In this document: positions 1-64,000 of the stretch, one piece after another
Layout: each line of letters starts with the position of its first letter
How positions within the stretch are numbered: position 1 is the stretch's first letter
Virus record (IMG/VR): IMGVR_UViG_3300028734_000016
DNA length: 64,000 nt
Reading direction: 5' to 3' (one strand)
DNA from: a virus
Lineage: Duplodnaviria > Heunggongvirae > Uroviricota > Caudoviricetes
Notes under the pieces: generated by a model
Databases searched by the model: none
What the model saw: only the letters and a program-made list of their open reading frames with translations
Told to the model about the DNA's origin: nothing
Translations under genes and position numbers: made by a program

Positions 1-113
1 TTGAATATGTTGAAAATTTTGGATATATATGGCAAACAACTTTAAGTGAGTATGATAAAATTAGAACTGAATATGACCCGTTGTATAGAGATTCTAAAAA
101 ATTTAATTTATAA
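1..113 (+). CDS. 3' end of a gene entering from the left edge; C-terminus ...DSKKFNL
   Basis: frame open from base 3 to TAA at 111-113; ends with the K-F-N-[ILV] tail shared by many plus-strand genes here. Confidence 0.5.
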   Translation, partial: EYVENFGYIWQTTLSEYDKIRTEYDPLYRDSKKFNL

Positions 114-117
114 AAAA

Positions 118-146
118 ATAGCAGATTGTTAATCTGCTATTTTTTT
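118..146. terminator. intrinsic-terminator-like hairpin between convergent genes
   Basis: ATAGCAGAT-tgtta-ATCTGCTAT stem-loop followed by a T7 run. Confidence 0.55.
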
Positions 147-1956
147 ATGCATTTGCATCTACAATTATCATTCTATTATATTGTAATTTTTTAGTATTTG
201 TATCATCAACATACAATTCTTTTGTATAAGGTAAATATACGTAACTTGCTAATGTAAAATCTAATCCTCCAAAATTATCACAAACACTATTCATTTGAAA
301 ATAATCAGAAATTGTATTTATTCTAAAAGAATTTCCAATACTATTATTTGTAAATCCAATACCTACTATATTTGAATCAAATGTACTACCTATGTTATTT
401 GAAGTAAATAAATTGGAAATGTTATTACTAGAGAAAGATGAATTTATACTATTTGACGTGAAATGATCAGCAATTATATTATTTGTAAAAAAATCTCCTA
501 TATTATTATATAAAAATTGTATTCCAATAGAATTAATCTGAAACGTATTTCCAATAGAATTACGGGTAAATTCTGTATTTATAATATTAATGTTGAAATT
601 GTTTCCAATGACATTAGCATTAAAATTGCTATCGATAACGTTATTATAACAGTCATCACCAAGTGTATTACTAGAAAAAGATTTACAAATCATATTATTA
701 TAGAATCTATCACCTATATTATTTCCAGTGAATTCTGTACTAATAATGTTATTATTACATATTCTACCAATTTTATTATATGAGCCAGCAGAACCAATAG
801 AGTTATATTTAAACTCATATCCAATAGAATTAGCCTGAAATGTATCTCCAATAGAATTGTTTTTAAAATTATCATCAATTAAATTGTTTTTAAAATTATC
901 ACTAATACTATTACCAATAAAATTACGACCAATAGTATTGTTATTAAAATCATTACCAATAGTATTGTTATAGAAATTCACATTTATATTATTATCTCTG
1001 AAATTGACACCTAATATAACATTATTTGATCCATTTATTATATTTGAGTTTAATTCAGATATATTAATTATATTTGAATATGATGTTGAATAATAGTAGT
1101 CAAAATCACTCCACATATAACTATCAGTATATCCTGTTGAACATGGCATGGTTATATCACCAAAAATTAGATTATATTCAGTACAACTTATATAAGATAG
1201 ATTATAATACTCAAATAACTGCCAAATACCATTTGAATCATCATTATTATTTGGATTTATATTTGTTGTATTATTTTTTATGCAAATATAAATTTGATTG
1301 GTTTCAGAAAATAATACAACATCTTTGGAATTGTATGTTGTTCCTGAATTCCATATATTTGTAACATTAATTTGCCATCTTCTAAATTTAACATTTCTAA
1401 AATCAAAAGGAAAATCGTTATTTTGTATTGTATCAATTCTTCTGTAAATATAGCCAGTTGTGCATCCTGGTACAACTGTTTGATTATTATTAAAATTATA
1501 ATAAATTACATCTTGTGAATATAAATAAGAATGAGCTTCTGGTTTCAATTTATCTAATCCAATTGCGGTAACTAATAATGGTTCAGTTATACCTGAATTT
1601 AAATCACTAGTATATGGAATTATATGTACTGTACTATAATCAGTAATTAAATATTGTGTACCAATAGTTAATGATAAAGTATTTATCAAATCTAATAATT
1701 CACTATATGTAACATTAGTTACTGATGCTCCTCCTGAAGATCCATTTAAACCTGAAGTTCCAGAAGTACCTGTAGTTCCGTTTATTCCTGATGTGCCATT
1801 AGTTCCGTTTATTCCTGATGTTCCAGAAGTACCTGTATATCCTGTAAAAGAATAAACATCATTAAAATTGGAATTTATTTTAATGAATGATTCTCTTAAA
1901 TTATCTCCAGTTCCATCGTTTGGAGATGAGCCAATATTAATTAATTGTTTGCTCAT
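145..1956 (-). CDS. fibre-like repeat protein: short collagen-like block (GTSGTSGINGTNGTSG...) followed by ~25 tandem 11-residue N-x-I-G-x-x-F repeats
   Basis: 603-aa ORF; repeats read directly from the translation; antisense ORFs 517-783, 1074-1364, 1278-1475 lie inside it and are judged artefacts. Confidence 0.8.
   Translation of the reverse strand: MSKQLINIGSSPNDGTGDNLRESFIKINSNFNDVYSFTGYTGTSGTSGINGTNGTSGINGTTGTSGTSGLNGSSGGASVTNVTYSELLDLINTLSLTIGTQYLITDYSTVHIIPYTSDLNSGITEPLLVTAIGLDKLKPEAHSYLYSQDVIYYNFNNNQTVVPGCTTGYIYRRIDTIQNNDFPFDFRNVKFRRWQINVTNIWNSGTTYNSKDVVLFSETNQIYICIKNNTTNINPNNNDDSNGIWQLFEYYNLSYISCTEYNLIFGDITMPCSTGYTDSYMWSDFDYYYSTSYSNIINISELNSNIINGSNNVILGVNFRDNNINVNFYNNTIGNDFNNNTIGRNFIGNSISDNFKNNLIDDNFKNNSIGDTFQANSIGYEFKYNSIGSAGSYNKIGRICNNNIISTEFTGNNIGDRFYNNMICKSFSSNTLGDDCYNNVIDSNFNANVIGNNFNINIINTEFTRNSIGNTFQINSIGIQFLYNNIGDFFTNNIIADHFTSNSINSSFSSNNISNLFTSNNIGSTFDSNIVGIGFTNNSIGNSFRINTISDYFQMNSVCDNFGGLDFTLASYVYLPYTKELYVDDTNTKKLQYNRMIIVDANA
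276..1056 (-). repeat. coding tandem repeat, ~33-nt period (11-aa NNxIGxxF units)
   Basis: periodicity visible in the ORF translation. Confidence 0.55.
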
Positions 1957-1990
1957 ATTTATTTGATTTATTTTTTTATGTTAATATAAA

Positions 1991-2422
1991 TTAAAAGGTA
2001 TCTGCTGTTATTAATGTAGTATCTGCTGTTATTAATGTAGTATCTACCGTTATTGATGCTCTAGACTTAGTTTCTACTATTATATTGGATATTTTCCAAT
2101 TTAAATTGTTTTTAATTTTAATTTTAATTTTAGCATCATCAATATATCTAAAATCTAACAAATATATGAAATATAGCAAAAATGATTGTATCAAATTCAT
2201 ATTGCTGCTATTATTCGATAAATATTCCAACAAATTTTGACTTTTACCATTTCCTCTTATTGGAATTGGAATTTTATTAAAATCTATAGGAAATTCTTTA
2301 ATAAAAGATAATTTGCTATTATCTAAAAATGTTATAATATTAGTGTGAGAACCAGTTTTAATTTTAAAATTTATCCAATTATTATTTATCCAAACCTTAG
2401 CTTGTTTTTCAACATTATTCAT
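1991..2422 (-). CDS. hypothetical protein (C-terminal TTLITADTTLITADTF duplication)
   Basis: 143-aa ORF co-oriented with neighbours. Confidence 0.45.
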   Translation of the reverse strand: MNNVEKQAKVWINNNWINFKIKTGSHTNIITFLDNSKLSFIKEFPIDFNKIPIPIRGNGKSQNLLEYLSNNSSNMNLIQSFLLYFIYLLDFRYIDDAKIKIKIKNNLNWKISNIIVETKSRASITVDTTLITADTTLITADTF

Positions 2423-2493
2423 ATTCTAAATTGTTTTTTATTATATATAAAAATAAATAAATAAAATATCAACACATCTTATTCAATAACAAT

Positions 2494-2712
2494 TTATGCT
2501 ATATTCAATGTTGTTGTTGTTGTATTTATTATATTTTCTCTATACTCATAACTACCATTTTCCATCATTAAAAAGTTTCCATTTTCTGATAGCATATGAT
2601 TTTCAGTTACATTTAATTCTAACTCTAATTTGCCAGATGTTTTTGAGAAATTGATATAATATTTACTAGTATTATTAGATTTAGATTTTAACACTATTTT
2701 ATTTTTAGCCAT
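2494..2712 (-). CDS. hypothetical small protein
   Basis: 72-aa ORF. Confidence 0.3.
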   Translation of the reverse strand: MAKNKIVLKSKSNNTSKYYINFSKTSGKLELELNVTENHMLSENGNFLMMENGSYEYRENIINTTTTTLNIA

Positions 2713-3209
2713 TATAAAACTTTGTATGATTTTTTATTATATATAATTTTTTATTACGATAAAATATTATTATTTATAAATTTTTTGTTTGACTCAATAA
2801 TATATAATATATAGATTATAAAAAATGTTTTATTTATGAAATGTAAAGTTATAAATTCAAATAAAAATACATTAGAAGAGAAAATAAATGATTGGTTGAG
2901 TACAGAAACAGTTGAAATATTTAATTTTGTACAAACTCAACATAACGAATATATAACTATTACATTTTTTTATTATGATAAATCTGAATTGAGAAAAATT
3001 AAATTGAAAAAATTAGAAAGCAATAAATAAATGGACATAAGAATCCAGTTAGAAAAAGACTTGATAGTCGAAGATGTTGTAGGTACACTTGTATCAGAAG
3101 ATGAATCGTCTAATATTATAGGTGAAATAATATATTATGATGAGATAACTGGTATATCTATCTGTGAATTATATAAAAAATAGAATCAATATTGATTCTA
3201 TTTTTTATT

Positions 3210-3404
3210 TTAATCTTTATCAACTTCTGAGTCAAATTCATGAGAATAATCTTTTTCTGGTTCTTCTTCTGGTTCTTTATCTTCAAGATTTTCTTTAATG
3301 ACATCAATTCCTGTGTCTGTTCTTTTTGTCTTATTTGCTTGCTGTGGGTTATAATTACCAGTGAAGTCAGTAAAACTTAATAAGTTTTCTAGTTTTGTTT
3401 TCAT
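3210..3404 (-). CDS. hypothetical small acidic protein
   Basis: 64-aa ORF, D/E-rich. Confidence 0.3.
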   Translation of the reverse strand: MKTKLENLLSFTDFTGNYNPQQANKTKRTDTGIDVIKENLEDKEPEEEPEKDYSHEFDSEVDKD

Positions 3405-3512
3405 TATTTTTAAATTGTTTTTTATTGTTTATATATAAAAAAAATATAATTTACTTTTTTTATAAATAATATCTCAATAATTTATATATAATATATAAAA
3501 TAATTTAAAATC

Positions 3513-3782
3513 TTGAAATATATAAAAAAATTTGAAAATAAAAAAGATGAACCAAAAGTAGGTGATTATGTAATTTTTGACTGTCCTATGTCATATGATG
3601 TAAAAATGAATAATCTATACAATTATACAGTTCATAAAATTATAAATATATATTGGGATTCATATGAAACAAATCTAGGACTTAATATAAATAAATCTTA
3701 TCTATTAGATTTTTCAGATAACAAAAGAAAATTACAACAATATGTTAAACTAAAAAAAAATACAGATAAATTTAATATATGA
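3513..3782 (+). CDS. member of MK-x-IKKFE ... KFNI small-protein family; apparent TTG start
   Basis: in-frame TAA directly upstream; N-terminus LKYIKKFEN matches paralogs MKHIKMFE/MKFIKKFE; ends KFNI with stop overlapping the next ATG (ATATGA). Confidence 0.55.
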   Translation: MKYIKKFENKKDEPKVGDYVIFDCPMSYDVKMNNLYNYTVHKIINIYWDSYETNLGLNINKSYLLDFSDNKRKLQQYVKLKKNTDKFNI

Positions 3783-4396
3783 AACACATAAAAATGTTTG
3801 AAACATTTACAAATAAAATTACAATAGGAATAGATATTGATGGTACGATATGTGATTTCGTTAATGCATACAATACACTATATAAAAGATACTTTCCTGA
3901 TAAAGAAATAAATCAGGATCAAAATTGGCATTGGTATGAAACAATGGACTATAATGGTGAATCATCAAAAACATGGTTTAATAATAAAAAATCTGAAGTT
4001 TTTGATATTGCTCAACCATATAAAGGTGCTGTTGATACTATAAACAATATATATGATTTTATAAAAACTCATGGTTTCAAATTAAACATAGTAACTAAAC
4101 AACCTACTGAAGAATCTAAAGAATCTGCTAAGAAATGGTTAGACCATTATGGATTTAAATACGATGACATCATTTTTGCTAATTCATCAATGGATAAATG
4201 GAAATATGCTGATATATTAATAGATGATTCTCAAAAAGTTATTGGAAGTAAACCATTAAGTAAAGTATCAATTAAAATTGAACACCCTCATAATACAGAA
4301 ATTGAAGGAGATTTTAATATTCTTGAAATTAATAATCTAACAATTGATATAATTCAGAAAGCTATATCTAAACTTAAAAATAAAACTACTGTATGA
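3779..4396 (+). CDS. HAD-superfamily hydrolase, 5'(3')-deoxyribonucleotidase-like
   Basis: N-terminal IGIDIDGTICDF (DxDGT motif I). Confidence 0.65.
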   Translation: MKHIKMFETFTNKITIGIDIDGTICDFVNAYNTLYKRYFPDKEINQDQNWHWYETMDYNGESSKTWFNNKKSEVFDIAQPYKGAVDTINNIYDFIKTHGFKLNIVTKQPTEESKESAKKWLDHYGFKYDDIIFANSSMDKWKYADILIDDSQKVIGSKPLSKVSIKIEHPHNTEIEGDFNILEINNLTIDIIQKAISKLKNKTTV

Positions 4397-4860
4397 AATT
4401 TATAAAAAAATTTGAAGATAGATATTCTGATATCTTTTTTAATAGTGATGATAGTGTATTTGAAGCTTGTAGAAGAGGAGATTTAGAAGTTGTACAAGAA
4501 TATATAGAAGTTGAAAAAGGTGATGTGAATAATATAGATAAATATGGATATACACTATTAATACTAGCAGCAGATAACAATAGGATAGATGTGGTGAAGT
4601 ATTTAATAGGAAAAGGAGCTGATATAAACTATCAAGATATCTATAATAGAACAGCATTAAATTATGCTACATTAAGAGAAAACAATGATATAGTAAGATT
4701 TTTAATAGAAGCTAATGCTAATTGGAACTTAAAAGATAATTTGGGTAATGATTTTTTGACGTATTTACTACCAATTAATAAGATTAATATAATTGAAGAA
4801 TATCCAGAACAATATCAAAAATATCTAACTATAAAAAAATCCGAAAAATTTAATTTATGA
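4393..4860 (+). CDS. ankyrin-repeat protein
   Basis: G-x-TLL-x-A repeats with DVVKYLIGKGADIN / TALNYA / IVRFLIEANAN motifs. Confidence 0.8.
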   Translation: MKFIKKFEDRYSDIFFNSDDSVFEACRRGDLEVVQEYIEVEKGDVNNIDKYGYTLLILAADNNRIDVVKYLIGKGADINYQDIYNRTALNYATLRENNDIVRFLIEANANWNLKDNLGNDFLTYLLPINKINIIEEYPEQYQKYLTIKKSEKFNL

Positions 4861-4888
4861 AAAAATATAATCAATTCATTAATGAAAA
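4849..4888 (+). repeat. conserved ~40-45-nt gene-junction repeat (AAATTTAAyATATGAAAAAATATAAyCAATTCATTAATGAA); copies also at ~5274, ~5634, ~6046
   Basis: four near-identical copies read directly in the sequence at consecutive gene boundaries. Confidence 0.8.
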
Positions 4889-5288
4889 TAGAGCATACGG
4901 TAAAGATAATAAAACCAATGATTTTAATTTTAATTTTTTTATATTATTAGAAAATGCGACAGAAGAAAACCAAAGTAAAGCATTTGAAGAATTTAATAAA
5001 TATGTAAATTTAGAATCACATAATATAAAAAATTTATTAATAACTAAATCAAATATTGATGATTTTAAAAATACAGAAATTGAATGGCTTTGGTATATTA
5101 ATGTATATGAGAGTTGGGGTAATGTACGAATACCAAGAGATACAATTGATTTCTTTAAAATGAGATCTACTGATCTTCGTAGTAGTGATAATTTAATTAT
5201 TTCATTAGATGAATTTATTAAAATTGGATTGAAAGGAGTTGAAACTCTTTATAAAGTAAAAAAAGATGCAAATAAATTTAATATATGA
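4857..5288 (+). CDS. MKKYNQFINE...KFNI paralog 1
   Basis: identical 10-aa N-terminus and KFNI tail; ATATGA stop/start overlap. Confidence 0.7.
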   Translation: MKKYNQFINENRAYGKDNKTNDFNFNFFILLENATEENQSKAFEEFNKYVNLESHNIKNLLITKSNIDDFKNTEIEWLWYINVYESWGNVRIPRDTIDFFKMRSTDLRSSDNLIISLDEFIKIGLKGVETLYKVKKDANKFNI

Positions 5289-5650
5289 AAAAATATAACC
5301 AATTCATTAATGAAAAAAATTCTGATGTATTTAAAGTTTCAATAGATATTAAAAATATCACAGATGACGATTTATATAAGCTCAATGAAATATTCAAAAA
5401 ATATTTTGACATTTATGATATTATAAGTCAATATGCGTCATATAGTAATAAACCTCATACATTGGTTTTAGATATAAGTAACAATAAAATAACTACTTGG
5501 TGTATTACAACACCTGATTGGGGTTATGATGAAGATTATATTATAAATATTATTAAACCTGAAGAATTGTTAAATGCTAGATCAAATGGAATTAAAGATA
5601 TTGTAGAATATCTTGAAGCAAGAAATAATACAAATAAATTTAATATATGA
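5285..5650 (+). CDS. MKKYNQFINE...KFNI paralog 2
   Basis: as above. Confidence 0.7.
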   Translation: MKKYNQFINEKNSDVFKVSIDIKNITDDDLYKLNEIFKKYFDIYDIISQYASYSNKPHTLVLDISNNKITTWCITTPDWGYDEDYIINIIKPEELLNARSNGIKDIVEYLEARNNTNKFNI

Positions 5651-6063
5651 AAAAATATAATCAATTCATTAATGAATCAAAAGATATATGGCAAAGAGAA
5701 TCAACAAAAGATGAAACATATGGTCCTATTTTTTACATAAAAAGACCAGGATTTAAGACTGGAGTGTATGATGGAGATATAGTTAAATTAGATAAAGAAT
5801 ATATTGAAAAATTAGACTCTGTATTATATAATAGACATAATGAAAAAAAGACGACTGACAAATTTACTGATAATGATTATAGTAAAGAATATGTTCTAGT
5901 TGATTATGTATGGTATTATGGGTATGTATTAAGAAATTCACTATCTGATATAGAAGATAATGATTTCTTAGGATGGGTACCAACAGGATATGTTAGACAC
6001 CTAACAGACGAAGAAATGAAAGATTATCAATATAAAATACATGCAAAAAAATTTAACATATGA
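5647..6063 (+). CDS. MKKYNQFINE...KFNI paralog 3
   Basis: as above. Confidence 0.7.
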   Translation: MKKYNQFINESKDIWQRESTKDETYGPIFYIKRPGFKTGVYDGDIVKLDKEYIEKLDSVLYNRHNEKKTTDKFTDNDYSKEYVLVDYVWYYGYVLRNSLSDIEDNDFLGWVPTGYVRHLTDEEMKDYQYKIHAKKFNI

Positions 6064-6434
6064 AAAAATATAATCAATTCATTAATGAAAGTTCTAAAAC
6101 TAAATTCAGGTTTGCAATAAATATTAAAGGCATAACAGATGAACAAACAGATCAAGTTATTGATAAACTCAAAAAATATAATCTAAGTCAAAGTGATGAA
6201 CACACTATAAGAAATGATGTAAAAATACAAGGTTTTTATTCAATAATTGTTGATGTGTCAAATTATCCAAATAATACACATATATTTATAATTGCTGTTT
6301 CCACACGAGGATGGGGTAATAATATTGATTATATGCAAAATATGCTATCAATAGATAATTTTTTAGTTATACCATTTGATGATATATATGATAATATTCA
6401 ATATAGAATATACGCAAAAAAATTTAACATATGA
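6060..6434 (+). CDS. MKKYNQFINE...KFNI paralog 4
   Basis: as above. Confidence 0.7.
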   Translation: MKKYNQFINESSKTKFRFAINIKGITDEQTDQVIDKLKKYNLSQSDEHTIRNDVKIQGFYSIIVDVSNYPNNTHIFIIAVSTRGWGNNIDYMQNMLSIDNFLVIPFDDIYDNIQYRIYAKKFNI

Positions 6435-6976
6435 TACATATTAAAAAATTCGAATTCTACGATACCAAAGAATTTACACGTGATTCAGAACCAGAAATAA
6501 ATGATTACGTTAGACTTGATGAAGATTTCTATGAATCTAAAATACCTGAATATTTTATACCTAGAGAAAATGACACAGACTATAAATATAGAATAGGTAA
6601 AATAATTGGATATAATGAACATACAGAACACTATAACGTTAAATTTGATAAATATGAATTGTGGAATAATAATTTTTTAGTTAAACGTGAACAAATAAAA
6701 AGCTATTCTAAAAAAATTGAAGATCTGGAAAATCTGCCATCTGTTGGAGATTATTGTCTGCTTGGTTGGGATAATACGGAATTGTGTAAAGTAATAAAGA
6801 AAGAAAGAGTTGAAAATTTTAGATGGGCTTCAATTGATTATAAGGTTAAAAAAATGAATCCTGGTCCTCACGATGGCACAGGAATTGTTCAAACTGATGA
6901 TGATTCAATGAAATATTGGTCAAGCGATATAAATGATATGAAATCAATTATAGCATCAAAGAAATTTAATGTGTAG
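6431..6976 (+). CDS. hypothetical protein (MIHIKKFE...KKFNV); TAG stop overlaps tRNA 3' end
   Basis: 181-aa ORF, family-type termini. Confidence 0.6.
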   Translation: MIHIKKFEFYDTKEFTRDSEPEINDYVRLDEDFYESKIPEYFIPRENDTDYKYRIGKIIGYNEHTEHYNVKFDKYELWNNNFLVKREQIKSYSKKIEDLENLPSVGDYCLLGWDNTELCKVIKKERVENFRWASIDYKVKKMNPGPHDGTGIVQTDDDSMKYWSSDINDMKSIIASKKFNV

Positions 6977-7046
6977 CTTGAGAGGGATTCGAACCCTCAC
7001 TGAAACGCATTTGAAACGCCGTCCTCTGCCGTTGGGATACCAAGCC
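6975..7046 (-). tRNA. tRNA, anticodon loop UUCAAAU (CAA, leucine-type), short variable loop, A73
   Basis: hand fold: 7-bp acceptor (G1·U72), perfect T-arm GAGGG-TTCGAAT-CCCTC, anticodon stem rich in G·U; identity uncertain. Confidence 0.5.
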
Positions 7047-7047
7047 A

Positions 7048-8145
7048 TTATTTTAACCACTTCTTAACTGCTTTACCAGTTACTCCATAAACTCTACCAA
7101 CAGCTTCTAAACTTGTATCAGATATCATTAATCTTAACTCATCTTTTGTTGGTCTGTTCTTTACTTTTCTTTCAGATAATCTGTAGCAGTCATAACATTG
7201 TTTAGAATTGTGTTTAATTTCTTTTCCACATGCACAATAATTTTTTATTAAATTATTGTTTATTTTAATTTCTTTTTTACCTGATTTTAATTTTTTTATT
7301 CTATCATTTCTAATTATATTATAATAATATTCATCAACTTCACTTTTGATATTTAAATTTTTAACACCAAGAAACTCATACATTTTTTTGAAATCTACTC
7401 TTCTATTTACGTTTATTCTATAACAGTTATCTTTACTTATTTGTATAGTATAATGAATATTTATAATATCAAGTGAGTTACAATAAATATCTACTATATC
7501 TTTAGACATATTAGAAAAATTATAATAATAACCGAAATATTTTTTTCCTTCTTTTTTAATTATTGTATTTTTATATAAGCAACCATCTGAATGAAACAAT
7601 CCACGTATTATGTTTTTGTGATTTATATTTTTTATTTGAAAATCTTCTAGTATTATTTTTCTTTTGTGCTTTACTCCTTTTCCTATTTGAGGAAATAAAT
7701 ATTTTAAAGAGTTGGAATATACTGAAACAATAAACATATTATATTTAGTTTTATGAATATTTATTTTATTAAATGGAAATAATATTTTTAAATTATTTTC
7801 ACATTCAGTTACTATATTATAATACTTACTATCTAAAAATATTCGAATTTGATATGATGATCTTTTTGTTTTTATTATATGACCATCTCCTAAATATAAT
7901 CCTAATATATAATTATATTCTAATTTTTTATCAGATAAATAATTATTAATATCACAATTATTTTTTAATTTTTTTTGATTTTCTAATTTATTATATTGAT
8001 TGAATTTTTCATTGTTATTTAACCAATATCTAATATTACTTCTTGGTATATTATATTTTTTACTTAATTCTGACTGTTTTGATCCATTATTATATTCTTC
8101 TATTATTTTTATGATTTCACTAACTTCATATACTCTATATGTCAT
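7048..8145 (-). CDS. LAGLIDADG homing endonuclease (two LAGLIDADG motifs) with N- and C-terminal HTH-like regions
   Basis: YILGLYLGDGHI and IIRGLFHSDGCL motifs; tracked ORF extends to 8295 but that extension translates the tRNA gene, so the ATG at 8145 (MTYRVYEV) is preferred. Confidence 0.85.
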   Translation of the reverse strand: MTYRVYEVSEIIKIIEEYNNGSKQSELSKKYNIPRSNIRYWLNNNEKFNQYNKLENQKKLKNNCDINNYLSDKKLEYNYILGLYLGDGHIIKTKRSSYQIRIFLDSKYYNIVTECENNLKILFPFNKINIHKTKYNMFIVSVYSNSLKYLFPQIGKGVKHKRKIILEDFQIKNINHKNIIRGLFHSDGCLYKNTIIKKEGKKYFGYYYNFSNMSKDIVDIYCNSLDIINIHYTIQISKDNCYRINVNRRVDFKKMYEFLGVKNLNIKSEVDEYYYNIIRNDRIKKLKSGKKEIKINNNLIKNYCACGKEIKHNSKQCYDCYRLSERKVKNRPTKDELRLMISDTSLEAVGRVYGVTGKAVKKWLK

Positions 8146-8249
8146 ATTATTTTTTATTTTATATATAAAAAATTCTATGACAAAAAGAATAAAAATTGAA
8201 CATATTTTTAAATAAATTGTATCATAATGATTAATCATTGAATATATTG

Positions 8250-8337
8250 TACTCCTGGTCGGACTTGAACCGACACGCCTACTATTGTTCAGCACATGTT
8301 TCTAAAACATGGATGTCTACCATTCCATCACAGGAGC
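8250..8337 (-). tRNA. tRNA-Leu (anticodon TAG), type II with long variable arm, A73
   Basis: hand fold: acceptor GCTCCTG/CAGGAGT, D-loop GGAATGGTAGAC, anticodon stem CATGT/ACATG loop TTTAGAA, T-arm GTCGG-TTCAAGT-CCGAC. Confidence 0.85.
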
Positions 8338-8346
8338 GATTTTTTG

Positions 8347-8433
8347 TACCGATGACGGGACTTGAACCCGTATAAGCATATAGCTTGCAAAATTTTAAGT
8401 TTTGAATGTCTACCAAGATTCCATCACATCGGC
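8347..8433 (-). tRNA. tRNA-Leu (anticodon TAA), type II, A73
   Basis: anticodon stem CAAAA/TTTTG loop CTTAAAA; ~16-nt variable arm; T-arm ACGGG-TTCAAGT-CCCGT. Confidence 0.85.
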
Positions 8434-8441
8434 ATATTTTG

Positions 8442-8521
8442 TACTCCTAGAGGTATTCGAAACCTCATCCAAATGGACATCATCTTAAGTGATGCGTGTA
8501 TACCAATTCCACCATAGGAGC
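8442..8521 (-). tRNA. tRNA, anticodon TAA (leucine-type) with only ~11-nt variable region, A73
   Basis: acceptor GCTCCTA/TAGGAGT, Leu-like D-loop GGAATTGGTATAC, anticodon stem CATCA/TGATG loop CTTAAGA, T-arm GAGGT-TTCGAAT-ACCTC. Confidence 0.6.
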
Positions 8522-8530
8522 ATTTTATTA

Positions 8531-8566
8531 TAAAAGAAAAAACCTCAGTCAAATAAATGACTGAGG
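8531..8566. terminator. perfect 9-bp hairpin (CCTCAGTCA-aataaa-TGACTGAGG) flanked by T/A runs on both strands
   Basis: read directly; followed by TTTTTTCTTTT on the minus strand. Confidence 0.6.
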
Positions 8567-8778
8567 TATTTTTAATATGCTTATATTATTTGTTACAATA
8601 GATATGACATAATATTCTCAGTCCGATTATTCTGTAATAATAGGTTTAAGAGTAGCAAGTTCATTATGTTATTGTAGTTTTTCATATCAGTATATATTAT
8701 CTTAAAAATGTGATTTTTTTCTATTTTTATTATGTAGTACAAAAGTACAAAAAAGTTTTCAATCTACCAAACTTTTTA

Positions 8779-8997
8779 TTAAAAAGTTTCATCTTTTTTA
8801 TATTCTTTATTTATAATAGCATCAAGTATATTTTTTTGTTCATTTTCATAAAGAGCATCAAATGGAAAATCTAAGCCCAAGTCTATACAATATATATCAT
8901 TTTTATATGTATAAATAGCTTCAACATCTTGTTTACTTGTGAACACACAAGGTGTTGTATGATTGTTACCTAGTATTTCTAAAATTTTTTCTTTCAT
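8779..8997 (-). CDS. hypothetical protein
   Basis: ORF 8779-9069 trimmed to an internal ATG to remove overlap with the next gene. Confidence 0.4.
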   Translation of the reverse strand: MKEKILEILGNNHTTPCVFTSKQDVEAIYTYKNDIYCIDLGLDFPFDALYENEQKNILDAIINKEYKKDETF

Positions 8998-9001
8998 ATT
9001 T

Positions 9002-9265
9002 TTAATTGTTTTCAAAAAATGAATTATAATCGTTTTTACTTTCACTATGAGAAATAAAATTTTCATCATTTCTAAGTTTTATATAATTTTTCCATTCCTT
9101 TAAATATAACTTATTATTCTCAGGAAACAAATTCATCATATTTTTCATTTTATGTAGCATTTTAACATCTGAATGAAAACTTTGTAATTCAACAATTCCT
9201 AATTTACCATCTTTAATGAGAGGTATATCACACAATGCATTTAATATTTTTTTCTCTATGCTCAT
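9002..9265 (-). CDS. hypothetical protein
   Basis: ORF trimmed to an internal ATG. Confidence 0.4.
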   Translation of the reverse strand: MSIEKKILNALCDIPLIKDGKLGIVELQSFHSDVKMLHKMKNMMNLFPENNKLYLKEWKNYIKLRNDENFISHSESKNDYNSFFENN

Positions 9266-9269
9266 TTTT

Positions 9270-9626
9270 TTAATTATTTGGGCCAACTTCTTCAATTCCA
9301 ATTGTTTTCAAATAACTTAAGCATTCGAATTCAGTTTTAAATTTTATTGGTTTATAAGAGTTATTATAATCTCCTTTTATTTTTCTTGTTTTTTTGAAAT
9401 TTTTATAGAAATCATCATTATCAACTTTGTATATAACATCATGATCATCAAAATATGGAAATTCATAACTAAAATAATTAGAATTAAATAATGTGACATA
9501 TATTTGTTTTTGTCTTGTTTCTACGTTACAAAGTAATCTTATATTTTCATATAATTTTTCGTGCTGTTGTTCGTGTACTGTTTTTATTTTGCTAGATGAT
9601 ATTACATCTTTGGTATAATCAATCAT
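9270..9626 (-). CDS. hypothetical protein
   Basis: 118-aa ORF. Confidence 0.5.
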   Translation of the reverse strand: MIDYTKDVISSSKIKTVHEQQHEKLYENIRLLCNVETRQKQIYVTLFNSNYFSYEFPYFDDHDVIYKVDNDDFYKNFKKTRKIKGDYNNSYKPIKFKTEFECLSYLKTIGIEEVGPNN

Positions 9627-9868
9627 ATATTATTTAAATTTTGTAATTTTTCTTTTCTTATATTATTCAATTTTAATTTTTTTTTTAAAATAGTTAATTC
9701 CTTGTTCAACTCAGCTCTACTATTTATAGTGTCTATATATTCAGAGTTACTTATGTAGTGGCTATTTACCTTTAACTCCAAACCAAATATTCTATTTACC
9801 TTTAACTTCAAACCAAATATTCTATTTTCTATAAATAATATTCTATTGTAAATATCTTTTGATGTCAT
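9623..9868 (-). CDS. hypothetical small protein with ...IRKEKLQNLNNI tail
   Basis: 81-aa ORF; internal direct repeat (RIFGLKLKVN x2). Confidence 0.45.
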   Translation of the reverse strand: MTSKDIYNRILFIENRIFGLKLKVNRIFGLELKVNSHYISNSEYIDTINSRAELNKELTILKKKLKLNNIRKEKLQNLNNI

Positions 9869-9897
9869 GTTATCTGAGTTTATTTAATTTATTCATG

Positions 9898-10239
9898 TCA
9901 AATTATTTCTCCTCTTTTGATTTCTGCTCGTCTATTTATCAAATCTACTTTTTCTTTAATAGCCATTCTTACTTTATTCTTAGTGAATATTTCTGATTCA
10001 ATATGTCCAGTTAGTTTAAATAGTAATTTAGGAATGGTTGTTATAATAACATCTCCAAATAGTAAATATTTACGATGAGTAAAATATTCAGTACCGTAGT
10101 AAAATAGTGTTTTATAGCCATATTCATCTTCTATTTGATTATATTTATATGTTTTACCATCATATACAATTTCTTTATAATTTGGCTCTTTATATTCTTT
10201 GAAGATAAAGGTTTTATTGTTGAGTTTTTTGACTATCAT
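9898..10239 (-). CDS. hypothetical protein
   Basis: 113-aa ORF. Confidence 0.5.
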   Translation of the reverse strand: MIVKKLNNKTFIFKEYKEPNYKEIVYDGKTYKYNQIEDEYGYKTLFYYGTEYFTHRKYLLFGDVIITTIPKLLFKLTGHIESEIFTKNKVRMAIKEKVDLINRRAEIKRGEII

Positions 10240-10240
10240 G

Positions 10241-10465
10241 TTACAAGGTATTAGTTTCTAATATAGCTTCTGCTACATGTAGATATTCAACAGATGTCAT
10301 ATCACATTCAAATGATTTTTTATCATCTCCGTAGTATTTTGATTTACCAAGATATCTACGAATACCGATATAATTAGATTTAATTCTAGATTTAAAAACA
10401 TCACAATCAGGGTAAAGTAATTTTACTTTATCTAATAATTCAGGTGTTATATTATATTTGCTCAT
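10241..10465 (-). CDS. hypothetical small protein
   Basis: 74-aa ORF. Confidence 0.4.
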   Translation of the reverse strand: MSKYNITPELLDKVKLLYPDCDVFKSRIKSNYIGIRRYLGKSKYYGDDKKSFECDMTSVEYLHVAEAILETNTL

Positions 10466-10814
10466 TTTTTTTAATTTTTAATATTTATTTATAAAAATCT
10501 AATGTTTCATAAAAATCTAAACCAGTGATTATTCACCAAATTACTGCTGGTAGTATAGTAGTAATTCCAATTACAAACAGAAATCTAAATAGTATTTTCA
10601 TGTTTAATCAAGTTTCTTTTTGTATTTTTTATATGCTTCTGTTGAAATGTCTCCGTTGTTGAAAATTTCATTAAGCATATCCTTTTTGCCATCATTTGAA
10701 ATTTTTAATATTTGAGCTATTAATAACACAATGATAAAAATAACAAAAAATCCGATATACACATAATTTGGTCCTTCCATGATTTGTTTATTTTAATTGA
10801 TTGTTTATATTAAA

Positions 10815-10824
10815 TACAAAGATA
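10815..10824 (-). promoter_or_regulatory. TAtcTTTGta box (plus-strand TACAAAGATA), Bacteroidota -7-like element
   Basis: ~35 nt upstream of a short unlisted minus-strand ORF starting at 10783. Confidence 0.4.
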
Positions 10825-10875
10825 AAAAAAAATCCTCACATAAGCAAGGATTTTTAATTTATTTATATATTATTA

Positions 10876-11211
10876 TTAGACTTCTTTTGTGTCATCTTCT
10901 TTTATGTCAGTTTCTTTTGTTTCAGTTGAACCATCTTCCATGATATTATCTAGTTTAACTAGTTTTTTTGGTTTCCAAATAAAATAGAAGAGACTTGAAG
11001 CTGCAATAACAGAAAAGAAATATATCACATTAATAATATCAACTGCTGAATTTTGAGTTTTTAATTCATAAATTGCGTTGTCATCAGTGAATTGCTGTGC
11101 TGCTATTTTTGAATAGTCTTGTGTATTCTTATTGATTACCAATTTGTATGATGCTCCAAGGCAAATCAAAAGAATGAAAACTAATAATGATTTTAATATT
11201 TTACTTTTCAT
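10876..11211 (-). CDS. small membrane protein (N-terminal hydrophobic segment plus internal TM), possible NfeD-like partner of the upstream SPFH protein
   Basis: hydrophobic stretches LLVFILLICLGA and VIYFFSVIAASSLFYFIW; sits immediately downstream of the SPFH gene. Confidence 0.5.
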   Translation of the reverse strand: MKSKILKSLLVFILLICLGASYKLVINKNTQDYSKIAAQQFTDDNAIYELKTQNSAVDIINVIYFFSVIAASSLFYFIWKPKKLVKLDNIMEDGSTETKETDIKEDDTKEV

Positions 11212-12170
11212 TATCGTTTTGCTTTTGTTGTGCTAGTGTTCATACTTTTCAAGCCATATAATTCAAGCATTGAAAAATTTCCACCTGCAATAGTAAGATT
11301 ATCAGGTACTTGAAGCTTACCATTTTTTACTGCTTCAGCAAATGCTAATTTTATTGCGATATCTGCATCAAGGTGACTCTGTGCTTCAATGGAAGCTTTT
11401 GCTTTGGCAAATTTATTAGCTGCAATTACCTTATTCTCAGCAGTTTTAATATTCATTTCAGACGAATATTTTTCATTTATTGCACTTTGAATACTAGGAT
11501 TAGAATATGTAAATTGTCCAGCAGAACCAATGTTCATAATTTTTATACCATATAATGCAAAATGTTCTGTTACGTCTTTTGACATTTGAGAGAAAATAGC
11601 ACTTCTATCATTCTGTCCTTGTGTTAAATTTCTATCACCAAATTGGGTAGTTAAACATTTTTGGACGTATCCCCTAACATCAGTATCCATCAAATCTGCT
11701 AACGTTCTTCCACTATATGAATATAAAAATAGTGATGTCCAATCATCTGGAATTGAAGCTGTTGCTGTTATACAAACTGAAAATCCAATTGATTCTTTTG
11801 ACTCTACTTCAATTGCTTCATTTGATGTTTTATTTGAACCACTTCCTGAACCATTCCATTCACGTGTAACAGGAGTACGGTCAACAGTAATAACTCTAAC
11901 TGATGGAATCCATTCACCACTATTTGACATCCTGCCTGTTTTGTGCCATTGAGTTGGAATGTAAATACGTTTTGCAATTACTTTGTTTTGTTCAAGATAA
12001 GCTTGTGATTTCAATTTAGTTTGATTGACTTGTGTGCCATTTTCCAATGGGATCACATAAACAGATTCATTAGGTTTAATCTCTTGGTACTTTTGTACCT
12101 GATAAGGTTTCATACAAGATGACATCAATGCTACTACGAGCACACATACTAAAATCAATTGTTTTTTCAT
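11211..12170 (-). CDS. SPFH/band-7-like lipoprotein
   Basis: lipoprotein-type signal MKKQLILVCVLVVALMSSC; A/K-rich C-terminal helical region typical of SPFH; tracked ORF start (12254) judged an upstream extension. Confidence 0.65.
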   Translation of the reverse strand: MKKQLILVCVLVVALMSSCMKPYQVQKYQEIKPNESVYVIPLENGTQVNQTKLKSQAYLEQNKVIAKRIYIPTQWHKTGRMSNSGEWIPSVRVITVDRTPVTREWNGSGSGSNKTSNEAIEVESKESIGFSVCITATASIPDDWTSLFLYSYSGRTLADLMDTDVRGYVQKCLTTQFGDRNLTQGQNDRSAIFSQMSKDVTEHFALYGIKIMNIGSAGQFTYSNPSIQSAINEKYSSEMNIKTAENKVIAANKFAKAKASIEAQSHLDADIAIKLAFAEAVKNGKLQVPDNLTIAGGNFSMLELYGLKSMNTSTTKAKR

Positions 12171-12221
12171 ACTTTTTTTGTTTTTGTTTTTAATAATAAT
12201 TAATTTTGTTTTTAATTGAGA

Positions 12222-12231
12222 TACAAAGATA
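12222..12231 (-). promoter_or_regulatory. TAtcTTTGta box upstream of the SPFH lipoprotein gene
   Basis: ~50 nt upstream of the ATG at 12170. Confidence 0.45.
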
Positions 12232-12300
12232 CTTCGTTTATTTGAATTTACCAAACTTATTTATGATTATTTTATATAATAAACAAAATAAACATATTAA

Positions 12301-13092
12301 ATGGCTAAAATAGAAAATGATAAGTATTACACACCAATAGAAATTTCTAAATATTGTATAGACAAAACTTTAGAAATTATTGATAATCAGAATATTACAG
12401 ATATTATTGAGCCAAGTGCTGGTAACGGGTCATTTTCAAATCAATTAATATGTACATCATATGATATTGAACCAGAATCTGAAAATATCATTAAACAAGA
12501 TTATTTACAATTAAACATACCATATAAGAAAGGCAGATTGATTATAGGAAATCCTCCGTATGGTACTAAGATGCACTTGGTAATTAAATTTTTCAAAAAA
12601 TCAATTGAGATTGGTGATTATATATCTTTCATATTACCAATTTCTCAATTAGATAATGTGGCAAGTTTATATGAATTTAATTTGGTGTATAGTGAAGATT
12701 TAGGTTTACAATATTATACAGATAGAAAAATTCATTGTGTTTTAAATATTTATAAAAGACCTGATATTGGATTAAATTCGAAGCCTGATTTTAAAATGAA
12801 AGATTTGACTATATTTAGAGAGACATACAAAGGATATAATGATATTGACAATTTTGATTTGAGAATGGTTTATTGGGGGTCAGGATGTGCAGGAAGGATA
12901 TTAACAAAAGATGATAAGAGATATGCTGGAGAATATAAAATTTTTATACATAATGAAAAATTAAAAAGCAGAATAATTGAAGTTCTATCAACTACAAATT
13001 GGAAAAAAGAATTAAAAACAATTGCTATGATGAGAATTAAGCATTATCACATATATAATGTACTAAAAAGAGAAATACCTGAAATATTATAG
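12301..13092 (+). CDS. N6-adenine DNA methyltransferase, gamma-type motif order
   Basis: motif I IIEPSAGNGSF precedes motif IV IIGNPPYG; no adjacent restriction endonuclease. Confidence 0.85.
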   Translation: MAKIENDKYYTPIEISKYCIDKTLEIIDNQNITDIIEPSAGNGSFSNQLICTSYDIEPESENIIKQDYLQLNIPYKKGRLIIGNPPYGTKMHLVIKFFKKSIEIGDYISFILPISQLDNVASLYEFNLVYSEDLGLQYYTDRKIHCVLNIYKRPDIGLNSKPDFKMKDLTIFRETYKGYNDIDNFDLRMVYWGSGCAGRILTKDDKRYAGEYKIFIHNEKLKSRIIEVLSTTNWKKELKTIAMMRIKHYHIYNVLKREIPEIL

Positions 13093-13112
13093 TTTCAGGT
13101 ATTTTTATTTGA

Positions 13113-13502
13113 TTATATACTTTTAAAATCTTCCAGTATTTTATCTATCATTTCACCACTGTGAATCTCGTCATATATATGTCCAGTTTCTGTGTTATAT
13201 GGTATTGCATATACATCAAAAACTTCATCAACAATTGAATAAATACACACAAAATCATTTTCAATGTCTAGTGATGCAGGAAAATCCAATGACATGAAAA
13301 TTTTCTTAGCTCCGTCATCTAAATATTGTTTTGCCATTTTATAGCATGATTCAACATCACCTCCCAATGCTAATGAATTCATTTCGAATTTACCATCATT
13401 TGTTTCTACAAATAATTGAAATGGATAATGTCCATAACAATCTTCACTTTCAATTAATTCAATTTTAACTAATTGTTCTACAAATTCTTTTACATTTTTC
13501 AT
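13113..13502 (-). CDS. hypothetical protein
   Basis: 129-aa ORF. Confidence 0.5.
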   Translation of the reverse strand: MKNVKEFVEQLVKIELIESEDCYGHYPFQLFVETNDGKFEMNSLALGGDVESCYKMAKQYLDDGAKKIFMSLDFPASLDIENDFVCIYSIVDEVFDVYAIPYNTETGHIYDEIHSGEMIDKILEDFKSI

Positions 13503-13515
13503 ATTATATTATTTT

Positions 13516-14010
13516 CTATTTTATAATTTTTAATTTAAATTTTCTTAATGACGTATAGGTATAAAAATAATTATCATAATCAATTCTTTCAACTCTTGAT
13601 TTTTCTATTGCTACTTTATCTGATATTACTGAAACTATAAAAGATGAAATAAATATTAATCTTTGGTTTGATATGCCGTTAAATATATTAAATGAATTAT
13701 CGTTTTTGAAATATTTACACAAAAAAATAACAGTACAATTTGAATTAGAATCTACAAAAGAATAATCAAAAATAGATTTTGTCATATCCTCAATAAAAAT
13801 AACAGTTTTTTCACGTATTTGGTTTGTTATACTTTGTAATTTTTCAAAACTACTAATATAATTTATAGTTTTTATTTTATATTTCATTTTTAATAAATCT
13901 TCTTTGATCATCATCAAGAACCATTTATTATTAGCATTTGAATCCATTATGAATGTTATTTTTTGTCCTTCATATCTTTTTATATTATTTATTAAATCTT
14001 TATATACCAT
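13516..14010 (-). CDS. hypothetical protein
   Basis: 164-aa ORF. Confidence 0.5.
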   Translation of the reverse strand: MVYKDLINNIKRYEGQKITFIMDSNANNKWFLMMIKEDLLKMKYKIKTINYISSFEKLQSITNQIREKTVIFIEDMTKSIFDYSFVDSNSNCTVIFLCKYFKNDNSFNIFNGISNQRLIFISSFIVSVISDKVAIEKSRVERIDYDNYFYTYTSLRKFKLKIIK

Positions 14011-14115
14011 ATTTAATTGTTGAATAACGAATATAAGGAATATATTTCACATAAAAAAATAGTTAGATAAAAATCTAACTATTTTTTTATAAATCTCTAT
14101 TTAATATATTTTTTA

Positions 14116-14634
14116 TTATAAATCTCTATTTAATTTATCAAGTTTAATTTTTCTGACTTCTTTTATAGTATCACTATATGAAAGATTGTTTTTACGTTCA
14201 GTCCAAACTCTATTTTTAATATTATCTCCTGAATTGTCATAGCATGATTTGCATATAATAGAAATCCAACCTTTTGTTGAACCAATATCTTCAGTAGAAC
14301 CACAAAACTCACAAACACTACCAGACATATTTTCTGTCATACTTATCATACCATCAATCTGTGAATTGCCTCCATAATAATAGAAACAAAGAATTCCAAA
14401 TTTTTCTTTTACTTGTGATGCTACAACTTGCGGAATTTTTTCATCATCAGATAAAAACTTATTATTAGTATCTATATAACTTTGAATAGAATAGCATAGT
14501 TGATCTAATAACCAAAACCATCCATCACCATGTTCAAACCCCCAACACATTGCAGTCTTGGTCATATTTTCATACCGATTTACAAAAATTTTAGGATATT
14601 TTTCAACTAAATAGCTATCTAAATTTTCAGTCAT
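14116..14634 (-). CDS. hypothetical protein, immediately downstream of clpP
   Basis: 172-aa ORF abutting the clpP stop. Confidence 0.55.
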   Translation of the reverse strand: MTENLDSYLVEKYPKIFVNRYENMTKTAMCWGFEHGDGWFWLLDQLCYSIQSYIDTNNKFLSDDEKIPQVVASQVKEKFGILCFYYYGGNSQIDGMISMTENMSGSVCEFCGSTEDIGSTKGWISIICKSCYDNSGDNIKNRVWTERKNNLSYSDTIKEVRKIKLDKLNRDL

Positions 14635-14635
14635 A

Positions 14636-15391
14636 TTATTTTACTTGTTTAAATACATATTTCATATAATATTCATCAAAACCATCCATCATAGTTGTAA
14701 TTGAATTGGATTTATTATCAGCTAATCCAATGACATTATCTATCAAACCATAATTCAAAGCTTCATCAGAATTTAACCACATATCTCTTTGACAAAAATC
14801 ATGAATTTCTTCAAATGACTTGTCAGTATTAAGAGCAAGAATTTTGAATAGTAAAAAATTGTATTTTTCAGTTTCCATTTGACTAATACGAGTATCATCT
14901 ACTTTGCCACTAGTTCCTGCTGCAACGTGATGTAGCATAACTGTTGAATTAATTAATGATGAACGCTTACCTTTTGCTCCAGATGATAGAAGTACACTAC
15001 CCATTGAAGCGCACATTCCTAAATTGACTGTGGCTACATTAGGTTTAATATAGTTCATAACATCTATGATTCCTAACCCATGAGTCACACTACCGCCTCC
15101 TGTATTAATTTGCATTGTAATGTCCTTTTGAGGATCAGAATCTTCTAAATATAATAATTGTGCTTGAATAATATCAGACATTGTATCATCAACGTCACCA
15201 GACACCCATAAAATTCTATCCATCATAAGTCTATCAAACACAGATAGTTGAGTTACATTCAATTGTCGTTCTTCTAAAACATGAGGAGATAAGCCATAAT
15301 TTTCAGCTTGATATTTTGTTGCATCATCTACTAATGTAGAACTCATTCCTAAATGTTTGGTAGCAAACTTTTTAAATTCATTTTTGTGCAT
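14636..15391 (-). CDS. clpP: ATP-dependent Clp protease proteolytic subunit ClpP
   Basis: GMCASMGS (Ser), MLHHVAAG (His), ILWVSGDVDD; full-length canonical ClpP. Confidence 0.9.
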   Translation of the reverse strand: MHKNEFKKFATKHLGMSSTLVDDATKYQAENYGLSPHVLEERQLNVTQLSVFDRLMMDRILWVSGDVDDTMSDIIQAQLLYLEDSDPQKDITMQINTGGGSVTHGLGIIDVMNYIKPNVATVNLGMCASMGSVLLSSGAKGKRSSLINSTVMLHHVAAGTSGKVDDTRISQMETEKYNFLLFKILALNTDKSFEEIHDFCQRDMWLNSDEALNYGLIDNVIGLADNKSNSITTMMDGFDEYYMKYVFKQVK

Positions 15392-15427
15392 AATTTAATA
15401 TTTTAATTATTAATTGATTGATTGAAT

Positions 15428-15436
15428 GCAAAGATA
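15428..15436 (-). promoter_or_regulatory. TAtcTTTGc box ~36 nt upstream of the clpP ATG
   Basis: plus-strand GCAAAGATA. Confidence 0.45.
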
Positions 15437-15558
15437 AGGAAATTTTTTGATTTACCAAAGGAAAATCATTATTATTTATATAAATAAACCTATAATTGAA
15501 TAATAAACTGATATGATTTATTGTACGATTATAGGTTTATTATAAAGTTGATTCAGAT

Positions 15559-15903
15559 TTAATCTTCTACTGGTTCATCTGTGCTAATTGAATCATCAGA
15601 ATTTTCTTCATCATCATTGAGTTGTGCTATCATCAAATCTTTCATTTTTTGCATCCTTTCGTCAGCAAAAAGTGATTTCACTTTTTCATCATCAATTGGA
15701 TATGAAATTTCATTATCTAATACATGATAAAGATAGTCAATAGCTAAATCTTGATCAGCTTTTTCGCAAATAAAATCAAGTAAAGCTAACTTTTCAGTCT
15801 CATTAAGATCAAAGATTTTAATTTCTTTAACCTCATTTAGAAATGTTTTCTGTTCTTCAGTTGATGGATTAACCATTTCTGACAATTTTTCTGTAATATT
15901 CAT
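15559..15903 (-). CDS. hypothetical acidic protein
   Basis: 114-aa ORF, D/E-rich C-terminus. Confidence 0.5.
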   Translation of the reverse strand: MNITEKLSEMVNPSTEEQKTFLNEVKEIKIFDLNETEKLALLDFICEKADQDLAIDYLYHVLDNEISYPIDDEKVKSLFADERMQKMKDLMIAQLNDDEENSDDSISTDEPVED

Positions 15904-15956
15904 AATTTTTTATTTAATTAATTTGTTTGTTGTTTAATTTTAATATTATAATTTAA

Positions 15957-16199
15957 TTAATATTCTTCTTCCTCAATTTCTGCTCCATCTTTATCTAAGT
16001 TTCTAAAATCATCATAATCATTAAGATCTTGAATGTCATTTGCTACCACCTCTACTATTTCAATATCATCATATGGTACGGGATTATCTTGAATAAGACT
16101 CTCTGCCAGTTCTTGTGCAAATTGTTCTACTCTCTCATAATCAGCTTCTTCTGATTCTATTGATAATGTCAATTGAATTTTGTATTCTTTTATTTTCAT
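15957..16199 (-). CDS. hypothetical acidic protein
   Basis: 80-aa ORF. Confidence 0.45.
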   Translation of the reverse strand: MKIKEYKIQLTLSIESEEADYERVEQFAQELAESLIQDNPVPYDDIEIVEVVANDIQDLNDYDDFRNLDKDGAEIEEEEY

Positions 16200-16214
16200 A
16201 TTTTGTTTTTGTTT

Positions 16215-16418
16215 TTATTTTATTTTATTATCTTCTAATACATAAATATTTCTTATCTTATGTGAAGGAGTGAATGTATAATTCTCTCCTATGTGTTGCC
16301 AAACACCATTATTTCCTATTGCTGTTACATTTTGTTTTAAACTATATTCATTCTCATATTCTGCAGGTATAGTAATTACTGTATTATCTTCAAGATTTAC
16401 AATTATATTATAATTCAT
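16215..16418 (-). CDS. hypothetical small protein
   Basis: 67-aa ORF. Confidence 0.4.
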   Translation of the reverse strand: MNYNIIVNLEDNTVITIPAEYENEYSLKQNVTAIGNNGVWQHIGENYTFTPSHKIRNIYVLEDNKIK

Positions 16419-16465
16419 AGATTTAATTTTTTCTTATATACTATAATAAAATAAATAAGTTTATA

Positions 16466-16780
16466 TTATTTATTGAATATTAGAGTTAATTCATCATTTG
16501 GGTAAGGATGCTTCAATAATTGTCTTTTGAATATTTTCAACATACTATCTTGCTTTGTTTTACAAATTGGAAAATTATTATTTGTTGTATTATTAAATTC
16601 CATCAATGTGTTATTGTCAAAATCTAAATCCATTGTATTATCAAAATTTATTGTTAATTCTAATAAAATATCATCATAAGAACTATCAAATCCTAATTGA
16701 TATGGATAAAAATTAATATTATATTTTTTATTACCATCAACATCTTCTAAATGTGAGTATTTTTTATCGTTAAATTTCAT
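16466..16780 (-). CDS. hypothetical protein
   Basis: 104-aa ORF. Confidence 0.45.
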   Translation of the reverse strand: MKFNDKKYSHLEDVDGNKKYNINFYPYQLGFDSSYDDILLELTINFDNTMDLDFDNNTLMEFNNTTNNNFPICKTKQDSMLKIFKRQLLKHPYPNDELTLIFNK

Positions 16781-16785
16781 AATTA

Positions 16786-17034
16786 TTATTCATAATAGAA
16801 TGCAGCAAATGGGTCATTCTTTATTGATTTTATTAAATCATATTGTTTATTTTTTGGTGTATTATCCAATATAATTCTAATCTCTGGTGTATCTTGAATT
16901 AAAAATCCACCAGTTATAAACTGTTCTCCATTTTTCTCAATTACAGCTAATCCATTTGTTCTTGATACCCTATTTGCAATAAGTTCAATTTCTTCGTAAC
17001 CATTAGTTTCTGGTGTGATGTGTAATGCTTTCAT
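16786..17034 (-). CDS. hypothetical protein
   Basis: 82-aa ORF. Confidence 0.45.
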   Translation of the reverse strand: MKALHITPETNGYEEIELIANRVSRTNGLAVIEKNGEQFITGGFLIQDTPEIRIILDNTPKNKQYDLIKSIKNDPFAAFYYE

Positions 17035-17579
17035 ATGTCTACGTTTATTATTATATTTGGTGTATATTTTTCTTCTATTGAATTAATATAATATTTATTT
17101 TTTGTATAAGTTATATTATAATTGGTTGTTTTATTATCATCATATCCAATTATTGCAATTACAACAATATCATCAATAGTGAAAATAGCGTCAATTCTAA
17201 TATAATTGTGAATTCTCTTATAATGACTTTCTAATTCAGTACAATATTTTTTATTGTTGTCACATATTTCTTTTTCCAAAGTTGAAATAATATTCAGTTC
17301 GTGTTTTATATAATTCAAATTTTTATAAATACTGCGTAAATAATTTTTACTTGATATTGATGTTTTTAATCTTTTGATATTTGGAATATCACGATTTGAA
17401 TAATATTTTACTACTGATTGATTATTTTTTTTTTCAATTAAAATATTAATAATATAATCTAAGTTATTTGAATTATAAAAAAATGATATTTTTTTTTCAT
17501 GACAACCTACAAATTCAACATCAAAATTCTTTTTGAATATATATTCTTCTATTTTTTTTATAGTCTCTGTGTCAGTCAT
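17031..17579 (-). CDS. hypothetical protein
   Basis: 182-aa ORF, ATGA overlap with upstream gene. Confidence 0.5.
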   Translation of the reverse strand: MTDTETIKKIEEYIFKKNFDVEFVGCHEKKISFFYNSNNLDYIINILIEKKNNQSVVKYYSNRDIPNIKRLKTSISSKNYLRSIYKNLNYIKHELNIISTLEKEICDNNKKYCTELESHYKRIHNYIRIDAIFTIDDIVVIAIIGYDDNKTTNYNITYTKNKYYINSIEEKYTPNIIINVDI

Positions 17580-18282
17580 CAGTCATCAGTTTAATAAGTT
17601 TTTCTTTTCTTATTATTTTAGTTATATCATTGCTAAACGTCTTGTTTGTTTCAATTTTTGAAATTAATGCTAATTTTTTTGACTCTCCATCATAATATAA
17701 CTGTAATAATATATTTGAATTATTATTATTTAAAAATACTGAAATATTATATCTTGAATAATGTTCTAATGATGTGTCAAATAATTTATCATTATATGTT
17801 TTTTTGCTATTTATTCTTAATATACTATTTTTTGATGAAAATTGAATAGTTATATAATCAGAATGAAATCCTCTAACTGAAAAATCATTATACTTTAAAT
17901 CATCATAATGATTATATGTTTTTTTAATATAATTATTTATTGTATCTTTTATACCTATTTTATCAATTTCTCTTTTTTGTATATAAATATCTAATTTTAT
18001 AATCTTTTTTAAAAATGTTTTGAAACTAGATATGATTTTTTTTTCTACACAAAAATCATTAATAATAGTAAATTCTAACTCTTTAATATCTGAAAATGGA
18101 TGACAGTTAAAAAAGGAGAACTTATAATCATCAGTGACAGATATAATATATTCTGATTCATTTATAATATATTTTATTTCTGCAAATGAAGAATATCTAA
18201 CATTTGAATTTGTTTCCCCAAAAATCAAATTTGGAAATTTTCCTGAATTTCTTAAAATATTATATACTTCTAATGATGTCAT
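17572..18282 (-). CDS. hypothetical protein
   Basis: 236-aa ORF. Confidence 0.55.
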   Translation of the reverse strand: MTSLEVYNILRNSGKFPNLIFGETNSNVRYSSFAEIKYIINESEYIISVTDDYKFSFFNCHPFSDIKELEFTIINDFCVEKKIISSFKTFLKKIIKLDIYIQKREIDKIGIKDTINNYIKKTYNHYDDLKYNDFSVRGFHSDYITIQFSSKNSILRINSKKTYNDKLFDTSLEHYSRYNISVFLNNNNSNILLQLYYDGESKKLALISKIETNKTFSNDITKIIRKEKLIKLMTDD

Positions 18283-18334
18283 TTATATTTAATCTTATCT
18301 TATAAAGATAATATATTTATTTGTAATTACCAAA

Positions 18335-20218
18335 TTAATTGTTCAACATTTTTTCTAAATCTTCAACACTTAACAATTTCACTCCAATCTCTTCTGCTTT
18401 AACTGCCTTGCTTGATAAAGAATTTTTATCTTTCATAACTAAGTATGTTAAATTTTTAGATACACCAGATGCAACTTTACCTGATTTTGAAATTATGATT
18501 TCTTCTAAATCTTTTCGTCGTATTCCAGTAAAACAAAAAGACACATTTTCTAATTCGTTTGTTACCATAATAATATTTTCTTTTTTTGTTTCAATTGTTA
18601 TTTGAGGTTTATCTTGTAACCATTCATAAAATGTATCATAAGCATCAAGATATGCATGTGCAGATTTATCTGAGAATCCTTTAATTGATAGAATTTCGTC
18701 AAGTGATGGTTTACCTTCAAAATGCATTAGTAATTCAATTTTTTTACTACCAAGATTCACAAAGAAATTTGAAGAATGCATTAATTTAGATAATTTGACA
18801 TTTTTTATAGAAGATTGAATACTATTATATATAATTTCAGCCCTTCTCTCACCAAATCTATCTAATGATTCTAATTCTGATTGTGTTAATTCCAATATTT
18901 GTTTAACAGTCTTATATCCAGAGTTATATAACTGATTGATAATACCTTCTGATACATTATCAGCTTCAAGTATTTCAAAGAAAGATATCAATTTCTTAAT
19001 TTCTTGTTCTTCAGTTCCTTCAACCATTAATTCTACTTCATTTTCATTCCAGAAAACTTTTGAACTACCAAAAGTTGGCATTTCAAATCCAGTTGCAGAA
19101 ACAATTTGAACAATCTTTGGTATTACCAAACCTGACCGAATTATTTTTACAATACTTCCAACTCCTAAATCATGTTTTTTTACAAATTTATAGTTATTTA
19201 AGGTGACACGTGATACTGTAGCACCATCAATATTCACTGGAATTATTCGCCCAACTGGCTTAAGTAATCCGTTTTTCGAAACTTCTTTTACAATTTCAAG
19301 TATGGTTGTTTCTGCTGATTCTGCCCATTCAGGATTCTTATATGCTCTTGCGTATGATGGATTATTGTTAGTTTCACGACCAAGTTTTTTTCTGATGTCT
19401 TTGTCATTTATATCAAAAACAAGTCCATCAATATCATAATCTTTACCCCATTCAATAAAAATATCATTTAGCTCATCAAAATTCAAATCTTTTGCTTTGA
19501 ATATTTTGTATGGTACATTAGATAAATTAGTACTGATGAAATCTAATTGTTCAGATTTATCTTGAGTGAAATCTTCGCTTGCATAACCATAACGAATATG
19601 TTTAGCAAATTTCAAATCTTCGGATGGAGTATCAGAATTTTTAAGTCCAGCAATCATATTACGAGCATTCTTAAATGGCTTACCATTATCTCTATAAAAT
19701 ACTCTACTATTAAAAACTTGTTTTGGAAAAATCATTTCTCCAATAGTAAACAAATTAATATTTTTACTATCATCATTCAACTTTTTGTAGTGCAAATGCA
19801 TAGTTTCGCCAGTGATGCCATTTCCTCTTGACCAAGCAAGTTGTTTATATTCATCTTTAAGAATTGACATACCATCATATTTTGATGTACAAACCAATTC
19901 TGTTTCTAATGGTAACCCTTTATTTTTCAACCATTTGTGAATTTCTACAATTGTGTGATATTTATCCAATGAATACATTGGAAATTTTAAATTTTCTTTT
20001 CTGTCTGGATTGACATCTTCGCTATCTTCAATAACGCCAGATTCAAATATTTCATTATCTGGGTCTAATTTTTGAAATGTAGAAATTACTTTATCATATT
20101 CAGGATCACTGATTTCAGGTTCTCCGTCACGATATTTCTTATTTAGTTTTTTGACTTCAACTGCTGCAGACTCAAACATACCGTATTCTAATAATCGATA
20201 AATTTCTGATAATTCCAT
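18335..20218 (-). CDS. ligA: NAD-dependent DNA ligase
   Basis: N-terminal YRDGEPEISDPEYDKV, adenylation motif SKYDGMS, C-terminal BRCT-like region. Confidence 0.9.
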   Translation of the reverse strand: MELSEIYRLLEYGMFESAAVEVKKLNKKYRDGEPEISDPEYDKVISTFQKLDPDNEIFESGVIEDSEDVNPDRKENLKFPMYSLDKYHTIVEIHKWLKNKGLPLETELVCTSKYDGMSILKDEYKQLAWSRGNGITGETMHLHYKKLNDDSKNINLFTIGEMIFPKQVFNSRVFYRDNGKPFKNARNMIAGLKNSDTPSEDLKFAKHIRYGYASEDFTQDKSEQLDFISTNLSNVPYKIFKAKDLNFDELNDIFIEWGKDYDIDGLVFDINDKDIRKKLGRETNNNPSYARAYKNPEWAESAETTILEIVKEVSKNGLLKPVGRIIPVNIDGATVSRVTLNNYKFVKKHDLGVGSIVKIIRSGLVIPKIVQIVSATGFEMPTFGSSKVFWNENEVELMVEGTEEQEIKKLISFFEILEADNVSEGIINQLYNSGYKTVKQILELTQSELESLDRFGERRAEIIYNSIQSSIKNVKLSKLMHSSNFFVNLGSKKIELLMHFEGKPSLDEILSIKGFSDKSAHAYLDAYDTFYEWLQDKPQITIETKKENIIMVTNELENVSFCFTGIRRKDLEEIIISKSGKVASGVSKNLTYLVMKDKNSLSSKAVKAEEIGVKLLSVEDLEKMLNN

Positions 20219-20250
20219 ATTTTTTTGTTTTATATTTTTTGTTTATGAAG

Positions 20251-20260
20251 TACAAAGATA
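20251..20260 (-). promoter_or_regulatory. TAtcTTTGta box ~33 nt upstream of the ligase ATG
   Basis: plus-strand TACAAAGATA. Confidence 0.45.
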
Positions 20261-20320
20261 AAAAATATATCTTGAATAAAAAAATTATTCAAGATATATT
20301 TATGAAATATATGAAATTTA

Positions 20321-21121
20321 TTATATTTTAACTTTTACCTGTTCTGTGTTCCTATTAATTGCATTAGATATGCTATAAAATTCAGGAAAGTCTAATGATT
20401 TTTCCATACTAACAAATGAATCTATCGTGCCAGGAGAAATATCTTTAACGTAATTTGAAAATTTATTAGTAGCATCCTGTATAGCTAATTGTCTTGTTTT
20501 CATTGTAGGTGTAAAATAAAACTCATCTTTAAATGCTTGAGACATTAATCCAATAAAATAACAGCAATCTAAATAATTTTCTATTTGATCAGTTGATTCA
20601 AATTTAAATAATTGATTATATTTTTGAATATTTGTCAACATTATATTTTTATCATCAGAATCTAGTACATTATCAATTATATATCTAACTGAAGAACGAA
20701 TTGTAGTTGGTTCATGTCCTCTTGTTGTAATAATCGCAAATAATCTTCCTTCTTTTAAAGTTGATAGTAATGATTTCCATGATGGTCCGAAGTCTTTATT
20801 TTTTATTGCTTTTTTGATATCATCAAGTAGTGAATTATCTCCTCTTGCTCCGCTGTCTACAAATTCTGAAAAAGTATATTTAGTATCAGCTTTCCATTCA
20901 TTATTATCTATATAATTATCTGGATATTTTTCACGTATTTTAGAAAAATCTTGTATTGATATGTCTTTATTTATCCATTTGTCATTTTCAAAATGTTGAA
21001 AGTGTAAAGGAGTATTCATGATAAGCAAATTATCATCAATATCAAATATAGAATATTGTGAATTACCTACACTTTGTTGCTCTAAAATAAATGAATTCCA
21101 ATCTTTGACTATTTTGCTCAT
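20321..21121 (-). CDS. hypothetical protein
   Basis: 266-aa ORF. Confidence 0.55.
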   Translation of the reverse strand: MSKIVKDWNSFILEQQSVGNSQYSIFDIDDNLLIMNTPLHFQHFENDKWINKDISIQDFSKIREKYPDNYIDNNEWKADTKYTFSEFVDSGARGDNSLLDDIKKAIKNKDFGPSWKSLLSTLKEGRLFAIITTRGHEPTTIRSSVRYIIDNVLDSDDKNIMLTNIQKYNQLFKFESTDQIENYLDCCYFIGLMSQAFKDEFYFTPTMKTRQLAIQDATNKFSNYVKDISPGTIDSFVSMEKSLDFPEFYSISNAINRNTEQVKVKI

Positions 21122-21447
21122 TATAAATTAAATTTTTTTGTAGATTTATACAATTCTGTATCTTTCATATATTCAACTATATCATTATATTCTTCGTCTG
21201 TTATAGATATTGTACCTTTTTGATAATTTTTCAAGGCAAAAGATATTTTATAACCGCCTGGTTTAAGTGAACTTTTATATATGCTGTCTGATTTTATAAT
21301 AAAATCAGGTGAATTTTGAAATCCGTGATTTTTTCTAAATTCATCATTTGTATTTACATAATCATCAACAACTCTCATCATATTATCATAATATCGATCT
21401 AATTGAATTTTCTTTGAATAATATTCGCCAAAACTATATACTGTCAT
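21121..21447 (-). CDS. hypothetical protein (ends ...KKFNL)
   Basis: 108-aa ORF. Confidence 0.5.
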   Translation of the reverse strand: MTVYSFGEYYSKKIQLDRYYDNMMRVVDDYVNTNDEFRKNHGFQNSPDFIIKSDSIYKSSLKPGGYKISFALKNYQKGTISITDEEYNDIVEYMKDTELYKSTKKFNL

Positions 21448-21495
21448 TTAATAATTTATTTTTATTTAATGTATATATAAAAATAAAAATCCATC

Positions 21496-22341
21496 TTAAA
21501 CAGATGGATTTTTCAATAATTTTGTTTTAATAAATTCTTCATCAATTTTAACTAATTGAATATCATGTGAGTTTATATAATCATCAATTTCAGTGTTACC
21601 TTCTTTTTTTAATTCTCCCATTATATTCCAAACATTCGAATAATCATTATCACCTTTTGATTTCTCAGAAATTAAAAGGTTAGTTACAATTTTTCTTTTT
21701 CTTTTTTCGTCTGAAGGAATATTTTCTAGTATCTTTTGATACAAGATATCTCCTCTGAAATACTCATTAAAGTTATTGTAATAATGTGTTGGATCGAATA
21801 TCATAATCTTCATTGATAAACCTTTATTATTATTAAATGCATACCAATCTTTTTCTCTTTCGTTCCATTCATCTTCTGATACATTTTCATCTGCATCACA
21901 TTGATTTTGACAATACCAATCTGTTAGAAATTCTAAAAGAATTTTTCTATGCTCTCCTACATTAATATTAGGAAACACTAATATTTTATCATTTTTACAA
22001 TCAATTGATAAACTAAGATCAACCATAAATTCATTTTTGTATTGTCCTTTTGATAATATGTTACCAGCTTGAAATAAATAAGAAATTACTGTTGTGTTAT
22101 CTTCAATTGAGATGTTTTTTATTTCATTTTTTATTGAATTGATTTCATTGATAGCTGAATATTCCATTTGATGAATAATATTACATTTTTCATCAACATG
22201 TAATATAATATTTCTAGCATAACACTTTGCTAATTCATTTTGTGATGCTCCTTCAAATCTATCAAATCTTTTCAAAATTTCTTCTTGTATATATGCTAAA
22301 CCATTTCTGGTCATCATGCCATCATATGCTTTTAAACTCAT
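21496..22341 (-). CDS. hypothetical protein
   Basis: 281-aa ORF. Confidence 0.55.
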   Translation of the reverse strand: MSLKAYDGMMTRNGLAYIQEEILKRFDRFEGASQNELAKCYARNIILHVDEKCNIIHQMEYSAINEINSIKNEIKNISIEDNTTVISYLFQAGNILSKGQYKNEFMVDLSLSIDCKNDKILVFPNINVGEHRKILLEFLTDWYCQNQCDADENVSEDEWNEREKDWYAFNNNKGLSMKIMIFDPTHYYNNFNEYFRGDILYQKILENIPSDEKRKRKIVTNLLISEKSKGDNDYSNVWNIMGELKKEGNTEIDDYINSHDIQLVKIDEEFIKTKLLKNPSV

Positions 22342-22601
22342 AATTCTTTATTTATATTGTTTAATTCTTTCAATTTGAATTTTCTTAATTCAGAATATTT
22401 TATAAATCTTTGCTTTCGAAAACTAAATCCTGGTATTTCAAATAAAGCAATTTCTCCATAACTATTTATGTTATTAAATGTATAAATATTACCAATTTTT
22501 AATAATCTTAAAGAGCAGTAGCCTAATTCCGCTCCAGTGTATTTTGATGTATTATCAATGCAAACAAATTTTTCACCTTTTTTATATTGAATTGATTTCA
22601 T
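22338..22601 (-). CDS. SH3-like small-protein family member (YKKGEKFVCIDN...LRKFKLKELNNI)
   Basis: alignable by eye with 24160, 24404 and 28346-29203. Confidence 0.55.
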   Translation of the reverse strand: MKSIQYKKGEKFVCIDNTSKYTGAELGYCSLRLLKIGNIYTFNNINSYGEIALFEIPGFSFRKQRFIKYSELRKFKLKELNNINKEL

Positions 22602-22603
22602 AT

Positions 22604-22828
22604 TTAATATTCTAGTTTTTCTCTATTATTTTTTAGATATTTATAGATACTTCCGAATATTTTATAAAAACTACCAATTTCACATATTACTTTTCTATTC
22701 TCAATTATCATTTTAACTAACTTAGATTGATTACCTGTCAAATTTTTTATATTTGATTCTTTAACCCAGTTAGAATATATTTCATTATCTTTCATATTCA
22801 AGTATATTATTTCACAAATATACAACAA
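22604..22828 (-). CDS. hypothetical small protein
   Basis: 74-aa ORF. Confidence 0.4.
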   Translation of the reverse strand: MLYICEIIYLNMKDNEIYSNWVKESNIKNLTGNQSKLVKMIIENRKVICEIGSFYKIFGSIYKYLKNNREKLEY

Positions 22829-22846
22829 AAAATTGATATAAAAAAA

Positions 22847-23209
22847 TTATTTATTTTTTATATCAATTATTGTATTAAATAATTTGTTAAATTTAGATTT
22901 CAAATCATTTAAATCTTTTTCGTATTCATTCATTTCATCTATAACAGCATCTATATCGCAGAAGAAATATTTATTGTTGTGTTCTATTTTTGAGTTTTTG
23001 AACTCTGTTTTATTTAATGGAAAACATAATCCAGTACCTTCAAAATCTTTATCATTTGCTAATCTTTCAACATAATAACCAATTGCTACTGCATATCCTA
23101 TATTATCAAAACCTATACATTTTGTTTTAATAAAACTATTTATATTATCATTATAATATTCTAAAATATATATTGGCTCTCCTACCAATAAATCTGTCCA
23201 TTTTTTCAT
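22847..23209 (-). CDS. hypothetical protein
   Basis: 120-aa ORF. Confidence 0.5.
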   Translation of the reverse strand: MKKWTDLLVGEPIYILEYYNDNINSFIKTKCIGFDNIGYAVAIGYYVERLANDKDFEGTGLCFPLNKTEFKNSKIEHNNKYFFCDIDAVIDEMNEYEKDLNDLKSKFNKLFNTIIDIKNK

Positions 23210-23220
23210 AATTTATAAAA

Positions 23221-23463
23221 TTAAAATTCATCATAACACCAAATTGGTGTGTGTTCTCCCATATAAGCACCAGCGGTATTGAATTCAAAGAATTCTAATG
23301 CTTCTTCTTCTGTCATACCATCAGTAATAAATATTTCTATACATTTTGATACTGAGTAAATTAATCTCATTGAATTCATTTCTAAACCAATTACTGCATC
23401 ATCCAAACCATCAGCAGATAATATTCCTTCATCTGGATAATTGTTTATAATTTCTTCTAACAT
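23221..23463 (-). CDS. hypothetical small protein
   Basis: 80-aa ORF. Confidence 0.45.
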   Translation of the reverse strand: MLEEIINNYPDEGILSADGLDDAVIGLEMNSMRLIYSVSKCIEIFITDGMTEEEALEFFEFNTAGAYMGEHTPIWCYDEF

Positions 23464-23478
23464 TTTTTACTATTATTT

Positions 23479-23913
23479 TCATATTATCAATTTACCATTG
23501 ATATGATCAAATTGATGTTGAACAGCTATTGAGTTCAAATCTTTTAATGTCAACAATTTATAATTCCAATTTATATCATAATATTTAATCATAACAATTG
23601 ACCTTCTATTAATAGGAAATTCCAAATTAGGTAAACTTAGACATCTCTCCTTATTTTGAATAAAAAGTCCATCAAGATATATTTCTGGATTAATAAATAC
23701 TTCCTTTAAATCAGGATTATCAATTATAAATAAATTTAAATTGTGTCCAACTTGAGGAGCAGACAATCCAAATTCAAATTTGTGATAATTAAGAGTTTCA
23801 AACATGTTTTTGATTAAGGAAAGTAGAAATGGATTCTCCTTTTTTACGTTCACGTTTATTTTTCTTAATTTTCCTGAGTTTAAATCATCATATTTAATTA
23901 TATCTAAAATCAT
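23479..23913 (-). CDS. def: peptide deformylase homolog with HQxDH in place of HExDH
   Basis: motif 1 GLSAPQVG, motif 2 ERCLS (metal Cys present), motif 3 QHQFDH; codon 23512-23514 is CAA (Gln) where the catalytic Glu is expected. Confidence 0.8.
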   Translation of the reverse strand: MILDIIKYDDLNSGKLRKINVNVKKENPFLLSLIKNMFETLNYHKFEFGLSAPQVGHNLNLFIIDNPDLKEVFINPEIYLDGLFIQNKERCLSLPNLEFPINRRSIVMIKYYDINWNYKLLTLKDLNSIAVQHQFDHINGKLII

Positions 23914-24131
23914 TTACCGTGCTTCTTTTCTTTCTTCTTTTCTTTAATTTCAGATTTCTCAATCGTCTTTTCTTCTAATTTCTCAGATGTTTCTGATTTG
24001 AAAAAATCCTTATATTCTTTTTTTGAACAATATTTCCATCCTTGTTCAATGTAAGATTTTATTGATACAACATCATTTATACTAGCATCAGGTAATTTCT
24101 TAAAGGTGTCTTTTTTTCTTAAAATTTTCAT
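23910..24131 (-). CDS. hypothetical small lysine-rich protein
   Basis: 73-aa ORF. Confidence 0.4.
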   Translation of the reverse strand: MKILRKKDTFKKLPDASINDVVSIKSYIEQGWKYCSKKEYKDFFKSETSEKLEEKTIEKSEIKEKKKEKKHGK

Positions 24132-24159
24132 ATCCTATTTTATTTTTATTATTTATATG

Positions 24160-24414
24160 TTATACTAAATTTAATCTATTTAGTTTGTCTTTTCTTTCTT
24201 TTCTTTCAAATTCATTGGGTGACAAAAACATTGTTCCTAATGGATTTACAAATAATACATGTTTTGCGTCAGATAATATTCTAAAATGATCTAAGTTAGT
24301 TATTTTTCCTTTGTAAATACAACAAATTTCATATGTTTTACCAATTGTTAAATATTTTTCATATCCTCCTGTATTATCAATACACACAACTTCATCTCTT
24401 TTTTTAAAATTCAT
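24160..24414 (-). CDS. SH3-like small-protein family member (...ERKDKLNRLNLV tail)
   Basis: RDEVVCIDNTGGYEKYLTIGKTYE core. Confidence 0.55.
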   Translation of the reverse strand: MNFKKRDEVVCIDNTGGYEKYLTIGKTYEICCIYKGKITNLDHFRILSDAKHVLFVNPLGTMFLSPNEFERKERKDKLNRLNLV

Positions 24415-24676
24415 TTGATAATAAATTATTTATATTTTCTAATTTTTCTTTTCTTTGAATTTTTTTATATTCAGTAGTTGATATAAATCTACTTAAAAAA
24501 ACAGTAACTCGTCCTTCATCAAAATCATCTGATTTTACTTGAACATGATAAGCACCATCTATTTTATCAATATACATAACTTTATAAGATTCTCCAATTG
24601 TTAATGAATTTTCATATCCTCCATCATTTCTAATACAAATAACTTTATCTCCTTTTTTATAATTTGTGTTATTCAT
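24404..24676 (-). CDS. SH3-like small-protein family member (...QRKEKLENINNL tail)
   Basis: KGDKVICIRNDGGYENSLTIGESYK core. Confidence 0.55.
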   Translation of the reverse strand: MNNTNYKKGDKVICIRNDGGYENSLTIGESYKVMYIDKIDGAYHVQVKSDDFDEGRVTVFLSRFISTTEYKKIQRKEKLENINNLLSNEF

Positions 24677-24696
24677 TCAAACCTAATTTTTTAAGG

Positions 24697-25413
24697 TTAT
24701 TTATCTACCAATTTTTTTCTATCTTCACTCAAATAATTTATAAGCAATTCTGACGCTTTTATTGAACCTGGAGTAGTTATACTACCAAGATACATATCTA
24801 ATTCAGGATATTGTAAATATATCGGTAATTCTTTATTTAAATTGAAATCTAAATTATTTTTATGAAAAAAATCTAATTCAGATAATGACATTTTAAAGTA
24901 ATAATTATCTTCACTAAAATATTCTTTTGTCATTCCTGACTTAAACATTGTTCTCAATATAATATAGACTACATCATTTTCAAAATCAATTTTTTCTATA
25001 AAAATATCATTACGATCACATAATGTACCAAATGTATATTTTTTATCCAATATTATATTTATATGATTACTTGATTTTAGATATTCATAATAGCCATCAT
25101 TAATATCTTTTTTCTCTTCTTCATTTAAATCATTATACCCTACACAAATCAAATCTGATGGTGAATTATAGCAACCTTTATTTCTATATGATGTTATAAT
25201 AGAACTCTTTATTTCAGAAGCAGATAATTTATCTTCATCGCTTAGAAAATTGGTATTTCTATGAGTAATATTTTGTTGAATATATTTCTTTATAAAAGAA
25301 TAATCCAAATCTTCAAATTTTAAAGATAAATCTAAATTTTCTTTATTGTGTTTACTTTCTAATTCCGCTGATTCTTTTTTAAAATCTAAGTGATGTTGAA
25401 AAAAATTATTCAT
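24697..25413 (-). CDS. hypothetical protein
   Basis: 238-aa ORF. Confidence 0.55.
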   Translation of the reverse strand: MNNFFQHHLDFKKESAELESKHNKENLDLSLKFEDLDYSFIKKYIQQNITHRNTNFLSDEDKLSASEIKSSIITSYRNKGCYNSPSDLICVGYNDLNEEEKKDINDGYYEYLKSSNHINIILDKKYTFGTLCDRNDIFIEKIDFENDVVYIILRTMFKSGMTKEYFSEDNYYFKMSLSELDFFHKNNLDFNLNKELPIYLQYPELDMYLGSITTPGSIKASELLINYLSEDRKKLVDK

Positions 25414-25672
25414 TTTTAATATTTTTTAATTTGTTGAGTTTTTCTATTCTTTCTTCTTTTAATCTTGCGATCTTATTTTCTCTTGATTCTATAAGATCTG
25501 ATATTGTTGTAGACATCATTATATAAGGAACAAAAATATATCCTTGTTCTAATGATCCTGTTGAACCAGAAACAACACTATTTGTATTCGCACTTACTGA
25601 AATATTACTATAACAATTTGGTGATATTTTAGATACACTATATCTTGATTTTACTGTTTTTAATGAATTCAA
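25406..25672 (-). CDS. hypothetical small protein (...RIEKLNKLKNIKNE tail)
   Basis: 88-aa ORF. Confidence 0.45.
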   Translation of the reverse strand: MNSLKTVKSRYSVSKISPNCYSNISVSANTNSVVSGSTGSLEQGYIFVPYIMMSTTISDLIESRENKIARLKEERIEKLNKLKNIKNE

Positions 25673-26109
25673 TCTCTATACATTAATTTTTTATTGTAGT
25701 ATATACTACCACAGGTTCCTTGTCCATATGTCATAGCAAATTGCCATCCTTTATATTCACATATATCAGACTGAAAATGTTCTGTGAAATCATCAATAGT
25801 TTCAGTAATTTCAACTCCTTCTTGTTCTGCTAAATCAAATAATGAGTTTAATAGATTAGTTGGATATGGCATACAACCATTTTTCCAGCATTTGTCTCTC
25901 CATTCATCACCATTTTTACATATTATTCTATTAACTAAAGAATCAAAAGTTTCTTGATCATTAAACATTTTTTTAATTCTTTCAATGTTATTATCCTTAA
26001 TATCTACTTCTAATTGTAATTTTGCTTTAAATTCACGAATACTTTCTTCTCCCTCAGGAGTTTTTAAAAACTCTAAATATTCGCTCATTTTCTCTGTAAC
26101 ACTTGACAT
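25669..26109 (-). CDS. hypothetical protein
   Basis: 146-aa ORF. Confidence 0.5.
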   Translation of the reverse strand: MSSVTEKMSEYLEFLKTPEGEESIREFKAKLQLEVDIKDNNIERIKKMFNDQETFDSLVNRIICKNGDEWRDKCWKNGCMPYPTNLLNSLFDLAEQEGVEITETIDDFTEHFQSDICEYKGWQFAMTYGQGTCGSIYYNKKLMYRD

Positions 26110-26127
26110 AATATTATAATTTATTTG

Positions 26128-26448
26128 TTAATCAAACCACATTCTAAAGTGGTTATTTGTTTCTTCTGAAAACTCATCAGGATGTTTTGATAAAATTAAC
26201 AACAGAAGTTTTTTGTAATTTGTGTTATCTGTTGTTTCAATATATAATGTTGACGAGAATTTATTTTCATTTTCTCCATCTTCAACATCAAAAACAATTT
26301 CTGATACACCGTATTCTTCAAGCTGTTCACAAAAAATTGAAGTCTCTCTCTCACTCCAATCTGAATATATCATATGTGTAGTGTAGTCAAACTCAACTAA
26401 TTCTCCATAATATATTCCATATTTTTCACTTTTATGTTCTATTATCAT
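26128..26448 (-). CDS. hypothetical acidic protein
   Basis: 106-aa ORF. Confidence 0.5.
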   Translation of the reverse strand: MIIEHKSEKYGIYYGELVEFDYTTHMIYSDWSERETSIFCEQLEEYGVSEIVFDVEDGENENKFSSTLYIETTDNTNYKKLLLLILSKHPDEFSEETNNHFRMWFD

Positions 26449-26450
26449 AT

Positions 26451-27128
26451 TTATAATTTTAATTTTTTGACTCCTTTTGTTGCTGTTTCTTTAATATGAG
26501 TGAAATTTCGAATATCAATACCAACATCAGAATCAGATGGATCAATATAATATGTGTGTGTTCTGAAATTTACTTTATATAACAAATTTGCTGCAGGATA
26601 AACTTGTAATGATGTTCCAATTACAATAAGAATATCTGCTTCTTTTGTTAATTTTTCAGCTTTACCCATATTTGGTACATCTTCACCGAACCAAACAATA
26701 TGTGGTCGTAATGTATCACCATTTTCATCTACACTATCTGTTTGAATATCAAAGTCTTTTGGCCAATCATAAACAGTATTATTGTTAAATGCTCTCATCT
26801 TTGTTAATTGTCCATGGAGATGTAACACATTTGTACTGCCTGCTCTCTCATGTAAATCGTCCACATTTTGCGTCACTATCTGAACATCATATTTCTGTTC
26901 TAATTCAGCAAGAAAGTAATGTGCAGAATTAGGTTCTACTGTATCTAATTGTTTATGCCTTTCATTGTAAAATTTTAATACCAATTTTCTATCTTTCCTC
27001 CAACCATCAATCGTTGCGACGTCTTTAACATCATATTGCTCCCAAAGTCCGTCAGAATCCCTGAAAGTTTGAATTCCGCTTTCTGCACTTATTCCAGCAC
27101 CAGTAAATACTACTATTTTCTTTTTCAT
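26451..27128 (-). CDS. cobB: Sir2-family NAD-dependent deacylase (CobB-like sirtuin)
   Basis: GAGISAESGIQTFRDSDGLW, QNVDDLHERAG, LHGQ; 225 aa. Confidence 0.85.
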   Translation of the reverse strand: MKKKIVVFTGAGISAESGIQTFRDSDGLWEQYDVKDVATIDGWRKDRKLVLKFYNERHKQLDTVEPNSAHYFLAELEQKYDVQIVTQNVDDLHERAGSTNVLHLHGQLTKMRAFNNNTVYDWPKDFDIQTDSVDENGDTLRPHIVWFGEDVPNMGKAEKLTKEADILIVIGTSLQVYPAANLLYKVNFRTHTYYIDPSDSDVGIDIRNFTHIKETATKGVKKLKL

Positions 27129-27132
27129 AATA

Positions 27133-27396
27133 TTATTGTATTTCTTTTAATTTAACTAGTTTTTCTTTTCTTAATATATTATTTGCATTATTATAATATT
27201 TAGAATATTTGAGTTCACTAAAATATTTATAATTAATCCAACTTTGATTAGGTGGCTCATAATCCATATTTGGTAGAAATGGTATAGAATCTTTATAATC
27301 TTTCACATAATCTTGGACCAAAAGATAATATGCAATGTCATCAAGTCTTGTTGGATTTATCAAATCCCAGCAGCCCCAACCTTTATCTATTTTCAT
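27133..27396 (-). CDS. hypothetical small protein (...RKEKLVKLKEIQ tail)
   Basis: 87-aa ORF. Confidence 0.45.
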   Translation of the reverse strand: MKIDKGWGCWDLINPTRLDDIAYYLLVQDYVKDYKDSIPFLPNMDYEPPNQSWINYKYFSELKYSKYYNNANNILRKEKLVKLKEIQ

Positions 27397-27786
27397 TTAA
27401 AATTCAACTGTATTTACCATTCTTAAATATAATGGCAATTTTTGGTGTAATTCTTTTCTATATTTAATAAAAATATTATTTATATTTAAAAAATCCTTTT
27501 TTTCAATAATTTTAACTAAATAGTAATCATATTTAACTGACCATTGTCCTAAAGTATTATCAATGAACGTGTTGTTTTTTGATATGTTAACAAAATGTAT
27601 AATACAATTATCACTATTAATACAAACACACATACCAACAGTTGGTTGATTGCTACTTAGTGCGTCATTAACAGCATTCATTTGACATCTGAAATTATAT
27701 CTACATCTACCACTTTTAACGTTTATTTTTGTCGCCGTGTGAATGATATGTTCTTTAATACACTGAGTTGATTTTTTATCTAACAT
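27397..27786 (-). CDS. hypothetical cysteine-rich protein
   Basis: 129-aa ORF. Confidence 0.5.
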   Translation of the reverse strand: MLDKKSTQCIKEHIIHTATKINVKSGRCRYNFRCQMNAVNDALSSNQPTVGMCVCINSDNCIIHFVNISKNNTFIDNTLGQWSVKYDYYLVKIIEKKDFLNINNIFIKYRKELHQKLPLYLRMVNTVEF

Positions 27787-27792
27787 ACTTAT

Positions 27793-28371
27793 TTATTTTT
27801 TAGGATTATATAATTCTTTTAAATCTTTAGGAATAGGTATCAAATGCCAAAAGCCGTCATCATCAATTGTGAAACTTTCTGGTTTCATGGAATAATAGCC
27901 CCATGTACAGAATCCATTACATTCATTATTTTCACAAGTATTTGTAAACTTATTCTCAATACCCCAATCTTGTCCACATAGAACGCAAATTAATTTTTTT
28001 TCTGGCTCATCAACAAAAATATCATCTGATGATTTGACTATATTTTTTAATTTATCTCTTCTCTCATATTTTATTGAATACATAAATCTATTTATCGTGC
28101 TCCAAATTTTTTTATTTCCGTCATTTAAAATTTTAATTTTGCCTTTTTTATGATCTAATATTTCATATGATTTACCAATTGTTAAATCACAATGACTAGA
28201 TGAATTATAATATCTAATATCTGAGCAGTAGTTTTCGTTATCAAAACATATGTATGTTTTTCCTATTACGCAATATTTATCAGATAATATGGATCTTTTT
28301 AATATTTTTCTTTTATCAAATTGATTCTTTTCTAAAAAATCAGGATTATTTAACCACTGCTGAAGTATCAT
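27793..28371 (-). CDS. hypothetical protein containing SH3-like family-type segments and a Cys-rich C-terminal half
   Basis: 192-aa ORF; CVIGKTYICFDN and LTIGKSYEILDHKKGKIKIL resemble the small family. Confidence 0.55.
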   Translation of the reverse strand: MILQQWLNNPDFLEKNQFDKRKILKRSILSDKYCVIGKTYICFDNENYCSDIRYYNSSSHCDLTIGKSYEILDHKKGKIKILNDGNKKIWSTINRFMYSIKYERRDKLKNIVKSSDDIFVDEPEKKLICVLCGQDWGIENKFTNTCENNECNGFCTWGYYSMKPESFTIDDDGFWHLIPIPKDLKELYNPKK

Positions 28372-28591
28372 TCAATTGAATTAATTTTTGTTTTCTTGTA
28401 TATTGTTTATCTAATTCTGAATATTCATCTAAATATTTAGATTCAATAGATTTTTTCCTTACTGTATGAACTGATTTATTTGCTGGTATATCATGACTAT
28501 ATACATAATTATCATTTAAAATTTTTAATATTACTATTTTAAATACCATACCTTTTGTACCAACAACAACAGCTCCAACTTTATATCTCAT
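28346..28591 (-). CDS. MKYKVGD-type SH3-like small protein (tandem array member 1)
   Basis: MRYKVGAVVVG...TRKQKLIQLN. Confidence 0.6.
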   Translation of the reverse strand: MRYKVGAVVVGTKGMVFKIVILKILNDNYVYSHDIPANKSVHTVRKKSIESKYLDEYSELDKQYTRKQKLIQLNDTSAVVK

Positions 28592-28784
28592 TTAATTTTA
28601 TTAATTTTTGTTTTCTCATTGATTTAATATCCAATTCAGAATTATAGTCTAAATAATCGAAATGTACACGTTTAGACAAATTCAGACTTTTATTATCTAC
28701 ATAATAATAATATCCATCCCAAATTTTTAATATTACTAATTTACTATTCTTTCCGTCTACAATATCACCAACTTTATATTTCAT
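28581..28784 (-). CDS. MKYKVGD-type small protein (array member 2)
   Basis: MKYKVGDIVDG...MRKQKLIKLNEI; 11-nt overlap with next gene. Confidence 0.6.
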   Translation of the reverse strand: MKYKVGDIVDGKNSKLVILKIWDGYYYYVDNKSLNLSKRVHFDYLDYNSELDIKSMRKQKLIKLNEI

Positions 28785-28989
28785 ATAATTGTTTCAATTT
28801 TTCTTTTCTAGTAGATTTGATATCTAATTTTGATTCATTGTCTATTATTAATGCGTTGTAGTTGTGTACAAATTTTGATATTTCATTTAAATAATTTATT
28901 ACACAATATTTATATTCGTCATATTCATAAGATAAAATCATTATTCTAAAATAATCACCTATAACAATATCTCCAGCTTTATATTTCAT
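28774..28989 (-). CDS. MKYKVGD-type small protein (array member 3)
   Basis: MKYKAGDIVIG...TRKEKLKQLYEI. Confidence 0.6.
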   Translation of the reverse strand: MKYKAGDIVIGDYFRIMILSYEYDEYKYCVINYLNEISKFVHNYNALIIDNESKLDIKSTRKEKLKQLYEI

Positions 28990-29203
28990 GTAATTTATAC
29001 AATTTTTGCTTTCTCATAAATTTAATATTCAATTCTGTTTGATTTTCTATATAATCATAAGTAATGATATGTGTATCATCATTATCAAGAAATCTAAATT
29101 TATACTGAGGTTTTTTGTGAGTATAAATCATAATATCTAATATTATTGATTCACTATCATACATTTGTTTAAAATAAATAATGTCTCCTACTTTATATTT
29201 CAT
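28979..29203 (-). CDS. MKYKVGD-type small protein (array member 4)
   Basis: MKYKVGDIIYF...MRKQKLYKLHEI. Confidence 0.6.
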   Translation of the reverse strand: MKYKVGDIIYFKQMYDSESIILDIMIYTHKKPQYKFRFLDNDDTHIITYDYIENQTELNIKFMRKQKLYKLHEI

Positions 29204-29699
29204 TTAAACATTTCAATTTTAATGCTCTTATTTCTTTATTAGAAAAAATATTCAATTTTGTTTCATTGATAATATATGAAAATAATTTATTTTTAGTTAA
29301 TTCATATCTATTATCTATAGATATTGATTTTATAACGCTTTCTATATCAGATATTTCTCCAAATTGTTCATTGATAAATAGTTTATTTTTATCATAGCTA
29401 TATTCTAATGTCATATATATGTCAAATATTGGCTCACCATAAACATTATTATGAGTACTTTCTAAATAATCTCCTACTATTCTATCAAAACAATTGGACA
29501 AATAGCATAAATAATTTTCTAATAGAACTGATACAAATTCAGTTCCAGTAAAATCATCAACTTGTCTACGTAAGAAATTTTCAGTGAACCATTTTTGAGG
29601 ATTAATATCAGTTTCAGATGAAATGTTGTCTATTATTTCTAATTGATGTTTTACTTTTTTGTTCATCCAAACATTAAATGTATCTTCAAATGTTGTCAT
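29193..29699 (-). CDS. hypothetical protein heading the array (...IRALKLKCLNEI tail)
   Basis: 168-aa ORF; TAtcTTTGta box at 29725-29734 upstream. Confidence 0.55.
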   Translation of the reverse strand: MTTFEDTFNVWMNKKVKHQLEIIDNISSETDINPQKWFTENFLRRQVDDFTGTEFVSVLLENYLCYLSNCFDRIVGDYLESTHNNVYGEPIFDIYMTLEYSYDKNKLFINEQFGEISDIESVIKSISIDNRYELTKNKLFSYIINETKLNIFSNKEIRALKLKCLNEI

Positions 29700-29724
29700 A
29701 TTTACTTTATTAAATTATTAGATT

Positions 29725-29734
29725 TACAAAGATA
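29725..29734 (-). promoter_or_regulatory. TAtcTTTGta box ~26 nt upstream of the ATG at 29699
   Basis: plus-strand TACAAAGATA. Confidence 0.45.
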
Positions 29735-29785
29735 CAAAAAAGATTTGGAATAATAATATATAATGTATAAAATAAAAAATAATTT

Positions 29786-30907
29786 ATGAAATATTTAAAA
29801 ACTTTTGAAAAAATGATGTCAAATTTTACGTTATATCATGGCTCACCATACTTATTTTCTGAGTTTAAAAATAAAATTACATTTTTTTCAGATAATTCTC
29901 AATTTGCGTATGATTATGCTAGTGAGAAATCTAGTGATAATGAATTAGATCAATCACCAGTCATATATACATGCAAATTAAATGGTAAGATATTTGATGC
30001 TAACATAGATGAACATTTAAAAAAATTAGATGATATATTACCAGATAAAATAACATGCTATATGAGTAATTTTTGCTTTCCTGCTGATTATACAAAACAG
30101 GATATTTTAAAATTATTGAAAGGTGATGATACAATTGAGCCAATTGATTATATATCAAATGCTAAAGTTGGAGATATAGTAGATGACCCATATTATAAAA
30201 TTGATAAATTAATTGTAGTTGATGTTGATTCTGAAAATGTTTATACTATTGACAAAAAGAATTTTAATTATCATTTAAGTGGAGCTGACTCAATAAGATA
30301 TGGTGATAATCATTTTGGATATGAATATCGTAAATACTTTGATGATTTTAGAAATTATATTAAAGAAATTTTTAAAGGAAAGGAAATTTATGGAATATCG
30401 GATCATTTGACTGGTATATTTCTGGACAAAAAATATCACAAAACATATTTAAAATTTGAAATTCCTGATGAACAGTATATAAAAGGAGTTGAATTATATG
30501 ATATAGCAAAAGAAAATATGATGAAAGATTATGCGTCTAAACTCAAAAAATCATGGAACAAAAAACCAAAAAAAATAAAATTGGATGACACATGGAGATA
30601 TTATGAAAATGATTCTGTTTCTAGCGCAATTGAAAAATTAGGATTTGCTGGTTATGTTGCAAAAGAAAAAAAGCATAATACATATGCCATATTCAATCCA
30701 AAAGAAACTATTACAATCGAATCAATTTATTATGAAGTTGGTGAGTTTAAAAACTTAGAAGAAATAGGAGATTACAACAAAATGATAAACAAACTTTATA
30801 AGCATTATGATTCATCATTTGGTTATGAGAGATATAATGTATATAAATATATGAAAAAAGGATTTACATTAGAAGAAATAATATCTGAAATTGATAATAA
30901 AAAATAA
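29786..30907 (+). CDS. hypothetical protein (MKYLKTFEKM... start type)
   Basis: 373-aa ORF. Confidence 0.6.
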   Translation: MKYLKTFEKMMSNFTLYHGSPYLFSEFKNKITFFSDNSQFAYDYASEKSSDNELDQSPVIYTCKLNGKIFDANIDEHLKKLDDILPDKITCYMSNFCFPADYTKQDILKLLKGDDTIEPIDYISNAKVGDIVDDPYYKIDKLIVVDVDSENVYTIDKKNFNYHLSGADSIRYGDNHFGYEYRKYFDDFRNYIKEIFKGKEIYGISDHLTGIFLDKKYHKTYLKFEIPDEQYIKGVELYDIAKENMMKDYASKLKKSWNKKPKKIKLDDTWRYYENDSVSSAIEKLGFAGYVAKEKKHNTYAIFNPKETITIESIYYEVGEFKNLEEIGDYNKMINKLYKHYDSSFGYERYNVYKYMKKGFTLEEIISEIDNKK

Positions 30908-30912
30908 AAATA

Positions 30913-31218
30913 ATGATAGATTTTATAATATTCTCATTATCTACAATTGGATTGACATTAATAATAACTCAATCATATATATTTAAGAATTTAAGAGATA
31001 AAGCACAGCAAATGAGTCCATCATTGGGTAAACTATTAAAGTGCTGTCAGTGCAGCGGTATGTATTCAGGTGCTATATTAAAAACATTACTACTAATTTA
31101 TTATCAGCAATTAACAGCAAATAGTTTTATTATAATATTTATTTATGGATTAATTGGTAGTTTTTTGTGTTATTTAACTTACTTATTAATTAAGCCTTTA
31201 ATTAATAAATATGACTAA
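30913..31218 (+). CDS. small membrane protein (2-3 TM; CCQCSG motif)
   Basis: hydrophobic segments in the translation. Confidence 0.5.
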   Translation: MIDFIIFSLSTIGLTLIITQSYIFKNLRDKAQQMSPSLGKLLKCCQCSGMYSGAILKTLLLIYYQQLTANSFIIIFIYGLIGSFLCYLTYLLIKPLINKYD

Positions 31219-31352
31219 AAAAGGGCATATTAATATGCCCATATCTAACAGCCATTAGAACAATGAGCAGTTGGTCTTAAAAAAAATCTAATATTTATAG
31301 TTTTCATTTTATTTGTATATATTGATTTTAATATATACAAATAAAAAATATT

Positions 31353-31763
31353 ATGAGTCTTAAAAAATTTAATGAGTTTGAATATATTAAAGAAAATATA
31401 TTTGACGAAGAAGAAATAGAAAATACAGATAATGATGACATTGAAAATAAATGGGAAATAAGGGTAAATAACGAAACTGAATCATACTGGGAATATAAGC
31501 ATGATGCTATTGATCAAGTATTGGAGATATTAGATAATCAAGGTGCCAATAGTTTAGAAGGTTATAAAGATGAAGATGATTATGAACCATCAAAAAATGA
31601 ATTAGCTGATCTTCTTGATAGTTTAGATGAATCTGATTTTTATGATATGATAGAAGAATTGAAAAGTTTCGTAGATTATCATGCTGACATAAAATTGATA
31701 AATATTGATGATGAAGATGAGATTGAATTTTTAGATGATATTGAAAATTTGGATGAGGAGTAA
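31353..31763 (+). CDS. highly acidic protein
   Basis: 136 aa, D/E-rich. Confidence 0.5.
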   Translation: MSLKKFNEFEYIKENIFDEEEIENTDNDDIENKWEIRVNNETESYWEYKHDAIDQVLEILDNQGANSLEGYKDEDDYEPSKNELADLLDSLDESDFYDMIEELKSFVDYHADIKLINIDDEDEIEFLDDIENLDEE

Positions 31764-31767
31764 TAAT

Positions 31768-31799
31768 AAAAAAGATTCATAATTTATGAATCTTTTTTA
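31768..31799. terminator. hairpin AAGATTCATAA-ttt-ATGAATCTT + T6 between convergent genes
   Basis: read directly. Confidence 0.55.
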
Positions 31800-32257
31800 T
31801 TTATATTATAAAGTTTAATTTTTCTTATGAATTTCTTATGATTTTTTGCTGTGACAACAATCATTTTATCATATTTAAATTTTACGCATAGCTTCTTAAT
31901 TTCTTCTCCTTTTATTGAAGTTTCTAAATCAAAATCAAGAAATCCTACAAATTCAACGAATGAGAATTTTTTCAAAAATGTAATGTAATTAATTGTACCA
32001 TCCTTTTTAAAATTTGATATTTCTAAATAATCTAATACAGCATTTTCACTAATCATATTATTTATAAAACTGAAAGGAATCAAATCTTCTTCATAAAGAT
32101 TAAGATTAAAAATCATGATATCATTTTTAATAGAAATACAATTATCACGCATATATGCATCATTGAATTTAACTTCAAATAAACTTTTATAAATAGCATC
32201 AAAATTATAATGATAATGATAATGATAATGATTTCCTGGAAACTGTTGTAATGGCAT
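31784..32257 (-). CDS. hypothetical protein (HYHYHYHY near N-terminus)
   Basis: 157-aa ORF. Confidence 0.5.
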   Translation of the reverse strand: MPLQQFPGNHYHYHYHYNFDAIYKSLFEVKFNDAYMRDNCISIKNDIMIFNLNLYEEDLIPFSFINNMISENAVLDYLEISNFKKDGTINYITFLKKFSFVEFVGFLDFDLETSIKGEEIKKLCVKFKYDKMIVVTAKNHKKFIRKIKLYNINKKDS

Positions 32258-32275
32258 AATTATTTATTTATTTAA

Positions 32276-32518
32276 TTAAATATTATTTAATTTTTTAAGT
32301 TTATCTCTTCTAATATTTATAATATCAGTACTCAGAATTTTATATGTATTTTCTCTTATCTCATTTCTGACTTTTTCTGTATCAAATTCAAAAAAATAAC
32401 TACTTATCATATTTTCTATTTCTACCTTTTTTCTATTGAATAATTTAATTGATTCTACATCTATAGTAAGTTTATTCATTCCATTACCTACACCAATATT
32501 TATATCTAATGTTATCAT
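32276..32518 (-). CDS. hypothetical small protein (...RRDKLKKLNNI tail)
   Basis: 80-aa ORF. Confidence 0.45.
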   Translation of the reverse strand: MITLDINIGVGNGMNKLTIDVESIKLFNRKKVEIENMISSYFFEFDTEKVRNEIRENTYKILSTDIINIRRDKLKKLNNI

Positions 32519-32606
32519 ATTTATTTTATTTATTTATTATACTTAAAATAATAATAAAAGTTTTTATTTATATATATATATCAATGAAAAATATAATTTA
32601 TAAAAA

Positions 32607-33230
32607 ATGAAGGAAAATCTTAAATTTCTAGCTAAAAATATTTCGTATTATTCTTGGGAATATGACTACAATTCTGTTGAAGCTAAAATATTATTAGATA
32701 TGAATGATGATAATTTATATCTTAAATTGACTATTATTAAAATAAAATCTGGATTAGGAAAAGGTGAGTGGAAAAATGAATTGGAATTAGTTAATATTGG
32801 TAATTTGAACACTAAAATTGATACGGTTTTAGTAAATTCTTTATTAAAAAAATATGCAATATCTCAGCACAAATTTTCTAAACATTGGAACGATGAAGAA
32901 GGAAATCAAATGTTATTAACTGAAATTCAATTAATGTATAAACCAGAAATTATAGAAAAATCAGAAAAAGAAAAATCAGAACTAAAACACATAAAATCAA
33001 TATCTTCATTTGATAAAAAAGAAGTAAGCAGCATAGAAATTACCAAATATTCTGATAAAGCATATGCAATTTTTGGTGAAGAAACAAGAAATATTAAAGA
33101 TAATTTGTTGGAAATTGGATGTAGATATAATAAATTTTTAACTGATCCTAAAACAGGAGATAAAAGAGCTGGTTGGATTTTTCCAATCAGTAAATTAGAT
33201 ATAATAAATAATTTAATAAAAAATATATAA
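32607..33230 (+). CDS. hypothetical protein
   Basis: 207-aa ORF. Confidence 0.55.
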   Translation: MKENLKFLAKNISYYSWEYDYNSVEAKILLDMNDDNLYLKLTIIKIKSGLGKGEWKNELELVNIGNLNTKIDTVLVNSLLKKYAISQHKFSKHWNDEEGNQMLLTEIQLMYKPEIIEKSEKEKSELKHIKSISSFDKKEVSSIEITKYSDKAYAIFGEETRNIKDNLLEIGCRYNKFLTDPKTGDKRAGWIFPISKLDIINNLIKNI

Positions 33231-33364
33231 TGTCACATTGAAATTAACTAAAAATATAGTATGACAAACTCAACAACATTGACTCCAACTACCACAATCA
33301 ACAACTACATTGTATCATAAAAAAGTTATTTAACATATAAAGAATATTTATTAATCTTATTTTA

Positions 33365-34075
33365 TTAATCTTTTAATGACTTAAGTGTACTTAATTTCAA
33401 TCTTCTAAATCCATAAGATGCATCAATAATATCTAAATATAATCCATAATAATTATTAGATTCTTCTATTATATTTTTATATTTTTTGTATAACGAAATG
33501 TCTTCTATGTAATTGTTCACTTTAAATAACAAATCTGTTTGTTTCTCATTGTATGTATTTAGTGATGTTAGTGTTTCATTTGATTTATTTAATATATCGT
33601 CAAAATTATCGTCACAAATATTAAGGGTATAAATTTTATTTATGAAAAAATTGTTCTTGATATTATTATATATATTTTGAATATTTTTTGAATCTTCAAT
33701 TAGTGTTATATTTAAAGTTTCTATATTTTTGTTTGCGGATATTAAATTTATTTTTGATCTAACATTTTTAATTGAATCAATAACATAATAATATTTCTTT
33801 CTGGATTGTATTATATTATCTGTATATTCATATTCATTTTTTGTACCAAGAGATAAATATATTTTACCTTTATTGCATTCCATTTTTGATATGATTATAT
33901 TTATTTGTTTTTCTGAGAATTTTTCTGTCTTCCAAGTTTGAACTTTGGATATATCTTTAGTGAATACAAACGTATTATATTTTTCTGTGAGTCCACCATA
34001 TGAAAAATAAAAAATTCCAAATTCTGGGTGATTTATTCTTATTGCACACTCATTATTTATTTTTATCTTAGACAT
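33365..34075 (-). CDS. hypothetical protein
   Basis: 236-aa ORF. Confidence 0.55.
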   Translation of the reverse strand: MSKIKINNECAIRINHPEFGIFYFSYGGLTEKYNTFVFTKDISKVQTWKTEKFSEKQINIIISKMECNKGKIYLSLGTKNEYEYTDNIIQSRKKYYYVIDSIKNVRSKINLISANKNIETLNITLIEDSKNIQNIYNNIKNNFFINKIYTLNICDDNFDDILNKSNETLTSLNTYNEKQTDLLFKVNNYIEDISLYKKYKNIIEESNNYYGLYLDIIDASYGFRRLKLSTLKSLKD

Positions 34076-34322
34076 TTTATTATTGTATATTTAATTGATA
34101 TATACACATACTCTATTTTTAGTAAAATGTTTATGAAATTAAATTTAAATAACGTTATAAAAGGCTTATAGAACCTTATTATCATAAAAATTTGCATCAT
34201 TATCATAGATGATGATAATGATGCAAAACCATAAAAACTATAGTATTTAAAATAAATAATAAACTTATTTGAAAATAAAAAATACATAGTTCTTAATATA
34301 AAAATAAAAAATTGTAACAGTC

Positions 34323-34874
34323 ATGAAAAAATTAGCATGGAAAAAAGTAAATGGTGAAAAAATTGAAAGCATAAATGATTATGTATTAAATTATGTAAAA
34401 AATATTGATAATGACACCAAAGTAATAGTTGGTTGTGATTCAGATAGTCATATGCATAGAACCAAATATGCTATTTCTGTTGTTTTTTACAATGATCAAA
34501 AAAATAATGGTGCTCATGTGGTTTATGCAACATATACTGAGCCTAAAGTTAAAGATATTGTGACTAAATTGTGGAATGAAGCGTTGTTAGCTCATGATGT
34601 AGCAGAATCTATTAATGAAACATTAAGTGATAATAATTACAAGTATAAATTTAATAAAAATCATTATGATGACTCAACTCCAAATAAGTTGGTAGAAATT
34701 CATGTGGATTTGAATGAAAAAAAAACAACAAGGAATGGTGCAAAAATGTCAAATAACAAATCAAATAAGGTTTATAACGATGTTATGGGATGGTTATGTG
34801 GAGAAAAATATAAAGTAATGGGAAAGCCAGATAGTTTTGCATCAAGTTCTGCATCAGATCGTTTGTGTAAATAA
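34323..34874 (+). CDS. hypothetical protein
   Basis: 183-aa ORF. Confidence 0.55.
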   Translation: MKKLAWKKVNGEKIESINDYVLNYVKNIDNDTKVIVGCDSDSHMHRTKYAISVVFYNDQKNNGAHVVYATYTEPKVKDIVTKLWNEALLAHDVAESINETLSDNNYKYKFNKNHYDDSTPNKLVEIHVDLNEKKTTRNGAKMSNNKSNKVYNDVMGWLCGEKYKVMGKPDSFASSSASDRLCK

Positions 34875-34980
34875 TTTTTTATTTTAAGAGTTAAAATAGA
34901 AAAAAATCAATTAAAAATGTTTATATATAAGTCATATAATTATGATTAAAAATCTGATAATAAAAAATATTAACTGCTCT

Positions 34981-35020
34981 AACCTAGTGAGACTTTTTTA
35001 AAGTTTACTAGGTTTTTGTA
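34981..35020 (+). terminator. hairpin AACCTAGT...ACTAGGTT followed by TTTTTG
   Basis: 8-bp stem, 18-nt loop, T-run. Confidence 0.4.
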
Positions 35021-35024
35021 TTTA

Positions 35025-35158
35025 TATCAAATGAGAGATCCAGGTTAATGTCCTGGCTAAGTAATATAAAAGTTACCTTAGGTGTGTGTGAGCTATCTCT
35101 CTTTTTTAAATTTTACAAAGAAAGAAGGTGAAACATTAGGTTGTTTCACTTTTTTTTA
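35025..35158 (+). ncRNA. candidate structured small RNA of unknown class, ORF-free and relatively GC-rich, ending in a hairpin+T8 terminator
   Basis: nested stems: GAGAGAT(35033-39)/ATCTCTC(35095-101) enclosing CCAGG-TTAATGT-CCTGG and CTAAG-(15 nt)-CTTAG; 3' hairpin GTGAAACA-ttaggt-TGTTTCAC then T8. Confidence 0.45.
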
Positions 35159-35218
35159 TTATATTTGTTATAGTAAAAAAATATAGTAAAAAATATAATA
35201 ATTAAGATTTTTAAATAG

Positions 35219-36070
35219 ATGATTGAAAATGATAAAAGTGATATATTATTTTGTTGGAAAGACGATGATAATATATATGTACAGGTTAATATTCCGTATG
35301 ATGAATTTACGAAAATAAAAAATATGGTTAGTCATTATGTCTACAGAGTATATCAAACACATGGATATAAAAATCCATTATATAGCAATAATATTGAGGA
35401 TAAATTATTAGAAATTGGTGGTTTTTATTATCACACAGAATATATTAATAAATTCACAAATAATAGAAAAGTATATGAGAATATGATGAAGATTAATGAT
35501 ATAAGAGATAAAGAATCATTCATTAGATTTTTAAGATATGGAGAATTATTCAATCAATATCATTATTCTGGTAAAATGTTTTTTAATAATTATCATACTG
35601 TTGAAGAGTGCTCTACAAAAGGAACAAGAGCTGAAATATATGCAAGAGGTAATTTTGAACTGTATATTAATGACAAATGTAAAAAACTAAAAAATATAGA
35701 TGATGAAAAAAACAACATCACAAATCCAAATAAAAACATAACAGATTTGATTAAAGTTAATTTTCCAAAAAATGCAAAAGAAGATTTTAATGGAATAGAT
35801 GGATCATTTACTTTTAATAATCAAATATTTACAGTTCAAGTAAAACCATTTTTACACAAAAAAGAGAATGGTGATAATATTGAAATCAATTCTAATGGAT
35901 CAATGACATTTAATACTCATTATCTGGTATTATACAAAGAGACATGTATTAATAAAAAATTCACATATGATATTATAATACTACAAAATGGATATAATAA
36001 AGATAAAATAAAAATTGATGGTAATAATTATATTACAAATAAAAGAAATCAAGTAAACGAAAAAGAGTAG
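35219..36070 (+). CDS. hypothetical protein
   Basis: 283-aa ORF. Confidence 0.6.
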   Translation: MIENDKSDILFCWKDDDNIYVQVNIPYDEFTKIKNMVSHYVYRVYQTHGYKNPLYSNNIEDKLLEIGGFYYHTEYINKFTNNRKVYENMMKINDIRDKESFIRFLRYGELFNQYHYSGKMFFNNYHTVEECSTKGTRAEIYARGNFELYINDKCKKLKNIDDEKNNITNPNKNITDLIKVNFPKNAKEDFNGIDGSFTFNNQIFTVQVKPFLHKKENGDNIEINSNGSMTFNTHYLVLYKETCINKKFTYDIIILQNGYNKDKIKIDGNNYITNKRNQVNEKE

Positions 36071-36095
36071 ATTTTTAAATCTACTCTTTTTTATT
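36061..36095. terminator. bidirectional hairpin AAAAGAGTAGAT...ATCTACTCTTTT + T-run
   Basis: near-identical copy at 56481-56514. Confidence 0.6.
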
Positions 36096-36504
36096 CATTT
36101 TTAAATTTCTTCAGTCTTTTAATATCATCTTTCAAATCTTTACTATAATATTTAATTAAAAATTCAACATCACTATTTTTTATTTCATAGTAATCTTTAA
36201 TTAAATTTATATCATTATTATTAAATTCTGATTTTATTTTATTTTTTGATGGTTGTTTTGTTTTCCACCACCAATCAGGTGTACCATTTGTTGTACCATA
36301 AAAAATCTGATACCAAATATCCAAAGATGATGATTTGTCAATATTTTTATTGTTGAAAAATTGAGCCTTTCTTATATCTTTATAAGCAAACTTTCTATTC
36401 AATACAAAAAAAGCATCTTTTTTCTCATCATCTGTTATAAATTTATACTTATCTTTATCTTTAAATATAATATTTGCAAGTGTTATGAAATCTACTTTCG
36501 CCAT
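36091..36504 (-). CDS. hypothetical protein
   Basis: 137-aa ORF. Confidence 0.5.
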   Translation of the reverse strand: MAKVDFITLANIIFKDKDKYKFITDDEKKDAFFVLNRKFAYKDIRKAQFFNNKNIDKSSSLDIWYQIFYGTTNGTPDWWWKTKQPSKNKIKSEFNNNDINLIKDYYEIKNSDVEFLIKYYSKDLKDDIKRLKKFKNE

Positions 36505-36695
36505 ATTCTCATTGTTATTTTAGGTGATGATAATACTCCAACAATACACCAAATCATCCACGCAATTACAAATATTGGAATGTCATGTTCACTGAATAAG
36601 AACACCAATGGAGCAGTTATTGATGACCAAATCATATTTACTATACAAAGTCTTTTATGTCCTTTTTCTAATTTATTTTCTAAATTATCTTTCAT
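36492..36695 (-). CDS. small two-TM membrane protein
   Basis: 67-aa ORF between tdk and the 137-aa gene, overlapping both. Confidence 0.4.
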   Translation of the reverse strand: MKDNLENKLEKGHKRLCIVNMIWSSITAPLVFLFSEHDIPIFVIAWMIWCIVGVLSSPKITMRIWRK

Positions 36696-37288
36696 TTTTG
36701 TTCTTTTAATAATTTTTTATAACATTTTCTACATAACGGTTTGTAACTATCATTACCTCCTATTATAATTTCTTCTCCATCAGTAACAATTTTACCATCA
36801 GTTATCTTTGTATTAATGATTGCCTTTTTAGTTTTGCATTCGAAACAAATTGTTTTTATCTCTTCAATTTGATCAGATAACGCCATTAAATATTTTGAAC
36901 TTTCAAAGGGTTGTAACATATAATTTGACCTCAAACCATACGCCATAACAGGAATATTAAATTCATCTACTATATCTAATAGTTGAAATATATGAGATTT
37001 AGTTAAAAATTGAACCTCATCGACAAAAATGCAAGAAATTTCTAACTTATTATTATCTTTGATGTCTTTATCTACTATATCAAATATATCAGTATCATCA
37101 TAAACTGGTGTAGCATCAATTGAAATACCTATTCTTGATGTTATTTTTCCAACTCCATATCTATCATCTTTACCTGATGTGAAACACATTGTTCGTTTAC
37201 CATTTTCAATATAATTATGATTACATCTTAATATATCAATAGATTTTCCAGCATTCATAGTTGAATATCTATAAAAAAGTTTAGCCAT
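36692..37288 (-). CDS. tdk: thymidine kinase (TK1 type)
   Basis: P-loop STMNAGKS, FVDEVQFL, C-terminal CxxC...CxxC zinc ribbon. Confidence 0.85.
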   Translation of the reverse strand: MAKLFYRYSTMNAGKSIDILRCNHNYIENGKRTMCFTSGKDDRYGVGKITSRIGISIDATPVYDDTDIFDIVDKDIKDNNKLEISCIFVDEVQFLTKSHIFQLLDIVDEFNIPVMAYGLRSNYMLQPFESSKYLMALSDQIEEIKTICFECKTKKAIINTKITDGKIVTDGEEIIIGGNDSYKPLCRKCYKKLLKEQK

Positions 37289-37500
37289 TTATTTTTAATT
37301 ATTTTTAATTATTTTTTTAATCTCTACTAATCAACAACTTATAATCATCTAATTATCAGAACAATACGTAAAATGAAAAAATCTGATAGATGTTATTTAA
37401 TATATACTTGAGTGAGAAATTCTATAATTATATATCAAAATATTTTAAAAAGTTGGATAATATCTAACTTAATTAACAATAAAAAAATAAAAAATTCTCT

Positions 37501-37707
37501 ATGAAAAAAAATGAAAAAGACAATGTATGGAAATTGGTTTGGGATTTTGAAACAAAAGATGTTTTGTTATTAAAACAGATTGAAGGTGAGTTTGAAACAG
37601 TAAATGAGATTTTTGAAACAAAAAATAAAAATGATATTTATGATAAAATATATGAACTTGGTTTAAGATATGATCCTGAACTTCTTGAAGAAGAAGAATG
37701 GATATAA
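37501..37707 (+). CDS. hypothetical small acidic protein
   Basis: 68-aa ORF. Confidence 0.4.
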   Translation: MKKNEKDNVWKLVWDFETKDVLLLKQIEGEFETVNEIFETKNKNDIYDKIYELGLRYDPELLEEEEWI

Positions 37708-37742
37708 AAAAAGAGTCCTGTTTTTACAGGACTCTTTTTTAT
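37706..37742. terminator. hairpin AAAAAAGAGTCCTG-ttttt-CAGGACTCTTTTTT
   Basis: read directly; between convergent genes. Confidence 0.6.
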
Positions 37743-38014
37743 TTAAATGTTAATTTGTCTTTGTTTTTAATTGCTTTATTTAATAGATATTTAACAACAT
37801 CATTAAGTTTAATTTTTTTACTTTTACACATTTCTAAACTTTGGTCAAATGTTTCATTGTCTATATCTAATAGAATGATATTTTTTCCATTATTGTATGT
37901 TTTGATAAATGCTCTCATGACTTCACTCATAGTTTTTCCTTTATTTTCGCACACATCTTGAAATTTTTGATATTCATCATCATCAATTCTCAATTTTAAG
38001 AAAGAATTTTTCAT
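37739..38014 (-). CDS. hypothetical small protein, possibly ribbon-helix-helix-like
   Basis: 91-aa ORF; weak RHH resemblance only. Confidence 0.4.
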   Translation of the reverse strand: MKNSFLKLRIDDDEYQKFQDVCENKGKTMSEVMRAFIKTYNNGKNIILLDIDNETFDQSLEMCKSKKIKLNDVVKYLLNKAIKNKDKLTFK

Positions 38015-38224
38015 TCTAATAATTTATTATTTTTCTATTTCATTAATCTTCTTCAATTCATTAATTAATATAATGTTAGATTGCATTCTTTTCTTATTCT
38101 TATAATAATTTTGATTATTTCTCTTGACTTTTGATACTTTTACTTTTCTTGTTTTTCCCATTAAATATAAATCATTTTTTATAATATATAAAAAATAATA
38201 TAAAAAGTTTTATATATATACTAT

Positions 38225-38695
38225 ATGAAAAATATTAAAACATTTGAAAACTGGAAAGATAATATAATAGATGATAAATTATTTACTAGCGGTAAAGCTA
38301 AATATGATCCAACTGTATTTGGTGGAATTATTAAATATAAGTCAGGAAACGTTGAACCATATTATTTTGCTAGAATACAGAAAAAAGGAGGAATTTTTAT
38401 TTGTAAAATTTTCAAGAAAAATAAAGATGGTGAAAGTATAAGATTGAGAAATAAAAAGAAAGATGATTTGAAATCTGCTCATAATTATGTTAGAGAATTT
38501 ATAAATCAAAGGTTGAAAAGAGATGAAGAAAAAGTAGAAACAAATGACACTTTTTTTGAACCTAAAAAAAGACATCATAATATAGACAATGACAAATTAT
38601 TCACTGATGATTATAGTGATGATAAGCCTATTGATCCTTATATACAACCAATAATAGAGCCACAAAAAAGAAAAACTATCATTAGAAGATTTTAA
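38225..38695 (+). CDS. hypothetical basic protein (MKNIKTFENW start type)
   Basis: 156-aa ORF. Confidence 0.55.
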   Translation: MKNIKTFENWKDNIIDDKLFTSGKAKYDPTVFGGIIKYKSGNVEPYYFARIQKKGGIFICKIFKKNKDGESIRLRNKKKDDLKSAHNYVREFINQRLKRDEEKVETNDTFFEPKKRHHNIDNDKLFTDDYSDDKPIDPYIQPIIEPQKRKTIIRRF

Positions 38696-38784
38696 AAAAA
38701 TTCCTTATATAAAAATATAAGGAATTTTTATTTGAACTTTTTACGTAATTGTTAATATAACAATTATAAAAATAATTTTAAAAA

Positions 38785-39300
38785 ATGAAATACTATGTTG
38801 TAAAAGTTGCCAATGGCAAAGAAAAGAAAGTTAAAGAATCAATTGAAACAGAATTGAAAGTTAATCCGATTGAAAATATAATTTCTAATATATTAGTACC
38901 ATCATCAAAAACACAACAGTTAAGAAATGGTAAAAAAATTAATGTAGAAAAAATAAATATACCTGGATATATTTTTATTGAATGTGAATCAATTGATAAT
39001 GCTGAAGGATATATTAAACATATTAGTGGTGTACAAAGTGTATTAAAAAAACCTTTAAGACAATCTGAAGTCGATAGATTATTAGATAAAAAAACTACTG
39101 AGGAAGTTATTGTAAATGAAAATGCATATTACATTAAAGAAAGAGTAAAAATAATTGATGGACCTTTTAATACATTTAAAGGAGTCATTAAAACATTAGA
39201 CAACTCTAAACAAAAATCTAAAATATCTGTTAATGTATTTGACAGAGAAGTAATTTTAGATTTGACATATTCTCAATTCATAAAAGATATTGAACAATAA
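38785..39300 (+). CDS. NusG/Spt5-like transcription factor (NGN + KOW domains)
   Basis: N-terminal YYVVKVANGKEKKVKESIE (NGN-like), C-terminal IIDGPFNTFKGVIKTLD (KOW). Confidence 0.75.
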   Translation: MKYYVVKVANGKEKKVKESIETELKVNPIENIISNILVPSSKTQQLRNGKKINVEKINIPGYIFIECESIDNAEGYIKHISGVQSVLKKPLRQSEVDRLLDKKTTEEVIVNENAYYIKERVKIIDGPFNTFKGVIKTLDNSKQKSKISVNVFDREVILDLTYSQFIKDIEQ

Positions 39301-39450
39301 TATATTTTTAAATTCATGTTAAGCTTAAAACAAAAAACCTTGAAAAAATTTTCAAGGTTTTTTTATTATAATAAGTGTTAAATAATCTTAATTAAGTTTA
39401 AATGATAATATATTTTATTGATATTGTAAATATATACATCGAAAAAAGTC

Positions 39451-39960
39451 ATGAGAAAATTAAAAACATTCAATGAGAATATTGCTGATAATGTCATACA
39501 AAAGGAATACATATCAACAGATGAATTAGAAGAACAATTAGAATCTATAATTAAATTAAACAATTTTGAAGCTTCTATAAAACTTCTCAGAAGTATAAAA
39601 TCAGATTATCCTTATATAAAAACAGAATCACCATATAAAGAGATATATACATCGTTTTTAAAAAAATGGTATGATAAATTTAAAACAGAATTGGATTTAT
39701 ATGAACCAGAAAATACATTTGAAAAAATCGATTATACAGTAGAGAAAGATTATATATCAATCGTAGAATTGAAATCTATGCTGACTGCAGCATTAAAGCC
39801 TTATAATTTTGAAGCATCAACAAAACTATTTAGAACATTAAGAAATAATTATCCATATATAAAAACATCTCAACCATATAAGGCGTTATATGAGGAGTAT
39901 TTGGAAAAATGGAACAATAAATTCAAAGAAGAAATACAAATTTATGTTCTTGAAAAATAG
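39451..39960 (+). CDS. hypothetical protein with internal duplication (YPYIKT...PYK... x2)
   Basis: two ~75-aa repeats in the translation. Confidence 0.55.
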   Translation: MRKLKTFNENIADNVIQKEYISTDELEEQLESIIKLNNFEASIKLLRSIKSDYPYIKTESPYKEIYTSFLKKWYDKFKTELDLYEPENTFEKIDYTVEKDYISIVELKSMLTAALKPYNFEASTKLFRTLRNNYPYIKTSQPYKALYEEYLEKWNNKFKEEIQIYVLEK

Positions 39961-39965
39961 TTAAT

Positions 39966-39998
39966 AAAAAAAAGAGAATCATATGATTCTCTTTTTTT
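39966..39998. terminator. hairpin AAGAGAATCAT-atg-ATTCTCTT + T7
   Basis: read directly. Confidence 0.6.
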
Positions 39999-40004
39999 AA
40001 TATA

Positions 40005-41162
40005 TTATTCGTCTATTTTTGTCTTCACATCAGCAAAGTTTAGATAAATTTTTCTATCATCTTTTATTAATGATATGACTTTAACTTTAACTTCATCTCC
40101 GACATTATATTTTTTCTCATTTCTGTTAATATATGCAGTCTGGATTAATCCAGTCGTTTCATCATCTAATGTGATAAGTGCTCCAAAGTTTTTAATATCT
40201 CTAATTTTACCAGTTAATATTTTACCAACTTTAATACTATCCCACATTGATTCTTTTAAAATTTGAGTAAGAATAATTTTATTATTTTTGATAACTTCTT
40301 TGACATAAAACTCAATTGTCATACCAGGCAAAATTTCATTCCATTTATTTTGCCATTTCTCGCCAATATTAGCTTTGTGAACCATACCTGTTAAACAATT
40401 AGGACCATTTTCAGTAGCTTTGAATTGTACAAAAACTCCAAAAGGTGTTGTTCCTGTAATAATTCCTTGATATGTAATATCATGCTTCAATTTTCGTACT
40501 TCATCTGGAATTAATGATTGTAAATATTTCTTTCTTGATACTACATAAACGCCTTTTTCTTGCTGTAATGTTTCTAGCATTACTTCAAATGTCATACCTA
40601 ATATAGATTCAGAATCTGTTAATTTATTTACATCTGCTAACGTATTAGGCATAAATGCTTCAATTCTAACATTATCCATAAGAATATCCATCATATAACC
40701 TGCTGGTATCATTGATTTAACTTCTGAGATAAGTGGTAATCTTTGTTCATAATATTCTTTCATTTTATTATGAACATTTTGCTTAATGAGTTCTGTGATA
40801 GAACCTTTAATTAGGTAAGGTTTTTCTGAAACAGAAGTAATTAACACATCAATTGAATCACCAACCAATAATTCTGTTATAACTGTATTCAATTTTGGTT
40901 TTTCTACGTAGATAAAATCTTTAAATCCAAAATCAATTAAGATTTCTTTTTGACTGATTGATGATATTGTACCAGTAACAACTTGATTTTCTTTAATCTC
41001 TTTTATACCTGATAAAGACATTTCCATCTTTTCATACATATCTCTATATTCTTGATTCAAATCACCAGAACTTTTTACTTTTCTGATTTTATTATTTGTC
41101 AATTCTGGAAATGGATCAGGTAAACTACCGATATTCACACCTACTATTAATTCTGTATTCAT
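40005..41162 (-). CDS. ribosomal protein S1-like protein with ~4 S1 RNA-binding domains
   Basis: S1-type segments VVTGTISSISQKEILIDFGFKDFIYV, GIITGTTPFGVFVQF, ILTGKIRDIKNFGALITL, VGDEVKVKVISL. Confidence 0.75.
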   Translation of the reverse strand: MNTELIVGVNIGSLPDPFPELTNNKIRKVKSSGDLNQEYRDMYEKMEMSLSGIKEIKENQVVTGTISSISQKEILIDFGFKDFIYVEKPKLNTVITELLVGDSIDVLITSVSEKPYLIKGSITELIKQNVHNKMKEYYEQRLPLISEVKSMIPAGYMMDILMDNVRIEAFMPNTLADVNKLTDSESILGMTFEVMLETLQQEKGVYVVSRKKYLQSLIPDEVRKLKHDITYQGIITGTTPFGVFVQFKATENGPNCLTGMVHKANIGEKWQNKWNEILPGMTIEFYVKEVIKNNKIILTQILKESMWDSIKVGKILTGKIRDIKNFGALITLDDETTGLIQTAYINRNEKKYNVGDEVKVKVISLIKDDRKIYLNFADVKTKIDE

Positions 41163-41207
41163 TTTATTTTTTTTTAAAAGTTAATAATTTATTTTGTTTG
41201 TTTGTTT

Positions 41208-41459
41208 TTATTGTATGATATAATTATTAGAAAGTTTATTTATTTCTAATTGATTTATTTTTTTTGCCCTAATTTTTCTGTTTGCATTTTTATAATATTT
41301 ATCGTCATCTTTATAATACATACGAAAAGTTTTTTGATCTAAATATGGAGAACCTTTTAAATATTTTTCATTAAATTCAATAAGATACAATTCATATGAT
41401 ATATTATCAATTTCTGTTGAATTCTCTATATTCCATTTGCCGTTATTTTTAGCTTTCAT
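41208..41459 (-). CDS. hypothetical small protein
   Basis: 83-aa ORF. Confidence 0.4.
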   Translation of the reverse strand: MKAKNNGKWNIENSTEIDNISYELYLIEFNEKYLKGSPYLDQKTFRMYYKDDDKYYKNANRKIRAKKINQLEINKLSNNYIIQ

Positions 41460-41511
41460 AATATAATTATTATGATAGATTATATCAATTTAAAATAAAA
41501 AGTTTAAAATA

Positions 41512-42159
41512 TTAAAATTTATAATTGTTCTGAGGTCTTTTCATTGGTAAAATTTCATTAGTGTGATCCCAAGTTTCAGATGTGAATATATTCTCTTGTT
41601 TATAATCAGGTGTTTCAGTTATATCCCAATAAACATCCATGAAATTAAATTTGAATTGCACTGTGAAAGTTTGTTCAGATACATCCATTGCCTGATACAT
41701 AAATCTAACTTCTGATAATGATTTAAATAGGGCAGTTCTAAATACTACAGAATATAGAAAATCTCCATCCTTATCCAAAATAAATAAATTAATATGAGGT
41801 AAAAAATGTTTTCTAGTATTGTTATAATATTCATTGAATATTTGTTGCATCATAAAATAATTAGAATGTGAATCAACACTTCTAAATGTAATATCCAAAG
41901 TATTATTATATGTATCATAAATATTTGTTGATGGCTTATACTCAAGTTTCTTACCATATTTGAGTACTTGTTCAGATCCTTCATATGTGATACTTGGAAA
42001 CACAATTTCTTTTATTGTAGAGTTAAGGTATGATATTGGATCTAAATATGGTATCCAGTTTTTATGTAAATATTTACTCATTCTATCGTTAACTTCTTTG
42101 GACACAATATCAGTTGGCAATTGAAAAAGTACCTGATTGTTTTGCGAACTTATTCTCAT
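41512..42159 (-). CDS. hypothetical protein
   Basis: 215-aa ORF. Confidence 0.55.
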   Translation of the reverse strand: MRISSQNNQVLFQLPTDIVSKEVNDRMSKYLHKNWIPYLDPISYLNSTIKEIVFPSITYEGSEQVLKYGKKLEYKPSTNIYDTYNNTLDITFRSVDSHSNYFMMQQIFNEYYNNTRKHFLPHINLFILDKDGDFLYSVVFRTALFKSLSEVRFMYQAMDVSEQTFTVQFKFNFMDVYWDITETPDYKQENIFTSETWDHTNEILPMKRPQNNYKF

Positions 42160-42221
42160 ATTTTTATTTCATTTTTTATATAAATTTAAATATAACTATG
42201 ATTTAATTATATATATTTTAT

Positions 42222-43294
42222 GTGTTGTATATTGTATATATAAAAAAACTAATAGTAAAAATGATAAAAGAAAAAATCATAAAAATAAAAATATCGACAA
42301 AAAAAATAAAAATTTATAATGATCTTGGATATAATGTAAATTTTAATGATATATTAGAAATTCCTATTGAACATTTACAAAAAGGATATCAAATAATGAT
42401 AATAGGTATATGTGATTCTTGTGGAAAAGAGAAAAGTATGATGTATAAAACATATTTATATTGCATTAATAATTCATATTTATATTGTCATGAGAATATA
42501 TATTATTGTAAAAAATGCGCTTCAGAAAAAATTAAAAAAATTATGAAGAAAAAATATGGAGTTGAATATGCAATGAAAAGTGAATTATTTAAAAATAAAG
42601 CTAAAACTACATGGTTAAAAAATTTAGGAGTTGATCATCCATCTAAATCGAAAAAAATAAGATCAAAATTTAATAACACCATGATTGAAAGATATGGATG
42701 CAAAAATGCATTAGAAAATACTAAAATAAAAAATAAAATGTTTTTAAAACAATTTAATGATAATAATGGAATGTACTTTGTACAAACTGAATCATTTAAA
42801 GAGAAAAGTAAAATAACATGTTTAGAAAAATATGATGTTGAAAAATATTTACAATCTGAAGATAAAAAAGAAAAAACTAAATCTACATGTTTAATTAAAT
42901 ACGGAGTAAATCATTCGAGTCAATGTACAGAAATTTTAAATAAAATTTTAAATACTTCTAAAAAGATGATAAAATTTAAAGATACCAATTTATTTTATCA
43001 AGGATCATACGAAAAAAATTTTTAGAATTGTGTGAAAAAATAGGAATATTAAGAAATATAAAAAGAGGGTTTTCTATAAAATACAAATTAAATAATGATA
43101 ATTTAATTTATTTTCCAGATTTTTATTTAGAAAAATTAAATATGATAATTGAAATAAAATCATCATATTGGTATAAATTTCATGAAGATAGGAACATAGA
43201 AAAAGAAAAAGAATGTAAAAAATTGGGATATATTTACATTTTAATTGTAAATAAAGATTATTCTGAATTTAATAAAAAAATATTTAATTTATAA
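42222..43294 (+). pseudogene. zinc-finger + repeat + PD-(D/E)xK-like nuclease gene split into two frames (42222-43025, 43028-43294) at an A7 run; frameshifted or slippage-dependent
   Basis: N-terminal CxxC...CxxC, KYGV...H.S repeats, C-terminal FPDFYLEKLNMIIEIKS; frame shift of +1 next to cgAAAAAAAttttTAG. Confidence 0.5.
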
Positions 43295-43685
43295 TTTGTT
43301 TTATTTTATAAAAATTGTTGCTATAATTTGGAGACTCTTCTTCAAAATTCAGAACATTTTTAATATAATTAGCAAATCTATCAGTTAGAACAGATTCAAT
43401 AAAAATGTTTTTATCTGGATATATTTCTTCAAATTTTTTAAGTATTTTAGTAAATAATCCATTATTTGGTTCTGTCACATCTATACTAGCAAAATCAAAA
43501 AAATCATATACATTACCTTTAAATGATCTTTTAGATCTTCTGATATATATACTTATTTCATCATTAGATATCCAAAGATTTCTTGTGTTTGAATCTAAAA
43601 AATTTGATATTTGATTTAATATATCATCTATATCAGATATATCATATTTTTCAAAAGTTTTCAAATAATTCATAGTATATTTCAT
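43284..43685 (-). CDS. hypothetical protein (MKYTMNYLKTFEKY start type)
   Basis: 133-aa ORF. Confidence 0.5.
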   Translation of the reverse strand: MKYTMNYLKTFEKYDISDIDDILNQISNFLDSNTRNLWISNDEISIYIRRSKRSFKGNVYDFFDFASIDVTEPNNGLFTKILKKFEEIYPDKNIFIESVLTDRFANYIKNVLNFEEESPNYSNNFYKIKQIIN

Positions 43686-43688
43686 ATT

Positions 43689-43937
43689 TTATATAGTTGT
43701 TGTTATGCTAGTAGAAGTAATTCCTTCATTTCCATATCTTTTTAATGGTAGAACTTCCAGTTTTAATATATTTGGGTTATTTAACAATGATCTATATTCA
43801 GCTTCAGAAATTTCAGATGCCATTATGACGTTATCCCTAGTAAACACTATAGTACCTCCACTTGATATAATTTCATTTGTTATGTCATCATTATATGTTA
43901 ATCCTTTAAATAGTGAACTTTGTGTTGATGTTGCCAT
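43689..43937 (-). CDS. small protein sharing an N-terminal domain with 43954-45228
   Basis: GGTIVFTRDNVIMASEISEAEY...NPNILKLEVLPLKRYG vs GGTILYSYDNMIIASEITDSFY...NPNIEYIDSLPLKKYG. Confidence 0.5.
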   Translation of the reverse strand: MATSTQSSLFKGLTYNDDITNEIISSGGTIVFTRDNVIMASEISEAEYRSLLNNPNILKLEVLPLKRYGNEGITSTSITTTI

Positions 43938-43953
43938 TTGTTAAGTTGTTATT

Positions 43954-45228
43954 TTATATATTAAAATTCGGAATTGTAATTGTTAAATCTTTAGTTGAAT
44001 CACCAAATGCATTAATGGCTTTTATTTTTATATTTGATATTCCAGGATAATTAGGTGTACCACTTATTATATTACCCAGAAGATTTAATCCGCTAGGCAA
44101 TTTACCTATTATTTTATATGTTGAATTTATATCTGTTGATTCTATTGTGTAATTAAAAGGAAAATAATAACTACCTAAAACAGAACCAGAACTAGTAATA
44201 ATAGGAATGTAGCCAACACCAATAGATAACTGTTTAGAATCAACCCCTGTTATTCCAGATGCTATTAGATTCACAATCGTACTACCTGTTTCAGAACAAA
44301 TTCCATTAATTACTCCAGTTAAATTATTTATACTTAATCCTGATGGTAACGGAGTTGCATCATATGAACTAGGATAACCATTTGATGATATTTGATATGT
44401 AATAGTTGTTCCAAATTTGCTATTAATTACTAAATTTGTATTAGTTATTTTAACATAATCTATGACAGTTAAAACTAAATTTTTTGATGCTGATCCGTAA
44501 TAATTTATTGCACTATATCTAAAATTATATACTCCACTTACAGATGATGTTACTCCACTTATTCTGTTCAAATTTATTCCTACTGTTCCAGTATAATTAC
44601 CTGGAGATATGAGTTCATATTTTATAGGTGAAGTTCCAGTTGCAGTTATAAGATAATCAAATTTACTATTTGTTTCTACACTTAAATCGAAATATTCATT
44701 TGTGATGATAGGATGTATTATTGTTCTAGTTGGAATATTAGAATTTCCTGATACTCCATCTTGTAGTGTAGTGGTAAGTGTATTTAATGTATTTATAGAA
44801 TTCGTGATATCATTGGTATAACCAGTTACATTTATACCAGTTGTGAATACGTTATTATATTTACTACCTGAGCCAGTGATAGTTGATCCGGAATTTGTAA
44901 TCGGGTTAGAACTCAAATTAGAACTATTACCTGTATCAATTTTAATTTGGTTTATTAAGTCATAATTTATATCACCATATTTTTTTAATGGCAAAGAATC
45001 TATATACTCAATATTAGGATTTTTTATTAATTCACTATAGAATGAATCTGTAATTTCAGATGCTATTATCATATTATCATATGAATATAAAATAGTACCT
45101 CCTTGTAAATTTATAATACTCTCAATTGATGAATTATAACTTAATGTTGTACCAGATGACATATTTAATACATTAAGTAAATCAACTTTACCATTTAATA
45201 TTGTTGTAGTTGTAGTTGTAGTTATCAT
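43954..45228 (-). CDS. Ig-like (He_PIG-type) repeat surface/adhesin- or fibre-like protein
   Basis: three LP-x-GL-x(5)-TG-x-I-x-G repeats; S/T/N-rich. Confidence 0.7.
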   Translation of the reverse strand: MITTTTTTTILNGKVDLLNVLNMSSGTTLSYNSSIESIINLQGGTILYSYDNMIIASEITDSFYSELIKNPNIEYIDSLPLKKYGDINYDLINQIKIDTGNSSNLSSNPITNSGSTITGSGSKYNNVFTTGINVTGYTNDITNSINTLNTLTTTLQDGVSGNSNIPTRTIIHPIITNEYFDLSVETNSKFDYLITATGTSPIKYELISPGNYTGTVGINLNRISGVTSSVSGVYNFRYSAINYYGSASKNLVLTVIDYVKITNTNLVINSKFGTTITYQISSNGYPSSYDATPLPSGLSINNLTGVINGICSETGSTIVNLIASGITGVDSKQLSIGVGYIPIITSSGSVLGSYYFPFNYTIESTDINSTYKIIGKLPSGLNLLGNIISGTPNYPGISNIKIKAINAFGDSTKDLTITIPNFNI

Positions 45229-45239
45229 TATTAATTATT

Positions 45240-47126
45240 TTAATTTGATGTAGAAGATGTATCTTTATATTTTGTATAAATAATAACTGTTCTGCCTGCC
45301 ATAGGCCATATAGATTCTGATGATGTAGTAGTGTTAGTAGATGAACTACCTGATGATATAGGAACAGAGCTACTTGAATCAGAAATATAATTTGTATTAT
45401 TATCAACAAATGTTATATCTTCAAATAGTGTAAATGTACCAGAATATAATAATGTTCTTACTTTATCTATTCCAATGACTTGATTAGTGCCATTTGATGA
45501 TTGATTGTTTGATACCAATGTCAAATAAAAATTAGTAAATCCTTTATTGTAAATTGATTTTAATACTGTTAGATCATTTTCTATAATTTTAAAATTCACT
45601 ATACCATTTACATAATCATTTGATGCCTCTTTATATATAGATTTTTCTATGGTTTCTGAATCAGATTTAAATATCAATACCAATTCAGAATTATTTAATA
45701 TAGTAGATAAATCATATATAACTAATTGGTTAGTAGTACCATTTGTTGACTGAAGAGATGCTAATCTAAATTGAATAATATTATCAAATGGTGTGATTAC
45801 GATATTTAATAATCCCATAGTTTTATAATCATTATTAGTCAATGCTGTTGATGAACTATTAGATGAACTATTAACTATTAATTTTCCAACTTCTATTAAT
45901 TGAGGAGAATTAACCTTCACAATTTCAGTTGTTATATTACCAGATAAGTAGTCTTTTCCCAAAACAATTTCATCTGGTTTTGCATTATATATTTTAAGTT
46001 TGTTTAAATTTTGTATATTTAAACTGATTAATTTTTTACCATATTTTTGAATATTGTTATCTAAACCTAATGTAGATGTTCTTTCAATTGTGCTCATATC
46101 TACTAAATCAATAACTCTCATAACAACTCTAATTGCAGCAGTTGTATTTGAGAAAGTTAAAATTGGTCTATATAATATAGTTTTTGTGAAATCATCATTT
46201 GATCCATTACCTGACACAACAACAGTTTGCATATTTGTTTGAATATTTTCTTCTAATAGATAAATATCATATTCAATACGCATTCTACGACCTTTATTTT
46301 CCATTTCTCTTATGAAATTATCCAAATTTTGACTTGAATTACCATATGTTCCTTTAATTTCAAAGAAATCTCCTTCCAATGATTCATTTATATTTACAGC
46401 TAATGTATTGTAATCTGCACTTTTTGAAAATGATGTATTATAAGATTCTGATGAATAAAAATATGTTGTACCAAGAACAGTTTCTTTTGTAACTAAATAT
46501 TTAAAATCCACAAAAATTGGTGATGTTTGACTTAATCCTACACCAAGAGTAAAATTATCATTGATTGTATTATTTGAGACTATATTTTCTTTTAATGAAG
46601 TTATTCTTTGATTAGAAACATAATCAATTGACGGTATTTGAAATTCATAATATTTACCCCATTCTTGTTCATCATACAAAAATGGAATAGATAATGTCAT
46701 ACCTGAAGTTGATTTTGTGGTTGAATCAAAAAATATGTTAGCTAATTCGTACACTTTTTCATTATAATAATCATATGTGTAAATTTTAACATATAATCCA
46801 ACATATCCATTTAAAACAAAATTATAATTAGTTGGTAAATATAACTTAACTTTATCATATGGAATAGGAGCAGTATTATAATCTTGATATTGTAAAAAAT
46901 TATACTTTGATACGTCAATCTGAGTATATTTTCTTAAAACAGTATCTAATAAAAATAAGTTATTATTTGTATTGTTATTATTTGAAGTAGATATAAAACT
47001 TCTTTTTTTATTTTCATTAAGATTTGTTATAACTTTGTAATTTTCTGTCACGTTATTTTCATTATCAAATGTCCATTCCATTAAGACATTTGGATTAATC
47101 TTTATTATTTTCTTAGTACTGGACAT
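45240..47126 (-). CDS. large S/T/N-rich structural-type protein, function unknown
   Basis: 628-aa ORF directly upstream of the Ig-like protein. Confidence 0.65.
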   Translation of the reverse strand: MSSTKKIIKINPNVLMEWTFDNENNVTENYKVITNLNENKKRSFISTSNNNNTNNNLFLLDTVLRKYTQIDVSKYNFLQYQDYNTAPIPYDKVKLYLPTNYNFVLNGYVGLYVKIYTYDYYNEKVYELANIFFDSTTKSTSGMTLSIPFLYDEQEWGKYYEFQIPSIDYVSNQRITSLKENIVSNNTINDNFTLGVGLSQTSPIFVDFKYLVTKETVLGTTYFYSSESYNTSFSKSADYNTLAVNINESLEGDFFEIKGTYGNSSQNLDNFIREMENKGRRMRIEYDIYLLEENIQTNMQTVVVSGNGSNDDFTKTILYRPILTFSNTTAAIRVVMRVIDLVDMSTIERTSTLGLDNNIQKYGKKLISLNIQNLNKLKIYNAKPDEIVLGKDYLSGNITTEIVKVNSPQLIEVGKLIVNSSSNSSSTALTNNDYKTMGLLNIVITPFDNIIQFRLASLQSTNGTTNQLVIYDLSTILNNSELVLIFKSDSETIEKSIYKEASNDYVNGIVNFKIIENDLTVLKSIYNKGFTNFYLTLVSNNQSSNGTNQVIGIDKVRTLLYSGTFTLFEDITFVDNNTNYISDSSSSVPISSGSSSTNTTTSSESIWPMAGRTVIIYTKYKDTSSTSN

Positions 47127-47206
47127 ATTGTCGTTATTGTATTTTTTTCTATATATAAAAAAATAAACTTTGTAATATAAAAATAATAAAAATAATAAAA
47201 ATTTTT

Positions 47207-47932
47207 ATGTCTATATTCAATACATTATTAAATAACTCACCAGGTGAACTTTCACATACTTCAACTTCACCTACATCAGATAAATACAGCAAAAAAGAAG
47301 TGTCTTTCTCAGAATTTGAAACACCAATAGATGGAACTACAGCAACAGCGACATGTCAATTAAGTTCATTAATTACATCAAGTGCATCAATTGGATTATC
47401 TAATTCATATATGTATGGATCAATTGACACGTCTAGTGTTAGTTCTAATCCATATTATTCAAATATTTATAATGGAAATTATAATGGAAATTATATTGGA
47501 AGTTTTACATCTAATATGTGGAAAACATCAGAAGAATTGAATCAATTGGAATCAATGAGTTATATTGTTGATTTTGAATTAGATGATGGATCACTATCTA
47601 AATCATTATGTGAAATAACTGATAACTCTTTTATATTTGATTGTAAAATGGATGGAAATAGAATTCAGCCATATGAAAAATTAATGGAATTGATAAATGA
47701 TAAAATTAAAATGTCTGTTAAAATAGAAATTTCGGATGTATTGACATTACACTATACAAATTTACAATTCACAAAAATTGAAAACAATTTCAAATTCAAA
47801 AACGGTTATTGCAGTCTAAGCAAATTGAAAGTTAATTTTAAGTTTGAACAAGTATTATATGAAAATGAAAAACTGTCGATAAAAGAAAAAAGAGCAGATA
47901 AACTAAATAACATATTAAAAAACAATGAGTAA
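47207..47932 (+). CDS. hypothetical protein
   Basis: 241-aa ORF. Confidence 0.55.
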   Translation: MSIFNTLLNNSPGELSHTSTSPTSDKYSKKEVSFSEFETPIDGTTATATCQLSSLITSSASIGLSNSYMYGSIDTSSVSSNPYYSNIYNGNYNGNYIGSFTSNMWKTSEELNQLESMSYIVDFELDDGSLSKSLCEITDNSFIFDCKMDGNRIQPYEKLMELINDKIKMSVKIEISDVLTLHYTNLQFTKIENNFKFKNGYCSLSKLKVNFKFEQVLYENEKLSIKEKRADKLNNILKNNE

Positions 47933-48539
47933 TACAAATAAAACAATTGAGGAATTTGATAATGTAATAAGTATTTGTTCAAATATTTATATGAAGAAAA
48001 TGAAAGATTATGGCGCATCTTGGAGAATTTTAAGACAAAAATCTGTCACAGATCAAATATTCATAAAAGCGAGACGAATTAGAAGTATAGAAACTAAATT
48101 AGATAAAAAAATTGATGAAGGAATAAATTCTGAGCTAATAGCAATTGTGAATTATGGTATAATGGGGCTAATTCAATTAGAACTTGGATATTCTGATTCA
48201 GATGATTTATCATATGATAAAGGTATTGAATTATATACTAAATATATACAGAATGCTAAAGAATTGATGCTAAATAAAAATCATGATTATGATGAGGCTT
48301 GGAGAACAATGAGAATGGAATCATACACAGATTTAATTTTAATGAAGATTTATAGAACTAAACAAATTGAAGATAATGATGGAAAAACTACAATTTCTGA
48401 AGGTATAGATGCAAATTATTTTGATATGATTAATTATGCTATATTCGGATTAATTAAGCTTAACGAACATGATGAAATACTAAAAAATAAAATAACAAAA
48501 ACTACTGAAAGACCTAAAATTAGAATAATACCAGAATGA
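47925..48539 (+). CDS. hypothetical protein with two homologous halves (SWRILRQKSVTDQIFIKARRIRSIE / AWRTMRMESYTDLILMKIYRTKQIE)
   Basis: internal duplication in the translation. Confidence 0.55.
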   Translation: MSNTNKTIEEFDNVISICSNIYMKKMKDYGASWRILRQKSVTDQIFIKARRIRSIETKLDKKIDEGINSELIAIVNYGIMGLIQLELGYSDSDDLSYDKGIELYTKYIQNAKELMLNKNHDYDEAWRTMRMESYTDLILMKIYRTKQIEDNDGKTTISEGIDANYFDMINYAIFGLIKLNEHDEILKNKITKTTERPKIRIIPE

Positions 48540-48621
48540 TCTATTAGTCTTAAATAATATTTATAACACTGGCTTGTTATAAAAGAAAATATAACCTAAT
48601 AAGGTTATATTTTCTTTTTAT

Positions 48622-49725
48622 TTAATTTTTAAGCATGTGAGCCAATTCAATAGTCATTGCTATACTCCAACTTAGAGGATTATTATCATTTGGAGTTTTT
48701 GTTCCATGATAATACAATTCGGGTATTTCATAGTCAATAGATTCATTTACAATTTTTTCATAAAAATATTTTGCTTTCTCTTTTTCCCCTAATTGACAAT
48801 ATATTAAGCCTAAATAGCTTAGTCCGAATAACCAAGTTGCTTCGCCATTTGTGTTATAATATTTATCATCTAAATATCTATATACTCCATTCTCATCTAA
48901 TAAATTATCCTCTATATTTTTTAATATAGTTTTTGACATTTCTACAGTTAATAAATTAAATGGATAGATAAGAAATAATTGAGCTAAATCATATTTTCGT
49001 GTTGGTGTTTCATTTGGTAATATACCATTCAATGTTTCAATACCATTTTCTATTAAATGTTCAGGAATATTGACGTCAATTTTATCACACATTTTAATTG
49101 ATGTTAATCCAGCAACAATCACTCCAATAGTAGATGCTCTTGGCGCCTCTTTACCTTCTTCCCATGCACCAGATTCTGGTACAGTATGATAATCAATAGC
49201 ATCTAATAATTTAATCACAGTTGATATAATATCGATGTCAGTTTTATCTCTAATTATATTTAACCCATTTTTTTCACCAATAGCTATTCCATATAGAAAA
49301 TATCCTATTTGATCAATTTGAATATGATTCCAACCAGAATGAATTTCTGTTAAATCTATATTTATTCTTGGATTTGGAAATTCCCAATCAAAATCTATTT
49401 TTTTCTTATTGATTAGAGATGAAAATTTTCCATATTGTGTTTCAATATTTTTATAATAATCTAACCAGGTTTGATATGTTTGAATATATTTTTCTGTATC
49501 ATTCCACAATTCTGGAAATGAACAAAAAAAATTATCTCTCAACCAACTATAACTATAATCGTTAGAAACTGATGCTTTATAAAAACCATTAGGTAATCTT
49601 AACTTATGTAAAACCTCAAATAAATTTTTGATATCTAAATCTAATAATGTATTGTAAAAGTCATTATATTTTTTACTGGTTTTAAATTTTCTTTGAAAAT
49701 ATATTCTATAATGTTCATCTGACAT
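48622..49725 (-). CDS. glycoside hydrolase family 15-like (glucoamylase-type) protein
   Basis: SWLRDNFF and PESGAWEEG motifs resembling GH15 W-x-RD and catalytic WEE segments. Confidence 0.5.
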   Translation of the reverse strand: MSDEHYRIYFQRKFKTSKKYNDFYNTLLDLDIKNLFEVLHKLRLPNGFYKASVSNDYSYSWLRDNFFCSFPELWNDTEKYIQTYQTWLDYYKNIETQYGKFSSLINKKKIDFDWEFPNPRINIDLTEIHSGWNHIQIDQIGYFLYGIAIGEKNGLNIIRDKTDIDIISTVIKLLDAIDYHTVPESGAWEEGKEAPRASTIGVIVAGLTSIKMCDKIDVNIPEHLIENGIETLNGILPNETPTRKYDLAQLFLIYPFNLLTVEMSKTILKNIEDNLLDENGVYRYLDDKYYNTNGEATWLFGLSYLGLIYCQLGEKEKAKYFYEKIVNESIDYEIPELYYHGTKTPNDNNPLSWSIAMTIELAHMLKN

Positions 49726-49845
49726 ATTTTTTGATATTTTTTTATGATAATTACTTAATAAATGTTAAATATTATATATAAAAAAATCATTTAATTTTTT
49801 AACAAAAAAGCCTCTGATTATCAGAGGCTTTTATCAAAATATATG

Positions 49846-50151
49846 TTATCTCAATTTTCTTAATATTTTTGTTAATTCTGTTATTATTCCAGAATGATCT
49901 GTTGATATTATAACAAGTGAGTCATCTAAATATGAAGTAATATAACTAACATAATTATATTCATTGTATGTCATTTCAACATCACCAAGTATGTCAGTAT
50001 TAAATAGAATATTTTTATTATTGTCAATAATGTTAATTATTGTCATTTCTTCTATTTTCATTTCACTATTAAGAAATATTTCTATGTTATCTTTATTTAA
50101 GATAACATAGAATATTTTATCATTAACATTTAAATTTTTCCATGTAATCAT
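49846..50151 (-). CDS. hypothetical protein downstream of the Clp ATPase
   Basis: 101-aa ORF. Confidence 0.45.
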   Translation of the reverse strand: MITWKNLNVNDKIFYVILNKDNIEIFLNSEMKIEEMTIINIIDNNKNILFNTDILGDVEMTYNEYNYVSYITSYLDDSLVIISTDHSGIITELTKILRKLR

Positions 50152-50153
50152 TA

Positions 50154-52682
50154 TTAAACTTTAGTATTTTCTGTCAATATGTTACCATTCTTAATTTCGT
50201 TATTTGAAATTTTAAAGATTTTAACTGAAGAACTTTCTTTATCATATATCAATGATAATGTATCACCAACTGATATTTCTTGATCAATAATAGCATCAGT
50301 AAGTTTATCTTCAATATTACTCTGAATGACTCTCTTTAATGGTCTTGCACCATAATTTTCATCATAACCATTTTCAAATAAATAATCTTTAAGTGATTGA
50401 GATATAATTACATCATATCCTTTTTCTTTAAGATTTGAAATTAAAGATTTACATTCAACATCAACAATGCTACAAATGTTTTCTTTACTCAAAGAATTGA
50501 AATTGATAACTTCATCTACACGATTTAAAAATTCAGGACTAAAAACTTTTTCTAATTCTTTTTTAAGAACTGAATTTTTAGAGTCTTGATTATTTTTATT
50601 AAGTCCAAATCCAATACCAGTACCAAAATCTTTCAATTTTCGTGAACCAGCATTTGTTGTCATAACAATAATAGTATTTTTAAAATCGACTTTACGTCCA
50701 TTACTATCTGTCAATACACCATCATCCAACACTTGAAGAAGGATATTTTGAACATCAGGGTGAGCTTTTTCAATTTCATCAAGAAGAATAATAGAATAAG
50801 GCTTACGTCTAACTGCTTCAGTTAATTTACCACCATCTTCATATCCAACATATCCAGGAGGTGCTCCTACTAATCTAGATACTGAGAATTTTTCCATAAA
50901 TTCACTCATATCAATTCTAATCATAGCATCTTCAGAACCAAATAACTCCTTTGCCATAATTTTAGCAAGATATGTTTTACCTACTCCAGTAGGTCCTGAG
51001 AAAATAAATGTGCCAACTGGTTTATCATGACTATTTATACCAACTCTTGATCTCTTAACTGATTGAACTATTTTGTCAACTGCTTCATCTTGTCCAATAA
51101 CAATAGTTTTAACTTTATTAGCCATATATTTAAGCTTATTGTTTTCATCAACAGAAACATTATCTACAGGTATTTTTGTTATAAGAGCAACAACTTCAGC
51201 TATATCCTGTTGTGTTACCAAAGGACGATTATCAGAATGTGATTGACTCCATGTTTCTTTTTCAGTTTCAAGTTCAGATTTCCATTGTTTTTCATTATCT
51301 CTATGTTCAGCAGCAATTTCATATTTCTGATTTGAAATACAATCAAGTTTTTCCACAATAGATATTTTTATTTTTTTGCTGAGTTCAACAATTTTTACAG
51401 GAATAGCACTTGTACCATTAACGTGAACCATAGCGCCAGCCTCATCAAGAACATCAATTGCCTTATCTGGAAAGAATTTTTCTGATATATATTTACCAGA
51501 CAAATTAACACAAGCTTCTAATGCATCATCAGTATATGTAACTTTGTGATGATCTTCATATTGTTTTTTTATATTTTTCAGAATTTCTAAAGTTTCTGAC
51601 TTACTGGTTGCCTCAACAACAACTTTCTGAAATCTACGTTCTAATGCAGCATCTTTTTCTACATACTTACGATATTCTTCAAGTGTAGTAGCACCAATAC
51701 ATCTAAATGTACCTCTTGCTAATCCTGGTTTCAACATATTGGAAGCATCGAGTGAACCTTGGGCTGAGCCAGCACCTATAATAGTATGAATTTCATCAAT
51801 AAAAAGAATAATGTCAGGATTTTCTTCCATTTCTTTGACAATACCTCTTAATCTTTGTTCAAATTCACCACGATATTTAGTTCCTGCTACTAAAGAACCC
51901 ATATCAAGAGTAATAATTTTCTTATCCTGTAAATTTTCAGGAACAAGTCCATCTACGATTAACTGAGCCAATCCTTCTACAATAGCAGATTTTCCTACTC
52001 CAGGTTCTCCTACCAAAACAGGATTGTTTTTCTTACGTCTTGATAAAATCTGTGAGATTCTTTTAATTTCATCTGCACGTCCTACTACTGGATCAAGTTT
52101 ACCTTCTTTTGCAAGATTGGTCAGATTTGTACCAAATTGATCAATCAATTTAGTTTTTGATTTGCTCTTTCCTTTTACTTCTTGTTCTTGTTCTTCGTCC
52201 ATGTTACTATTTTCTAATTCATCATTAATATTAAGTTCATCTTCTTCATTTTTTAATTTGTTTTTTAAACTTCTTAAAATTTCAGGTGATTTATTAAATA
52301 AATCTGAAACAAGGTTATTATTATTATCCAATATTGCATAAAAAACATGCTCAATACAAACTTCATCTGAGTCCATTGATTTGGCAAAAACCACAGATTC
52401 TTTTAGAATTTTTTCAGTTTCTAATTCTAATGGAATAGAAGCATTCTTTCTAAGAGAATTCAAACCATTCTGTTTTTGTAAATCTTTAGACCAATCACGA
52501 ATTGTTGATTTGATAGCATTAATATTGAGATTTAAATCTCTCATTATATTAGATGCTTCAGAATATTCCTCATCTATCATTGCTAAGAATAAATGCTCAG
52601 GCCTGATTGTGTTAGATTGAATAATAATTGCAATTCCCTTACTTAGTTTAATAACTTCTTCTACTTCTTTCGAGTAATTCAT
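50154..52682 (-). CDS. clpC: ClpA/ClpC-type AAA+ unfoldase (two Clp_N repeats, D1 and D2 ATPase modules, short middle region, IGF-type ClpP-docking loop)
   Basis: [15 protein letters not shown] + ILFIDEIH (D1); [15 protein letters not shown] + [14 protein letters not shown] (D2); GTGIGFGL loop. Confidence 0.9.
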
Positions 52683-52686
52683 AGGC

Positions 52687-52965
52687 TTAATTAATTTTAT
52701 TATTGTTATTTGTTATGTTATTATATTTGACAATTTCTCTCATTAATTGAAATTTCTTAATTTTCAATTTTTCGCCAATAGTCATTGAAATCAATAAAAA
52801 TGGTAAGTATAATATTAAAGCGAAAATAAAAATGTACAAATTATATGTCCATTCTAATAATGTCATAAATGGAATTGCCCATTTTTTATAAATATCACCA
52901 CTTTTATTTTTTAATATAAAAGTAGTATAAATATACAAAATATAATCTATTGTATTTTTTTTCAT
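52687..52965 (-). CDS. small two-TM membrane protein between clpS and the Clp ATPase
   Basis: 92-aa ORF with hydrophobic segments. Confidence 0.45.
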   Translation of the reverse strand: MKKNTIDYILYIYTTFILKNKSGDIYKKWAIPFMTLLEWTYNLYIFIFALILYLPFLLISMTIGEKLKIKKFQLMREIVKYNNITNNNNKIN

Positions 52966-52966
52966 T

Positions 52967-53260
52967 TTATTGTTCTATTGTGAGAGATAATCCTTTCTCT
53001 TCTAATAATTTTTTGTAAGGCTCCAATGATTCTTTTGAGCCAGTTTTAATAATATCTTTACCTATAAGATGAACATTATAAGCTGATGCTTGACCTCTTT
53101 CAAATGAAAATTTTAAATATGCCATTAGACAAGTTATTACCCATTCGAATGAATTCACATCATCATTCCACAATATTAATTTATACTCTTCTTCAGTATT
53201 ACTAGAAATACCATTTTCTGATAAAATGTCTTCCAATGATTTTGTTTTTATTTTCTCCAT
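52967..53260 (-). CDS. clpS: ClpS-like N-degron adaptor
   Basis: YKLILWNDDVNSFEWVITCLMAYLKFSFERGQASAYNVHLIGKDII matches the ClpS core. Confidence 0.75.
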   Translation of the reverse strand: MEKIKTKSLEDILSENGISSNTEEEYKLILWNDDVNSFEWVITCLMAYLKFSFERGQASAYNVHLIGKDIIKTGSKESLEPYKKLLEEKGLSLTIEQ

Positions 53261-53468
53261 AACTTATTATATATGTATATACTTTACTATATAGTTTATT
53301 TAATTATCTATTGTAATTGATAGTGCAAATTTACAACATTTTTTCCTAATAACAAAACATTTTATGATATTATTTCAATAATATATTCAATTGTCTGATT
53401 ATAAGTAAAATTTATACTAAATATATCACAATATGAATCACTCATAGTTATATTTACTGCTTGTCCTG

Positions 53469-53690
53469 TCATAATTTATCATCATTTCTTCTAAATAAAC
53501 ATTTTTCGTAATATTCCTTTTCCATGTTATGTAAAGTGGATAATATAATTTCAACGAAATCTATTTTTTTCTTACCCTCATTCTTGTATTCAATACTAAA
53601 ATTACTAGCCTCTTCAACTTCTCCAATTAAATCTTCTAATGAAATATATGGTTTACCATCATCTCCTTTAATAGTTCTTATAAAACCCAT
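53469..53690 (-). CDS. hypothetical small protein
   Basis: 73-aa ORF in an otherwise ORF-poor AT-rich spacer. Confidence 0.35.
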   Translation of the reverse strand: MGFIRTIKGDDGKPYISLEDLIGEVEEASNFSIEYKNEGKKKIDFVEIILSTLHNMEKEYYEKCLFRRNDDKL

Positions 53691-54010
53691 TCAATCGTAT
53701 TATTTTTATTTAATCATAACTAATTATACTATTTATTTTTTAAAAAGTTTATTGCTATTACTGATTCAAATATATTTATGAAAAATTATATATATTATGT
53801 GGAAAACGTTTTTTATCTATAATAGAATAAAAACTCATTTAAATCAGTGTAATTTGTCATTAAATGAAAAATCAACAAATTATATATCATAAAAACACCA
53901 CAATCAAAAAAAATATTATATTTTAGTGATTGTTTCTATTATATTTTTAATTTAAAAATAAAATAACATTAATAAAAAAGTTAAAAAACATTAAAAAACA
54001 TTAAAAAAAT

Positions 54011-55651
54011 ATGAGTTTAATTTTAAGACAACAAAAAGGAGAAAGATTAACTATAACCGAAATGGACGGTAATTTTTCATATTTAGAATCTCTATCTGGC
54101 ATTTCTCACACATCAGGAACAAATGGAAGTTCAGGAACAAATGGAAGTTCAGGAACAGATGGAACATCAGGAACAGATGGAACATCAGGTACAAATGGAA
54201 GTTCAGGAACAAATGGAAGTTCAGGAACAAATGGATTAAGTGGAGATAAATATACTACATTTTCGAATAATACATTAGAAATATCAACAGGAGGTACAAT
54301 ATCATTTTTTGTTGAGCCTAATTTATCATTATCTACAGGACAAGATATTATAATAACACATGACTCATCAAATTTAATGATAAATTATATATTATCATAT
54401 AATAAAATAACAGGTGAAATATTTTCAAATATTACTTCATCTATTGGTAGCGGAACATATAATTTTTGGAATGTATCATTAAATGGTGCTCCTGGTCCTT
54501 CAGGAATAGATGGAACATCAGGAATAGATGGAACATCAGGAATTTCAGGAACAGATGGAACATCGGGAAGTTCAGGAACAGATGGAACATCAGGAATAGA
54601 TGGAACATCAGGAATAGATGGAACATCAGGAATAGATGGAACATCAGGAATAGATGGAACATCAGGAACGAATGGAACATCAGGAAGTTCAGGAACAGAT
54701 GGAACATCAGGAACGAATGGAACGTCAGGAACAAATGGAACGTCAGGAACAAATGGAACATCAGGAACAAATGGAACATCAGGAAGTTCAGGCACAAATG
54801 GAACATCAGGAACGAATGGAACGTCAGGAACAAATGGAACGTCAGGAACAAATGGAACATCAGGAAGTTCAGGCACAAATGGAACATCAGGAACGAATGG
54901 AACGTCAGGAAGTTCAGGAACCAATGGAACATCAGGAAGTTCAGGAACCAATGGAACATCAGGAAGTTCAGGAACAGTATCATTAAATGGTACAACGAAT
55001 TATGGACTACTTACATTAAATGTATCATCTCCAAATGTAAATGTTGAAAGTGGATTAACATATCATAATTCATTATTAAATTTAAATGGTAATTTAATAT
55101 TACCAAAGTTGTCAGGAACAGGTATAATGATAGACAATACAACACCGACATTTGGATATAAAGATTTAATCGGTCAGATAATACCAAGGGTTGGTGGATC
55201 TACTGCTCCTTCATTATCACCGTTAAGAGGAACTAATATACTTAATTATACATTTCAAGTTAATGATAAGATAGATAATATTACATATCATATGCCACAT
55301 GATTATTTACCAAACTCTGATATATATTTACACACACATTGGAGTCATAATGGTACAGCAATTTCAGGAACATTTGCATTAAACTATTATGTAAATTACA
55401 GTAAAGGTTATAACCAATCAGGACAAACATTCAATTCTGAATTGACTATACCACAAACAATTTCTGTAACAGGAACAACAGATCGTCCAAGATGGGGACA
55501 TTTTATAGATGAAATCAAATTAAGTAATATAGGTGGAGATTCAACTCATTTAAATACATCATTATTAGAAATTGATGGAATTATTGAAATTGCATTAAAT
55601 GTAAATAGTATACCTACTATAACAGGGGTACAACAACTAATCCATTTATAA
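54011..55651 (+). CDS. collagen-like repeat protein (two G-T-S-G-x-x-G blocks) with a non-repetitive C-terminal domain; fibre/fibril candidate
   Basis: 546-aa ORF; preceded by (AAAAAACATT)x3. Confidence 0.8.
   Translation: MSLILRQQKGERLTITEMDGNFSYLESLSGISHTSGTNGSSGTNGSSGTDGTSGTDGTSGTNGSSGTNGSSGTNGLSGDKYTTFSNNTLEISTGGTISFFVEPNLSLSTGQDIIITHDSSNLMINYILSYNKITGEIFSNITSSIGSGTYNFWNVSLNGAPGPSGIDGTSGIDGTSGISGTDGTSGSSGTDGTSGIDGTSGIDGTSGIDGTSGIDGTSGTNGTSGSSGTDGTSGTNGTSGTNGTSGTNGTSGTNGTSGSSGTNGTSGTNGTSGTNGTSGTNGTSGSSGTNGTSGTNGTSGSSGTNGTSGSSGTNGTSGSSGTVSLNGTTNYGLLTLNVSSPNVNVESGLTYHNSLLNLNGNLILPKLSGTGIMIDNTTPTFGYKDLIGQIIPRVGGSTAPSLSPLRGTNILNYTFQVNDKIDNITYHMPHDYLPNSDIYLHTHWSHNGTAISGTFALNYYVNYSKGYNQSGQTFNSELTIPQTISVTGTTDRPRWGHFIDEIKLSNIGGDSTHLNTSLLEIDGIIEIALNVNSIPTITGVQQLIHL
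54470..54970 (+). repeat. coding 9-nt G-x-x collagen-like repeat block (second block; first at ~54100-54240)
   Basis: antisense ORFs 54385-55047 are repeat artefacts. Confidence 0.8.
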
Positions 55652-55734
55652 TAATGATTGATATACATTATCAAAGTAATGGTATATTAGGAACAAAAAA
55701 TAAAAACTATCCATTTTATATATAATTTTTAAAA

Positions 55735-56061
55735 ATGTTATTAAATGTTAATATTATAATATATTCAATAAAAATAAAAAAATATTTATATATAAACAAA
55801 AGAAAAATAAAAAATATTATTATGATGAATCTTGATGATATGTATAAGGAAATTGAGAACGAAAAATATCATAAACTTGAAAAGCAAAGAATTCAAGAAC
55901 AAAAAATATGGGAATTAAATGAAAAATTTAGACTATATTATATGACTGAAAATAACATGAATAATCATTTTAGAAGTAGCTATAATAGTGGAGGGTATAC
56001 CAAAAAAAATAATAGTACTACTTATGTTGATGAGGATTATGTTTTTGATTACGTTGACTAA
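55735..56061 (+). CDS. hypothetical protein
   Basis: 108-aa ORF. Confidence 0.4.
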   Translation: MLLNVNIIIYSIKIKKYLYINKRKIKNIIMMNLDDMYKEIENEKYHKLEKQRIQEQKIWELNEKFRLYYMTENNMNNHFRSSYNSGGYTKKNNSTTYVDEDYVFDYVD

Positions 56062-56076
56062 AAAAAATAAGTAAAT

Positions 56077-56478
56077 ATGAATTTAGAATATAAATTATGT
56101 AGAATATTTCACAATGATAAATATACAATAGGTAAACTATATGAAAACGGTATATATATTTGTGACACTATTGAAGATGTTGTTAGAAATATTAAAATAA
56201 AAGACAAAACTGCAATTCCAATTGGAAAATATAAAGTAATTGTAAACATGTCAAATAGATTCAAAAGATTACTACCTTTATTAATAGATGTACCAGGATT
56301 TGATGGTATTCGTATTCATAATGGAATAAATGAAACATCTACATCAGGTTGTGTAATTGTAGGAGAAAATAAAGTTAAAGGAGAAGTTACAAATTCTAGA
56401 TTTTGGATGAATAAAGTATGTGACAATATGATAGCAGCACAAAAAAAAGGAATCAAAATCACAATTGAAATAGTTTAA
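56077..56478 (+). CDS. hypothetical protein with an H...S-x-G-C-V motif (IRIHNGINETSTSGCVIV) reminiscent of L,D-transpeptidase catalytic sites
   Basis: motif only; weak. Confidence 0.45.
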   Translation: MNLEYKLCRIFHNDKYTIGKLYENGIYICDTIEDVVRNIKIKDKTAIPIGKYKVIVNMSNRFKRLLPLLIDVPGFDGIRIHNGINETSTSGCVIVGENKVKGEVTNSRFWMNKVCDNMIAAQKKGIKITIEIV

Positions 56479-56480
56479 TA

Positions 56481-56514
56481 AAAAAAGAGCAGATAAAAAT
56501 CTACTCTTTTTTTG
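56481..56514. terminator. hairpin AAAAGAGCAGAT...ATCTACTCTTTT + T-run (paralog of 36061-36095)
   Basis: read directly. Confidence 0.6.
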
Positions 56515-56517
56515 TTT

Positions 56518-59500
56518 TTAATAAACTAATTCTAAGTGAGAAACTAATTCTTCGTCTTTATCAACTTCAATTGATGCATCAAAATTTATACTATGCACCT
56601 GTTCAATAATTACAATTTTATTTACTTTATTTTTCAACTCATCAATAAATTCTAAAAATTGCTGAACAGATTTTGTTTTTTTACCATCAATTAATTTACC
56701 CATAATTTCATCCAATACAATAAACGTAGATTTTGATTTGACATTTATTTGTCGTAATGCTATCTTCAATGCAAGAGCACAAAATGTTCTTTCTTTTCCA
56801 GAACTTTCAATTGCATTTTGACTGGAATCTAGCCTATCATCTGCACTAAGCCTTAAATTTAAATTATCATCAAAAAATAATGTAAAATTAACATTTATTA
56901 ATAATTCATTCAATTCTTTATTAATTAAATGAATAGACTTTTTCAATAAAAAAGTAGGTAATCCATCACGACTAATACATTTTTGATACTCCTTTAATAA
57001 CTCATCTTTTTTCTTTTGTTTTAAATATTTTTTTATCTTAGTTGAAATTATAAAAATATCATTTTCTTTGAGTATAATATTTTTTTCCATTTCTATATTT
57101 ATTTGTGATAAATTTTTTATTTGTTCTTTAACGACTTTAATATTATTATCCACATCATCTATTGATAATTGAATAATTTTATTTTCATCTATTTTAACTT
57201 TATATTCTTGATATTTTTCTATTTCTAATTTTAGTTCTTTTATTTTAAAATTAAAATTTTCGATTGATAAAATAATATTATCTCTATTTGACATTTTTCT
57301 GTTTCTTAACTCAAAATTATCTTTCTTAGTTTCCTCAATTGAAATATCATCATCTATACCTTCAACATTAAAATTTTTCAATTCAGACTCAATATTTTTT
57401 ATTACAATTGATGTATCTAATTTGCCTTTTTCTATGTTTTTTATTAGTTCTTTCCCTTTCTCAATATTTTCATTTAATGTTTCAGATTCATCAAATATGT
57501 TATTCTCAATTTTTTCTATTAATTTATTTAAATCTAAATTGTCTTGAGTCAACTTCTTACTGCTACCAATTTCTTTCAATTTAGATAATATATCATCAGG
57601 GTATTCTCCTTGAATTAACCTTTTTTTCATGTCTTCCAAATTAAGAATATTTGTATTACATTCAATAGATTCATTTTTTAAATCTTTATACTTTAATATA
57701 CAATCTTTAATTATCAAAGAATTTGGTTCTTTTTTAATTTCAAGACTTTTAATTTTATCTTCTAAATGAGCTAAGTGTTCTGAATATTTTGGATCATTTT
57801 TATCATAATCTCTACCACAGCTAGGACAAGATTTTGAATTTTTGAATGTTTCTATTTCTTTATCTAATTCCTCATTTGAATTTTTAGCGTTAACTCCATC
57901 TTTTTGTAATAATTTTATATTAGATGATAATTCTTTTAAATTTAATTCTAATTCTTGAATTTCTGATGTTATTTTTTTTATTTCATCCTTTATGATATTA
58001 GATTTATTATTTTTAATAACTTCAATTTGTAAATCATTTGCATTTATTTTTGATGATATTTTTCTAATTTCAGATTGTTTTAATTCATCAATTTTAATAT
58101 TAACTTTATCTATTTTATTATCAGATTCTAATAATGAAGTTTTCAAATTTGAAATTTCATCTTTTCGTTCAGAAATTTTCAAGTTCGTTTGCTTCAATTT
58201 AATTTTATATTCATCAAGTTTAGATGAATCGAATTCAGTAGGTAATTTATCAATGTCTCTATCTAAAATTGTGCTTTGAATTTTAGATTCTTCAATTTTA
58301 GATTCATAATTGTTGATGGTATTCAAATTTAAATCTTCATTAAAAGTTAACATTGATAAATCAATATTATTTAATTTTTTATTTAAATTATCTCTATCTG
58401 TATTATAATCAGATAATTCTTTTTCATGCTTCTCAATATCAGAATTATTAGTATCAATAATATCTTTAATATCAATAATTTCAGTATTCAATTCTTTCAC
58501 ACGAGATTCAGAATCTTGAATATTTACTATTAATTTTTCTTCTACTAATTCTTTTTTATATTCTTTAAATTCATTCAATTTAATTTCAAAAATATCATAA
58601 CCAGCATCTCTGATGATGTTATCCATAAATACACTTCTATTTTCTGATAATAAATCATTTAAATTATCAGCATTAGTGAATGACAATCTAATAAAATCTT
58701 TCAAATCTCCTAAAATAGAGTCCAATTCTTTTTGAGTCTTAGCTTTAATTTCATCTGTTAATTTATTTTCTTCACAAATATTCTCGCTTTTATAAAAATC
58801 CAATGATGTAGGACAGCTTGTTAATGCCGTGTGATTCTTATTCCAAACTCTTTCTGTCTTTCTCTGAATAACGAATTTATTACCATTTGAATTAATAATT
58901 GCACCACCATTAACATAATCTAAATCTCTTTTGTTATTTATATATCTTGAATCTCCAAATTTTTCAGGACTTAATGTTGTCGTAGTCTTACCATAAAGAA
59001 TATAAGTAAGTGCATCTAAAATAGTTGTTTTACCTTCCTGATTTTCTCCATGAATTTGTACAATTCCATTAATATCAGCCCAATCTATAACATTATCATC
59101 TCCATAAGATTTAAAATTACTAAACCAGAATTTATCAATACTCCATTCAGTATTTTTTAAGCATTCTACCAATTGAACTCTACTATTTATTATATCATCA
59201 ATTTTAAGAATAGATTCAATATCATCTTTTTTGTATTTTTGCTCTTCTAAATATTCATTAAATATTTCTTTCTGTGTTTCAGTATCAGTCAAATCAATTG
59301 ATTCTGATAGCATTTTTGATGATAATATATCTGTGTATAAATAAACTTTTTCAAAAATAACTTTAGTTGTGCTAAATTTATTTTTAATATAATCTCTTAT
59401 TTTCTTTTCATTAACAGTATTTATAATTGATGAATATTCTTTCCAATGAACTTTAATTTCAGTATCTGTTCCAATTTTATCAGCAGACAAATTTAAATTG

Positions 59501-60273
59501 TCATAATCTGATGATTCATCAATATAAAGATTTATGAAAGTGTGTTCATTGTCAATATCATATTCAGTGACATCAAAATCTGATGGTGATTTTATATCCC
59601 ATAATAAAAAACCATGATTTTCAATTGTTTCACCATATGATTGTTGTATAGTTGAGCCACAATATGCAGCAGATTTATCATTTCTTAAATACTGACGCTT
59701 GTGGATATCACCTATTAGCACAAAATCATTATTATTAAAATAATTCATATTTTTGTACTTGTTTGCATCATTAAAAACTTTACCAGTATTTGATGTTACA
59801 TTTAAAACTGGGTCATGAAATAACCCAATATATATTTTACCATCATATTTTTTAATATTTTTCCATGGATCGTTGTCTTTATCTGAGTGTTCATAAACAA
59901 CCCAAACAAAATTGTTATCTTGCTTATCATCATAAAATCCAGTTTTATCATAATAAGTAACATTTGGATTATTCATTAGTTTAACTACAGTTTCTATGCT
60001 GTCGATTCTATTTAAATTTTTCTTACGAATATCATGATTACCACGAACTATTATAACTTTAGCAATTTTTGATAATTCATTTAAGAAATTTCCAGCTATA
60101 ATTTCAGCTTCATTTGAAATTTCAATATAACTTTCAAATAAATCACCAACAATAACAATTCTATCTGGTGTAATTTTGCGTAATTTTTTTATTATTTTTT
60201 GAAAAATATCATTATATTCTTCATGTCTTTCAAGGTTTCTAATGTGAACATCAGCTAAGTGAGCAATTTTCAT
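56518..60273 (-). CDS. fused SbcD/Mre11-type nuclease + SbcC/Rad50-type ATPase, single 1251-aa polypeptide
   Basis: N-terminal phosphoesterase motifs HLADVH, VGDLF, RGNHD, IGDIHKRQ; Walker A GENQEGKTT; long coiled coil with CPSCGR zinc hook; C-terminal SSGKERTF...IVLDEIMGKLID and VHSINF. Confidence 0.85.
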   Translation of the reverse strand: MKIAHLADVHIRNLERHEEYNDIFQKIIKKLRKITPDRIVIVGDLFESYIEISNEAEIIAGNFLNELSKIAKVIIVRGNHDIRKKNLNRIDSIETVVKLMNNPNVTYYDKTGFYDDKQDNNFVWVVYEHSDKDNDPWKNIKKYDGKIYIGLFHDPVLNVTSNTGKVFNDANKYKNMNYFNNNDFVLIGDIHKRQYLRNDKSAAYCGSTIQQSYGETIENHGFLLWDIKSPSDFDVTEYDIDNEHTFINLYIDESSDYDNLNLSADKIGTDTEIKVHWKEYSSIINTVNEKKIRDYIKNKFSTTKVIFEKVYLYTDILSSKMLSESIDLTDTETQKEIFNEYLEEQKYKKDDIESILKIDDIINSRVQLVECLKNTEWSIDKFWFSNFKSYGDDNVIDWADINGIVQIHGENQEGKTTILDALTYILYGKTTTTLSPEKFGDSRYINNKRDLDYVNGGAIINSNGNKFVIQRKTERVWNKNHTALTSCPTSLDFYKSENICEENKLTDEIKAKTQKELDSILGDLKDFIRLSFTNADNLNDLLSENRSVFMDNIIRDAGYDIFEIKLNEFKEYKKELVEEKLIVNIQDSESRVKELNTEIIDIKDIIDTNNSDIEKHEKELSDYNTDRDNLNKKLNNIDLSMLTFNEDLNLNTINNYESKIEESKIQSTILDRDIDKLPTEFDSSKLDEYKIKLKQTNLKISERKDEISNLKTSLLESDNKIDKVNIKIDELKQSEIRKISSKINANDLQIEVIKNNKSNIIKDEIKKITSEIQELELNLKELSSNIKLLQKDGVNAKNSNEELDKEIETFKNSKSCPSCGRDYDKNDPKYSEHLAHLEDKIKSLEIKKEPNSLIIKDCILKYKDLKNESIECNTNILNLEDMKKRLIQGEYPDDILSKLKEIGSSKKLTQDNLDLNKLIEKIENNIFDESETLNENIEKGKELIKNIEKGKLDTSIVIKNIESELKNFNVEGIDDDISIEETKKDNFELRNRKMSNRDNIILSIENFNFKIKELKLEIEKYQEYKVKIDENKIIQLSIDDVDNNIKVVKEQIKNLSQINIEMEKNIILKENDIFIISTKIKKYLKQKKKDELLKEYQKCISRDGLPTFLLKKSIHLINKELNELLINVNFTLFFDDNLNLRLSADDRLDSSQNAIESSGKERTFCALALKIALRQINVKSKSTFIVLDEIMGKLIDGKKTKSVQQFLEFIDELKNKVNKIVIIEQVHSINFDASIEVDKDEELVSHLELVY

Positions 60274-60442
60274 ATATTTATCTAATATTATTTTATTTTA
60301 TTTTTAAGTTTATATTTTTACAAATATAATGAATTTATTTCATAAATCAAAATATTTATAGTTTAACTTTATTTTATATGATCAAAAACATTAATTGTTT
60401 TATAATATATAATAAATTATTAAAAAATAAACAATAAAAACT

Positions 60443-61621
60443 ATGAAATGGACATTAGAAATATGTCAAAAAGCAGCATTAAAATATGAATATAGAAGTG
60501 ATTTTAAAAAATTAGATAATTTAGCATATAATGCTTGTGTAAAAAATAAATATTTAAATATTGTTTGTTCACATATGAAATATAAAATTAATACTCCAGG
60601 ACATTGGACACACAATAAATGTCAAGAAGCAGCATTAAATTATAATTCTATATCAGATTTTCAAAAAAATGAAGCAACTGCATATAATAAGTCATTAAAA
60701 AATAATTGGCTAAATAGTATTTGTTCTCATATGAATTTAAGTCATAAACCTAATAATTACTGGACAATAGAAAAATGTCAAGAAGTAGCATTAAAATATT
60801 TAACCAGAACTGATTTTAGAAAAAATGATGCTAGTGCATATAGAATATCTATTTCAAAAAAATGGATAGAAAAAATTTGTAATCATATGACTTATGTTAA
60901 TAATTATTGGAATTATGATAAATGCAAAGAAGAAGCATTAAAGTGTAATAGTAGAAATGATTTTCAAAAAAAATATAGAGGTGCTTATAATTTTTCAAAT
61001 GTAAATAATATATCTAATGATATCTGTTCACATATGATAAAAATTGGTAGTAAAGAATTTAGATGTATTTATGCTTTTGAATTTGATGATAATTGTGCAT
61101 ATATTGGATTGACATATAATATAAAAATTAGAGAGCAGGAGCATATTAAAAAAGGTCCAATTTACAAACATTTACAAAAAGCAAGCAATAAATATAAATT
61201 GATACAATTAACTGACTATATTAATAAATCAGAAGCACAGAAATTGGAAGAATATTATATGAATGAATACAAAAATAATAATTGGAAATTATTAAATACT
61301 AACAAAAAAAGTACATTAGGAGGATCTGCTAAATTTTGGACATATGAAAAATGTAAATACGAGGCATCAAAATATATTTATAAAGATGATTTTCTAAAAA
61401 ACAATAGTAGTGCAGCAGCATCTGCAATTAAAAATGAATGGTATAAAGATATATGCTCTCATATGATAGCAAAAAAAAGAAAAAATTCATGGCCAGAAGA
61501 TGATATTATTTTTTTAATTGAAAATTATCATATAGGAATAAAATGTTGTGCTAAAAAATTAAATAGGTCTTATTATTCTGTTAAATCTCAATATCAAGTA
61601 TTAAAAAACAAATTCAAATAA
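60443..61621 (+). CDS. GIY-YIG endonuclease with 5 tandem ~48-aa W-T-x-EKCQEAALKY...ICSHM repeats
   Basis: GIY-YIG core IYAFEFDDNCAYIGLTYNIKIREQEH; repeats read from the translation (4 before, 1 after the catalytic core). Confidence 0.75.
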   Translation: MKWTLEICQKAALKYEYRSDFKKLDNLAYNACVKNKYLNIVCSHMKYKINTPGHWTHNKCQEAALNYNSISDFQKNEATAYNKSLKNNWLNSICSHMNLSHKPNNYWTIEKCQEVALKYLTRTDFRKNDASAYRISISKKWIEKICNHMTYVNNYWNYDKCKEEALKCNSRNDFQKKYRGAYNFSNVNNISNDICSHMIKIGSKEFRCIYAFEFDDNCAYIGLTYNIKIREQEHIKKGPIYKHLQKASNKYKLIQLTDYINKSEAQKLEEYYMNEYKNNNWKLLNTNKKSTLGGSAKFWTYEKCKYEASKYIYKDDFLKNNSSAAASAIKNEWYKDICSHMIAKKRKNSWPEDDIIFLIENYHIGIKCCAKKLNRSYYSVKSQYQVLKNKFK

Positions 61622-61635
61622 TTATATATATCAGC

Positions 61636-62055
61636 ATGATAACAGAATTCAAATTATTCGAGAACTCAGATGATAAAGTCACATTGGTATTGGATGATAT
61701 TGTAGATTACTTTGATAGTCATGAAGATTCAATACGAAATTTCATTTTCAAATTATTTAATTTCAACAATAACATTGTTGAATTTAATTGTAATAAATGT
61801 ACAGATGATATAAATGGTGTTACAAATTTTATACATTCAAATAAACATCATAAAGGAATTATAAACGGTAGAAGTTATGGATTTAATTATGATCTTAAAC
61901 ATATATACTTAACATTGAGATTGAAAAGAATAAAATTTAGTCATATAGTAGACACAAATTCTCAGATGACAATTTATGGAAATATTCCTGGTGATATAAA
62001 AAAAATAATAAATGATATTAATATAAAAAGACAAGCAAATAAATTTAACATATGA
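61636..62055 (+). CDS. MIxEFKLFEN...CNKC...NKFNI family protein
   Basis: paralog of 62470-62907. Confidence 0.6.
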   Translation: MITEFKLFENSDDKVTLVLDDIVDYFDSHEDSIRNFIFKLFNFNNNIVEFNCNKCTDDINGVTNFIHSNKHHKGIINGRSYGFNYDLKHIYLTLRLKRIKFSHIVDTNSQMTIYGNIPGDIKKIINDINIKRQANKFNI

Positions 62056-62468
62056 TACTAACTACTTCAGCAATTTTAAACATTTTAATAATACTTTTTT
62101 TATTATTAATATCTGGTATATCTAAATCTATAACTGATATATCATCTTCTCCTAATTTATTTTACAAGTCAAGATTATATTTAAAATATAAATTAAATCC
62201 AAAATTTTGGGAACAAGGATTGGGGTCTCTCAATAAATATAAAAATGCCAATCCATTAAATGGAGAAAAATTCATAGGAAGTACTACTATTTTTGTTGTG
62301 TTTACTGATGCATGGCATTTATTTTGGTTTATATCTGAAATAACTATGATTCTTGCATCTGTTATAATCACATTGAATACATCTATTTGGTTTGTTATGT
62401 TGGCATTTTCAATTAAACTGATATTTTTTGAAATTGTTTTTAATTATTTAAGGAAAAAAATTAATTAA
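62052..62468 (+). CDS. multi-pass membrane protein
   Basis: 138 aa, 3-4 hydrophobic segments; ATATGA overlap. Confidence 0.5.
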   Translation: MILTTSAILNILIILFLLLISGISKSITDISSSPNLFYKSRLYLKYKLNPKFWEQGLGSLNKYKNANPLNGEKFIGSTTIFVVFTDAWHLFWFISEITMILASVIITLNTSIWFVMLAFSIKLIFFEIVFNYLRKKIN

Positions 62469-62469
62469 T

Positions 62470-62907
62470 ATGATTATAAATTTCAAAATATTTGAAAATA
62501 CAGAAACCGAAACAACATTCATACTAAATGATTTGTTAAATTACTATTCTGGTAGTTACACGAAAATTAAAAAATTTCTTAGTAATTTGTTGATAGTTGA
62601 TACATTAGTTGAATTTAATTGTAAGAATTGTTATGATAAAGAAAAAAATATTTTTATAGATGTACCTCAAATAGTTAAAGGTAGAATCAACACCATAACA
62701 GAGTGTACGACTGGATATCAAGGCACTTTACAACACAAGAAAAGAATATTTGTTCTATTATCATTAATATTAACTACAAATGATAATTATATTTACCATG
62801 TTGACAATAAATCATCATTTACTATTTATGGTAATATTACAGAAAAACAGAAAAAAGTAATCAATGAAATGAATTTAACAAGAATCTCAAATAAATTCAA
62901 CTTATAA
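62470..62907 (+). CDS. MIINFKIFEN...CKNC...NKFNL family protein
   Basis: paralog of 61636-62055. Confidence 0.6.
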   Translation: MIINFKIFENTETETTFILNDLLNYYSGSYTKIKKFLSNLLIVDTLVEFNCKNCYDKEKNIFIDVPQIVKGRINTITECTTGYQGTLQHKKRIFVLLSLILTTNDNYIYHVDNKSSFTIYGNITEKQKKVINEMNLTRISNKFNL

Positions 62908-62952
62908 TAATATAAAAGATGATAATTATTAGTAAAGGTTATATTTTTTTTG

Positions 62953-62960
62953 TATCTTTG
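62953..62960 (+). promoter_or_regulatory. plus-strand TATCTTTG box ~30 nt upstream of the ATG at 62990
   Basis: TTTTTTGTATCTTTGCG. Confidence 0.45.
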
Positions 62961-62989
62961 CGAAATATAATTATAAATAAAAATAATAT

Positions 62990-63421
62990 ATGAACTCAAA
63001 AATAAATTCCTCTATAAAAATTAGTTCTGATACTGAAAAATTTCTAAATAATTATGAAGAAATATATAAAAAGAAATATGAAGAAAATATAACTGATAGT
63101 TTCACATATAGAGGTATACCATATTCTTGTTATGATGAATTCGCACTATTAATATTTATGTATAAATATCCATATATTTGGAAAACAGATAATAAAAAAA
63201 CAAATAAAAAAATACAAAGAGAAGTAAAAAAATATACATTAGATTCTGTGATAACGAAAATAGAAGAAACACCAAAATTATATTATGAAATAGAAGAATA
63301 TACAAATAAAACATCACTGGTTTGGAAAAGTTCATATTTCATTTTTTCATACTATTTATTTTTAAATGCTGTAAATTATACTCCATCATGGATAATATCA
63401 ACAAGAAAATTTAATATATAA
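62990..63421 (+). CDS. hypothetical protein (...RKFNI tail)
   Basis: 143-aa ORF. Confidence 0.5.
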   Translation: MNSKINSSIKISSDTEKFLNNYEEIYKKKYEENITDSFTYRGIPYSCYDEFALLIFMYKYPYIWKTDNKKTNKKIQREVKKYTLDSVITKIEETPKLYYEIEEYTNKTSLVWKSSYFIFSYYLFLNAVNYTPSWIISTRKFNI

Positions 63422-63530
63422 TTATGATAATTGAAAAATTTAATATATTTAAAAGAAAAAAGAAAATATATAATTATGATAATTGAAAAATTTAATATAT
63501 TTAAAAGAAAAAAAGAAAAAGAAAAATATT
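63421..63530 (+). repeat. tandem direct duplication (~52 nt x2) of a gene start AATTATGATAATTGAAAAATTTAATATATTTAAAAGAAAAAAG
   Basis: two copies read directly; first copy gives a 20-codon truncated ORF. Confidence 0.8.
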
Positions 63531-63820
63531 TCTTAGTTTTATTCAAACCAGATGAAGGAGATTATTTTATATTATATAAAATAATTCTTGGAATTGAAGA
63601 ATTTGTTCTTACTGACAAAATTGATTCAAGTAATATAGATATCCTTAAAAAGAAAAATACCAACATTGAAAGTTTTACTACAATTGAATTAGCCAACGAT
63701 AGATTAGATATTGTAATACACAAATACAATGATCACCAATGGGCTAATAGAAATAATTGGATGATAAAAACTTTTGATGAGTTGAATTTTTTATTCACTA
63801 CAAATAAATTTAATATATAA
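63476..63820 (+). CDS. MIIEKFNIFK...NKFNI family protein (start placed at the ATG of the second repeat copy)
   Basis: tracked ORF 63431-63820 begins at a non-ATG codon inside the duplicated leader. Confidence 0.55.
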   Translation: MIIEKFNIFKRKKEKEKYFLVLFKPDEGDYFILYKIILGIEEFVLTDKIDSSNIDILKKKNTNIESFTTIELANDRLDIVIHKYNDHQWANRNNWMIKTFDELNFLFTTNKFNI

Positions 63821-63840
63821 AAAAAAAACATAAATAATAA

Positions 63841-64000
63841 TGAAAAAATTAGTAGATTTTGGCGAATATGTAAAAGAAAAAATTGAATTTCCTCAGGGTG
63901 GTGATATTGGTGGTAATCACAAAAAAAAGATTTCTGATGAAGAATTTGAAAAAAATCCAAGCGTAAAAGGAATAACATCAAACGCTTATACTGTGGAAAG
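63841..64000 (+). CDS. 5' part of a gene running off the right edge (MKKLVDFGEYVKEK...)
   Basis: ATG at 63841, open to the window end. Confidence 0.4.

Follow-up and report, generated by a model that had tools for sequence, protein, structure and literature searches.

The DNA analysed in this work, referred to as the window, is a 64-kb stretch with a GC content of 24%. In the gene next to the ORF described here, even the nearest cultured phages reach only about 25-30% identity, and the relatives of the window are IMG/VR sequences of 64-235 kb; the source is therefore taken to be an uncultured, AT-rich, jumbo-class phage. The locus consists of two divergent genes. The first encodes a fusion of an Mre11/SbcD-type metallophosphoesterase with a Rad50/SbcC-type SMC ATPase, which is kept in all related phage contigs examined. 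The second is an ORF that encodes a GIY-YIG nuclease core set among repeats, followed by a tail (Table 1). Its long start is supported by an ortholog in the related phage L001 that begins likewise, with MIKW. Scans for consensus promoters and terminators were uninformative at 24% GC.

Table 1. Features of the ORF and of its surroundings (window coordinates)
Feature	Position	Strand	Details
Mre11-Rad50 gene	56518..60273	-	1,251-aa fusion
AT-rich intergenic region, Mre11-Rad50 gene to ORF	60274..60442		presumed promoter(s)
Left-boundary 9-mer AAATTATTA	60414..60422	+	8/9 identical to right 9-mer
Cassette of 1,193 bp, absent from L006-L009	60423..61615		blastn
Whole ORF, R-R-R-R-GIY-YIG-R-tail	60443..61621	+	ATG start; 392 aa + stop
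Repeat 1, aa 3-45	60449..60577	+	60.7 bits, unit HMM built without the own protein
Repeat 2, aa 55-97	60605..60733	+	73.2 bits, same HMM
Repeat 3, aa 107-149	60761..60889	+	81.9 bits, same HMM
Repeat 4, aa 156-198, "minus-1" unit beside the core	60908..61036	+	75.0 bits, same HMM
GIY-YIG nuclease core, aa 204-293	61052..61321	+	Pfam PF01541, invariant residues, AF2
Repeat 5, aa 299-341, "plus-1" unit	61337..61465	+	68.0 bits, same HMM
C-terminal three-helix tail, aa 342-392	61466..61618	+	AF2 helices, alignment of 17 tails
Right-boundary 9-mer AAATAATTA	61616..61624	+	equals the junction sequence of the gene-less allele; holds the stop codon

Five repeats, a nuclease core and a tail

An earlier note on this DNA had described a GIY-YIG core among five strongly conserved repeats, and this layout agrees with the ORF, its coordinates and the HMM scores: the five copies are in register, four on the N-terminal side of the core and one on the C-terminal side, and they score 61-82 bits with a unit HMM made solely from other proteins. 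The repeat length of about 48 aa given there was near the mark and slightly short, as the N-terminal units start 52, 52 and 49 aa apart, each comprising 43 folded residues and a linker of 6-9 aa. Their conservation is far above chance, with 18-24 identities over 43 positions between any two of the protein's own units (42-56%; mean of 20.1 identities), as against a mean of 3.1 in 5,000 shuffles of the protein, in which the top mean was 5.8 and the top single pair 12. A family unit HMM that also included the protein's own full-length units, and is closely similar to the one made from other proteins, detected no further units when the 64-kb window was translated in all six frames. The two units next to the core have features of their own: Repeat 4 follows a short linker of 6 aa, and its W35 is replaced by I, L or F in orthologs, and a conserved LGG linker lies directly ahead of Repeat 5. 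Two features are absent from the earlier note, namely, a tail of 51 aa at the C terminus and the nature of the entire ORF as an indel cassette.

The consensus of the unit, derived from 498 distinct units of 120 homologues, is (KPNGY)-WTKEKCKEEALKYKTRSEFQKNSSSAYSAARKNGWLDEICSHM. Positions W1, A10, F19, H42 and M43 are near-invariant in this set, and C6, K12, Y13, A26, Y27, W35 and C40 are each kept in 84-91% of the units. While the core is invariant, variability within the folded part peaks at positions 17, 20, 24, 28 and 31, with entropies of 3.1-3.6 bits. Position 29 (3.08 bits) is the most specific for the repeat index, being the site at which conservation among orthologs exceeds that among paralogs the most (+0.33). 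Residues of helix 3 are kept per repeat index in orthologs, as exemplified by YNKSLKNNW in one unit and YRISISKKW in the next. The net charge is positive in every unit, and the pI of the protein is 9.4. A zinc or disulfide site formed by C6, C40 and H42 was considered and rejected: V, I or L can take the place of C6, and C6 and C40 are lost independently (141 observed, 148 expected), with no covariation between them.

Structure prediction with AF2, which the earlier note had proposed, returned separate modules, each unit being folded into four short helices, with a beta-bridge of one residue closing the fold; the single-unit model of Repeat 3 reached a pLDDT of 88.5. The whole-protein model has a pLDDT of 92.4 but a pTM of 0.50, indicating that the domains are predicted confidently and that their mutual orientation is undefined, in agreement with beads on a string that fold independently of one another.

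The core was matched by Pfam PF01541 over aa 208-279 with 28.5 bits (gathering score of 22.6). In an alignment of 61 homologues, Y210, Y220, G222, R230, E269 and N285 are invariant; Y210 corresponds to the Tyr of the GIY motif, Y220 and G222 to the Tyr and Gly of YIG, and R230, E269 and N285 to the Arg, Glu and Asn found in I-TevI-type enzymes, and the residue spacing is I-TevI-like as well. AF2 predicts the order beta-beta-alpha-alpha-beta-alpha, with strands at 206-214 and 218-224, two helices, a strand at 251-255 and a helix at 262-278. The top PDB match in a Foldseek search, for which the whole multi-domain model served as query, was the GIY-YIG domain of UvrC, with a target TM of 0.51 and an E value of 2.5 that is not significant. 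Judged by its sequence, the core belongs to the GIY-YIG superfamily and has intact catalytic residues.

The tail is basic (net charge of +8), conserved and subfamily-specific, and the 17 aligned tails follow the pattern W-x2-E-x3-FL-x2-N...G-x2-YC-x2-LN(R/K)(S/T)-x2-S(V/I)K. The three helices predicted by AF2 span residues 352-364, 366-373 and 377-391, and by eye the tail looks Myb/SANT-like. Matches to Myb families were obtained for the tail of a relative, all of them sub-threshold (Myb_DNA-bind_5, E value of 0.013); the protein's own tail had no match in Pfam, nor had the tail profile among PDB sequences.

Relatives of the repeat and of the protein

The repeat had not been recognised as a known domain, and the database searches bear this out. 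It matched neither Pfam-A (24,736 models, excluding DUF8019) nor NCBIfam. When 101 diverse units were scanned singly against Pfam at E<=1, every family was matched by at most two units, and neither DUF723 nor any other zinc-finger family was among them; NUMOD, IENR and zinc-finger matches were likewise absent from both the protein and the 101 units. A weak match to DUF7667 (PF24704) was dismissed as noise, since it was seen in 2 of the 101 units and was not reproducible. With profiles of either the unit or the full protein, marginal GIY-YIG matches and no other relative were found among PDB sequences; no structural similarity of the protein to any DNA-binding fold was found, and TALE structures in the PDB matched the units neither by sequence nor by fold. 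Foldseek searches of BFVD retrieved uncharacterised phage homologues only. The array is matched at an E value of 4e-60 by phrog_20046 of PHROGs ("unknown function"), which means that the family was clustered earlier, though without a function or a name. DUF8019 (PF26058), from a later Pfam release, has a faint precomputed match on 4 of the 120 homologues. A full-text literature search returned no paper on PF26058, DUF8019 or DUF7667. The repeat and any GIY-YIG fusion are absent from the STAR, MOON and pTERF families of DNA-binding repeats (PMC11417379) and from a survey of repeat proteins (PMC10392669). The repeat is an unnamed, abundant and helical one that has no solved structural relative.

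A word-indexed search with the full protein retrieved 666 proteins. The unit profile matched 9,660 representatives of 50%-identity clusters at E<=1e-3 and 3,755 at E<=1e-30, with up to 18 matched stretches per protein, the repeat number ranging from about 3 to 18. In a set of 5.8 billion proteins, the same profile retrieved only 23 short proteins of 47-91 aa with one or two units, which are probably fragments and reveal nothing about architecture. The main architecture is R(1-9)-GIY-YIG(about 100 aa)-R(1-9), in which the position of the nuclease within the array varies. Most members consist of the nuclease and the repeats, with no other domain and no tail, and a few possess NUMOD-like tails with sub-threshold scores.

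Fusions of the array to other effectors, which the earlier note had suggested looking for, were indeed found. P0109 and P0214 have six or nine units followed by a C-terminal MTES_1575 REase-like domain, matched at E values of 4e-6 and 6e-7 that remain below the Pfam gathering score, and P0209 combines a ResIII/DEAD SF2 helicase with 11 subsequent units. All identified fusion partners of the array act on nucleic acid. P0236 possesses an N-terminal GIY-YIG domain (21.1 bits, just below the cut-off of 22.6) followed by six units. Other members are arrays alone or arrays with C-terminal domains that have no assignment. The C-terminal domains of P0157, P0164 and P0178 resemble T5orf172 by eye, an assignment that was discarded because Pfam and the family GIY-YIG HMM were both negative.

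The phage homologues in GenBank, found in Vibrio Schizotequatrovirus, Rhizobium phages and BcepSauron, are all annotated as "hypothetical protein"; they occur at 1-6 places per genome, and the copy number varies among near-identical Vibrio phages. The sole annotation of bacterial copies is "GIY-YIG nuclease family protein". One of them, the 11-unit homologue P0015, is encoded in the chromosome of Shewanella putrefaciens (CP066369.1, L010 10001..13355) between a class-II aminoacyl-tRNA-synthetase-like gene (tRNA-synt_2b and HGTP_anticodon) and the glycine-cleavage operon. It adjoins a DUF4062 gene among housekeeping genes, an obvious prophage was not seen, and the locus may represent a small islet, either defensive or selfish.

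An intergenic cassette in two phage lineages

In four IMG/VR relatives (L006-L009), blastn showed that the segments corresponding to window positions 56510-60422 and 61616-62057 are contiguous, so that the missing cassette comprises the ORF and 20 bp upstream of it. The DNA of these relatives is 85% identical to the window across the Mre11-Rad50 gene, and the encoded protein is 90% identical at the amino acid level, with the N-terminal 400 residues as query; the DNA beside this gene at the four loci gave no unit or GIY-YIG signal. The two 9-mers at the boundaries represent possible microhomology, chance being an alternative in DNA of 24% GC.

An independent case is that of Vibrio phage vB_ValM_R10Z: ValKK3, of which the flanks are 97% identical, lacks the homologue and, with it, a duplicated terminator hairpin. 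The R10Z cassette is bracketed by copies of the terminator-like hairpin GAAAAGGGTTGC(G/A)CTATGCAGCCCTTTTT at L003 1470..1517 and 2765..2810. ValKK3, which lacks the gene, has a single copy of the hairpin, suggesting that the cassette was gained or lost by recombination at it. A precise intergenic cassette indel and a variable number of copies per genome are the classic signature of a free-standing homing endonuclease gene (HEG).

Orthologs that are 57-60% identical and have four or three N-terminal units are present at the same locus in L001 and L005, of which the Mre11-Rad50 protein is 57-62% identical to that of the window. The gene for the GIY-YIG-repeat protein recurs beside Mre11-Rad50 genes, including that of the distant L004.

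Proposed function, alternatives and neighbouring genes

Parallels exist to known homing endonucleases. The protein shares its superfamily and the intact Y, Y, G, R, E and N residues with the Seg family and with I-TevI/I-BmoI. Like seg genes, it is encoded by a stand-alone intergenic ORF, located in neither an intron nor an intein, that is precisely present or absent in close relatives. I-TevI is modular in the manner of beads on a string, and the known Seg/I-TevI enzymes have an N-terminal GIY-YIG domain and one C-terminal DNA-binding region (a zinc finger, NUMOD or HTH). The present architecture departs from this scheme in that the core is internal and has unrelated modules on both sides. To our knowledge, the nuclease is at one terminus in the HEGs that have been described, and we know of no GIY-YIG enzyme with a two-sided array. 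The ORF represents a new architecture among free-standing GIY-YIG endonucleases, a kind of element already known.

The "beads on a string" design of I-TevI/Seg enzymes (PMC10448857) is nevertheless shared, as predicted, by the protein described here. The nearest precedent is that of T5orf172/GIY-YIG HEGs with repeated CapR/DUF723/DUF4397 zinc-finger DNA-binding domains, in which several small modules were proposed to set target specificity jointly (Barth, Dunham & Seed 2023, PMC10448857). As in the family described here, these are phage HEGs with small independent modules, the number and order of which vary by recombination. Their modules, however, are CxxC...CxC zinc fingers at one terminus, opposite the nuclease, whereas the present module is all-helical, comprises 43 aa, has no metal-site signature and is located on both sides of the nuclease; the CxxC...CxC motif is absent from the unit, which has C6, C40 and H42 only. 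The module is thus unrelated to CapR/DUF723 zinc fingers, though the concept of a modular HEG has a precedent there (PMC10448857). Another parallel is that of TALE, RipTAL, Bat, MOrTL and STAR proteins (PMC4787788, PMC11417379), which are likewise tandem helical repeats of variable number with few hypervariable positions and which, like the present array, have nuclease partners, be they natural or engineered. TALE units of 33-35 aa consist of two helices, carry a hypervariable di-residue, form a continuous superhelix and read one base each (PMC4787788, PMC11417379); in contrast, the units described here are globular, have four predicted helices, are separated by linkers and are 42-56% identical, and the pTM of the whole-protein model is 0.50.

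Given the identity of the nuclease and its cassette-like distribution, the explanation best supported is that of a free-standing homing-type GIY-YIG endonuclease, of which the flanking helical modules bind an extended DNA target. Taken as a whole, this explanation is somewhat favoured, and its components differ in strength. That the protein is a nuclease carried on a mobile cassette is very likely. The role of the repeats as the DNA-recognition device, which the earlier note had put forward, gained support and is considered likely; here, we infer DNA binding from architecture, fusions, charge and variation. Since most members consist of the nuclease and repeats alone, targeting would have to come from the repeats, and the fusion partners that act on nucleic acid, the wide variation in unit number on both sides, the basic character of the units and the index-specific residues of helix 3 point in the same direction. 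This very large uncharacterised family thus probably finds its DNA target through its modules. It is doubtful, on the other hand, that a recognition code per unit can be deciphered, and the idea that the four-helix unit is a new, very abundant modular DNA-reading repeat, each copy of which reads a short sub-site via helix-3 residues, is at present tentative.

According to the proposed mechanism, a GIY-YIG domain with a single active site would be embedded in a flexible array, the small modules of which, each folded on its own, would, together with the subfamily tail, bind an extended target on either side of the cleavage site. Each module would make conserved basic contacts through K12, R/K16, K/R32 and N33, and variable ones through the exposed face of helix 3 (unit positions 24, 28, 29 and 31). 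Upon mixed infection, the gene-less allele would be cleaved by the enzyme in the stretch that separates the Mre11-Rad50 gene from the ORF downstream, and recombinational repair from the gene-carrying genome would copy the 1.2-kb cassette into the cut allele.

The strongest alternative, which we judge to be unlikely, is that of an accessory phage or bacterial nuclease kept for the benefit of its carrier, so that patchiness would reflect the flux of accessory genes and not homing. Such a nuclease might degrade the DNA of the host or of a competitor phage, exclude markers or serve in bacterial anti-phage defence, with the repeats binding DNA for discrimination. Orthologs with intact catalytic residues at the same locus in phages in which the neighbouring gene is as divergent as in L001 and L005, the repeated adjacency to Mre11-Rad50 genes, the position of the Shewanella copy beside a DUF4062 gene, and the moron-like R10Z cassette with its own duplicated terminator would all agree with this possibility. 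Against it stand the precise intergenic indel, the multiple variable copies in near-identical Vibrio phages and, for a defence role, the lack of a significant match to the PADLOC defence families. Since T4 Seg enzymes combine the two roles, the homing and accessory readings overlap and are not exclusive. According to another alternative, the repeats are spacers or scaffolds that bind proteins or ligands (TPR, Sel1 or FF-like), with the tail and the nuclease targeting DNA. This appears quite improbable, given that most members have no tail, that those fusion partners with an assignment all act on nucleic acid and that the repeat number varies as expected of an array that sets target length. The notion that the repeat is an AT-rich compositional or chance artefact, or else a CapR/DUF723 zinc-finger array, to which the low GC content of the genome and the conservation of C6, C40 and H42 might lend themselves, has practically no chance of being correct and is refuted by the identities in excess of shuffles, the 9,660 family representatives, the lack of a CxxC...CxC motif, the replacement and independent loss of the cysteines, and the absence of zinc-finger matches.

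Homing endonucleases and the arrays of TALEs and zinc fingers are natural sources of programmable DNA-targeting tools, and the present module, found in roughly 10^4 protein clusters, lies on both sides of a nuclease in differing copy number. If each unit reads a short sub-site of its own, the target would depend on how many units flank the nuclease on each side and in which order, and evolution would have rearranged them to give GIY-YIG, PD-(D/E)xK-type and helicase effectors new targets; the family would in that case be a natural "nuclease-in-the-middle" counterpart of TALENs or zinc-finger nucleases, with a recognition code that can be deciphered. Should the modules read DNA at all, thousands of natural variants with known gene-less target alleles would be available for deriving a recognition rule, and the target diversification of free-standing nucleases of marine and jumbo phages would be explained. 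If they do not read DNA, an abundant phage domain remains without a function.

Several observations concern the genes around the cassette. Downstream of it, four successive small ORFs on the plus strand (61636.., 62470.., 62990.. and 63431.., within 61636..63820) each end in (N/R)KFN(I/L), and two of them have the common N terminus MI(T/I)xFK(L/I)FEN; no significant Pfam match was obtained for the four. The ORFs at 61636..62055 and 62470..62907 are paralogs (35% identical, E value of 5e-21), and between them lies a hydrophobic, membrane-like ORF of 138 aa (62052..62468, plus strand), the site of a second indel, as window positions 62058..62449 are absent from L006-L009. In L005, fragments of an IS605 OrfB/Cas12f-like TnpB gene (1448..2729) were found a few kb from the Mre11-Rad50 gene. 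Elsewhere in the window, an ORF on the minus strand (7048..8295) combines an HTH (CENP-B_N/HTH_28) with LAGLIDADG_3 and is a second homing-endonuclease-like gene, unrelated to the GIY-YIG-repeat ORF. The window furthermore encodes an NAD-dependent DNA ligase with BRCT (18335..20218, minus strand), a full-length ClpB-like double-AAA+ chaperone (50154..52682, minus strand), a protein with collagen triple-helix repeats (54011..55651, plus strand) and T4 gp9/10-like baseplate proteins.
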